Below are positions 1-64,000 of a stretch of 64,000 bases of DNA, in pieces. The stretch's first letter is position 1, and the number at the start of each line of letters is the position of its first letter. A program made the translations under genes and the position numbers. This stretch comes from Octopus vulgaris (Eukaryota): positions 14,136,001 to 14,200,000 of the forward strand of contig OX597834.1 of NCBI GenBank assembly GCA_951406725.2. The letters run 5' to 3'. The notes beneath the pieces are model-generated. The model was not told the origin of the DNA. It made no database searches and was given only the letters and a program-made list of their open reading frames with translations.

Positions 1-62
1 GGCAGACTAAATACCGCAAAGTATTTCGACCGGCGTGCTAACGATTCTGCCAGCTCGCCGCC
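1..62 (-). mobile_element. SINE family C, 5' head (cut by window edge)
   Basis: Reverse complement GGCGGCGAGCTGGCAGAATCGTTAGCACGCCGG matches the head of the copies at 43549 and 44983. Confidence 0.85.
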
Positions 63-950
63 TTTCTGAAATAAATACCTTACTGCTTATATTGTCAAAT
101 ATACATTTATATTCTACAGACAAAACGGCTTCATTTCAAGCCGGGTTATTTCATATTTCTAGCGAATCCGGAAATCATGTTAGATATTCTCTGGTTGAAT
201 CATACAGTATTAAATGTCAACCCACTCCAGTATGAACTGCGTTTCTTCACTGTTTAACATTCTCTTTTTTTTTATTCCCACAATGTAACAAACTGCGTTT
301 TCATTAATAGTGAGTCAACCGATACGAACCTACATATATTTTCAAATAAAGCTTTTTTACCATGTTAAAATTGAATATATTGACAGCTGTTTGTAAGCTT
401 CAATTTTCTTTTCTTTCTTTTTTTGATTTGGAAGATTCTTCATGTGTTAAAACATCTTGTTGTAAATCGGGTGGGTCATTATGCCAATAATAAGAAAAAA
501 TCTTGTACTGATCCTGTTTCTCTGTGTTATTATTTCTTTGTTGATTGCTTACCTATTTAACAAATAAATACTCGGTTGTTTCATTAATAGGTCGTACAGT
601 GCATATCTTTAAATAGGTTACGATTGGTCACAAGATATTTAGGATAAACCTAAATGATTGGCAGATTGATCAAAATATTAATCAAGTATTGATTAAATAA
701 GAAATACAGAAGTGAAATAGAACAACGACCTGAATTTATTATTAGTAGTATCACCCTACCGATCTCAAAAAAAATGCTTTTCAACTTATTCATCTGCAAG
801 TAATATATTTCTTAGCCGTCGCTTGCAATCTGATCTAGAATACATATGATCAAAGGTTTTCCTACGTATATAGAATCGGTGTCTTCTGGACTGAATATAC
901 ACTTCTTGTAAGTTTTTACAGATTTAGTTCATATGTATCGAATGTGAAAA

Positions 951-1250
951 GGTGTTACCGACCAGGCTATCGGATGTTGCTACACATCACTGTTCACAAT
1001 GCGCTTCGCATAGTTTTAGCCTTAAAATAACGCCACTCCGCTGGCTAAACGAGCAGGCCAACAGAGGAAAGAGTGAAAGAAAGTTGTGGCGAAAGAGTAC
1101 AGCAGGGATCGCCACCACCCTCTGCCGGAGCCTCGTGGAGCTTTAGATGTTTTTCGCTCAATAAACACTCACAACGCCCGATCTGAGAATCGAAACTGCG
1201 ATCCTACGACCGCGTGTCCGCCGCCCTAACCACCACGCCGTTGCGCCTCC
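951..1250 (-). mobile_element. SINE family A variant with alternative 3' tail
   Basis: 1062-1250 matches the SINE A head and body; 951-1061 is a different tail also found at 59538-59656. Confidence 0.85.
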
Positions 1251-1273
1251 ACAGGTAATTATGTATATGTATA

Positions 1274-1377
<104 letters not shown>

Positions 1378-2162
1378 TGAATGTGTGTATGAAAATATGT
1401 TTATGTGTGTATATATGTGCAAACCTTCCGCGCAATAAATATATTTATTTGATATACTTTCGTATATACAATGGTAAATTCTGTCTCTCCAAGACAAGGT
1501 GTCTTGTATATTGGTTACGAGATGATATTTATTTCGTACACTTTATTGTCTAGATTTCCATCTGCACTCAGAGTGAACTATTTCTTTCAATATCTTAACA
1601 AAAACTCAATTATTACAACAATCGTATTACTATCTTCTTCAGAACAAATACAAAAATTTTCATTCCTGATACTTAATACTCGAAAAACTGGAATTGCTGT
1701 GCGTGGGAGAGTCGCACCTCTCACACAACTCTACTTATCTATATGATATTTTAGAACCACCTCTCATAAAAGAATAGCAATTATTTCATTCCCAGTATCA
1801 GGAGTAAAATCTGAACGTCGTACAAGATTAAAACCCCAGTTCCAATCGAATTGTTTACTTAGATGTTTTCTTCTGTTTTCTTTAACAATATTTTCGTGCA
1901 ATATTTCTAGAATCGAAAGGCACGTACGACCGGTTTAAACTGTGTGGATTGAAAAGCAATTACGTATGGAGAGATTAAATATATACCTGGCATATATATG
2001 TATGTGTTTAGAGATGAACAACATGTTATACATATGTATTTATATCATCAGATCATTGAAAATTGGAAGACGTTCAAAAGTGTAGGACATTACGACTTCT
2101 CACGTGGTAAATGTCAAAACACGAAACTGCTGTAAGTTGAGTCACCTTGAAACTTCTAATTA

Positions 2163-2684
2163 TTGATTTTGCCTCCATTCATCTTCTCACACAGCCTCAG
2201 ACTCAACACGGAGACGTACATCGACTGCCTGGTGGATGTAGTACTGGTGGAAGACTCTATATCTGGCAAGAGGACTCTGCTCTATACCACACAAACAGGT
2301 GAACCCATTCATGGCTGTCAGACTATTACTGCGACCACATCACCCCTAACATCTGACTACCTAACTCGCCAGACTGCAACCCCTTGATATTATGGGTGGG
2401 GTGCAGTAAGAGACCTCCTTGGAACACCAAAGCTGAGTTGAAGGTAATGGATTTGGCAGCATGTACCAACGTAAACAAGGAGACCTTGCAGAAGAGTTGT
2501 AGAAAATCCTGAAGTCATCTGGAGGCAGTGGTTGAAGCCAATGGCAATTTTATTGAATGAATTTACTCTTTAGTATTTCAATTTAGTATTTACTCTTTAG
2601 TAATTTTGGTAAATGCATGTATTGAAATAAGATGTCAGTGTTATTTTCAGTTTGGCGTAATTTAGACAATTTATTCTCCCTACC

Positions 2685-2689
<5 letters not shown>
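2163..2689 (+). mobile_element. Decayed Tc1/mariner DD37D (maT-type) transposon, 3' part
   Basis: Translates with stops and frameshifts to WQEDSA...NSPDCNPLD, with 37 residues between the 2nd and 3rd catalytic Asp. Ends in TIR-like ...CCCTG followed by TA. Homologous to 34672-35520 and 54190-54962. Confidence 0.8.
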
Positions 2690-2751
<62 letters not shown>

Positions 2752-2773
2752 TGTGTCTGTGTGTGTGTTTGTT

Positions 2774-2809
<36 letters not shown>

Positions 2810-3221
2810 CTCTGAACCTGAAAATATTTGATAAAATGTTACTCGTTGTTTCACGTAACCGATCAATGGCCACTAGTGAGCCTTTGGTATAAGTATGGTG
2901 TGTGAGTATATATATATATATATATGCCTGTGTATGTATGCGTGTGTGTGTGTACCACAGGCTTTTATATTGAAGCAAATGTTTCTACCAATCAATAGTA
3001 ACGTTCCTGGAGTCACTCATCATCCTTGTACCATCTCGTCGCTAGTGGCAACCTACAAAATATTTCCCCATTTCTCCTCTGAACATGTGCAATCGGGAAC
3101 CTTCCGACTGTTCAGGCTTTCCGCCATGTACTGACCCCATTAGTCTAAACAGAACACAAACAGAAACAAGAACAGAAGACGTATACATTCCCTTATAATA
3201 AATCATTTCTATGAAAGTCAC

Positions 3222-3398
3222 AAGGGAGGGGATTAGTCGATTGCAGTCGACCCAATTGTGTAACTGGTACTTAATTTATTGACCGAGAAATTATGAGAGG
3301 CAAAGTCAACCTCGCTGAATTTAAACTCAGAATGTAACGACGGGTTAAATACCCTGAAGCATTTGTCCCGACGTGCTTAACGTTTCTGCCAGCTCGCC
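3222..3398 (-). mobile_element. SINE family C, diverged
   Basis: AACTGGTACTTAATTTATTGACC...GGCAAAGTCAACCTCG...CTGCCAGCTCGCC. Confidence 0.8.
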
Positions 3399-3857
3399 GG
3401 TTTATTATCCCTTATAATAATGCCAGTAAAAATATTGTTCGTAAACATATTTCCATAATAAAACTAAAAACAACGTCTCTTGTATATACAAGACATATTA
3501 ATGCTGTTTGAATTCTTGCCGATGTGCAGAAAGAATTAGCCGAGAGAAAATTTAATGTTTCTTATTTGATGTATAGCATTATATTCCATTCTGGAAAATA
3601 AATAATGACAAGATTAATTTACTTTCCATGTTTTACATAAACCTGGAAACATAATATCCGTCTGCTTCTGTCTCTCCAGAGCAATTTTTTTCTCGTTTTA
3701 TTCTTTAATACGTATGATAAAATTATACTTTAATGTCGAAAACTATGTTTTGAGAGAAATAGCTTCAATTGTTTCTTATATTCCTGTTATATTCGTTTAT
3801 GTTGTCCAGTTGGAAACTTGAGTTAAAGTAGTGTGTATACATAAGTTTAAATATATG

Positions 3858-4482
3858 TTGTGGGTTTTGAAATCTTTTACATGGAAAATATGATATAATT
3901 ATGTTTTAAAATACCGAAATGCGTCATTTTATTTCGTGGGATGCTAGTGGCGCTACCAGCAATAAACGAGACTTTGTGCCGACCCTCTAACTTTTCAAAA
4001 TGCCTTTAGAATATCTCACAAAATAATTCAATCCTGAAATATAATCTGGCCCCATTTTGCCGGCATTAAGCCAGCAATTTCGGATGAAGGTCAAATCCAT
4101 TACATCGACCCCAGTTTTCAACTGGTACTTATTTTATCGATCTCGAAAGAATGAAAGGCAAAATCGTTTGTGGGATTTAAAATATTCTTTTACATGGAAA
4201 ATATGAAATAATTATGTTTAAAGATAACGTAATGCCTCTTTCTATTTCGTGAGATGTCGGTGGAGCTACGAACAATAAGCAAAATCGTATGCTATCTTTC
4301 TAACTTCTCGACATTCTCATTCAATATCCCGTGAAATAATTCAAACCTAAGATAAAATATGGCACTCACTGTCCCAATCTTTACAGGCCAACACTTTCGG
4401 GAGAGGGGTATATCGATTACACTGATCCCAGTGTTCAACTGGTATTTATTTTATTGACCCTGACCGAATGAAAGGCAAAGTT
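3858..4482. repeat. Old tandem duplication, ~310-bp period, each unit ending in a SINE C fragment
   Basis: TCTTTTACATGGAAAATATGA.ATAATTATGTTT occurs at ~3873 and ~4186, with colinear similarity through to GAATGAAAGGCAAA. Confidence 0.8.
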
Positions 4483-4791
4483 GAACCCGTGGGCATTTAA
4501 ACGCAGAACGTAAAGACAGATGAAATGCTGCTAAGACTTTTGCCCACCATGCTAATAATTCTTATTTATTTACTGCCCACAAGGGGCTAAACATAGAGGG
4601 GATAACAAGGGCAGACAGACGGATTAAGTCGATTATATCGACCCCAGTTCGTAACTGGTACTTATTTAATCGACCCCGAAAGGTTGAAAGGCAAAGTCGA
4701 CCTCGGCGGAATTTGAACTCAAAACGTAACGACAGACAAAATACCGCTAAGCATTTCGCCCGGCGTGCTAACGTTTCTGCCAGCACAACGC
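4385..4791 (-). mobile_element. Tandem SINE C copies (young 4562-4791, older 4385-4560)
   Basis: Near-consensus copy with tail, joined to a headless diverged copy. Confidence 0.85.
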
Positions 4792-5030
4792 CTGCAGGCA
4801 GTAAATACGTTGGTTTCAAATATTGACACAACGCAAGGAAATAGCGGGAATGGGGTGAGTTGATAACATCGACCCCAGCAATCAACTGATGCTTCTGTGT
4901 TATCGACTGGTTCTTATATTATCGCTTGTAAAGACAGATGACACACGGCTAAGTCTTTTGTCTGCTGTGCTAACAATCCTGTCCGTACACCGCCCGTACG
5001 CAAACTTGTGTCCATAATCTCCAATAACTA

Positions 5031-5134
5031 TATAACTTGTACACATTATATAACAATATAACTTGTACACATTATATAACAATATAACTTGTACACATTA
5101 TATAACAATATAACTTGTACACATTATATAACAA
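5031..5134. repeat. Minisatellite, 4 x 26 bp (TATAACTTGTACACATTATATAACAA)
   Basis: Perfect head-to-tail copies. Confidence 0.95.
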
Positions 5135-6137
5135 CACATATGATTACTAGTGGGCCTAAATATATGTATCTTTTCCAAAGATACTATCACAATTCATGCT
5201 GCTGAAGTAACAATAAATATCATGGTATTTATAGACATCTAAGATAAGTTTTAATTGAATCGGAACTCATGAACAGTTTGATCGCTGTGTCAACGGATGA
5301 TTTACACGACTAAGAAACACGACTACGGATTATAGTTTTGATAAACGTTTTTCCAAGATAGAATGAATTCGAAGTTAAGCATCGCATTATTTTAAAGGAC
5401 ACTCACGGATAAAATTATTCATCATGAAACATACAGCTTCAGAGCTGCAAACCAGTTATACAGATGATCAATCGAGAAGCTACGATCATCTACAACACAA
5501 ACATGCTTTATGATTATAGATTAACTTAAAACTATTCTCTTGTTTAGAGACCTGCTTAAAACCTGAATAAGAATAAGTATGAAGAACTTGATTTCTACGT
5601 ACATTTTACCTGTGTGTCCGGGACTACATTACATACAAATCTTTTTTTAAAACATTTACTTAATAATATCTTGTGATGATTTACAAACTTTTTTCAGCTG
5701 ATGTGCAACCCATCGATGGTCAGTTTTCGATATGTCCCGAATAAATTTCTAAATTTCCATAGCTAATTCTTTTAGCAAATCCTTAGAAGCATATCTTTTT
5801 GGTGGATACCTTTATATATAGTCAAACCAGCGTATAATGGCAAAAATTCTTTGAAAGTAAAGTACCATTGAAATATGAATACAAACGGAATAACAAAAGT
5901 TTTTCGTGAATCGGACCACGGATTCCGGAGATACGCGGTTTTTTGGGGTTACCTTGAATTATTGATGATCCAACAGCTCACGAGTAGTCTAGTGGTGTAC
6001 AAAAATAACAGGGTTCCAAAAGGTGGGGATGTGTGGTAACAAGTTGGCTTACCAATCAGAGCCATTACAATCTTCTCTCGGTTGACTGTTTTACATATTA
6101 CTAAACGACATAAAATCATACAGTAAAAACCGATTGT

Positions 6138-6650
6138 CTTTTTTACATGTTTCACTGTGATGTTCCTCTGCGATGCTCAGGGACCACCTTGAGGAATTTT
6201 AGTCGAACGAATCGAACTCAGTGTTTTTTAAAACCTGTCACATCTATTAACGCTACATCACAAAGCCGTAAACACACGAACACCGGCTACGAATTGGGTG
6301 AAATACAAGAACAAAGATGCACACACATGCCTATCTATCTATCTAATATACATATGTGGGGCGGGTGTACGTGTGTGTGTGTGTGTGTGTCTGTCCTTCT
6401 GAGAGTGTTTTTGTATATGTGGTCATATAATATACATTGGTACATAAAAGTTTATATGTGTTTGTGTGTGTGTATACACACGCACACGGCGGTTTTTCAG
6501 TTTCTGTCTACCAAGTCAATCCAGAGTTGTACAACACTTCGATCAGCCCGAGTCTATCGTATACGACACCTGCACAACATGAGATGAAGTAGGACTGAAC
6601 CCGGAGCCATATATTTGGTAAGCCAGCTTGTTACCACACAGCCACCCCTT
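6138..6650 (-). mobile_element. SINE family B, old near full-length copy
   Basis: Head TGGCTGTGTGGTAAC...GGGTTCAGTCC, internal microsatellite, and degenerate 3' part matching 16869-17294. Confidence 0.75.
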
Positions 6651-6999
6651 TCGGCAGCGTGTTATTTTTATACACCACTAGACTACTCGTGACCAGTTAG
6701 ATCATCAAGAGTTCAAGGTACACGAACATTTGGATGCAGTTATATACCTTTTTGTACTACAAGTAGATGGTGTACATGTTTTTAACTATGATTGTTACTA
6801 CGCATGAACATAAAAATTTGTCGACTGTTTTTATACCTGTATGGATGGCCATATATATTCCAAGTCTTTGATTTTGAAAGTTGTGTATTCACTACTATTA
6901 GGTGCATTCATAGATATCAACTATGTTCGGAATGTTTAATGGTTTACAGAGACACTGCAATGTAGAAAGACACGCGTAATGAGATAACGTAAGAGAACA

Positions 7000-7350
7000 A
7001 ATACAATTGAGATATTTTGTGCCCTGGCAATTTACCGCAGTTAGATTTCCTAAATGGATATTTCCTACGAACTGCTCATTGCAGACCGCACAAGCATGAA
7101 CTGAAAATTCATCTTGATAAGTTAATGAGATAATCGAACAATTTCTGGTAGCCAGCCATTGATTGGAGATAAATATCTCTTGGTAATTATTCTATTGAGA
7201 TTTGGTAGTCCGTAACCAGGTACATCGCAGAGGCGGAGCGAATCTTTTGTTGCATGCAAACCCTTTCAAACTTAATCAAATAAATCAGTAATTTCCCTTC
7301 CTTGTATCGCCGGAATATCTCATATTGGTTAAAACATTTATGGCAACATC
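7000..7350 (-). pseudogene. Possible decayed IRG/IIGP-like GTPase relic
   Basis: Minus strand gives GDTRKGNY*FI..LKG (degenerate P-loop, 7285-7311), LCDVPGYG (DVPGYG at 7209-7226), then after a frameshift PRDIYLQS..FDYLI. G1-G3 spacing is shorter than normal. Confidence 0.3.
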
Positions 7351-8778
7351 AGAAACTATTTTGTTTGATACGACATACTTCCATCAAGAATAATTCTTTA
7401 ATCAATAGCAATCGAGATTTTCTTTATTCTGCACCCATCGCAGAAACTCGAACACGGAAGCATATTAATTCTGAATAGTTGAAACCCAATTAATCAAGCA
7501 TTATAAGTGTGTTTCTTCCACATATTCTTTGGTTTGTTTTGTCGTATGGAGGGTTTGATGATTACAACACTACCAGACTCAAATTTGAGAATGTAACCTG
7601 ATTTGTTCATAAGTAAAATAATGTTTTGTTTCAAGCCTGGATTTACTACCAGGTGACGTTGACTAACCCTGTATAATAAAAACGGTTCTACGTGAAGTAT
7701 TTCAAAATTATTTGGTTCGGTACAAATTTATTATCCTTTAACAATAAACACAAACTCAAATGTATCGCAGCAAGATGACTTAGCTAGCCAAATATCCAAA
7801 ATCTCTGCCAATTCTATTCTTGTTGAATAATAACTTACAGATAAATTTGAGCGTGGGCGTATTTAAGTGTGTTTATATTATTTTGTTAACTTCTTGATAT
7901 GGTAAATTAGGAAAATACCAAATGATAATTATATTTATTACGAATATTGTCATTTGTATGTTTAGAAACAAAGTTTTACTCAATACAGTTCTATATTTAA
8001 GAGACGAAAACAGTTTTACATTTTTAGACACGATAAATACAGGAAATTTAATTTCTGAAATTCGAAGTCGTCAATTTATTGTCCCACTTCACACAAGCTT
8101 GTGTGATGCTAAGCTGACATCTACGATACTTTTGCTCGTGAAAGAAGAATAATTCTTCAAGCGTCTGAAGTAAGTTTCCTCTAATGTGTAGAGGACATTT
8201 ACCTATTCAAACAAAATTTAAATTCTTTTCTTACGATCAATTTCCTTCTCTTCCCTTCTGAAGTAATATTCTACCAGAATATCAAAAGACTGGAATTTCG
8301 CACGAAAATCCATTCCAGTACCTAGTATTGACAATATAGATTATTCTTAATAGGAACTAGATAATATTCGAAAGGCTAAATAATCGTTAGATCTTCAAAT
8401 TTCACAGAGTTAGCAGAATACGTGAGGGATTGAGGGATTTTTATTTGAAAAAAGCGGTAGAATATAGATAAGTCATCGTAATTTTCTGTGCAGTTTTTCC
8501 AACTACGAATATCGGGTTCTCTCGGTGGCCAAAAATTTAAAAATATAATGGCGCGTATTTTTCTTACGAAAATGGACTTTCCAGTCTCGTCGCTGTCGTG
8601 TGGCAAACCTTTTCCGCTTTATAAGAGTAATGGCACCCGATCTTTCTGCTGTGTTCGCAGCTGTACTGCGTTCGAAACATTAGCTTCTTGCCTGTATAAT
8701 ACGATACAGGTTGGACTCCTTTAAAAACCAAACTGAATGTTTGTTTACATATGTTGCGTATATATATATATATATATA

Positions 8779-8980
8779 CAGTTGAAATTTATAGAAAAAA
8801 AACAATCGACGAAGACGTGTGCATGAACAACAAGCAAGTGTATTAGTTTGACGCTTGAGAAAAATGAAAAATTATTTTACGTTTCGAGCCTACGCTCTTC
8901 AACAGAAAGGAATAAGAGAAAATAAACAGAGGGAAAATGAAAAGAAACTTGTAGATTGCAGTGGTCCATTATCGTGAAAA
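8779..8980 (-). mobile_element. ~200-bp HHR-like element abutting (TA)n
   Basis: Minus strand 8908-8875: UUU-CUGUUGA-A-GAGC-GUAG-GCUC-GAAAC-GUA-AAA, with core A6 changed to U. Related to 36421-36623. Confidence 0.65.
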
Positions 8981-9623
8981 TATATACATAGACACAATAC
9001 TCAAAATTATAATGAAAACCACTGGGTTTGATCCCAAATCGTTTGAAGCACAATCCCGAGACCGTACCAGTGAACAACATCACGATAAAGGAAGCGTTCA
9101 GTTAAAAGGGTACCAGATAAAGTTGCCCATAATAAGACATTGTGTAAAGGCGATAGTCAGAATATATTGAGTGCTTAAAAAAGGCGAATGATTGGGCAGA
9201 TTTATACGATGAAACCATTTAAGGATCACCCCAGCTGGGCGGTATCTCAAGCACTGGAAGAAGTAAATACAAAAAAGTCTTCAGTTATTTATCATCGTCT
9301 TAAATGGCAAACACATTTAAAGTTATTCAGGGGACGTACATTAAAACATTAAAAAATATTTAAAAAATAATACATCTTTTAGCCGCTAATTTTTTGCATT
9401 TTCACACAAATTTTAACAACATTAATGCTTCAGTGTTTAAAATATTCTATTTTATATCTTGTCGAACCACAATTTTTCATGTTCTATTATAATATTTGCT
9501 CATTTTCTCGTTTGCATGTTCAGTACTCATTTTCGACTAAGATTATTTTTCTTACAAGTGTCCACACATTTCTTTCAAAATTTCCCATGACACATATTGC
9601 TCATGCTAATTAGAAACATCCCA

Positions 9624-9639
9624 AATAATAACAATAATG

Positions 9640-9698
<59 letters not shown>

Positions 9699-9800
9699 CA
9701 TGATAATAACAACATCAATAATGATAATAATGATGATAATCATAAGAAGAACAACAACAGGAACAAGAACAACAACAGGAACAAGAACAACAACAACAAC

Positions 9801-9882
<82 letters not shown>

Positions 9883-10073
9883 ATGATAATAATAATAATG
9901 ATAATAATAATATTAATAATAATGATAATAATAATAATAATAATGATGATAATAATAATAATAATAATAATAATGATGATGATGATAATAATAATAATAA
10001 TAATAATAACAATGATGATGATGATAATAATAATAGTATTAATAATAATAATAATAATAATGATGATAATGAT

Positions 10074-10146
<73 letters not shown>

Positions 10147-10165
10147 TCATTAATAATATTAATAA
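9624..10165. repeat. (AAT)n/(GAT)n/(AAC)n compound microsatellite
   Basis: Direct reading. Confidence 0.97.
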
Positions 10166-10427
10166 ACATTGTATACAAATAAGGAGAGAGAATTTCACTC
10201 ACTAATTAAACATGCTTGTACAAAATATTCAACAAGAGTAATATTACATTGTTATATATTTTTTTATTCCTTTTCTATTAGGTGTTAGTTAAATAGATTA
10301 GATTAAAATTGTTTCCGTTATCCAATACGCCGCTACACAGTTGTCAACATTGTACACTTGACATTCAGAATTTCTATAACTAATATAATATCAACAGTTC
10401 TTTTCAATGTTTTATATACGTACATAC

Positions 10428-10504
<77 letters not shown>

Positions 10505-10849
10505 GGTCTGTGTGCGCGTGTGTATCAATCCTAAATACACGTAAGCACATGTATCCATGTTTACACTACATGGATTGTATAAAATTCAATTAATAACGAA
10601 ATGCATTTCGTTACATGCATCTTTTCTTTCGCAGCATACATACACACGTACACAAACGTACGCCTGCACGCGCGTATATATATACACATGTATGATTAAC
10701 CTGCATATTTATATATCATATAACACGCACGCACACGCACACACACACACACATACATATATATGTATACACATATATATTTGTGTATAAAATATGTAAT
10801 TTTGTACGTACATTTACACTGAAATATATATATATAAATATACATGCAT

Positions 10850-10907
<58 letters not shown>

Positions 10908-10914
10908 ATATGAA

Positions 10915-11130
10915 TAGATATATTGATAGATAAGTAGATAGACAGATAGATGGATACATATATATATATAGATAGATAGATAGATATATAGATAGATAGA
11001 TAGATAGATAGATAAGGTGATAGATATGTAGATAGATAGACAGATAGATAGATAGTTAGATAAATAGATAGATAGGTAGATAATTAGATAGATAGATAGA
11101 GAGAGAGAGAGATAGAGAGAGAGATAGATA
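10915..11130. repeat. (GATA)n/(GA)n microsatellite
   Basis: Direct reading. Confidence 0.95.
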
Positions 11131-11537
11131 GCTGCATTTCACAAAAACTTCTATTCATGTGACTAAATATTTATTTATGACAAATTATTTTGCTGCGTTA
11201 CTTGAGCAATACGATTATCCTTACAGTTCAAGTTGATGGCGATGCGTTTAGATATTGTTTCTTCCTAATCATTTTCGCTCAGGTCGTCACACCGAACAAT
11301 TGAAATATAATTATCACCAGTTCTTTTCCATGTTTTGTTTTTATCCATTTCAAGGACATTCTAAAATACATCAATACTACAGACGGTGTAATATATATGC
11401 TGACAATTGTATATATTCATTTTTGAATATACACGGGATGTGTGTTTAAGTGTGTGTGTATGTTATTAATACAATTATATATCATAGATATGTATCCATC
11501 CATCCATATATATATTTGTATATATATGTATATGTAT

Positions 11538-11602
<65 letters not shown>

Positions 11603-11926
11603 CACACGCTCACAAACACACATTCACATATATGTGTTGAAAACGGATTAGAGTACTATACAAATCACCAACGGAATAAACAGGGCGAAAAAAATGGCTT
11701 CTCTGTCCTATGTGTCAGGATGACACTCGGCAACAAATAGAAACAGAATTGAAAGAATTATAATACTAATAATAATACTAAAGATGGTGATGATGATTTA
11801 AAATTTTAACACTAGTTCAGCGATTTTGAGGGTGGTGCCCGTTCATTACATCAACCCCTGCGCTCGAAAGTGATGAAAGGCAAAGTCGATCTATTCGGAA
11901 ATTGAACTCTGAACGAAAAGAGGGAC

Positions 11927-12460
<534 letters not shown>

Positions 12461-12955
12461 AATCAATAATAATGAGAAATTACAAAAAAAAAAAAAAAAA
12501 CTTCTAGAATTATGTATAAAAAATAACAAACACCTGATCTAGCAATTTGTAGCTACGCTTGCATCTGTTACATCAACTGCAGATGCGATTAAAAGGAAAT
12601 TCAAAATTTCACACAATTATTGTTTCTGTAAATTTTCTTCTCAAAGATTTTTAATATAAATTTGCATTATTTTTCCGTTTTACATTGTCTTATTTGTTTT
12701 TACTGTAAAATATGATTCGACGTTTATGTTGTTTCGGTTCTTCTATTTGCTGCTTTTGTTCTTGTATTGTTGTTGCACTTTAAAAATTATATTCAGTTAT
12801 TTCGTGTAGAATCCTTTTGTAAATATTTTCTCATTGATTCTACAAATAGTTCCATGGAATCCTACAGGTTTCCTTCTTGTTTTCTATACCTCAGATTTTC
12901 TTCCCGAAACTAAATCCATGTTTCTATCTTGTTTTTGTATTTTGCCTTTTCTGTT

Positions 12956-13206
<251 letters not shown>

Positions 13207-13364
13207 CTAGGCCAAGTTGTCATTCAACTCAAACTGTCGTTTCCTTTTGCTTGCGGACACAATAAGGAGATGAACTCATTGGATTATAATATCGATTTCA
13301 TATTAAAATTAAATATTTAACGATACAGTTGTGTCATGTGAACGAGAATAAACCGGGTTTTCTA

Positions 13365-13625
13365 ATAATAGTAATAATGATGATGACGGGTTTCATGATA
13401 ATGGTGATGGTGATGATGATGATCATGGTGGTGGTGGTGGTGGTGGTGGTGGTGATGGTGGTGGTTGTGGTGTCGGTGGTGGTTGTGGTGATGGTGGTGG
13501 TTGTTATTGTTGTGGTGGTGGTTGTTATTGTTGTGGTGGTGGTGGTGGATGTGATGTTGTTGAGGCGGTGTTGGTGGTGGTGTGGAGGTGGAGAAGAAGA
13601 AGAAGAAAAGAAAAGAAGAAGAAGA
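13365..13625. repeat. (GAT)/(GGT)/(GAA) compound microsatellite
   Basis: Direct reading. Confidence 0.95.
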
Positions 13626-13964
13626 ATCTGATATACTTGTAAGAGAGAAAGGGTAGCGATGGGAGAATGGAAAGCATATGAAATGTCCTTTCATTTTTAA
13701 TGAATTCCGCTCCCTTATTTCTAGTCCAAACTTCCTTAACACAAAGATGCATGATAGAGAAACCGCCGTTATTTGCATAACAGCGGGTTTTATAATCGCG
13801 GCTAGCAATACCAAGAAAAATATTTTCGCCAAGTGCTACAGTATGTTCAACATCTTTACCTGTCCCTTAATAATACGTTAAGGGCGTAAACGCCTGACTG
13901 GAAGGTGGGTGATTATGACTAAGAAAATGATGAATTTCCTTTCCACTGCTATAATGCGATTTCT

Positions 13965-14346
13965 GGAGGCACAATGGCCCAGTGGTTAGGGCAGCGAACT
14001 CGCGGTCATAAGATCGCGGTTTCGATTCCCAGACCGGGCGTTGTAAGTGTTTATTGGGTGAAAACACCTAAAGCTCCACGAGGCTCCGGCAGGGGATGGT
14101 GGTGATCCCTGATGTACTCTTTCACCACAACTTTCTCTCACTCTTACTTCCTATTTCTATTGTACCTGTATTTCAAAGGGCCGGCCTTGTCACTCTCTGT
14201 GTCACGCTGAATATCCCCGAGAACTACGTTACGGGTACACGTGACTGTGGAGTGCTCAGCCACTTACACGTTAATTTCACGAGCAGGCTGTTCCGTTGAT
14301 TCGGATCAAACGGAACCCTCGTCGTCGTAACCGACGGAGTGCTTCC
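13965..14346 (+). mobile_element. SINE family A, full length (tRNA-derived)
   Basis: Pol III A box TGGCCCAGTGG and B box GGTTTCGATTCCC; imperfect TSD AATGCGATTTCT / AATGTGATGTCT; three more near-identical copies in the window. Confidence 0.92.
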
Positions 14347-15163
14347 AATGTGATGTCTATGATCAATAGATTCAGTGTAGCTTGGATAAATCTACCAGAA
14401 GGAGCTGTGCAGACCTAATTAGGAACGAATGAGGAACAAGGTGCAATAACTGGTCTGAAATTATCATAAACATCTCAACAAAAAAGCGTTACTTTAAAAG
14501 CGATACAAAATTACGAGGGAAATGAGTTTATCTGATCAGTAAATACTGCAAACAAATTTCATGGTGTCGTTGAGAATTTCGATGGTTGTGTCATCTGTGG
14601 AATGTCAACTCACCAATAATCATCAAGAGCCACATACTAATCAACGGCTATTCACTCTTTGAATTTATTATCAACTGCTTCTTTCCATCGCCTTCTTCGA
14701 CTCCTGCAACTATTTGGTTTATGTGAAGTAGAAATTGCAAACTAGAGTTGTGAAATAATCATCAATAATAGAATGGAAATGAAACAAAATGGCAAGAAAT
14801 CACTGACACCATCAGCAAGCGTAACATTTCTCGACGCTCGACAACCGGTTCTTTTCGAAAGTTGAGGATTCGTTAAAGGAAAGATACATCCCATGATTGT
14901 GTTGTAGATAAAAAACACTGCAAACTGGAAAAACGTCCACGCTTGATATACAACAAATACAGCAACCTCGAAAGTGATAACAGCTCACAAATAAATTATA
15001 ACTCCTACAGGAAGACAACTCAAAAATTAGAAGTGAAAAAGGAAAAAAATAAATATTCAAATTAGAAAATAACAACGAAATAATTACAAGACAAACAACC
15101 ATAACAAGAACATACACAAGCAATTTCTTGAACTACACTGCATATAAATGCTGATTACTCTTG

Positions 15164-16671
15164 TCTGAGTTCATTCTCACTTAGTGACGCTGCACCAAAC
15201 TCAATCGATGTCAGGAAGACGATAAATAAGACGGTGTGACAAAAAAGACCTGCAATATAAATCTATAAAGAATTCTATGAAAGTGTCTTGGAATAACTTG
15301 AGAAGCAAAGGATTTGGAAAACGGCAGCTGATGCTAGATACTATTACTGAAGTAATTCTCGCTTGGATTGATGATTTCAATATGAAATTAGCCTATGAAA
15401 TATAACAGGGGAATTTGGAGAACTTGGGAACCACATGTTGGGTAAATGAATTCTTGCATTTATTCTACGTTAATCATGTTACTACTTCGAATCGTTTTGT
15501 AAATCCTTGTATATTAGCGTGGAAACTAATTCTAGGTTTAAGAGTCACAGACAACTGCTACAATCGAAAGCAGATTTTATGCAACATAAGCATTGTATAC
15601 CAATGTGAAGTGAGTGGTAAGCATCTCTCTCACATAGAGAAATAATTTAATTTACCATATTATATCAGAGGCATCTCAATCTGGAATTAAGAAGAAAATT
15701 TATTGAACTGGACCCCATGTCAGTGATTTTGGAAAAGTATCACAATAAAAGCGATGTTCCCGGTCAAATAGCCTTTCATATGCCGAGAAAAGAAAAGGGG
15801 ACAAATATACTCCAGATACCAAGAAGCATTACTCGCAACATTCGGAACGTTTGTTTTTCATTAGTACCAGTAAAACTGGTAAAGCAACTTGTATACAGGG
15901 TGAAATTTTGTAGACGTAACCGTTTTGGAGTAAAATGCGAAAATCTAAAAAAAACTTTCTCATACCATTCCAACAACCAGCAACAAGTCTTTGTATATAT
16001 ACCAACGAACAATTTTATGAAATACGCATCGTAATGCACAGATTCTTTGAGGCTGCATTGAATATGGACCTCGTATATTTTCTGCAAATATAAAGTTTTA
16101 TGCAGTGCAATATTATGATGAACGTAGATAGTTTTCATAAAGTTCATTGTAATGTCCACATATAGAAAGTTAACTGCCACCACATTTTTCCAAGTTCTAA
16201 ATGGATATTATCAATAACAGATAGAGTGTATCTTTGCATGGTTACGTTATTTTGAAGAGAAATTACGCAGACAAGCATTCGATTGGCGAGAGAAAGCTGT
16301 GCATTTATCTTGCAGCTAGAGAGCAAAGTAGAAGAAGAATGATAAACACATCGCTAATGACATTTTAATAAACATTTCCTCGGTACGAAACACAAGTTGC
16401 CGCTGTGGCAAATCTAAGAGACAAGAATGTACACATCAGAGAAGGAAATCTATCGGACGGATCTGGGTGTCAAAGACGTATAATGAAGATTACAACGCAT
16501 TCACAAACTGTCAGACCATGGCGTCTAATTGGTTTTCATTTTGATAGTGCTGTGTGCGTATATCCAGCAGAAATTTTGCTGAATATTTCTGAGTTCGTTC
16601 TCACTTAGTGACGCTGCACCAAACTCAATCGAGGCAAGGAAGAGGATAAATAAGACGGTGTGACAAAAAAG
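15164..16671 (+). repeat. 84-bp direct repeats at 15164-15247 and 16588-16671
   Basis: TCTGAGTTC.TTCTCACTTAGTGACGCTGCACCAAACTCAATCGA...GATAAATAAGACGGTGTGACAAAAAAG occurs twice, 1424 bp apart. Confidence 0.93.
15230..16325 (+). pseudogene. Decayed intronless ubiquitin-specific protease (peptidase C19), USP48-like
   Basis: Ordered motifs: CLGIT*E..IW (15284), Cys box NLGTTCWVNEFLHLF (15421), SNRFVNP, His-box-like VDSFHKVHCNVHI (16124-16162), KW, AFILQL (16301). Many stops and frameshifts. Confidence 0.55.
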
Positions 16672-16868
16672 TACGGCAGAATAGTTCTGAGTGTCTCATG
16701 GTGTTGAGGAAACACATTACGTGAATATGACGGTATGCCTAAGGAACATCATAAATTTATGACTGACGTAGATGCCACGATTTTGGCAGAACTGTGGCAA
16801 TGATAAGTCGAAAGACAGCTATCACAGCAGTGTGAGGTAGCTAAACAGGGACACAAACGAAGAGTTTC

Positions 16869-17294
16869 CTTTTACTCTTTACTCTTTTAGTTGTTTCAGC
16901 CATTTCACTGTGGCCATGCTGGAGCACCGCCTTTAGTCGAGCAAATCGACCCCAGAATTTATTCTTTGTAAGCCTTGTACTTATTCTATCGGTCTCTTTT
17001 GCCGAACCGCTAAGTGACGGAGACATAAAATAAACACACCAGCATCGGTTGTCAAGCGATTGTGGGGGACAAACACAGACACAAACATACACACACACCC
17101 ACATATATATATATATATATATACATATATGCGACTAGCTTCTTTCAGTTTCCGTCTACCAAATCCACTCACAAGGCTTTGGTAGGCCCGAGGCTATAGT
17201 AGAAGACACTTGCATAAGATGCCACGCAGTGTGACTGAACCCAGAACTATGTGGTTGGTAAGCAAGCTTCTTACCACACAGCCACTGATACGCC
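16869..17294 (-). mobile_element. SINE family B, full length
   Basis: tRNA-like head, internal (TA)/(TG) tract, AGTAAA-type tail; matches 61386-61810 and 62082-62490. Confidence 0.92.
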
Positions 17295-17794
17295 CATAGC
17301 CATTCTCAATAATAATTTTTGCAGTATCTATCCCCATCTTCAGGAAATAAATTGTGCTTTTGTTAGACATTTAAGGATAGTAGTTAATGTTTGATAACTA
17401 AATGAATTGAGGTTATGTGTGCTTAGATTTTAGGATTGTCGTCGGTAGTCTTGAAATAAAACCGTTTCCTATTCAGGATATGCGCGTGTGTATTTTTATG
17501 TCAGTGTAAATCTATTTAGTGGAAATTTACAGCAGCAATAATAAGAACAGCAACAGTATTGAGGGATAAAAATGAGGAAAAACAATGATACAAATGAAAG
17601 ATTTGTCACAATATTAATTTCTTTATGGAAATGAGGTTTCTTTAAGAAGAAAGAAAGAAATAAAGAATCGGGAAATGAATTAAAGTACGTAAGAAAATTA
17701 GAAACTAATACGGAAAAAAAAAATCTCTAACTAGCGAAACGAGAGAAGAAAATTAAAAAAGACAAATACAATAAGAGGGCGATTGTAATTGAAA

Positions 17795-17802
17795 TAATAA
17801 CG

Positions 17803-17845
<43 letters not shown>

Positions 17846-17922
17846 TAATGATAATAATAATACTAATAATAATGATAATAATAATAATAATAATAATGAT
17901 AATAATAATAATAATAATAATG

Positions 17923-17956
<34 letters not shown>

Positions 17957-17972
17957 TAATAATAATAATAAT

Positions 17973-18032
<60 letters not shown>

Positions 18033-18074
18033 AACAAGAACAAGAGGAATATAATAATGAAGAAGAAGAAGAAC

Positions 18075-18155
<81 letters not shown>

Positions 18156-18240
18156 AAGAAGAACAACAACAACAACAACAACAACAAGAGGAGTATAATG
18201 ATGAAGAAGAAGAACAATAATAATAATGATAATACTAATA
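17795..18240. repeat. (AAT)n/(AAG)n/(AAC)n microsatellite
   Basis: Direct reading. Confidence 0.97.
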
Positions 18241-18353
18241 AAAGATTGAGAGGTCATCGAAATGGAAACGAGTCAGGAAGTGGTGCAATATAAAAGGAGA
18301 AAGGGAAAAAAGAATTTACGCAAACGTACACATACACTAGTAAACATACAGAT

Positions 18354-18389
<36 letters not shown>

Positions 18390-19559
18390 ACACACACACA
18401 CACATTAGATATAACAGGAAAACTGATAACAGCAGCAACAAAAGGTCCAGGAAGGCAATAGAGCCATAATAGTTGTCGAATATATACAGAATTAAAATTA
18501 GAGCCGTTTAGCATTCGCTTAATATGTATAAGAATTGATTCGAGGGCAACGGGAATACTGTCATTACTTTAGTTTCTTTAAGTTTTTCTTTATTTTTGAT
18601 ATGGCGGCCATTTTGGAAACCGCATGAGAAGCAACGGAAGCGTTTAAAATAGCAGTATCTTACTAAGATTTCAACAAAATAAGAGAAGAAATACCAAGAT
18701 GTATGGGAGATTAAAGAAAAAAAAACATAAAACATCTTGTCATTCTTGGAATACTAATCAACGTAGCAGATGTTATATGAAGGAGAAATAATATTTAGAA
18801 CAGTGAATGGAAGAGGCATGAGTAATATAGTGAGATTATCAATAGTAGGAACGTGAACAGAGTCGGGAATAACAATAGCGAATGTTGTTTAAGAAATTAC
18901 AGTAACGATGGAAATAGCAGCATCGTCATTGAAAGAGTTGAAGTGAAATGAAAATATAAAAAAAATAGAGTAGGAAAAACTGGGAAATAAATTACAGTCG
19001 TTTTGAATTTGTCGTATCGTACTTAAAATACTGAAGCTAGAACGATAAACCAAAGAAGAAAAAAATATGAATTGGAATCAGAGTAGTAGCTGTAATTTGT
19101 ACATTATTGGAAATAACAGCAGCAACAACAACAGCAAGCAACAGCAAGCAAAACATCAGCGATAAGATTAACATGACGGAAAAAATACAGCGATGATAGG
19201 AATATATAATCAATGCTTAGAATATCAGCGACAGTAATATATGTACGGATATAGGAAAAAAGCAACGGTGTGGAATACAGAAGTAACGAAACATCAGTAG
19301 CGACAACAACGTCAATCAACGATGAAGATAAAACGTACATTTGACCTTTTCGATATAAGTATATATTCTCACCGTCGTTATATTCTACACTACAATTCCA
19401 CGCAATTTCCAGGCAGCTCACTCGTATAGAAACTCTTCATCATACAAACAACATACTTTTTCTGGGACCCTTCATTAGCTTCATTACACGTGTCATCTGC
19501 TAGTTTTTCTTTTTTCCATTTTGGTAGATAATTCTTCAACCAATGTTCGTTGTTGTTGT

Positions 19560-19869
<310 letters not shown>

Positions 19870-20497
19870 TGTTTGACTTTTGCTTTACATTTGCACAAGC
19901 TGGTTCCAAGTCTCACTCAGAGACCTCAAGAGACAACAAGTTGGAAGTTCATGCTGGTGTAATGCCTAGGGTGCCATATATTTAGTTTTGTACTTAGTGT
20001 TGTACTAGAGAATATCTAAAAAAAAAAAAGCAGACGGAAATTATGTTTGTTTTAAAACTTAAGATTACATAGAAAGTATTTTGTGTAGGATATGAGCAGT
20101 TCCCATGAGCACTATCTTTTGAATTTCTGTCGTGTTCGGGTTTCCTGGTTTCTGAGTTAGGTAGCAACGCGCCCATTTCGCTATCATTCCTAGGGCACCT
20201 ATGACAACATGTATTGTTTTAGTCTTCAGGTTCCACAAGTTGCTGATTTCTATTTCAAGATCTTCCTATTTGCTCAGTTTCTGGTAGGTCTTGACAGGTA
20301 CGTTTATATCGATTGGGACAGTCATATCAATGAGGAGGCCTGATTTTTGTCTGAAGTCTTTCTTTAATGTCTGGCCTGTTCGTGTCTATCTTTCTGTCAG
20401 TTTGAATGGTGAAATTCCAGAGGAGTGAGATGTGGTTATTTTCAAGCACTGGAGGTGGTTTGTGTTCCCACCAGTTTTTATCATGGGGCAAGTCCAC
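19870..20497 (-). mobile_element. R4/Dong-clade non-LTR retrotransposon 3' end (restriction-like endonuclease plus 3' UTR)
   Basis: WWEHKPPPVLEN..LLWNFTIQTDRKIDTNRPDI..IDMTVPID..VVIGALG..IQKIVLMGTAHILHKILSM* (stop 20065-20067). The 3' end joins (TAA)n, the known Dong target. Confidence 0.85.
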
Positions 20498-20650
20498 GCT
20501 TCAAAAGATTTAAATAAATCTGACAGTTGATAAGACCATATACAAGCTACGAAAACAGAAAACAACTCCTGAAGCATGCAATTTAAAATTATAGGCGTTG
20601 GTATGGCTGTGTGGGTAGCAATAACAATTTTCAACATAACTGTTTCGTTC

Positions 20651-21273
20651 AGAGATAACGAAATTAAAATTTTCTAAAGGTTAGTTGCCCGCTATCAGTT
20701 CAATTTTCCTGTAACAAGTGGATTATATGTAGATAAATCAGTGTATTGACTATAGAATAACCTTCTTTAGCGCTTAAATATAAGATGTTTATAGTTCAAC
20801 CGTAAAGGTTTTTTAAATATACTGCCACGCTTTTTGATGGAATACTTTTCTGTAGAGAAAGGGACTTCATCCTATATTGTTAGTAGTAAACTCACTGCTT
20901 GTTACAAGGGGACCGGTAACCATTACAATATGTAGCGGCGATAGGTCAACACGTTGTTCTGAGACTGACCAAGGAATTTTTATTTTTAGATATAAATGAT
21001 GTACTTAAATGTGGTTGTGTCTTTAGCTTCTGCTTTTTCCATGATCACATGTGAGTATTTCATTTATGTTCCCTCGTAAGCTCTACTGAAGAAGAATATA
21101 TCCTTTATAGGGATTAATTCCAAAATTGATTCAATATAGAGATAACGCAATTTAAATTTTCTAAAGGTTAGTTGCCCGCTTTCAGTTCAATTTTCCTGTA
21201 ACAAGTGGATTATAAGTGGATAAATCAGTGTATTGGCTATAGAATAACCTTATTTAGCCCTTAATTATAAGAT
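20651..21273 (+). mobile_element. Retrozyme/PLE pLTR-like partial tandem: 487-bp monomer plus 136-bp repeat with degenerate HHR
   Basis: Direct repeats 20651-20786 and 21138-21273; HHR fold at 21081-21141; 3' end at (TA)n. Confidence 0.7.
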
Positions 21274-21299
21274 ATATATATATATATATATATATATGC

Positions 21300-21945
21300 A
21301 TAATAAATTTATCCTCATCATTATCAATCTCATTTTCAGGTGCATCTTCATACAACTTGTCTCCTGATGGAAGTCCATATTTCTTACATATTTCCCAGTG
21401 GATTGTCTTTGCTTTGCAACAATTTCATGTCTCATAGACTTATACTGATTCCGTGCGAGCTTATAACATTCACCGAGTATGTAGCTCAATGTTTCTTCTC
21501 GATATTTGCAGAATCTGCGCAATGGTAACACAGTACATACTTTCCTACATCTTGCACTTTTTGTCCACAGGGCTTCATCCTAAGCAGCACGATTAAACCT
21601 TCTCTCTCTTCTTCGAAAATTCCCTTTCCCCAACAAATCCGCATGCCTCTTCGCCTCTTTCTATTTCAGTATTGATCATAAACTGAGGCTGTAAATCTTT
21701 TCCGTTATAACTTTGCTATTTCGTTTCCCATACTTCATCTTTATTTTATCCTTATCTTAGTATGCTTGCATTGCTTATCGGTGCAAGCAATTCTTCAGGG
21801 TATCGTTAGCATACCGACTGAGACATTTTCCTTCCATCTTCACACAGTCCTCCACATTGATCAATGCTCTTCCTCCTCCGTTTTCCCGTTTAACATACAG
21901 TCTGTCCTCATCTGCCCTCTTCTACAAAGCCTTATATGTTATCTT
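21300..21945 (-). mobile_element. Second R4/Dong-type fragment (region C-terminal to the RT core, with zinc knuckle)
   Basis: DRLYVKRENGGGRALI...RFCKYREETLSYILGECYKLARNQYKSMRHEIVAK / IHWEICKKYGL. Confidence 0.75.
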
Positions 21946-22759
21946 TATTTATCGACTCCTTCGATCAATAAATTGCTTTCACAACACTGTAAATCAACTT
22001 CGAAACGAACAAAAGAAAATTTGAAATTTTAAAATTCTGCAATGCACATATTACCGCGTCTTGTTTTCAAGTTTAGAGATTCAGGTGACGGGCGATAATT
22101 TGTATTCGATATAACCGTGATTATCAATGTCCTTAAGATAATAATAGGACAACTGGAAACAATAGAGACGGATAAAGAAAGAATCCCAGAGAATCATACA
22201 GAAATTCAAGCATCAAGCGATGTCCCTTCCGTCTATCGATAGGTAGTAGAAGTAAATAATATATTTATCTCCTACTCGTATTCACTGACTCCGTTTCTCT
22301 TTCCCACTTTCTATCTTTCAGTGTCTCTCTTTCGCTACTGGAATCTTCGAACCGATATCATGACCTGAACGAAATATTTAGGAAAATATCATATATTTTG
22401 TTGTTATATTTTGAGTCTTTTATTCGGCATCATATATTTGCTTCTTGTTTGCTGGTATCAAGCTAGCAAATAAACACACTATTTCAAAGAGCCGTAGGCA
22501 TTTCATGATCGAGATGACATTTCCAACTGAATTTAATGCAAATTCTTGAATTTAGTATCTTTATATTTTTATTCCTTCATTCGCTCACTCATTCAATCAT
22601 TCTTTCATTCTGCTTTTCTTTTATTTATTTCTTTTTTTTTTAATTCTTACGTTCTCTCATGTGTTGTGTTAGTTTTGAATAAATTTCAGATTTTTATCCC
22701 ATCATTTTCATCACCATTATCAACACGAACATCAAGATGTTTATCGCTGCGTTTTATCA

Positions 22760-22865
22760 GATCATCATCATCATCATCATAAGCATCCTAATCAAGATCG
22801 TGGGCATTGTCGTTATCAGCATCAACTTCATCATCGTCGGCGTCGACGTCATCGCACTTGTCGTT

Positions 22866-22939
<74 letters not shown>

Positions 22940-23021
22940 TATCATTATTATCATGACCATGATCGTTATCATCGACGTCCTCGTCGTCATACTCATAAAC
23001 ATCAGCAGCGTAATTGCCATT

Positions 23022-23107
<86 letters not shown>

Positions 23108-23137
23108 AATCATCATCATCATCATCATCATCATCAA

Positions 23138-23218
<81 letters not shown>

Positions 23219-23684
23219 CACCATCGTCGTCGTCGTCGTCATCATCATCATCATCATCATCGGCGTCATCGTCAGCATTATCGTTATTTATCATCATTGC
23301 AATCGTTATTTATGGGGCAATCAACGTCGGCGACATCAACATCGTCCTCCTCCACCCACTCCTACTGCTCCTCGTCTCCAATTCCCAGGCCATTATCATC
23401 ATTTTAATGATCATAATCATGCCCCTCCTAATCATCTTCCTCACCATCATCATTAGCATCAGCATCATGATCACCATCATCATCATTATCATCATCATCA
23501 TCATCATTATCATCATCATTATCATCGTCATCATTATTGCCATCATCATCATCATATTCATCATCATCATCATCATCACCATCATCATCATCGTCATCCT
23601 TATTGCCATCATCATCACCTTCATCATCATTATCATCATCATCATCATCATCATCATCATCGTCGTCGTCATCATCATTATTGC

Positions 23685-23769
<85 letters not shown>

Positions 23770-23870
23770 GTCGTCGTCGTCGTCGTCGTCATCATTATTG
23801 CCAGCATCATCATCATCATGTTCACCTTCATCATCATCATCTTCATCATCAACAGGAGCATCATCTTCCC
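22760..23870. repeat. ~1.1-kb (CAT)n/(CGT)n microsatellite
   Basis: Direct reading. Confidence 0.97.
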
Positions 23871-24114
23871 TGCCATGTTGCACCTTTCTTCAGCCGTGCG
23901 ATTTGATTTAGTAGTTCATACAACGGGTTGCTGAAAAGTTTCTGGGTTCAATGGCATCACGAAAAGTCTGGTAGGGGACCCAGACTTACGTAATCTTTTA
24001 CAGACCTTTGAAAAGTTCCTGGTTTCAAGGGTATCACGAAAAGCCTGGTCCGAATCCCAACCTTCCAATATATATATATATATATGTATATACACAACTA
24101 TGTATGTATATATG

Positions 24115-24232
<118 letters not shown>

Positions 24233-25959
24233 GCATATAATTACCACACCATATGTATTTCACCGAATGAGCGCATATATACATATTTGTCGATGAATTT
24301 ATCTAATAAAGAACTACTTTTCTTCTCCGCATTCAATACAGATAAATATCTTGCCTGTAATCATGCTACTGTTATTCTTTAATTGATATTCACATTTGAT
24401 GAGAAATATTACCTGAGAATCATGATCAGAGAGTAAATCAACGATGCATTGCTCACCTTTCCACAAATACATTTAGAATAATAGACAAATCTCTCATAAA
24501 AATAAAATTAAAATAATGAGGATTTTTCATATGAATAATAAGCGAGTCCGTTTCCGGTTAGTGAAATGGTCGTCCGTGATTTAAATGTGGATAAGACCTT
24601 CCAGATACTAATCATGGGACTGGTAGTTGAAATAGTTTTAATTTTGGCATTATGCTTTTGACAAACACCACTCAATACCTAACACTTGATACTACAAATC
24701 TTAATAAATATCTGTTAATAAAATTGGATGTCAACTATCTGGACAATAAATTACTTAAAACACATTACGAACGAAGAGATTTTGCAAGGCAATTCATACT
24801 GGAAATGCCGGGAGGAAGACACGGGAGAGAAGCTGTTAAACAGAGAAACTGTCATAGGGAAGAATGAAAATGGTGTAAAAGCTTTAATATGTCGATACTG
24901 AAGGGAAAATAGCGCAATAAATGAACAGAATACCCACGGGTGTATTATGTAATCTGCATGATAATTGCGGGGTGGATGAAAAATATCAAATGTTACCTTG
25001 CATTATACCAAACATAATTATTATGAATTTCAGCTGAGTTTTATGGTTGCACTCGAGGCGTAGAATTGAGATTAATTCTAATGCATATATCAGAGTCGAT
25101 TTTGTTGGAAGATTTGCATTCGTATGCAAAACAAGCATTCCAAACTTTTACTAGTTATAGAACAGCAAAAAGTCAACTACAAATCTGATCACATATAAAC
25201 TAAATTCATTGGGAAAAAAGACAGAATTTAAATACATTTGACGGTTTCACTCTGGAGTTAGAGAGGTGTTTAACTCTGAAAGATAAAGAAAAAACGTGCC
25301 ATGAAATATAATTTAGCTAAACAAATTGTATTCTGTAACCATGTTAGATAGATTTACTAAAAAAAAAATTATTACGCTTTCAAAACTTACTTTTTTTATC
25401 AGTTTAGAAAGAAATTGTATACGTAATTTACTTTGTATTTGTACCAATAAAACTTCGGAATAAATCATTCCTAAAACATACCTATGCTGATACAGAAATG
25501 GGTGCAAAATCACTAAATTCTGCCAGTGAATGTGCATTAAAAATTACCTTATACTCCGTAAGGAACTAATTCATCAAGTGGGTTACAGCCCTTGAATATG
25601 CTACACTCAATATTTTAGAAAGACCAGTTGAAAATCTAATTAAATACGCACATTAACTAATTGATATACATTCAGTTGTAAAATATGGAGGGCGCGGGCG
25701 GAGAATTCAAATTTTTCACTGTGTTACGAATGAATAGAACAGTTTACATGATTTATACATTGAATATAATTTCATTGTTTTATTCGTCACTTGTAAAATT
25801 TTACTTCAAAAACTGATAACAATTATAGAAGTGTGACTAAATTTTCTTACACATGTCTGCATCTTATAGATATAGTCTTAGTAAAATTGTGTATATATAT
25901 ATATATATATAAGATTGTACTAAGACTATATCTATATACACGACGTCTTCTGTCGGATT

Positions 25960-26100
25960 AAGTATAAAAATTCCAATCATAAATCTTTGGTCAGTCAGAG
26001 ATTATGAAACACACAAGCACAAAGTGCCATACAGTAGGATTGAACTCGAAACCATGTGGTTGGGAAAGCAAACTACTCAACACACAGCCACTCCTACGCA
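25960..26100 (-). mobile_element. SINE family B, degenerate 5' half
   Basis: GGATTGAACTCGAAACCATGTGGTTGG...CACACAGCCACTCCTACGC. Confidence 0.7.
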
Positions 26101-26104
26101 CTTA

Positions 26105-26153
<49 letters not shown>

Positions 26154-26160
26154 GTATATA

Positions 26161-26210
<50 letters not shown>

Positions 26211-26227
26211 TATAGATATATATATTT

Positions 26228-26266
<39 letters not shown>

Positions 26267-26707
26267 GTACATACACCTTCATTTGCAAAAGCAATATAAA
26301 TGTCCAGCCTTATACTCGCTACATGAAACAATATAACAAAACAAAGACAATTATTACAAGTAAGTATAAATAAATATAGTATGCTTGATTTATGAAATGA
26401 CTGTAACAGTCATGAAGGCTTATATTTTTGACAGTTGAACTCATTTGGACGTGTAGAGATATTAGACGTAACTATTATATTTATGTAAATTAAATATTGG
26501 TTCCGTTAAGAACGTATTAGCGTACAAATAGAGCTCATTAACCCTTAGTATTCCGAAATAGCCGGTAGTTATATTATGGTAGGCTACCAGTTCTAGTCTT
26601 AGGTATTCCCCATGTGTGAAAATAAAAAGTAAAGAGTAAAATAGTCAAAAGGAAAAGTACGAACGATTCGGCAGCTTTTTAATGGTCACTACAATGTAAT
26701 TACATTG

Positions 26708-27158
26708 GGATCTTTTCGGTTTGAACGGCATTTTTTTCTAGCGGTGTCATATGAAATTGTCACCCATAATTATGACCCTAGTATCGGTCTATTGCATTTT
26801 AATCTATTTTATGGTTAGGCGTGGAGGAAGGGTTAGTTAGGGTTAGGGTTACGGTTAAGGGTGGGGGAAGGCTATCTTTTCTTCTTCACAAATGTAAATA
26901 AACCCAATCTGTTTCTTAAACGAAGGACATTTTCATACAGCAGAGAATGTTTTCACCCCAATAGACGGTCATTGATTGGTTGAAATTGCAGAATTGAAGA
27001 AGAAAAACAACAAATATCTTACAAACCATAGCATTTTCTCAATACAGCCAAGGGAAAAATATTTTTTATAAACACATTCTACCAGTATACCAAGTTTAAA
27101 AGTGTTTAGTTACGTGGAAAATATTTTTAAAAAACTGCCGTTCAAACCGAAAAGATCC
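26708..27158 (+). mobile_element. Non-autonomous DNA transposon (MITE) with GG-starting TIRs and 8-bp TSD
   Basis: TIRs GGATCTTTTCGGTTTGAACGGCA / TGCCGTTCAAACCGAAAAGATCC; TSD TTACATTG / TAACATTG; internal TTAGGG-like tract; second copy at 60395. Confidence 0.92.
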
Positions 27159-27397
27159 TAACATTGAAATCAAAATTTACTTGCGGGGACAGCCATTAAA
27201 TATTACCCGAGGAGGTACGTATGGATCTTATTATAGAGGTAAATCGTTACCTGATTTGATTCAATTTTCATTTTAATTTTAATTTAAATCCTGTATATAT
27301 ACTTAGGTCTATATGTATCAATACCTTTCTAGTGATCATTAAAAAGCTGCTTAACCGTAATAAATCTTCCTTTTGACTCTTTTAATCTTTACCTTAT

Positions 27398-27813
<416 letters not shown>

Positions 27814-28880
27814 GAATTTTTGAATTTAGATAACTGACCCCCAGCATTAATTCTGTGAATCACCCGGGGGCCGCTGAGCCCAGGGTGAGAACTGCTGTTC
27901 TAGACAAAATTTGGATCAAGAGGCAAAAACAAAAGCGGCCTGCCTTTAATTTTACAGTCAGGATGACATTACCAGTACCGCGTAGTTTTAGTTATGAAAA
28001 GCTTACGTCAGATATCTAAGTGGAAAGGACATTTAGCGTGCACAAACTCCCACGCACTGCGTGTATGCATGCATGCATGTGTCAGGACCAACTAAATCAA
28101 TACTGTTAAATTTAGTGAATATTTCAATATATTGAATACTTATAGAAAGGCAATTTTTTAACCAGAATATTTTAGTGCCTTAATTTTCTTTTCCTAAGCC
28201 TAGATAAAAGCGGACGTACTACCAATTTGAATAAGGAGACAGAAACTAGATTAAATTGATCAAATGTAGCTTCACATATTTAAATCTACCAAACGATTGC
28301 ATCAATATTAATTTTGAGATAAAAGAACTTAACAGACATCCACATATGTTCAATAGGTAATAAGGTAGAAAGATGAAATCTGTAGCTCGAATTTAATAAA
28401 CATGGGAAGATAACTACAGCTGCCTTCAAAGACAAAGATGATAATCAGATGAACAACACATCGAATTCGAAATATAGAATTAAAGCTTACGATCGAATAA
28501 ATTATTGCATTTCTAAGATAAGAGTAAATAAGTAAATTATATGCAATGAAATTTCTTGCAAAAAAATTGAATTTTTTAAGGATACACTCATCGCATTACG
28601 ATTAAGAAATAAACTTGCACTTGTTGTACAGTGTTATTTAAAATAAAGTTGGGGCGTAGAAAGCTAGGGACCGTAGCACATACTACAAAGATGTTGGCGC
28701 AAAATACATCCGCAGTAACACATGGGTTCGTTCATATATATGGGGAGTGGTTTTGAATATATTGTACGTTTCTGATATTTTTACAAAGGTGCGTATCTAT
28801 ATTTGACTTAGCATGAAGGAAAAGTGCAAGTTATTCTAACAAACCTTGAACCACTTTGTATTTTACAGAGTCCACAATTT

Positions 28881-29010
<130 letters not shown>

Positions 29011-29152
29011 AAGAGGCTTCCAAACAGGAGAGCGTTGTGCTAGAACACTAAAAAGGGATAAATTCACGAATTAAAAACATTTACCATCTCAGCTATTTCC
29101 CAGTGCTAGGCCACTGCTAATAATAATTTATTATTACCCTATTTTATTATGT

Positions 29153-29212
<60 letters not shown>

Positions 29213-29216
29213 GGGC

Positions 29217-29368
29217 ATCTTTCAGTTTCCGTCTACCAAATTTACTCACGTGGGTTTGGTAGGCCCGAGGCTATAGTAGAAGACACTTGCCCAAGATGCC
29301 ACGCTGTGGGACTCAACCCAGAATCATGTTGTTGGTAAGCAAGCTACGTACCACACCGACACACCCAC
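29217..29368 (-). mobile_element. SINE family B, 5' half
   Basis: CTTTCAGTTTCCGTCTACCAAA...GAAGACACTTGCCCAAGATGCCACGC. Confidence 0.85.
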
Positions 29369-29382
29369 AACATATATATGTG

Positions 29383-29494
<112 letters not shown>

Positions 29495-29713
29495 GCAGAC
29501 ATACATACTGGTAAGATGATGTGCATACGTACATCTATATACATAAATAAACATACATGTATTGGTATATGTAACTACAAATGACGCACTATTCCTATTG
29601 ACCATTTATTCTGTTGTCGTACACCTGAATTTATCTTACAATGAGAATCAAGGATGATGAAACTCTAGAAATACGTACCAAGCAGCTACACAAGAGCCTG
29701 AGTTCATATATAC

Positions 29714-29795
<82 letters not shown>

Positions 29796-30225
29796 TTGTT
29801 CTTTTTATTTTGTCCTCTATATGTACTTGATAAGATGGCCTAGTCGTACATATTTCACATTTCAAGTAAATTATCTGAAACATGCCGAGTAAAACTTCTT
29901 TCTCAAAAGCAGGTGGTGAGAGACTGCATCGTCAAGAACAAATCAATTAGAGGTTTCGTAACATGTCGTTAATGCCCATTGCGGATGTACGACATACTAT
30001 AACCACTCTGTATAAGTTTTTGTGATATTAATGAGTATTGACTCTACAACATTCATTTGCAGTTTCTCTTGCCGAATTTCTCGTTGTTAAAGACTGCGAC
30101 AAGATTTTTTGCAATCGAGAAAACATTTTATAGTTTGGTCTCTATAAAAACAAATATCACTCATTTTCTAAGATATTTTGATTTCCAAATGTTCATTATC
30201 AATAATACATATAATAGGGAAATAG

Positions 30226-30612
30226 TGGAGACGCAATGACCCAGTGGTTAGGGCAGCGAACTCGCGGTCATAGGATCGCGGTTTCGATTCCCAGACCGGG
30301 CGTTGTGAGTGTTTATTGAGCGAAAACACCAAAAGCTCCCAGAGGCTCCGGCAGGGGATGGTGGTGATCCCTGCTGTACTCTTTCACCACAACTTTCTCT
30401 CATGCTTACTTCCTGTTTCTGTTGTACCTGTATTTCAAAGGGCCGGCCTTGTCACTCTCTGTGTCCCGCTGAATATCCCCGAGAACTACGTTAAGGGTAC
30501 ACGTATCTGTGGAGTGCTCAGTCACTTACACGTTAATTTCACGAGCAGGCTGTTCTGTTGACTCGGATCAACCGGAACCCTCGTCGTCGTAACCGACGGA
30601 GTGCTTCCATCC
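30226..30612 (+). mobile_element. SINE family A, full length
   Basis: Perfect 12-bp TSD AATAGGGAAATA (30213-30224 and 30613-30624). Confidence 0.95.
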
Positions 30613-31264
30613 AATAGGGAAATATAGAATTTTGAATAAAGAAATAGACAGCCACGCTTCATAGTGACATCTCTTACTGCTAAGAATAGGTATGTTAGTA
30701 TTGCTGTAATGAAACCCTGAAATTTCCGTTCTAAATTTCGTTGTTCTGCGACGGAAGAAATTCTGTAGTTTCTGAAAATAGAAAAGGCTGATGCTATGAT
30801 TATTATATAAAGGCCGAGAAAAGAATACAACATAAAGGAAAAGAATATATAGACAGTTATTGATATGGAATGCCAGAATCATGTCAACGTTTGTATAAAT
30901 GCCCTTTGGTAGTTGTTCCAGCGTGGGAAGATTTGAGTTCAAATCTCAGAGAGGAAATATTTGCCTTTCGTTATTTCGTATCAAATAAATATACTACAAA
31001 TCAAGTACTACTAGATCGACGGTATCTGCAGAAAAAAACTTGTGAAGAGAACTGAACAGAAGAAGAAACCCTCATAAGGCAAGTGTTTCGGTCCTTAACT
31101 TCCTATACTCAAACGACATTCTGGCCACACCCATGTCATAACACTGGGTGACGTTCTGCTGATACATTTTAGCCGATTGGATATTGGAGACAAGTACAGT
31201 TAAACCGCCAGGAGATTTCATACATTTATAACTTCACTCCATTCAGTCAACTTTCGAACTTACG

Positions 31265-31646
31265 TGGAAGTACTCCGTCGGTTACGACGACGAGGGTTCC
31301 GGTTGATCCGATCAACGGAACAGCCTGCTCGTGAAATTAACGTGTAAGTGGCTGAGCACTCCACAGACATGTGTACCCTTAACGTAGTTCTCGGGGATAT
31401 TCAGCGTGACACAGAGAGTGACAAGGCCGGCCTTTTGAAATACAGGTACAACAGAAACAGGAAATAAGAGTGAGAGAAAGTTGTGGTGAAAGAGTACAGC
31501 AGGGATCACCACCATCCCCTGCCGGAGCCTCTGGGAGCTTTAGGTGTTTTCGCTCAATAAACACTCACAAGCCCCGGTCTGGGAATCGAAACCGCGATCC
31601 TACGACCGCGAGTCCGCTGCCCTAACCACTGGGCCATTGCGCCTCC
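31265..31646 (-). mobile_element. SINE family A, full length
   Basis: 13-bp TSD ACTTTCGAACTTA (31250-31262 and 31647-31659). Confidence 0.95.
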
Positions 31647-32218
31647 ACTTTCGAACTTATACTTAAATAAGAAATAATATGGCTGTCTTGGTAGTGGGGA
31701 AACGTCAATGCTATCATTATGATTTACACATAGTTACTTCCCTTAGTCTTTAGCACAAACATATGGCCTTCAATCTGTACTGGAGGTGGTTTCTCTTCCT
31801 CCTCAAACGAGATCCAGCTTGAACATCTCCACTCTGTCTTTTACATAACCATTAGGGCTTTAGTCTTATCCTTCCCAAAGCCTGAAATTTGTTCCATTAG
31901 ACCATAAGCACTTCCCACTCATAATTACAGAACTTGCACGAAAATCGGAAACACGGTTACAAATGATACTACGTGATAGTAATATATGCTAAAAATATTA
32001 AATAACGAAATAAAGTATTTACCGGTAGTATTATGTTAGGCGTTAACTGCATAACAACCATAATTTCCTCACTTATTCCATATTCTTCACGTTAAGGGAA
32101 GTATTATTCTATAGTATAATACATGACCTACACAACATATTGATTTCTAACGTAAACTAAATCGTTAAGTATTGTACTTCCTCTTTCACTCGATCTTACT
32201 GTGTATATAGACACACAC

Positions 32219-32251
<33 letters not shown>

Positions 32252-32272
32252 CGACAGATATAGATATATATA

Positions 32273-32317
<45 letters not shown>

Positions 32318-33086
32318 AAACATATATATAATCATAATAATATAGGGTAAAATTAATAATAATTTTAGCAGATAGCCAGCGCGGAAATTAAAAAAACTTA
32401 TAGGTAAGATTATTTTACAAAATGTTTTATAATTGTGTACATAATTATAAAATATTTATACATACATACATACACACATATACATATATATGTGTGTGTG
32501 TGTGTGTGTGCATGTATATGCGTGTGTGTGTTCATATATACATGAATACCGGCATATGTAAGTAGATAGACATATAGATAGATACATACATACATATATA
32601 CATACATACATATTTAACAGATAAATAGAGTGAGAGAGAGAGAGACAGACAGAAAAACAGACGGACGGGTGGATGGATTGATGGATGGTTGGATGGATGA
32701 AACGATGGATGGATGGATGGATGAACGGAGAGACATATGGATGGATAGATATTTTATAATCACCATCACTTAACTTTTAGAATGGTATTTAGTGGCACAT
32801 TACCTTTCTATTTTAAACGAAACGTACTTTGCCATATGAGCGAATTTTAAAGTCAAAAGAACAGCAACGCTAAAACAACAAAAGAACAGCAAAACACAAA
32901 AACAAATAAGAGCAAAGACTTCAATAGCAACAAGAAGATAAATCGTATGATCATTTGATAATTACTTCCCAGTTTCTGGTAAAACTTTCACTAATGTTTC
33001 TCACACCCACAACATACAGGACACTCGCGGGAAAGCACGCACTTACGTCCTTAAACACACATATACATGTGTATATATATATACAT

Positions 33087-33144
<58 letters not shown>

Positions 33145-33151
33145 GTAAATA

Positions 33152-33233
<82 letters not shown>

Positions 33234-33593
33234 ATGTATATATTACATATAGATGTACAAAAATATTTATATATGTGGAAGTATATATGTATGCATATCT
33301 TTGTATATATATATACTTATATATGTGTGTGTATAGTAATGTGTATATACATATATTGATATAAATAGATAACAGATGTAAATACATACTATATATGTGT
33401 ACATCTTTGTAAATAGTACATTGCGCACTTTGCACATACGTTGTATACACACATATATATATATACTTATATATATATATACATAAATATATACATATGT
33501 ATATATGTATATATACATATACATATATATATATATATATATATGTATATACATACATACATGTCTACATATAAATATATGTATATATTTGTG

Positions 33594-33640
<47 letters not shown>

Positions 33641-34386
33641 ACACATTACTTTTATATCGATATACTTAAAACTAAATTTCAGGAAGCTTGTAGCTTTAAT
33701 ATAAATGTTAATACACTAGTAATGCTGGACGTTATAATAAAAGCCATCGATCTATCAATTGAGACTAATGGTGTATCTTTCACATCAAATGATATATCTA
33801 CTACATAGTATCATATATAGGCTAGATCAAAGAATTTTCCCAATTTCAACTTTCATTAATTTTATCTGAATCAATCCGGTGATAGCGTTGTTCTTTCTTT
33901 TTTTTTTTTTTTTTTTTCTATTTTATAATGACAACACTTTTCTCGAACCGCTGATTCTCTATGTTTAAACTTTATCGTTATCATCATCGAAATTCTTGTA
34001 TATTTTATCGCTTCGTACTCTGCCTCTTAATCAACATTATTATGATCAGCAGCAGCAGTAGCAGCAGCAGCAGCAGTAGCAGCAGCAGCAGCAGTAGCAG
34101 CAGCTTTTATCATGACAGAAACTGAAATAAAATCAAGTTCGTCACATCGGAGAGAACCGCTTGTGCCACATAGCAAAACCGTTGTAGACCTTAATTGTTA
34201 TCAGATATAATTTTGCAAGGCAGATTGATATCAGGAGATCACAAGAGTCAGAGGATCTCGTATCGATCTTCCCTGGTATGGTTTGCTCCCAGAAATATAG
34301 CGTGTAGTACGATGTTTACAACGCACAATATACTGTACATACAAACACACATACACAAAAATACAGGCACAAACATATACACACAC

Positions 34387-34443
<57 letters not shown>

Positions 34444-34480
34444 AAGCCTCTTTCTTTCTTTTGTTATCTTACCGTTTTTA

Positions 34481-34530
<50 letters not shown>

Positions 34531-34564
34531 TACATAAATGGAGTTTAACGCAGGTATAAATCAA

Positions 34565-34668
34565 ATATTTTTACTTTCGACACATGTTTCGAAAATTCCA
34601 CTGATACTATTCAAAAGAATAAATGGTATAAACAATGCAATCTTCTCTTCAGGAAAGTGAAAAAATAT
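34565..34668 (-). ncRNA. Type I hammerhead ribozyme with intact core, in a TA-abutting element (~34527-34670)
   Basis: Minus strand: ACUUUC-CUGAAGA-GAAGAUUGCAUUG...CAGUGGAAUUUUC-GAAAC-AUGU-GUC^GAAAGU. Perfect 6-bp stem I (extendable), 13-bp stem II with one mismatch, GUC cleavage triplet. Confidence 0.8.
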
Positions 34669-34671
34669 GTT

Positions 34672-35520
34672 TATAGTGGGCGATTGGTGAATCATTGACA
34701 TTTTATATCATTAAATTCGTGCATGCGCATTGTTTTTAATTTTGTCGACTACATAGTATAGTAGGATCAGTTGGGTACCGTCTGTGTGAAAGAAACAGCA
34801 CCGTGATGCAGACCACTCTGCCAGAAATTTGGAAATGACGTGCTTGGAATTCGCGCCGGAAGCTTCAATACGAAAAAATGGTGAACACACAGAACAACCG
34901 TTGGATTGCCATGACCCAAAACATATACCGGGTGTGATAAAAATCAAACGACCAGTCAACATCATGGTGTTTGGAGCGATCATTAGTGATGGCGAGGTTA
35001 AGCCTCCAATTATCTTCTCAGACTAAATACGGAGGCCTACACCAAGTGCGCTGAGGAAGTAGTGGCTGCTGGGAGAAGATATATCTGACAACACGACTGT
35101 GCCTTATGCCACACAAGCAGGAGAAGCCAGTCTTGGTTGTCAGACAATTTTTGTGACCACATCACCAATAACACCTGGCCATGTAACTCTCCAAACTGCA
35201 ACCCCCTTGATTATTATGTGAGGTGTGCTGCTGTACGAAAGACCAGCAGAATTATTTTTAACATCAAAGGTGAACTGAAGGCAAGGATTAAGGTAGTCAT
35301 CATTAATTCAAACCAGGAGACCGTCCAGAAGATTTGCTGGGGTTTCTGAAGTCATCTGGAGGCTGAGATTAAAGCAAATGGCGATTCTATTGCGGAAGTT
35401 TACTCTTTAGTATTTCAAGTTTTTTTTGCAATTTTGTTAAATTTATCTGTTAAAATGAAATTTAAGTTTTATTTTCACTCTTGCGTAATTTAGACGGCAG
35501 TCTATTCACCGCACCTCGTA
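34672..35520 (+). mobile_element. Internally deleted DD37D (maT-type) transposon
   Basis: KRPVNIMVFGAIISDG..PP and WPCNSPNCNPLDYYV; ends homologous to the 2163 and 54190 copies. Confidence 0.82.
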
Positions 35521-36395
35521 TATATCTTGCCTTTGGATGAAAGAAAATTAAGAAGATCAGTTAATTATAATTTTATTTAATAGATTCCCCTCTCATAGCT
35601 GATGTCCTTCAGTTTTTCTAAATGCTGTAAAACACTCGGAAATTTGGGCCTCTAGCCAGGCCTTTCGTGATACTCTTTTAGTCACGAACTTTTAAGCACC
35701 TCTCCGTAGCTTTCATGAAAGAGACTGAGAATCATATTCAAAGCGAGATATATGCATGGAGCTTTGGAAAAGTGCTTCGTGACGCTCTACGCAGGATGTG
35801 AGATTTCATTCAACGAATAGCGTGATTTTGTATCATTCAACTGTTAGTTACCGTAGCCGTAGACGAGCAGTTTTAGTAAATTCAGGCCGAACGCAAAAGT
35901 GATGCATTCCATAACTGATTGCTTGAAGCTAACTTTCTTCCTGCACATCGATCCCCGGATCTTACATTTATATATCACTTGTTCCAGTGGAAGACAGGGA
36001 AATGAAGAAAATAAAATTAGACTTGTCGCTTAAGTATATCCCACTTACCAACCAACAAAATCACACATTCTGATTGAATCTTCCATGCGTCAACATGTAG
36101 ATTCATGCGACAGTGTATACATGCGTGCGGATGTGTACATATGAGTGGATATATAAATGTGTATGTGTGTGTGTGTGTGTCTGTGTGTGTATGTGTGTGT
36201 GTGTGTTATCTCTAAATAAGATAACGTTTCACATTTGATTGTAGCATCTTTTACACAAAGGTAATTTATGAAAGATTTTCGTATACTTTATTCCTTGTAA
36301 CATTTTTAATTTCGAAATTTTAACTGTTCTGAGATTTAGTAATTAACTAGATCATTTCTAGATGATTTTTGGATATATGTATGAATGTATGTATG

Positions 36396-36727
<332 letters not shown>

Positions 36728-36850
36728 TGTTTGTGAGTGTTGCAGGTATTTTTCTCCTAAAATTACTATAATCGATGGTAAAATATTTTACTTACGAACT
36801 GTGACCATCACATTAAAAATTGCACTAGGTTTGTGTAGAATTACTTGATA

Positions 36851-36890
<40 letters not shown>

Positions 36891-37899
36891 TTTATGTTCA
36901 CTTCCCGCAACAATGGTTGCCAGCCTTTATATTATTCAGCCCAGATCCCAAACCCCGATCTTTTAGAGGGCTCCTCCCAAAAAACTAAAGTCAATTAAAG
37001 GAAATTTTATTATATTTTTAAATGGATGACAGTTTGTTGGCTGCAAGAAGGATGCTTGAGGGCCTCATGCAGATTTGGAACGTGCGGCATAGAATCGCTG
37101 TCCTATACCATTTTCGTCTTTATGTTATTATTGTGGTGTTGCTATTGCTTACCGCAGTATATTTAGAATCAACCATATCTTTATAGTACTTCCAACTCTG
37201 ACCAACCTGCATGAGAGCATTCGAGAATATACTGAACGTGACTACTTATTCAAGAATTCTTGTTATTTGAGAGTATGTGGTAGCTATTTCTAACTGAACG
37301 TGCGACCACATACTCATTCTATATACGTCTGGTCTTCGAAATTTACTATGGTACATCGTGCAGATATGATTTTGGTTTCTTTTTGATGGATCGAATATAT
37401 GCTTTGACGGAATATGATGTCTGTGTGTTTTAACTATGTTGAAATATAAGCCTGGTGGCGTTTGTGATTTCCTCTTAATCGATTTCTTCACTGCGTTTTG
37501 TACTTGTGCAATGTCGTGTATAATATCTTCATAATCTGTCTATGTTTTATATTTCCGTTGTTTAGTCTGATGGTTCGCTGTAACGGATGTTCATTGTTAG
37601 ACCGACAATTTTCACTGAATATCTGTCTATCACAAAATGTGTCGACCTACTATTTTTCCATGTGTTCTCCACACGTCTTCGCTATTAGAGAGTTTGATAG
37701 CTACATTCATTTAACATGAGTAAAATATATTGGTTAGTCAAGGGAGGAGAGCAGTTGTTTATACCTCGATACTAGTTTGAATGAGAAATGTACCCCGAAA
37801 CTGGAGGTCTTCATCTAATGTATACAATGGAGGGAACTCTGCAATAACTAACCATGGAGCAGGCGGTGGGACAGTTAGATTGGGTGAGGAATTAAATCT

Positions 37900-38110
37900 C
37901 CAACACAAGAAGGAAAGTCGAGTACGACATGAGAATGAAAACTCTCGGAACAAATATCCCAAGCACTTCCCTTCAATTCTCTTCCAATTTACGAACCAAG
38001 GTTTAGAGGTTTTGGAAGAATCGTTAAAGCACTGGATAGAAGGCCTGCTATTATTTCTTTAGACTCTATCACATTTGCGATCGAACACGTTACTACACAG
38101 CAACGTCTGT
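37900..38110 (+). mobile_element. Highly decayed Tc1/mariner transposase fragment
   Basis: EVLEE.(V)KHWIE..F..DS...TTQ resembles the region around the 2nd catalytic Asp. Confidence 0.4.
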
Positions 38111-38126
38111 ACCTTCGACAGTAGGC

Positions 38127-39150
<1,024 letters not shown>

Positions 39151-39284
39151 AGATCTACTTTGATACTTATCAATACTATCTGTAGAGAGTTAACAATCCA
39201 GACAATTATAATAATGTGTGTCGGAGTCTGGTGAGATGCTTGAGTTTCCGGGAAAATGTCATGCAGCATTTGTTTGGTTTTAGT

Positions 39285-39703
39285 GTTCTGACAACAACGC
39301 TTCCGACAGCAGTGGTACCAATCTCAGACCACCAAAGCCGATTTTCAAGAGTAAAGTTACCAGAGCGGAACTTCTCAAACCATCGACGTACAGTGAACTT
39401 ATTCACCACATCTTCACCAAACACCTCATTAATGTTTCGAGCTGTCCGAGATGCATTGGTTACAGGACGGAACTCATATACATAAACCACACGAGTTTTT
39501 GATCTATCCATGACTTCACAAAAAATGATTAACAAAAGAAAGCTCACAATATATAATCAGACTCCATGAATAGCACTTCGAAAAGGGATGATGTATCTCT
39601 TCAGTATTGTAACACAAAGAATTGTCAGGATAAAACATTAGAGTTCACGACTGTCAAACTTGGTGCATAAGAAAATCGGACTTTTCTTTCTTGATGGCCT
39701 GAC
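39285..39703 (-). mobile_element. mariner 5' fragment (HTH region and TIR-like end)
   Basis: MDRSKTRVVYVYEFRPVTNASRTARNINEVFGEDVVNKFTVRRWFEKFRSGNFTLEN. Confidence 0.85.
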
Positions 39704-40758
39704 ATTTGATCTTATAACTACTATATTCTGAATAATTTGGGGCAAACAATATAACCAAAATAGTAATTTAGAAATTTATTTCTAGTTTATCAAGTTTAAC
39801 ATAAGACATCTTCAAGCAACATTTTGTTCTCATGTAGCTTCTAATAAATTCATAAATTTCTCTACTACTATTCCTTGGTTATTGAGATTTCAACTGGTAG
39901 CTTTCCCATATTTCTACACGTGTTTGATGTTGTTAATTATTCCAGGTGTCATCCTGGTGGAAGCAAATTTATGATTAAAAACAATCCAGCTATGACCATT
40001 CCTATATATCAACTTTAATTTCTCTAGATCATGAAAAGTAAAATTATGTTTGTCCGACATTATTTTCGATGTATTATTCCATATATTAATGATATTAAAA
40101 AAACTAAATTTTACCCAACTTTTTACCTATCAGATTATTCTCTCTCTTTCCACACACACACACACATACACACATACACATACGTACGCAAGCACACGCA
40201 CACACATAAAAACACATTTGCACACACATAAGATAGCTGAATACAATATATCATTTATGTTATTTTTTTATACTTTCAAATCATTTCTAGTATTTTCAAT
40301 TTCATTTACAATTTCTATTTTTCTGCGTGTTTAGTTCTAAAGAGAATGCTTATTTAATATTGATTTAGTTTGTTCCAGTAATTCCCTCGCGTGTAATAAT
40401 TCATTAATTTCCCAGTCTTCATATAAGTGATTAATAAAACAACAATAATATTACATGAATTTATGGCACTGTGGATCCGATTGATTCAATAAATGACTAT
40501 AGTTATTACTTCAGATATTTTGTTATCTTTCGTTAGCAAATTAAAAATCTAGAATTCGCCGTTTATTTTGTTGATACTGTCGTCGTCTTTGCCATTTTGC
40601 TCCATATCGAATCCTAACGAGAGTATCTAAGTCCCTAGAGATACAACTGGTATCTATTTATTGTAAACGACACACTGTTTTCCCACGTTATCGCAACTCT
40701 CTGTCGCTATTCAGTTATATTGTTCGTTGTGTTCGATAGACCAGAGTGATTCCAGTAT

Positions 40759-41336
40759 CTATCTATCTATATATCTATCTATCCGCTCAGTCGAAGTCGA
40801 CTCTCGGTTACTCGTTGGATGAGTGTCCTCCAGTCAGTTCTATCCTGGGCCGCTTCCTTCAGACTGTCCATTCCGGTATCCCTCTTGATGGTGTCAAGCC
40901 AGCGGGTTCTTGGTCGGCTCTTCCTCTCTTGCCACTGACCATTCTGAGCATGATGTCCTTATCCAGGGATTTTCTCTGCTTAATATGACCGAAATATGCC
41001 AATCTATGCTTGGTGATCCTAGCTTCTAACGACATTTTCGGCCTGATCTGCTTAAGAACTTCTCCATTGGTGAGCCTCGCTGTCCATAGAATCCGCAAAA
41101 GTCTTCTCCAACACCAAAGCTCGAATGCATTAATTCTCTTCCGGTCAGCTTTCTTTAGTGTCCAGGTCTCGCATCCATATGTTGCTATTGGGAAGACAAT
41201 TACAGTCACCAATCTGCATTTGGTAGGTCGTCTGATGTCTCTAATCTTCTAGACCCTGCTCATGCTGACCATTGCCTCTCTGCCTAGTACTATCAGCCGT
41301 CTTATTCTGGAGTGCAGTCACCAACCATTTCGATTT
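40759..41336 (-). mobile_element. 5'-truncated RTE/BovB-like LINE
   Basis: VFPIATYGCETWTLKKADRKRINAFELWCWRRLLRI..YFGHI; tail AGTCGACTTCGACTGAGCGG plus (ATAG)n; 10-bp TSD ATTCCAGTAT (40749 and 41337). Confidence 0.9.
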
Positions 41337-41399
41337 ATTCCAGTATATGTCACCATAAATCTGCTTGTCGTCCCCTGCTAGCTCTTCTTTGTGAATGCT

Positions 41400-41860
41400 T
41401 CCATAAAATAATTTCACTTACAAATTCGTCTTAAGCCCTTTGATAATGTCGCGTCTGATACTGGACGAAATTTCAAATAAAAATTGATCGTTGGTCAGAC
41501 AATCTTTCCAGGTGACGTTCAAAGCCACTCTTAGAATGAAAGTGTAGGCCCCATCCAATTTTCTTTCAAATTTGGAGTAAGTGCCCGGCTGAAGAATCAC
41601 GCAGTAGAACAGAGGTACATCTGCTTGAAAGAGGTACATTTCTTCATATTATCTAGAAGTCTACCTTCCCTAGCCAGTTATAGCTTGTCTCCAGCATCCA
41701 ATGCTTTACTAGTGCATCACTTTTGCAGCTACAGATTTTACTAGTCAAGGTAAGTAAATAAGATATTTTACACAGTTCAGAGGTGTACCAGATACCCCAT
41801 TCATTGTTCCATTTTGATTTAAGCTTACGTATTTCGTTTTGACAGTTGCCATGTTGACCC
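41400..41860 (-). mobile_element. Older RTE-like LINE RT fragment
   Basis: RKLDGAYTFILRVALNVTWKDCLTN. Confidence 0.6.
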
Positions 41861-43303
41861 GTACATTTGACTAAATAAATAAAATAGACGATTCACTTTT
41901 AGTATATGAATGGCTATATCACCCGGGGTAGCTTTCCACTATTTGAAGACGGTGTCTTTTGTTTTGAAAATGAATTGTTTAATGTGCGTATTAGATTGAA
42001 GGACAATTTAGAGGCCTCATGTATGTTTTATTTTCTTGCATTTTTGCCTCCGTTTGGCATTTCAAGAGGGCGTCTTGTTATGAGTGAGCAACTATAGCTT
42101 AGTTGCTATTTCTAGTAAGTAATACCTAATAGACCTATTATTGCGCTCCTGTCGTAGTTAAAATCAACACAACAATATAAAGAGATTTATCTTCTATTTA
42201 TTTCCTTTAACGAAACATATCAAATAAAATTATTTCTATTTTTGCTATGGAATAATAATTATGAAATCGAGTAAAAATGAAATGCTAAGTTGTCAATTCA
42301 AACAATTCGCTTGTACAATGTTGCAATAACAAACCGTTATTATTTTTCATTGTTCGTTTTGGAGTTAAACATTCTTTTTCTATCTTTTATAATCTGTTCC
42401 ATTACACATATTTCAATATGTCCTTCATCCGCCATGTTTGAATATAAAATATCTCTTTTGATTCATTATTACTTCGCATTTGTTTCATTAATGTTCTTGA
42501 TTCCTGTTAGTAAGTGCACTTTATTATGTTTAACAAACAGTAAACTGAATATAACATAAATAGCCGCATAATTACATTGGAATCTTCATTCATTGTTACG
42601 CTGTATTTTTACACAGTAAATATTCTTTATGTACCATTGTGTTACGTAGAGTAAACAACAAACGTTAAGCAAAGATGCGTATAGAATAATGGTCAATATA
42701 CCCTACGTCTTTGAAAGTTAATGCGTTATTGCACCAGATGACCAAACTGCGATTATTATTTTGTTTCAGTATTATATCTATTCACGACTGTCATCTTAAC
42801 ATATAATCATACATAGAGGCATTGTTAGCCAAACCAATATTAGTTCAGATATTATACTGAAAAAAAAAATAAATCTTGAAGTATTAATGGCATAGTACGT
42901 CTTGGCCCTTTTCATTGTAGAGGATGCGAGTACTGAATAAGCGAAAAAATAAAATACACGCATAATAGGCTGTGTCGTTGAGTGAGGTTCCTATGTGTTT
43001 GTATTTCGTTCAACAATACAATCCATTCAAGTTTGACTATATTTTTTTCTTCCAATTTACTCAATACTACCAATCCACACCATTATCGCCAAATATACAT
43101 ACATGTTTTATCATATATTCATAGATACTGTATATAGTGTATTAATTTTACGTATCTACAGTTAAGGACATTTAAGTACCATAAAGGAAGTTTTGAGAAG
43201 TATATTCTTCGATCTAATCAGGTATATATTTGCGCAAAAAAATTATAAAACTTGACGTCCATATTCCTGAAATTTCAAATATAACGCAATCGGACACATG
43301 GTG

Positions 43304-43369
<66 letters not shown>

Positions 43370-43548
43370 GTATACATACATACATAATACTTAATGCTTT
43401 ATCAGGAACTGTTCTTTCAATACGCATTTCTATAGATTTCCTATATTCTGTATAAAATGGATTTTCTAAGATTTGTTTAAAAAAACGCATTGAATAAGAA
43501 AAACTTTTTGAACAACAGAATACTAAATCGAATATTTCAATTGTGTAA

Positions 43549-44080
43549 GGCGGATAGCTGGCAGAAACGTTAGCACGCCGGGCGAAATGCTTACCGGTAT
43601 TTCGTCTGCCGTTACGTTGTGAGTTCAAATTCCACCGAGGTCGACTTTGCCTTTCATCCTTTCGGGGTCGATAAATTAAGTACCAGTTACGAACTGGGGT
43701 CGATGTAATCGACTTAATACCTATGTCTGTCCTTGTTTGTTCCCTCTATGTTTAGCCCCTTGTGGGTAATAAAGAAATAGGTATTTCGTCTACCGTTACG
43801 TTCTGAGTTCAAATTCCGCTGAGGTCGACTTTGCCTTTCTTCCTTTCGGGGTCGATTAAATAAGTACCAGTTACTCACTGGAGCCGATATAATCGACTTA
43901 ATCCGTTTGTCCCCCCTATGTTTAGCCCCTTGTGGGTATAAAAGAAACAGATATTTCACTCGTCTTCACGTTAGGAGTTCAAATTCAGCGTAGGTTGACT
44001 TTGTCTTAATTATATGTTCAGGGTCAATAAGATAAGTACCAGTTAAACGTTGGGGTCAATCTAATCTACTTACGCCCTCC
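43549..44080 (+). mobile_element. SINE C trimer (one full copy plus two headless units)
   Basis: Units 43549-43779, 43780-43949 and 43950-~44080. Confidence 0.9.
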
Positions 44081-44982
44081 TCCGAGATAGACGACCGCGA
44101 TAACGCCATTATAGTTTGGACAAATAATGTTCGATTTCGTGTTTCGTGAAATGCTAATTACTTTTATTTATTCAGTTTTATGGAGATTTTAATAATTTCT
44201 ATAAAATAGTTTGTAGTTGAAAGCAGAAATGTAAGATCGATGTCTAGACTGATCATGAAGAAATAGTTCAGTGACTGTACCTGATCAGATTGCTGCCGTC
44301 CACAATGATTCGTTGGCGATTTGAAAGATAAAACGAAGAATAAAGAATGTTTGTTTGTCTTCCACGATTTCACTCGTACCAATTTATAACCGTTAGCAGC
44401 AGAAAACTCGTTAATATGCATATTATCTAAATCATTGCTAATTAATGCTTTCTGTTGTCGACTGAGACGACAATGGTTGATGAAGAAGAGTACTATGATG
44501 AATTATTTGCGATGATCGATTTTGTGATTGATTATATAATAAATGCTATCGATTTATTATACTATAGCGACGTCTGATGCAATGGTACAAAATATTAAGT
44601 TGTAATCTTGAAATCCAATGCTTTGTATACAGCTTTTCTCTACTGTTATTGTAAATAAACTTTCAATATTTTTAATATATTACAACTATCTTTCCCCATA
44701 TCAATATAAACCATATTGCTTTTCTTTCATCATCTGTGCCTTATATTTTATGTTCTGCGTAATGTAATTTATATTATTTGTATTTATATTATATAATAAA
44801 TCACTGAGCGACGTATAAACAGTAGCCGCACGTCGGGATGGAGAGGGCAAGGATGACTTCCCTCTGCAATACTGATTGGGCACAGATAGTGTGTTACTAG
44901 CCAGCTGGAGAAGATGTTTTCCTGGGGCTACAAGCTACAGTAGTACCAGCCCATAACGGTTAGCTATATTTAGGTGGCAAGA

Positions 44983-45213
44983 GACGGTGAGCTGGCAGAA
45001 ACGTTAGTACGGCGGGCGAAATGCTTAGCGGTATTTCGTCTGTCGTTACGTTCTGAGTTCAAATTCCTCCGAGGTCGACTTCACCTTTCATCCTCTCGTG
45101 GTCGATAAATAAAGTACCAGTTTCGCACTGGGGTCAATATATTCGACTTAATCCCTTTGACTGTCCTTACTTGTCCCCTCTATATTTAGCCCCTTGTTGG
45201 TAGTAAAGAAATA
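44983..45213 (+). mobile_element. SINE family C, full length
   Basis: 16-bp TSD TATATTTAGGTG(G/A)CAA (44965 and 45214); B-box-like GAGTTCAAATTCC. Confidence 0.93.
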
Positions 45214-46493
45214 TATATTTAGGTGACAAATACATTTCACGAATTATATTATATCTTTTCTTCTTACATTCCTTGAAGTCGTTTCCATAATGTCGTTCTC
45301 TGTTCTAATTTCTGTTGTAGTACAGAAATTGTTAGACCATTCTGATGAATATAAGATTGCGATTATGTACGGATTGATAATAAAGAATCAAGAGGCCTTC
45401 TACATTTAACAAGTGACGATATGTTTATTTTCAGTGAATAGAACTTATATAATATTCACTGCAAATTTCTACGTAGATTCCTTGTTCGTGCTACTAAAGC
45501 TCAATGATATCCCAGAGAAAATATTAAATTGCTTGTTTTGTATTAACCATATTAAATTTTGGTGGGAACCATACGGATTCTAAGAAAATCTACAATTTGG
45601 GGAAGTATAAAGTATATGATTAAATAGGATGTGTTTTCTTTCAATTATGTAACAGAATCACACGCATTTTTGTGTTATCCAATAACATTATGTTTTAAGC
45701 CTATAGCTATCGCAACGATCAATTCGACATTAATATAAAAAAAATAAATTCTTTTACTCTTCAGGAAATATTTTATACAATTACGAATTCACCATTTTCC
45801 AGTTACTGAAAATGTCTTACAAGAATTTATAAATGGCCACTATTTAGATTGATTATCTGTCGAAGTTTTTCTCATTTTTTTCAAGTCTTTTTTCGGAATA
45901 GAATTGCTCTTTTGTTCCCCCAGTTGGAAATTTAAGATGTATGTGTCCTAAGTTTAATTAATAAAAGATAAATTTCTTGACATGATACTTATGGAGCATA
46001 TCAAATGAAACTCGTCAATAGCTAGGACGCTGTTATATAAAGAAAAAAAAAAATTCGGAACAATTTTCTATATTCTGTACGAATGCTTCCAGGATATACA
46101 TTTTTGTTTTTGTCATCTGATCTATGCATTTCGTTTATCCGCGGCCGTCACTAGTTTTTCTTTCATTTTTCTTTCAAACTTTTTTTTCTCGAGAAGTCAT
46201 TTCCCATCTCATATCCATTCTTTTATGTATCTATGTATTAGCCTCTCGCATACATCTTTCTCTCGATATTTGAAAGTAACATTGACAAATTATTTTGTGT
46301 ATATTGCCAATTTCTTTAATGTTATACTGATTTTATTTATTATTCTGGGCACATATATGTGTGTGTAAATATGCGTGTGAGTTTGCACTCATACACGTAT
46401 ATGTATATACATATATATCTAAAAGTAAACATAGATATATAGATACATACACACACACACACATACACACACACATACACACACACATATATA

Positions 46494-46526
<33 letters not shown>

Positions 46527-46608
46527 TTATACATACATATATGTATACACGCTCACAAACACACATATGTATAAGTTCGCGGTTATATATATATCTACAT
46601 ATATATAT

Positions 46609-46657
<49 letters not shown>

Positions 46658-46675
46658 TAGATAGATAGATATGAT

Positions 46676-46729
<54 letters not shown>

Positions 46730-46779
46730 GAGGTAGATAGATAGATATATATATACATACATACACACAGGCACACACA

Positions 46780-46826
<47 letters not shown>

Positions 46827-46830
46827 GTAC

Positions 46831-47360
46831 CTCTTAATATTTGCTGTCATTGTTCTGACTGCTTCAGCATTGTATATATCGTTGTATATTTGCCATGTTT
46901 CCTTTTCCATAAACTTACTAGAAGCATTCATTTGTGATATCTCAGATATCATGTTTTCTCTGCTAAGTAAAATATTTGCTTTGGGCACCGTGGATATTTT
47001 ATTGCAATGCATGTTTACGTAATCCCAAATTTTCAATTCCAAATATAATACATGTGGAGATAAAAACAAAATTCTTCAAATTTCTTGTAATAGTTTAGAT
47101 TGTAATATTGACGTCCAGTTTTCTTTCCTATGCTGCGTTTTCGATGGAACTTCGTTCCTGCATCGACTTCTGTATTACGTGTCAGCAATGCTTTATCTTG
47201 AAACAGGAGTTTTTGATCTGCTTGATGATTCAAACATTTTATCTTTTTTTCTGAATCTATCGATAATTTTTTGATGCTGGTGCTAAGGATGTATCAGTGA
47301 ATTACTATCACTACTGCTACCAATACCATTACAGCTACAACCAATACTAGTATTTCGTGT
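46831..47360 (-). other. Candidate exon or pseudo-exon of a secreted precursor
   Basis: Hydrophobic stretch, RKRS site and an ~80-codon open frame ending at AG|GTACGT. Needs one stop and one frameshift repaired. Confidence 0.2.
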
Positions 47361-47672
47361 TTTCAGATATGTGTACGTATTTTCGGAATATATCAATAGT
47401 TGTCTCCACGTGAAGACTTCAAATTGTATTAATAGTAAAGACTACAACCGCTACTGCTATTGCTGTTGCTGTTGTTGTTGTTGTTGTTGTTGTTGTTAAG
47501 CAACAAAACGGGTAATGGTGATTAGGTGATGGTCTAGGGCTTAGGGGCGGGAAACCCCAGACCTTGTAAAATAATTTGGTCATCTTGTAGTTGGGGGCTT
47601 TTCGTTGACGCCCGACATTTCGCTGGAAATGAAAATATCCAGGTCCAAATTCTTGGACGGCTGCTGCTGCTG

Positions 47673-47740
<68 letters not shown>

Positions 47741-48227
47741 GCTGCTGTTGCCACTACTTCTACTAAATTAGTAGATTCGACACGTACATTCTCCAGAAGT
47801 AACTATGGAACAGAGAATGATTTTTCTACATTTCGCCCACAGCTCTTTGTAAAAGAGGAAATTTCGTTAACAAATCAGTGTTATGTTTATTAGTGTTCCG
47901 CACCAGTTCTGTTTTGCTTAGATTGTTCTCGATTTTGCTAGTCACTCATCGTGTGTTGTCAAAAACGTATATGATCGATATCATTGTCATAATAATGTCG
48001 ATTATATAATCAACGATTTCGGAAGAACAACTTAAAGGGCAACATGAAACCTTAATTATGACAATTAGATATTTAGAAAAAGCGACGGAGTGAAATTGCC
48101 GTGGATATTTGAATGTCTAATGTCTCTGATTAAGGCTTTCTTCAAAGAGAATTTACACTTGCTGAAATAAAAAAATGGCAATTTAATATTACATCTAATA
48201 TGATTGTGACACTGGTAACAACTGTAT

Positions 48228-48575
48228 ATATAGGGGGTGTCCCGAAATTAAGGCAACCAACGTCTTTCAATTTTGCCAAAGCAAAATATTGTTATATTTT
48301 GGGTCTGAGCGTTGCAATATAAAGGAAGGGCAACCATGACACTACCACATTTATCCGATATGACTACTTCTGTTTTGAATCAGACACTTAAGACTAGGTG
48401 CGAATGCTTCATACTCGTTATGCGGCTGTTCATGCGGAATCGGAGCCCACTCCTGGCGCAATTTCGCCTTCAGAGCTTCGATTGAAGCATGAAGAACCGT
48501 CGAGAACCTCGTCTCCAAGATGGACCAAACAGAAAAGAAATCCAATGGGATGAGATCTTGTGGGCCATTACTAAG
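48228..48575 (-). mobile_element. Tc1/mariner (DDxD type) 3' fragment
   Basis: DLIPLDFFSVWSILE...SIEALKAKLRQEW..IP...HIG*, followed by a TIR-like end at TA. Confidence 0.78.
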
Positions 48576-48591
48576 GTATTTTTCGATGCTA

Positions 48592-48650
<59 letters not shown>

Positions 48651-48653
<3 letters not shown>

Positions 48654-48823
48654 AAATGCCATAGGAATGAGAACCCTGGTTCGATTTTTCCCAAACACAC
48701 CTGATGAAGGCTGGTATATCAGCCGAAATGTTGTGCTAATCGGATTAGGACAAATATCCGTCAAATATAAATTATGTAAATAATCTAAATAACGTACATA
48801 ATTCCTCATCTCTTAAATAAAGA
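48651..48823 (+). mobile_element. HHR-bearing PLE pLTR-like fragment after (ATT)n
   Basis: 48698-48735: CAC-CUGAUGA-A-GGCUG-GUAUAU-CAGCC-GAAAU-GUU^GUG. Confidence 0.68.
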
Positions 48824-49621
48824 ACGGTAATATCATCAGCATCAACAACATGAAAATCATTATAATTGTGCGTGGATGATAAAATTGGACGATAAAATTG
48901 TCATCGACAGTTCTTTCCTTACCCAAGTGGAAATATACTGAAATATATATCTCAGGCGTTACAAGGCAAATATTTATTTTTTGTACGCATATAAAAAATT
49001 ATTATATAATGGGTAGTTTTGTTTTTTTTTTTATTTAAGACAACTTTGGTTTTCAGAATGAAAAAAAAATCGGTTTTGTTTCTAGTCAGTTGGACAATAT
49101 AATATCAAACTCATTTTGTTTATTTAGGCATAATTATATACACACGCGCACGTATACATACACACACAGAAACTCACACACACTCACACACATGTATATG
49201 ATATATTATAGTTTATTTCTTCTGTTTTTGTGGTCGGCGCCTCTATGATTTATGATTGCTTCCAACAATATTTGAATATATGTACGATTTTTTATGAATC
49301 TTTTACGATAATAATTATATTTGTAATTTTCTAGTTCTATTGATGATATTTTCGAACGGCAAAACAAAAGCAAATCAGGTCGTATTTTCACAATTCACCT
49401 ATATTTTTGTAGTTTTATTTCAATTGTGTTTTTTTTTATTCTTTTCTGCTTTAAAGACTTTGTTTATGCCCACGTAATTGTACAGGATATATATTATAAT
49501 CAATAAATTCCATCGATCTGTTTCAGCCAGTCGAAAAACAAATGTATTGATGCAAAAAAAAAAAATACCCACCACCAAAAACTATATCTATACGTTCTTG
49601 TCGTGATCGATAAATACTTAT

Positions 49622-49656
49622 TATATAAGTTCATATTCTCCAGTGGAGAATATGAA

Positions 49657-49664
<8 letters not shown>
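49622..49664. repeat. Perfect 21-bp-arm palindrome running into (TA)n
   Basis: TATATAAGTTCATATTCTCCA-G-TGGAGAATATGAACTTATATA. Confidence 0.95.
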
Positions 49665-49697
<33 letters not shown>

Positions 49698-49807
49698 AAA
49701 ACAATCTACGACGTTGTCGGCAAATACAAATATGACACAGACAAACTAGTGAGGCAATCGATAATGTTCTATCGATAATTTAATGTTTTCGATTTTTCAT
49801 TGTAATT

Positions 49808-49867
<60 letters not shown>

Positions 49868-49917
49868 GCGTCTGTATGTTCGAGTGCGTATGTTTGTATA
49901 GATGTGTATATATATAC

Positions 49918-49961
<44 letters not shown>

Positions 49962-51322
49962 ATATATATATATATATATATACATATATATACATATATA
50001 CATCTATATATATATACACATATATATATGTATACATCTACATTTATATACACATTTATCTCTCTCTATATATATGTATGTATAATTATATGTATGTATG
50101 TGTATATATATATTAGTGTATGTATACTAGAAAGATTCATGTATACATACACGTATAAGCCTTTCTGCATATATATATATATATTTATTTATGTACATGT
50201 GTATATGTATGTATATGTGTGCGTGTGTGTTGTGTGTACCTGTGTGTATGTGCGTGTGTGTGTTTATGTGTGCGTGTGTGTGTGTTGTATGCATTAAAAG
50301 TTATTTATGTTTCGTTTGAATTCCAGAATGTTAAGCATTCATGTAAATAGAGATCATAAAACCGTGCGTTAAAAGTGAAGTACAATCAGGTAAAAAATAT
50401 ATATATATTTTGTTGGTTAGATCTTAAAAATCTTAATGATGATGCTGGTGATTATGATAATGATGATGACGACGACTACGATCACGACGATGATCATGAT
50501 GATGGTGATGATGACTGCTTGTGGGTGTTAATATAGTTGTGGTGGTCGTATTCTACTGATAATATTAATGATGCCAGTAAACGGAGATATCGATGAAAGC
50601 GGATAATATCTGAGTTCAGTAAGTGTGAGTATTCAATATCACATTTGCCCCTCAACATCTTATGCATCCGTTGATATATTTTTTTACCACTTCGCTATAT
50701 TCTTTATCCTACCGATCACCAGAGGAAGGAACACAGGGTCTTTTTGGCTAAATGCTGCCTCTCGCTCAGCCAAACTTTGTTAGGCAGAGAACCATCTTCT
50801 TTAAGATACATATCATCATCGCTTTCATTGCACATCCACCCCATCTGACCTATGACACACATGGTGTTATCTTTAGAGACAATATCCATTGGATGGAGAG
50901 GATGAGATAATGGTCAACGCAAATATTTGATCACTTTAAATAAATTATCTTAGCAATTTTTTCAGCAAAGAATTACAGAACAATTTTTCTAGGACTCGAG
51001 AGATTCTCAAAAAATATTGACAAACTCAGTCACACCAAATCATTCACGATAGAGCAGTATTTTTGTCGATATGTTGCAAGAGGTTGCACTGGTTGATGAA
51101 TGGCCCAACACATATATACGATGTGGTATCGAAAACTTCCAGGACTAGTTCTGTAGCGCACCAGCAGATGGAAGCACGCGATTGTGTGCGGAGTGAGAGC
51201 TAGTAGTGACCTTCAGGAAGCGGTGTGCCGTGTTGTGAGATTTGAGATTTTTGTGAACTCATGTAACCTGTAGAAAGCGATTTTTGTTATGTTGGAACAA
51301 AGAGCTGACGTGAAATTTCACG

Positions 51323-51402
51323 TTAAAATACAGAGTCATTAAAATACAGAGTCATTAAAATACAGAGTCATTAAAATACAGAGTCATTAAAATACAGAGT
51401 CA
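51323..51402. repeat. 5 x 16-bp minisatellite TTAAAATACAGAGTCA
   Basis: Perfect copies inside the mariner coding relic. Confidence 0.95.
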
Positions 51403-51460
51403 TTGAACATGCTTCAGCAAGCTTACGGCGATGGGGCTATCGGTCGTACGCAATGTTTCT

Positions 51461-51700
51461 TATTTCTTTATTGCCCACAAGGGGCCAAACATAGAGGGGA
51501 AAACAAAGACAAACAAAGGGATTAAGTCGATTACATCAACCCCAGTGCGTAACTGGTTCTTAATTTATCCACCCTGAAAGGATGAAAGGCATCTTCCACC
51601 TCGGCAGAATTGAACTCAGAACGGAATTTGAACTCAGAACGTAACGGCAGATGAAATACCGCTAAACCCGGCGTGCTAACGTTTCTGCCAGCTCGCCGTC
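51461..51700 (-). mobile_element. SINE C inserted in the mariner
   Basis: 14-bp TSD GT(A/G)CGCAATGTTTC (51446 and 51703). Confidence 0.92.
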
Positions 51701-51955
51701 TTGTGCGCAATGTTTCGTGTGACCCGGATGCTTCAAACGATGCAGCTTGATCAAGACCCTGCTCATCGTGTTTTTCGACGTCCACGGTATTGAGTATTGA
51801 AAATTCATCCCCCCCCCAGGCCCAGACCGTCAATGGAGAGTTGTGCTGCAACGTTTTAAAGTGTTTGAGGGAGGACAATCGGGGAAAGCGACCGTATCAA
51901 TGGGGAGCGAAAGATAGATAGATAGATAGATTGATAGATAGAAAGATAGATAGAG

Positions 51956-52059
<104 letters not shown>

Positions 52060-52098
52060 GCATACGTACATACATATATACATACATATATACATACA

Positions 52099-52330
52099 TA
52101 TTTCTTTATTACCCACAAGGGGCTAAACATAGAGGGGACAAACAAGGACAGACATAGGTATTAAGTCGATTACATCGACTCCACTGCGTAACTGGTACTT
52201 AATTTATCGACCCCGAATGGATGAAAGGCAAAGTCAACCTCGGCGGAATTTGAACTCACAACGTAACGACAAGCGAAACACCGTTAAGCATTTCGCCCGG
52301 CGTGCTAACATTTCTGCCAGCTGTCCGCCT
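52099..52330 (-). mobile_element. SINE family C, full length
   Basis: Consensus match from head to tail. Confidence 0.92.
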
Positions 52331-52779
52331 TTATACATATATACATACATGCATATATGTGTGGAGGGGCGGCGTTTGTGGAGAGACTGACAGACGGAGA
52401 AATAGAGAGGAGAGACAGAGAGCAGAATGAGAATATACACATGTAAATGTCGAAAAACAGTTCTTTATGTTTCCTATTTGCAACACGGCCGTTTCCACCT
52501 TGAGATTATAAGATTGGTTGTTTACGAATGAAAATTGCTTTTATTTTTAAGAGACATTTCTATAGGCACAATTGAGCTCTGTATGATTACATTCAATTAT
52601 CTAAATAAAAAGCAATATTTCATTATCACTGTATTATTGTGCTAAATATCGACTGATATATTGTCTTCAAGAAAAAAATTCGAATTATATTAAGTGCAAA
52701 TTTATGCGATGTACTAAAAAAAAAAAAATATAAACTTATAGAAAGCATTCTCCTTCAATATATTTGCGAAGACTGAATT

Positions 52780-53323
52780 ACAAACTGTTTTTCAAATAAT
52801 ATTTTCGTTTTGTTTTCTACAGTTTTTTATTCAAGTGAAGAAAAGAGAAGGAAATCAACGCTGCACTCGAACTCCGTAGGAAAATGTATTAGCGTTTATG
52901 AAGACAATTAGGTTTCCCTCGATTGTGTTCTATTGTTACAAGCTTTGTTTTAGACTACTGGAGATTTCTTCAAATGATTGTCAAAAGTTCCGGTAGTGTA
53001 GGAGATAATTGAAAATTCTAAAACTAAACCAAAAAAAAAAATTAATAACAAAAAAAAACAGTATAAGAAAATAATTGGAAGTAATTAATATTCATTGTTT
53101 TCGTATGTAGCATAAATCCGGATTGAATTTTTCCATCCACTTGAATTACTGTATTCATTTTAATTAGATATGCATTTTAAATCCTTAGGCCCACTTCACT
53201 CAAATATTTAAGTATTTAATACATTTATCCTCACGCTAATATGTATCCACTAATATCAGTGAATATTTTCACGCTCAGGTTGTAGAGATTGTTACATATA
53301 CATATGTATATGTGTGTATATAT

Positions 53324-53371
<48 letters not shown>

Positions 53372-54015
53372 AATAAAAATAAATAAATATATATATAAAT
53401 AGATATAAATAAATATATATATATATATATACAAACTGTTTTTCAAATAATATTTTCGTTTTGTTTTCTACAGTTTTTTATTCAAGTGAAGAAAAGAGAA
53501 GGAAATCAACGCTGCACTCGAACTCCGTAAAGGAACTATGTATAAATATCTGGAAATACTATAAAGAGTAAGTTTATTCAATCAATCAAGGCCTCAAGAT
53601 GGCTTCGGAATCTCCTGTTACAAGCTTTGTTTTAGACTACTGGAGATTTCTTCAAATGATTGTCAAAAGTTCCGGTAGTGTAGGAGATAATTGAAAATTC
53701 TAAAACTAAACCAAAAAAAAAAAAAAAATTAATAACTAAAAAAAAAAAAACAGTATAAGAAAATAATTGGAAGTAATTAATATTCATTGTTTTCGTATGT
53801 AGCATAAATCCGGATTGAATTTTTCCATCCACTTGAATTACTGTATTCATTTTAATTAGATATGCATTTTAAATCCTTAGGCCCACTTCACTCAAATATT
53901 TAAGTATTTAATACATTTATCCTCACGCTAATATGTATCCACTAATATCAGTGAATATTTTCACGCTCAGGTTGTAGAGATTGTTACATATACATATGTA
54001 TATGTGTGTATATAT

Positions 54016-54063
<48 letters not shown>

Positions 54064-54144
54064 TAAAAATAAATAAATATATATATAAATAGATATAAAT
54101 AAATATATATATATATATATACATACATATATATATATATACAA

Positions 54145-54179
<35 letters not shown>

Positions 54180-54318
54180 ACGGTGTGTATGTATAGGCGA
54201 AAATTAGAATAATACTGACATCTCAATTTAAAGGAACTATGTATAAATATCTGGAAATACTATAAAGAGTAAGTTTATTCAATCAATCAAGGCCTCAAGA
54301 TGGCTTCGGAATCTCCTG
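52780..54318. repeat. Complex local duplication X-a-Y-X-Z-Y-b-Z
   Basis: X 52780-52878 = 53431-53529; Y 52934-53430 = 53616-54120; Z 53530-53617 = 54231-54318. Confidence 0.9.
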
Positions 54319-54962
54319 CAACACTTCTTGGCGGTCTCCTTGTTTAAGATGGCGAATCCTGTTGGTTTCTCGCTCACCTGCACCCCACACATAATACTCA
54401 AGGGGATTGCAGTATGGGGAGCTGTGTGGATATATATCAAGTGTGATGTGGTCGCAGAAATTGTCTGACAGCCATGACTAGTTTCTTCTGCTTGTGTGTC
54501 ATAGTGCACAGTCCGGTTGCTAGACTTAGGGTTTTCCAACAGCTACCCTCTTCCCCCAGCGCAGCACTATCACTTCCAAGCTCCTGATATAGGCCTCCGT
54601 GTTGAATGTGAGGCCGAGTGAGAAGATGAATTGAGGCATAAGATTGTCATCAATAATGATCGGTCCAAACTCCATAATGTTGACTGGATGTTTGATTTTT
54701 ATCAATCTCGGTACATGTCCTCAGATTACACTTTACACACATTGAAACCCAAACACTCTGAAATGTTCGTATTGGATCCTCCGGTGCGAATGCCAAGCAG
54801 TACAGTAAGTCGTTTCCAAATTTCTGGCAGAGTGAATTGCGCCATGGTGCTGTTTTTCTCACAGACGGTGCCCAACTCACCCTGCTATACTGTGTAGTCG
54901 ACAAATTCAAAAACAAACAATGCGCATGTGTGGAATTAAAATATAAAATGATGACAATTTGC
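54190..54962 (-). mobile_element. DD37D (maT-type) transposon relic
   Basis: Reverse-complement homolog of 34672-35520 along its length. Confidence 0.8.
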
Positions 54963-56440
54963 CTTACCTTCAAAGCTAGCGTTGACGACTTCTACTTCTC
55001 CAGCTTCAAATTCCAAGTGAAATCCCTCAATACGGATTTATCACAGTTTATCCGTAAACTGAAGAACAACTTAATTTTTTACGCATTAAAGTGGTCCCAG
55101 ACCGGGCGTTGTGAGTGTTTATTGAGCGAAAACACCTAAAGCTCCACAAGGCTCCGGCAGGGGATGGTGGTGATCCCTGCTGTACTCTTTCACCACAACT
55201 TTCTCTCACTCTTACTTCCTGTTTCTGTTGTACCTGTACTTCAAGGGGCCTGCCTTGTCACTCTCTGTGTCACGCTGAATATCCCCGAGAACTACGTTAA
55301 GTGTACACGTGTCTGTGGAGTGCTCAGCCACTTACACGTTAATTTCATGAGCAGGCTGTTCCGTTGATTCGGATCAACCGGAACCCTCGTCGTGGTAACC
55401 GACGGAGTGCTTCCATTCAAAGTGGTCCATAGTCCACTACGCTAAGCCATATGCCGGCTATCACAACGGATGCGAGCTTTGCATTGCTGAAATCTTATAT
55501 ATTATGCAATCCACTGATTGTATGCATGAACGTGCTAGCATGATATTAATATGCAAACACAGATTACGTAAACCATTCTCAAAATACAAATAACAACCAT
55601 ACCCTGTGTCTTTCCCTTACTTTGCCCTTTCCTTATAGACATTCCCTTTTATTTACCCTCACAACAACCAAAACTTTAACCACTAATATATTCCCCTTAA
55701 CTCCTTATTTCTTATTTCATATTTATCTCTTGTTATCTTTCTTTACCTTTCATACCCTAAAAATCCTCTGAATTCGCCTTACTCCACACCTACCCCCACT
55801 CCCTTTGTAAAATTCTAAGTACACACGCCTATATACACTTCTACAAGTTCATACAGTACACATGCACCTTCAAAAAAATACATTTCTTAATTCCTATATT
55901 TTAGTCATTACTACCATTCTACCCCCGCGGCTCTAGGCTTTCAGTTTTACATCTATACCATCGCTTTAAGAACACGTTGCTATTGACCACCAAGAATTGT
56001 CCCTTCTTCCTGCACACATCCTATTCCTCTCCCTCTCTGCCTCTCTCTCTATCTCTCTCTCTCTCTGTGAATAACCAAATAATTCACCAGTAAATAATTT
56101 TGGTCTATTTTTATTTTTTTTATTTTATTTTATTCCTAATTTCTTTTCACAATTATATTCTACACTCAGACAGTGATCTGCACGCAATCCGATCGACAGT
56201 ATGGCCTCCTAAAGACAATGTAAACCTCATTTAGTCAAGACACCGTTCGCATGGCGTCTAGCCTGTGGGATACACCACCCTTGGATATTTACCACTGTCG
56301 ATTTTGAAACAATCGTAGCCCGATTTTCAAACAAGCTCGCAACGAAATACGTGTAACCTGGATATTATCTCTTCCATTCCGTAAATATTTTATTTCTATT
56401 CGCATAACTGGCAACACTGGCTGACTAACGACAAATATAC
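54963..56440 (+). mobile_element. Penelope-like element 3' part: C-terminal GIY-YIG endonuclease region and probable 3' UTR/pLTR
   Basis: Removing the SINE A insertion restores TFK..SSFK..NTDLSQFIRKLK..LKWSIVHYAKPY..CELCIAE..ER..CKHR..* (stop 55591-55593). The GIY-YIG motif itself is truncated away; the 3' boundary is uncertain. Confidence 0.7.
55096..55418 (+). mobile_element. 5'-truncated SINE A inserted in the PLE coding relic
   Basis: 10-bp TSD AAAGTGGTCC (55088 and 55419). Confidence 0.93.
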
Positions 56441-56489
56441 AATGAGTTTTTTTTTTTTGGTTTATTTTTCAGATTATCGTAATTCAATA

Positions 56490-56763
56490 CGGAAAAGTCC
56501 ACCTCGGTGGTATTTGAACCCAGAACATAAAGACAGACAAAATTCCTATTTCTTTACTACCCACAAGGGGCTAAACACAGAGAGGACAAAGAAGGACAGA
56601 CAAACGAATTAAGTCAATTATATCGACCCCAGTGCGTAACCAATACTTCATTTATCGACCCCGAAAGGATGAAAGTCAAAGTCAACCTTGGTGGAATTTG
56701 AACTCAGAACGTAACGGCTAGGCATTTCGTCCGACGTGCTAACGTTTCTGCCAGCTCGCCGCC
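56490..56763 (-). mobile_element. SINE C plus headless downstream unit
   Basis: Copy 56547-56763 joined by its tail to a diverged unit at 56490-56546. Confidence 0.88.
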
Positions 56764-57039
56764 TTAAGACATATATATATATTGATTGTGTTCTTGCGAT
56801 TTATGTAAAACATTGAAAACGAAACAAAATGCAAATTGTTTACAGTTCTTTCCATTGTGAATGAGAAGCTTTAGTAACGTCAAGCTTACTGACAAAAGGA
56901 TACTAATTAATGATGTTCTATTAAATAGTGTGTTATGGTGTAATAGCTTAATAGCTGAACGCATACTCAAAATAGAGGCTTGGCCCAGACGATCCAAATT
57001 ACTAAACTATGATTCAGTTATCTGTGTGTTAGGTGTTAA

Positions 57040-57231
57040 TATAAAACCCTTAAATGGTTTGAGTCTACATGCAAAATACTTTCTCTAAACTGAGGTTCTG
57101 TACGGAAGACGGCGGAGATACAGCCTTAAGGTATGTATAAAACCCTAAAATGGTTTGAGTCTACCATGCAACATACTTTCTCTAAACTGAGGTTCTGTAC
57201 GAGAGACCGGCGGAGATACAGCCTTAAGGTA
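57040..57231. repeat. Tandem duplication, 2 x ~95 bp
   Basis: TATAAAACCCT.AAATGGTTTGAGTCTAC...CAGCCTTAAGGTA occurs twice. Confidence 0.93.
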
Positions 57232-58105
57232 CTGCGTTCCGGCTCTTTAACGAATAAGTTTAAATTGCGCACGGATCTCATGTGCACTTCAAGAATCCTG
57301 GAACTATAAGATAGTGCACTAGTCAAGCACTGGCGTTGCTGGAATAAGCGTTTCTTCTACCCCAAAATCTGAACTTGTTCTAAAAGCAAATGATATTTAA
57401 TGCATTTTCTTTGCTTACGTACTAAATATTACTCTGTGTGTTTTGTATTTCAAAATCATGCGAACGTATATTTCATTTAAATACAAATTATGACATTCGT
57501 TGGAAATATGGTAAAAACAAAAGGCAGTTTCCTATTGATACAGATCGTGCTGAAAAGTAGAATGTTTCACACAACAACATCATGGAAGCTAATGAGTTCA
57601 TTTTTAATTAAGACGTTATAAATGGTAGGAATGTGAAAATATATAGGAAATGATGAAGAAATTATACAAGGAAACAAGTAAAACAGAGATTTAATTTGGT
57701 CTCTTCTTTGTGTCTCAAACGGAAACGCTAAGTGAATGCTATATTAACAAACCGAGAGGAGAAAATGTTCGCCATTGTTGTAGAGAAATCGATATTCAAT
57801 TAAATAATAGAGATTTAAATGAAATAACATTTTCACGAATTAGTAAGAACACCCATCCATTTACACATGCGCACACTGTACACTTCAACACATGCAATCC
57901 TTTCCAGACATCCGCATACACAGACACAAAGGTGTACGTTTCTGAGCTCGTGATATTTGTGTGTGCATATATATATATATGTGTGTATATGTATACATAT
58001 ACACACATATTTATATGTGTACATTTATATACACACAGAAACACACACACACACATAAATATATGAAAGCATGCATGTATTCATAAAACATTTTTGTATT
58101 TAGAT

Positions 58106-58203
58106 TCATATATATATATATATATATATGAATTATATATATATATATATATATACGAATTATATATATATATATATATGTGTGCGCGTGTGTGTGTGTG
58201 TGA

Positions 58204-58259
<56 letters not shown>

Positions 58260-58574
58260 GAAATATATATATATTGTATATAGATAGATAGATAGATAGA
58301 ATAATAGATAGATAGATATACAGACACGAAGATATGTAGAGAGACAGACATAAAACCTGATTTAAAGTTGAGACTTCTTGAATGCCATCAATGATATTCA
58401 TATCAGTAATTGTTCAAACTATTGTATAAAAGAAGAGGCATGATAATACGTCGTACCTATATCGATATACGATTACTCAGCATAATATGCAGGTTTGATT
58501 GGTTACCAAACAAAAATAAGTTAGAATATGCGACAGCCTTTCCTTAGTACATTTACATACGCACACACATGTAC

Positions 58575-58610
<36 letters not shown>

Positions 58611-58905
58611 GTACATGTGTGTGCGTGTGTAAATGTACTAATGAAAGGCTGTCGCATATTCTAACTTATTTTTGTTTGGTAACCAATCAAACCTGCATAT
58701 TATGCTGAGTAATCGTATATCGATATAGGTACGACGTGTTATCATGCCTCTTCTTTTATACAATAGTTTGAACAATTACTGATATGGATATCATTGATGG
58801 CATTCAAGAAGTTTCAACTTTAAATCAGGTTTTATGTCTGTCTCTCTATATATCTTCGTGTCTGTATATCTATCTATCTATCTATATACAATATATATAT
58901 ATTTC

Positions 58906-58939
<34 letters not shown>

Positions 58940-58940
58940 T

Positions 58941-58980
<40 letters not shown>

Positions 58981-58990
58981 ATTCATATAT
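58106..58990. repeat. ~0.9-kb near-perfect palindrome centred on (TA)n
   Basis: 58321-58576 is the reverse complement of 58609-58864 with 6 substitutions; symmetry continues through the flanking microsatellites. Confidence 0.95.
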
Positions 58991-59488
58991 ATTTATATAT
59001 ATATATATGTATGATATATATATATACATGTAGCTTTGGTTTGTGCTGCAACTATTGTTTAAATTGCGTGCCGTTTTATAGAGTTTTAATATATGAAATT
59101 TTGAATATATATGTAACTGGAAATGTACCGTAGTTTGCTTTGATGGAATATATATGTCGGCGATCAAAAGAAATTGAATGAAAAACATTTTAACTCAATG
59201 CATTTTAAATCAACAATAGTCTTCGAAATTCTATTAATCGCAGCCGTGACTTACAAACGTCTATTTTCTAGCATAGAAGAAAAATTTTTAGCAAGCATTG
59301 TCACATCAGTTTTAGTCATCTCTGCAGCTTAATTTTTGAATAAAGCACTGATTCAACGGAATCTTGTTTGAAATGAAGCAGTAGCACCGCTTTACATTCA
59401 TTTTCGTGCACGCATAACACACTCACACAGGCACGCACATAGACACACACACACACAAAGACACACTTACACACAGACAGACAGACAG

Positions 59489-59530
<42 letters not shown>

Positions 59531-59537
59531 GTATATA

Positions 59538-59652
59538 TCACGTGATCACGTGACCGACCAGACCATCAGATGTTGTTAAACATCGCTGGTCACAATGCGT
59601 TCGCATTGTTTTAGCCTTCGAATCACGCCACCCTGCTGGCTAAGCGAGCAGG

Positions 59653-59656
<4 letters not shown>
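59538..59656 (-). mobile_element. Isolated alternative SINE tail module within (TA)n
   Basis: Homologous to 951-1061; ends in CACGTGAT repeats. Confidence 0.8.
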
Positions 59657-59706
<50 letters not shown>

Positions 59707-60394
59707 AGGAGAAAGAGAGACAGTTATAGATATAGATATAGATTTATATAAAGAGAGAAAGGCAGACTGACAGACATCAGAGTCTTCCTTCAAATAAAAC
59801 AGTAACGCCGTCTACAATCATTTTCCTGCACGCACACACACCCACACATACACACACGCACACACACACACACACACACTTATATATATATATATATATA
59901 TATATATACAAACAGATAGAGTGGTAGTTATAGATTTATATACAGAGAATCAGACAGACAGACAGACAGACACTAAGAGAGAGAGAAAGAGAGAAAGAAA
60001 GAGAGAGCGAGAGAGTGCAGGAGAGAGGTGATAGCTTATTTGTGTGCATCTATCAGCAGCCATCAGCCGCCAATTGAGAGTCGTAATGGCGAAGACGTGA
60101 AAATAGCAGCAGCCAGATTGAACGCAATGATGTTGACTGCGTCAATTAGAATCATACATTTTCCTTTTATCAACATTCGATGAGAACTCAGAGACATTAA
60201 ATACAACGAACTTTAGGTTATGACGTACATTAAAATAACTCACTGCATTTAAGTAGGTCTTACATTGATTTAACTAGGGGTTAGTCGGACTATTGTGATG
60301 TCAGAATACGTGGTCAGGGCGGGGCAGGATTCGACGGCTTCTTACACATTTTATTGCTCAAAAACAATAAACGATGATGGCGATAATATTTGGT

Positions 60395-60838
60395 GGATCT
60401 TTTCGGTTTGAACGCCAGTTTTTTTTTTAATAATTTCTACGTAACTAAAAAATTTTAAACTTCGTATACTGGTAGAATGTGTTTATGAAACATCTTTTTC
60501 TCTTGACTTTATTGAGAAAATTCTATAGTTTGTAAGATATTTGTTGTTTTTTCTTCAATTTCTGCAATTTGAACCAATCAATGATTTCTATTGAGGTAAA
60601 AAAACATTCAGTGCCGTATAAATATGTCCCCCGTTTAAGAAACAGATTGGGTTTATTTACATTTGTAAAGAAAAAAAGATACTCTTCCCCCACCCCTAAC
60701 CATAACCCTAACTAACCCTAACTAATGCTAAACCTAAAACAGATTGAAATGCAATAGATCGATACTAGGGTCATAATTATGGGTGACAATTTCATATGAC
60801 ACCGCTAGAAAAGACTGCCGTTCAAACCGAAAAGATCC
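60395..60838 (-). mobile_element. MITE, second copy in opposite orientation
   Basis: Same TIRs as 26708; TSD TATTTGGT / TATTTGGC. Confidence 0.92.
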
Positions 60839-61385
60839 TATTTGGCTAGTTTAAAAGAAAAGACTCTAAAAGAAAGTGCACTCAAAGAAAAGAGAAGAAA
60901 GCAATGACTACCACTATATTCGGATATGAAACTACTTTTCTTATTAGGTAATTTTAATGTTTCAATGCAAGTTACATGTTTTTCTTCCAATATCCTAGTG
61001 ATCTGTCTACTCATTTGCATTTGCTTATTTCCAGCGACATGAAAAGATTATATCTAAGTCTCTCGACCAGGTAAAGTAGTGCAGTAAAATTATTGGTGAT
61101 AGAAATTACTTATCTATGAAGCATATATCTGATACGCAGCCATTTGGTCACCTGCGACAATTTACTGCAGGAGAATTGTTGTAGGATGACGAATTTGCAG
61201 AGATTTCTACGACACAGCCATAGCAAGACACGTTTTACAGCAACTAATATTGAAAATATTGTTGTTCCATTACATCATTTCTCTTTTAAGCAAATGCTTT
61301 TTCAACACAGTATCTTCCCCATCTCAACGAATAGTGTCCCGTCATGAGTCAAGAGGTTTAGTGATTTTAAAACGTTAATCGTGTA

Positions 61386-61541
61386 TGAGTGGCTGTGTGG
61401 TAAGTAGCTTGCTAACCAACCACATGGTTCCGGGTTGAGTCCCACTGCGTGGCATCTTGAGCAAGTGTCTTCTGCTATAGCCCCGGGCCGACCAATGCCT
61501 TGTGAGTGGATTTGGTAGACGGAAACTGAAAGAAGTCTGTC

Positions 61542-61587
<46 letters not shown>

Positions 61588-61807
61588 GTGTGTGTGTGTT
61601 TGTGTGTCTGTGTTTGTCCCCCTAGCATAGCTTGACAACCGATGCTGGTGTGTTTACGTCCCCGTCACATAGCGGTTCGGCAAAAGAGACCGATAGAATA
61701 AGTACTGGGCTTACAAAGAATAAGTCCCAGGGTCGATTTGCTCGACTGAAGGCGGTGCTCCCGCATCGCCGCAGTCAAATGACTGAAACAAGTAAAAGAG
61801 TAAAAGA

Positions 61808-61810
<3 letters not shown>
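61386..61810 (+). mobile_element. SINE family B, full length
   Basis: A box TGGCTGTGTGG, B-box-like GGGTTGAGTCCC, tail AGTAAAAGAGTAAAAGAG. Confidence 0.93.
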
Positions 61811-61842
<32 letters not shown>

Positions 61843-62081
61843 TAGATAGATAGATAGATAGATGTGTGTGTGTGTGTATACATATATATTGAAAAAGTTT
61901 GCAAAATGCAACAAAAATTTTAGGAAAATAAAAATAAGGAATAAATGGACAGTTTAACTGTGTGTTAAATTATAAGGCAGAAAAAGAAAATGACTCTTCC
62001 CAGACACAACAGAATATGCTTCAACACACGAACTCACATAAAGAATCTTGCAAACCAAATCCCAAAACGAAATATATATAT

Positions 62082-62490
62082 ACTCTTACTCTTTTACTTG
62101 TTTCAGTCACTTGACTGCGGCCATGTTGGAGCACCGCCATTAGTCGAGCAACTCGATCCCGGGACTTATTCTTTTTGTAAGCCCAGTACTTATTCTATCG
62201 GTCTCTTTTTGCCGAACCGCTACGTGACGGGGACATAAACACGCCAGCATCGGTTGTCAAGCAATACTAGGGGGACAAACACAGACACACAGACATATAC
62301 ACACACATACATATATATACATATATACGACAGGCTTCTTTCAGTTTCCGTCTACCAAATCCACTCACAAGGCTTTGGTCGACCCGGGGCTATAGCAGAA
62401 GACACTTGCCCAAGATGCCACGCAGTGGGATTGAACCCGGAACCATGTGGTTGGTAAGCAAGCTACTTACCACACAGCCACTCCTGCGCC
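62082..62490 (-). mobile_element. SINE family B, full length
   Basis: Reverse complement of the preceding copy. Confidence 0.93.
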
Positions 62491-63009
62491 TATATATATA
62501 TAATGCGTTGATTCCGAATACGTCCGTAGATGTTACTGCATTAGGTCTTTTTTCTGCACCTGCAGCATCCGTTGGTTTCAGTTATTATTATGTTAGGTGC
62601 AGCGAGAATATCAAATCTTTTCTGTGCACAGTCATTTCGGTATATTTTCCCCAACACTCTGTTGTTGCAAAATTTTACTCTGACAACGAAGTGAGAAAAG
62701 TTTCTTTCTGTATGAATGTGTTAAATGAACTCTTCTCATATGATTTATATCTATTTTCGGAATTGTAATTACTATAGAAACTGAAGCTGCGAAAAACTGA
62801 TGTATTTAATTTTCTTCTTGGTTTGCTAGTTTTTTGGGGTTTTTTTTTCTTTTTTTTCTGGTGAACTAAACGAACATTGTAAATAAGTGATTGTCACGAT
62901 AGCCTAAAAGAAATACATTCCACCAATGTTTGGTACCAAAAGAATCAGTCTGTCCATAATTGAAAAGAAATCTAACCTGGTGTCATTTAGCTAATCTGTG
63001 TGCCAAATA

Positions 63010-63150
63010 TTGGTTTCAAACCCTAGTACAAGGCCAGTGATTTCAAGACAGTGTGTAGGTCGATTACGTCGACCCAAGTGTTCCACTGGTCCTTCTTTTA
63101 TCGACCCCGAAATGATGAAATGTAAAGTTCACCTTCGCGGAATTTGAAAT
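63010..63150 (-). mobile_element. SINE C, diverged fragment
   Basis: GTCGATTACGTCGACCC...TTTATCGACCCCGAAATGATGAAA. Confidence 0.75.
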
Positions 63151-63498
63151 CTAATCTGTCTCCAAATATTTCTATGATGCTGGTTCGATGCAGCCACATC
63201 GACTGTTACTTATATCGAACTCCGACTTCACACATCAAGAGAAAGGGATTATTTGCGCCTCCGAATCTAGAGACGATATGGCAACGGTTCATCAATGTTT
63301 CGGATCAAAGCAACAAATATACTACACTTAAAGCACAAAATCATAAGCAAAATACTTTGTATTGCTGTACTTTGAAGAAAGGCAAATCCGAAGTGGTTAC
63401 TACACATTACTTGAAGGCATAATGGTTCTGATACTCTGACATAGAACGGAAGACATAATAAAATTTAAAATGAGAAAATCAATATATTTTAATATAGA

Positions 63499-63793
63499 TG
63501 TTGTAAGAAGCTTGCTTCCCAGCCACGTGGTTCCGGGTTCAGTCCCACTCCGTAGCACCTTGGGTAAATGTCTTCTACTATAGCTTCGGGCCGACCAAAG
63601 CCTTGTGAATGGATTTAATAGACGGAAACTGAAAGAAGCCCGTCGTATATTTATATGTATGTATTTGTTATTTGTGTCAGTTTGTCCTCCCACCATAACT
63701 TGACAAACGGTGTTGGTGGGTTTTACGTCCACGTAACTTAGCAGTGGTGTTCCAGCTTGGCGGTAGTTACATGAATGTAACAAATAAAAGAAT
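63499..63793 (+). mobile_element. SINE B with internal deletion
   Basis: GGTTCCGGGTTCAGTCCCAC...GGAAACTGAAAGAAGCCCGTCG. Confidence 0.85.
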
Positions 63794-63949
63794 ATATTCC
63801 AAAGAACTTACAAGAGTTTTGCGAAAGAATTGGTATCTTTTTGTGTGATGCAGTCTGACAGATGCACGCATTTATGCTTATTCCCCACTGCCATTAGTGA
63901 ATAACCGCACACTGTCGAACCTCTAAGTTACCACAGAATTGACACATAA

Positions 63950-64000
63950 GGCGCCGTGATGGCAGAAACGTTAGCACGTCGGGCAGAATGCTTAGCGGTA
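63950..64000 (+). mobile_element. SINE C head (cut by window edge)
   Basis: GGCAGAAACGTTAGCACGTCGGGC. Confidence 0.8.

What the first reader, a model, noticed from the sequence alone, without database searches (positions are those of the whole stretch)
20651..21273. Monomer-plus-partial repeat that begins next to its own ribozyme cleavage site
136-bp direct repeats lie 487 bp apart. The HHR fold (CUCUA-CUGAAGA..[A]AAA-UUGAUUCAA-UA^UAGAG, with G12 changed to A) predicts a cut after 21136. The upstream copy starts at AGAGATAACG, 1 nt downstream of the equivalent site. This fits reverse transcription of a self-cleaved, possibly circular ~487-nt RNA for more than one turn (inference), and resembles retrozyme or tandem pLTR structure.
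Basis: partly seen in the sequence, partly recalled or inferred. Interest (0 to 1): 0.75.

Follow-up and report, generated by a model that had tools for sequence, protein, structure and literature searches.

The report
Penelope-driven hammerhead retrozyme family copy
This repeat is one slightly damaged copy of a family of several hundred small non-coding jumping elements that carry a self-cutting-RNA motif, land in TA repeats, and are likely copied by Penelope-type enzymes, probably from a looped RNA; its start beside the cut site is a coincidence.

Summary
The repeat and the hammerhead (HHR) are real. They belong to a dispersed, non-coding ~487-bp family (413 exact hits to one 18-mer). G12 is G in 40 of 42 HHR copies, so the window's G12A is decay. 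Instead the 3' ends are fixed at two sites, A (~136 nt past the cut) and B (~235), nearly always in (TA)n. Half of the insertions are head-to-head pairs, which join one A arm to one B arm (49 of 50; then 39 of 41, none B+B). This is the tail-and-inversion anatomy of Penelope-like elements (PLEs). The whole unit shows compensatory pairing, and the HHR core is conserved across ~30% divergence. Best reading: a non-LTR retrozyme likely mobilised by a PLE enzyme priming on both target strands, probably from a circular RNA (about even odds against uncleaved tandem transcripts). No RNA evidence; no sequence-matched autonomous partner found. The scan noted A+B arms before, in PLE stubs of other genomes.

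The parts
20651..21137 (+). Full 487-bp non-coding unit (one turn), 96.3% identical to the family majority
21138..21273 (+). Partial second unit, ending at fixed 3' end A (inferred RT start site A)
21081..21141 (+). Type I hammerhead motif, predicted cut after 21136; G12A at 21122 and an A.C mismatch closing helix II
20787..20885 (+). About 99-nt 'tail' between end A and end B inside the upstream unit, holding a covarying hairpin (~20836-20871)
21272..21297 (.). (TA)13 target microsatellite at the 3' junction
20503..20650 (.). Unique 5' flank; contigs of three other runs follow it to 20647 and then leave the window's sequence
20030..20502 (-). Unrelated neighbour: young 5'-truncated non-LTR retrotransposon remnant (R4/Dong-like label recalled from its translation; left limit approximate)
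21302..21700 (-). Unrelated neighbour: older non-LTR retrotransposon remnant (66-82% to relatives), cut off at the TA run; extends beyond 21700

Best explanation
This is a 5'-truncated, single-armed insertion of a dispersed non-coding ~487-bp hammerhead element (non-LTR retrozyme type) that is likely mobilised in trans by an endonuclease-bearing Penelope-like element, probably from a circular unit-length RNA. Shown: copy number, two fixed 3' ends in (TA)n, scattered 5' ends, read-through of the cut site, A+B head-to-head pairs, conserved HHR core, covarying whole-unit fold. Inferred: loci with two HHRs are transcribed, cut and ligated to a circle; a PLE RT-GIY-YIG dimer nicks both strands of (TA)n; one nick primes at internal site A and the other at B; the cDNAs stop at variable points and are joined to each other (inverted pair) or to host DNA (as here) through short overlaps. 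My odds: PLE-mobilised non-autonomous element 0.9, two-strand priming 0.75, circular template about 0.55.
For: Family on many contigs; no frame over 54 aa in the doubled unit. 92 of 102 arms end in a TA run; 15 of 102 exceed one turn. A+B in 49 of 50 pairs with both ends typed (p about 1e-14), repeated in a pre-registered sample: 39 A, 0 B, 2 other of 41 partners. Both arms stop within 10 nt of the same template position in 16 of 89 pairs vs 3.7 expected, and arms share subfamily alleles (35 of 546 polymorphic columns differ), which suggests one RNA. In 40 of 89 pairs the A arm runs over 20 nt further than the B arm, so fold-back of B cannot explain them. Tandem units within an insertion are same-aged (76 vs 67 derived changes) with no position-specific variants (11 same- vs 18 opposite-polarity recurrences). 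Longest array seen is 2.64 turns. Circular fold z -2.6 to -6.2; 12 of 71 pairs change on both sides; HHR core 33 of 34 columns conserved vs 69% elsewhere. Two autonomous PLE families in the genome show two 3' ends into (TA)n. Two internal RT starts, both-strand priming and an AT-rich target are shown in vitro for an anole PLE (PMC11167929).
Against: No sequence-matched autonomous partner among 76 PLE loci examined or upstream of any arm. In PMC11167929 HHR mutants did not reduce insertion and unprocessed RNA was the main substrate. Only 31 of 148 HHR copies keep G10.1-C11.1 and one subfamily has C at position 4, so cleavage may be weak in young subfamilies. Matched stops of the two arms imply a shared RNA end or obstacle, which an intact circle lacks. 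A predicted collision of the two RTs on one circle was not replicated. The covariation structure was derived from the same alignment and the rows are related. Shared alleles within a locus can also come from gene conversion or from same-age sources.
Confidence: 0.6

Rival explanations
1. Same element and enzyme, but the template is an uncleaved linear read-through transcript of a tandem source locus; the HHR is conserved for another step and tandems are restored by template jumps.
For: RT passes the cut site freely; unprocessed RNA is the main substrate in vitro for the anole PLE (PMC11167929); helix II closing pair lost in most young copies; matched arm stops fit a linear RNA end.
Against: No long arrays among the 40 best of 1788 candidates; no position-specific variants between tandem units; no pile-up at one start site; closed ~500-nt unit and HHR core kept across ~30% divergence.
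Confidence: 0.28
2. Tandems arise when a new copy inserts seamlessly into site A or B of an older copy.
For: PMC11167929 proposes nicking within the element's own pLTR; sites A and B are AT-rich.
Against: Upstream and downstream units are equally diverged (76 vs 67) and share subfamily and rare alleles (14 of 493 polymorphic columns differ; 21 rare shared, 12 of them from L088).
Confidence: 0.06
3. One reading: RT runs off the 5' end of a ribozyme-cleaved RNA, which sets the start at 20651.
For: The window copy starts 1 nt after the cut; 4 of 181 arms in the first set start within 4 nt of a cut site.
Against: 1 of 59 and 0 of 43 arms stop within 3 nt of the cut. The first base of the cleavage product is missing, and three bases before 20651 are not shared with the contigs of three other runs, so the junction looks like end-joining.
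Confidence: 0.04
4. Ordinary local tandem duplication of host DNA.
For: None beyond the repeat itself.
Against: Hundreds of dispersed copies with the same 3' ends, target and inversions.
Confidence: 0.01

Closest known systems
Metazoan non-LTR retrozymes (Cervera and de la Pena 2020, PMC7229834, Results and Discussion read; Li et al. 2026, 10.64898/2026.07.22.740005, abstract to Discussion read)
   Same: Non-coding head-to-tail unit with one type I HHR, low GC, highly self-paired predicted circle, co-occurrence with PLEs; 487 bp lies inside the 51-972 bp range of Li et al.
   Different: Mostly dispersed copies of under two turns, not long arrays; larger than the 170-400 nt circles shown by northern blot; PLE-type ends and inversions are mapped here, whereas the sections read only propose PLE mobilisation or support it by homology and co-occurrence; expression and cleavage untested.
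Insertions of EN+ Penelope-like elements: pLTR, inverted 5'-truncated copy, tail at one end (PMC3846280 passages and Discussion; PMC8557442 passages; PMC4209133 Results and Discussion)
   Same: Partial tandems, head-to-head inversions, optional tail on one arm, AT-rich or microsatellite targets, HHR with palindromic helix III.
   Different: No ORF: sequence after end B closes back onto the HHR; tail about 99 nt instead of 30-40; no autonomous family with this pLTR found.
Anole Poseidon PAc in vitro (Frangieh et al. 2024, PMC11167929, main text read, supplements not)
   Same: Two internal RT start sites downstream of the HHR cut define the tail; both strands nicked and extended; predicted dimer; no ends at the HHR cut.
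   Different: That paper saw no difference in start site between strands and does not, in the main text, report an obligatory one-A-one-B pairing or matched stops; its element is autonomous.
Non-autonomous Chlamys PLEs such as MRC1 (PMC8557442 passage)
   Same: Non-autonomous, pLTR-forming, head-to-tail insertions.
   Different: Those resemble autonomous 3' ends, and N-terminal-EN PLEs are described as lacking canonical HHRs.

Membership tests
Type I hammerhead ribozyme | Conserved core CUGANGA / GAAA / UH with helices I-III | tested here: met
   Family level: G12 in 40 of 42; core, stem I and stem III 33 of 34 columns conserved between old and young subfamilies. The window copy itself carries G12A.
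Type I hammerhead ribozyme | G10.1-C11.1 pair closing helix II | tested here: inconclusive
   Present in old subfamilies, A.C or C.C in most young ones: 31 of 148 G-C.
Type I hammerhead ribozyme | Self-cleavage | not testable with these tools
   Needs in vitro transcription.
Non-LTR retrozyme | Short non-coding head-to-tail unit with one type I HHR | tested here: met
   Longest frame 54 aa; 19 cut-to-cut units of 478-501 bp in 18 loci.
Non-LTR retrozyme | At least two consecutive complete HHRs in a locus (Li et al. 'active' criterion) | tested here: met
   Met by other loci such as L030, L044, L080; not met by the window copy (one HHR, G12A).
Non-LTR retrozyme | Highly self-paired predicted circular RNA | tested here: met
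   z -2.6 to -6.2 against 40 shuffles each; 12 of 71 pairs with two-sided change (structure taken from the same alignment).
Non-LTR retrozyme | Expressed as linear and circular RNA | not testable with these tools
   Only contigs available, none on record as RNA.
Non-LTR retrozyme | Target-site duplication longer than 4 bp when present | tested here: inconclusive
   Targets are (TA)n, so a duplication cannot be read; the window's flanks do not match.
EN+ PLE insertion signature | Two fixed 3' ends (tail), variable 5' truncation, inverted arm with tail on one side, AT-rich target | tested here: met
Autonomous PLE | RT plus GIY-YIG ORF between pLTRs | tested here: not met
   No ORF in the unit; no PLE ORF joined to any arm without a TA run between.
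Non-autonomous PLE derivative | Terminal homology to an autonomous PLE of the same genome | tested here: inconclusive
   Only short AT-rich hits in 46 and 30 PLE loci; thousands of candidates were not scored.

The most novel reading that the evidence does not exclude
A long-lived lineage of viroid-like ~490-nt circular RNAs, selected for pairing along their whole length, parasitises a PLE enzyme dimer whose two active sites start at two different sites of one RNA molecule, one per DNA strand; the genomic copies are a fossil record of this twin-start, rolling-circle reverse transcription and explain both the PLE tail and the head-to-head inversion.
Probability: 0.35. Interest if true: 0.7.

Novelty: new member of a known kind. 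Interest (0 to 1): 0.4.

Why it matters
How animal retrozymes move, and why PLE insertions are tandem, inverted and tailed, are open points in the papers read. This family links the two with countable anatomy: a closed non-coding HHR unit carrying the full PLE insertion signature, a near-strict one-A-one-B rule, and matched stops that point to one RNA template. It gives a small RNA with two mapped start sites for an in vitro test. The class, the PLE link and the 'tail at one end' are already in print, and the locus itself is a decayed copy.

Tried and rejected
Rfam scans found no HHR. 5' pile-up at the cut site: rejected twice. Collision of two RTs on one circle: hint of 9 A-arm stops at unit 247-276 (scan-corrected p 0.087) not replicated (0 stops, 1.2 expected). 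Pairing of site A with site B: 6 bp possible in 96% of cells but no two-sided change and it crosses a covarying helix, so unsupported. Autonomous partner: two abundant PLE families share target and two-end layout but not sequence. Expression: no RNA holder listed; contigs of X1-X4 cover the family but cannot show transcription or circles. The empty site could not be rebuilt: the old LINE on the right does not continue into the left flank, and joints inside the TA run were skipped by the tool. Long tandem arrays were sought only among the 40 best of 1788 DNA-search candidates, so their absence is a lower-bound result. Literature searches gave no paper on this family or on an obligatory A+B rule; subscription papers and the supplements of the papers read were not seen and may bear on that.

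Full report
Observation. The repeat is there: 20651-20793 and 21138-21280, 92% identical, 487 apart, followed by (TA)13. Rfam does not find it and the lone copy does not fold significantly.

It is a family. The window lies in a 2.8-Gb, microsatellite-rich genome (its likeness to an octopod is my recollection, not tested). The DNA search gave 1138 candidates, of which 40 were scored, at 88-97% identity. Exact motifs hit 380 and 413 times, reversed controls 0. Among 42 HHR copies found with the window as query, 40 have G12. An older subfamily, 71% identical by majority columns, is also a closed ~500-bp unit with the same two ends. The doubled unit has no frame over 54 aa.

The ends. In 68 insertions taken from the first 100 places of a motif near the 3' end, there are 102 arms, 62 ending at site A (~136-143) and 40 at site B (~232-238); 92 run into a TA repeat and 15 are longer than one turn. 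Arms with other ends were left out of these counts. 5' ends are scattered. Of 59 arms that reach the cut site, 1 stops within 3 nt and 58 pass (about 1.8 expected). In 56 new loci picked by their B end after I noted the test, 0 of 43 stop there. So the start at 20651 is not a family rule. Contigs of three other runs follow the unique flank to 20647 and then leave the window's sequence, consistent with an empty site and an end-joined 5' junction; the site could not be rebuilt.

Inversions. 34 of the 68 insertions have two typed arms head to head. Over 137 loci there were 66 such pairs: 49 A+B, 1 A+A (one arm lacks the TA flank), 16 with an untyped end. The new sample gave 39 A, 0 B and 2 other partners among 41 (L326/L327 and L309/L333/L334 look like duplicated sites and were not removed). 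Inner junctions overlap by a few bases in 53 of 89 pairs. Both arms stop within 10 nt of the same template position in 16 of 89 pairs against 3.7 by permutation, 8 in each sample; overall arm lengths are uncorrelated, and in 40 pairs the A arm goes over 20 nt further than the B arm. Arms mostly share subfamily alleles, though L008 looks mixed. I infer priming on both nicked strands, one at A and one at B, often on one RNA. Fold-back cannot give the pairs with the longer A arm.

Circle or line. Tandem units of one insertion are equally diverged, show no position-specific variants, and share rare alleles more often than nearest other-locus segments (21 in 6967 columns, 12 from L088, vs 11 in 28930). 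The longest array seen is 2.64 turns. The unit folds well as a circle, 12 of 71 consensus pairs change on both sides (caveats above), and the HHR core is held at 33 of 34 columns against 69% elsewhere. These fit a unit-length circle. Against: most young copies have lost G10.1-C11.1, a collision signal failed to replicate, and HHR mutants did not affect insertion by the anole PLE (PMC11167929). There are no usable RNA data. I put the circle at about 0.55.

The enzyme. The genome holds many intact-looking PLE frames: a family with 781-aa open frames, RT and GIY-YIG, with two ends 34 nt apart, and a second family with frames up to ~717 aa and two ends about 73 nt apart. Both end in (TA)n, and one inverted A+B case was seen in each (L221; L363 with L364). 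Neither matches this unit in sequence, so the partner is unidentified.

Known work. Retrozyme circles and their proposed PLE mobilisation: PMC7229834 and 10.64898/2026.07.22.740005. HHRs in pLTRs and a circle model for tandems: PMC4209133. Inverted pLTR with a tail on one side: PMC3846280 and PMC8557442. Two internal RT starts: PMC11167929. Earlier notes of this scan report long-plus-short inverted arms in PLE stubs of other genomes; I had the count before reading them, and no note matched this sequence.

Verdict. A new member of a known kind: a decayed copy of a PLE-dependent retrozyme family. What is worth keeping is the family-level anatomy, which makes the PLE mechanism testable on a small RNA. 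Interest 0.4.

Noticed in passing
window 36420-36620 (+), core at 36501: Short insert between TA runs with a minimal hammerhead (CUGACGA, short helix II, GAAA); likely a stub of another PLE family.
   Followed up: no
window 48655-48800 (+), core at 48701: Another minimal hammerhead (CUGAUGA, helix II, GAAA) just after a (TAT)n run.
   Followed up: no
window 58480-58700: Near-perfect ~220-bp palindrome centred on (TA)16; gave sub-threshold miRNA hits; MITE-like or fold-back insert.
   Followed up: no
L211-L225, e.g. L211:600-5360: Young autonomous PLE with many 781-aa open frames, a long 3' UTR with repeated motifs, an upstream open region, and a candidate U3-A8 variant hammerhead conserved across its subfamilies.
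   Followed up: partly
L344-L365: Second abundant PLE family whose HHR core mostly reads CCGAAGA (C at position 4), like the L088 subfamily of the retrozyme; may be a tolerated natural variant.
   Followed up: partly
L212:5340-5800 and L100 near 5250: Sister small element with covarying HHR stems I and III and related flanks, in inverted pairs; a second family of the same kind.
   Followed up: partly
window ~21050-21056 (unit ~400): A GT(A/G)AGT string, like a splice donor, is kept across subfamilies upstream of the HHR; PLE pLTRs can hold an intron (PMC4209133), but it also lies in a covarying helix.
   Followed up: no
L088:2864-4141: 2.64-turn copy whose units differ at 1 of 487 columns while its closest relatives are 96-97% identical: very young, or recently homogenised.
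   Followed up: partly
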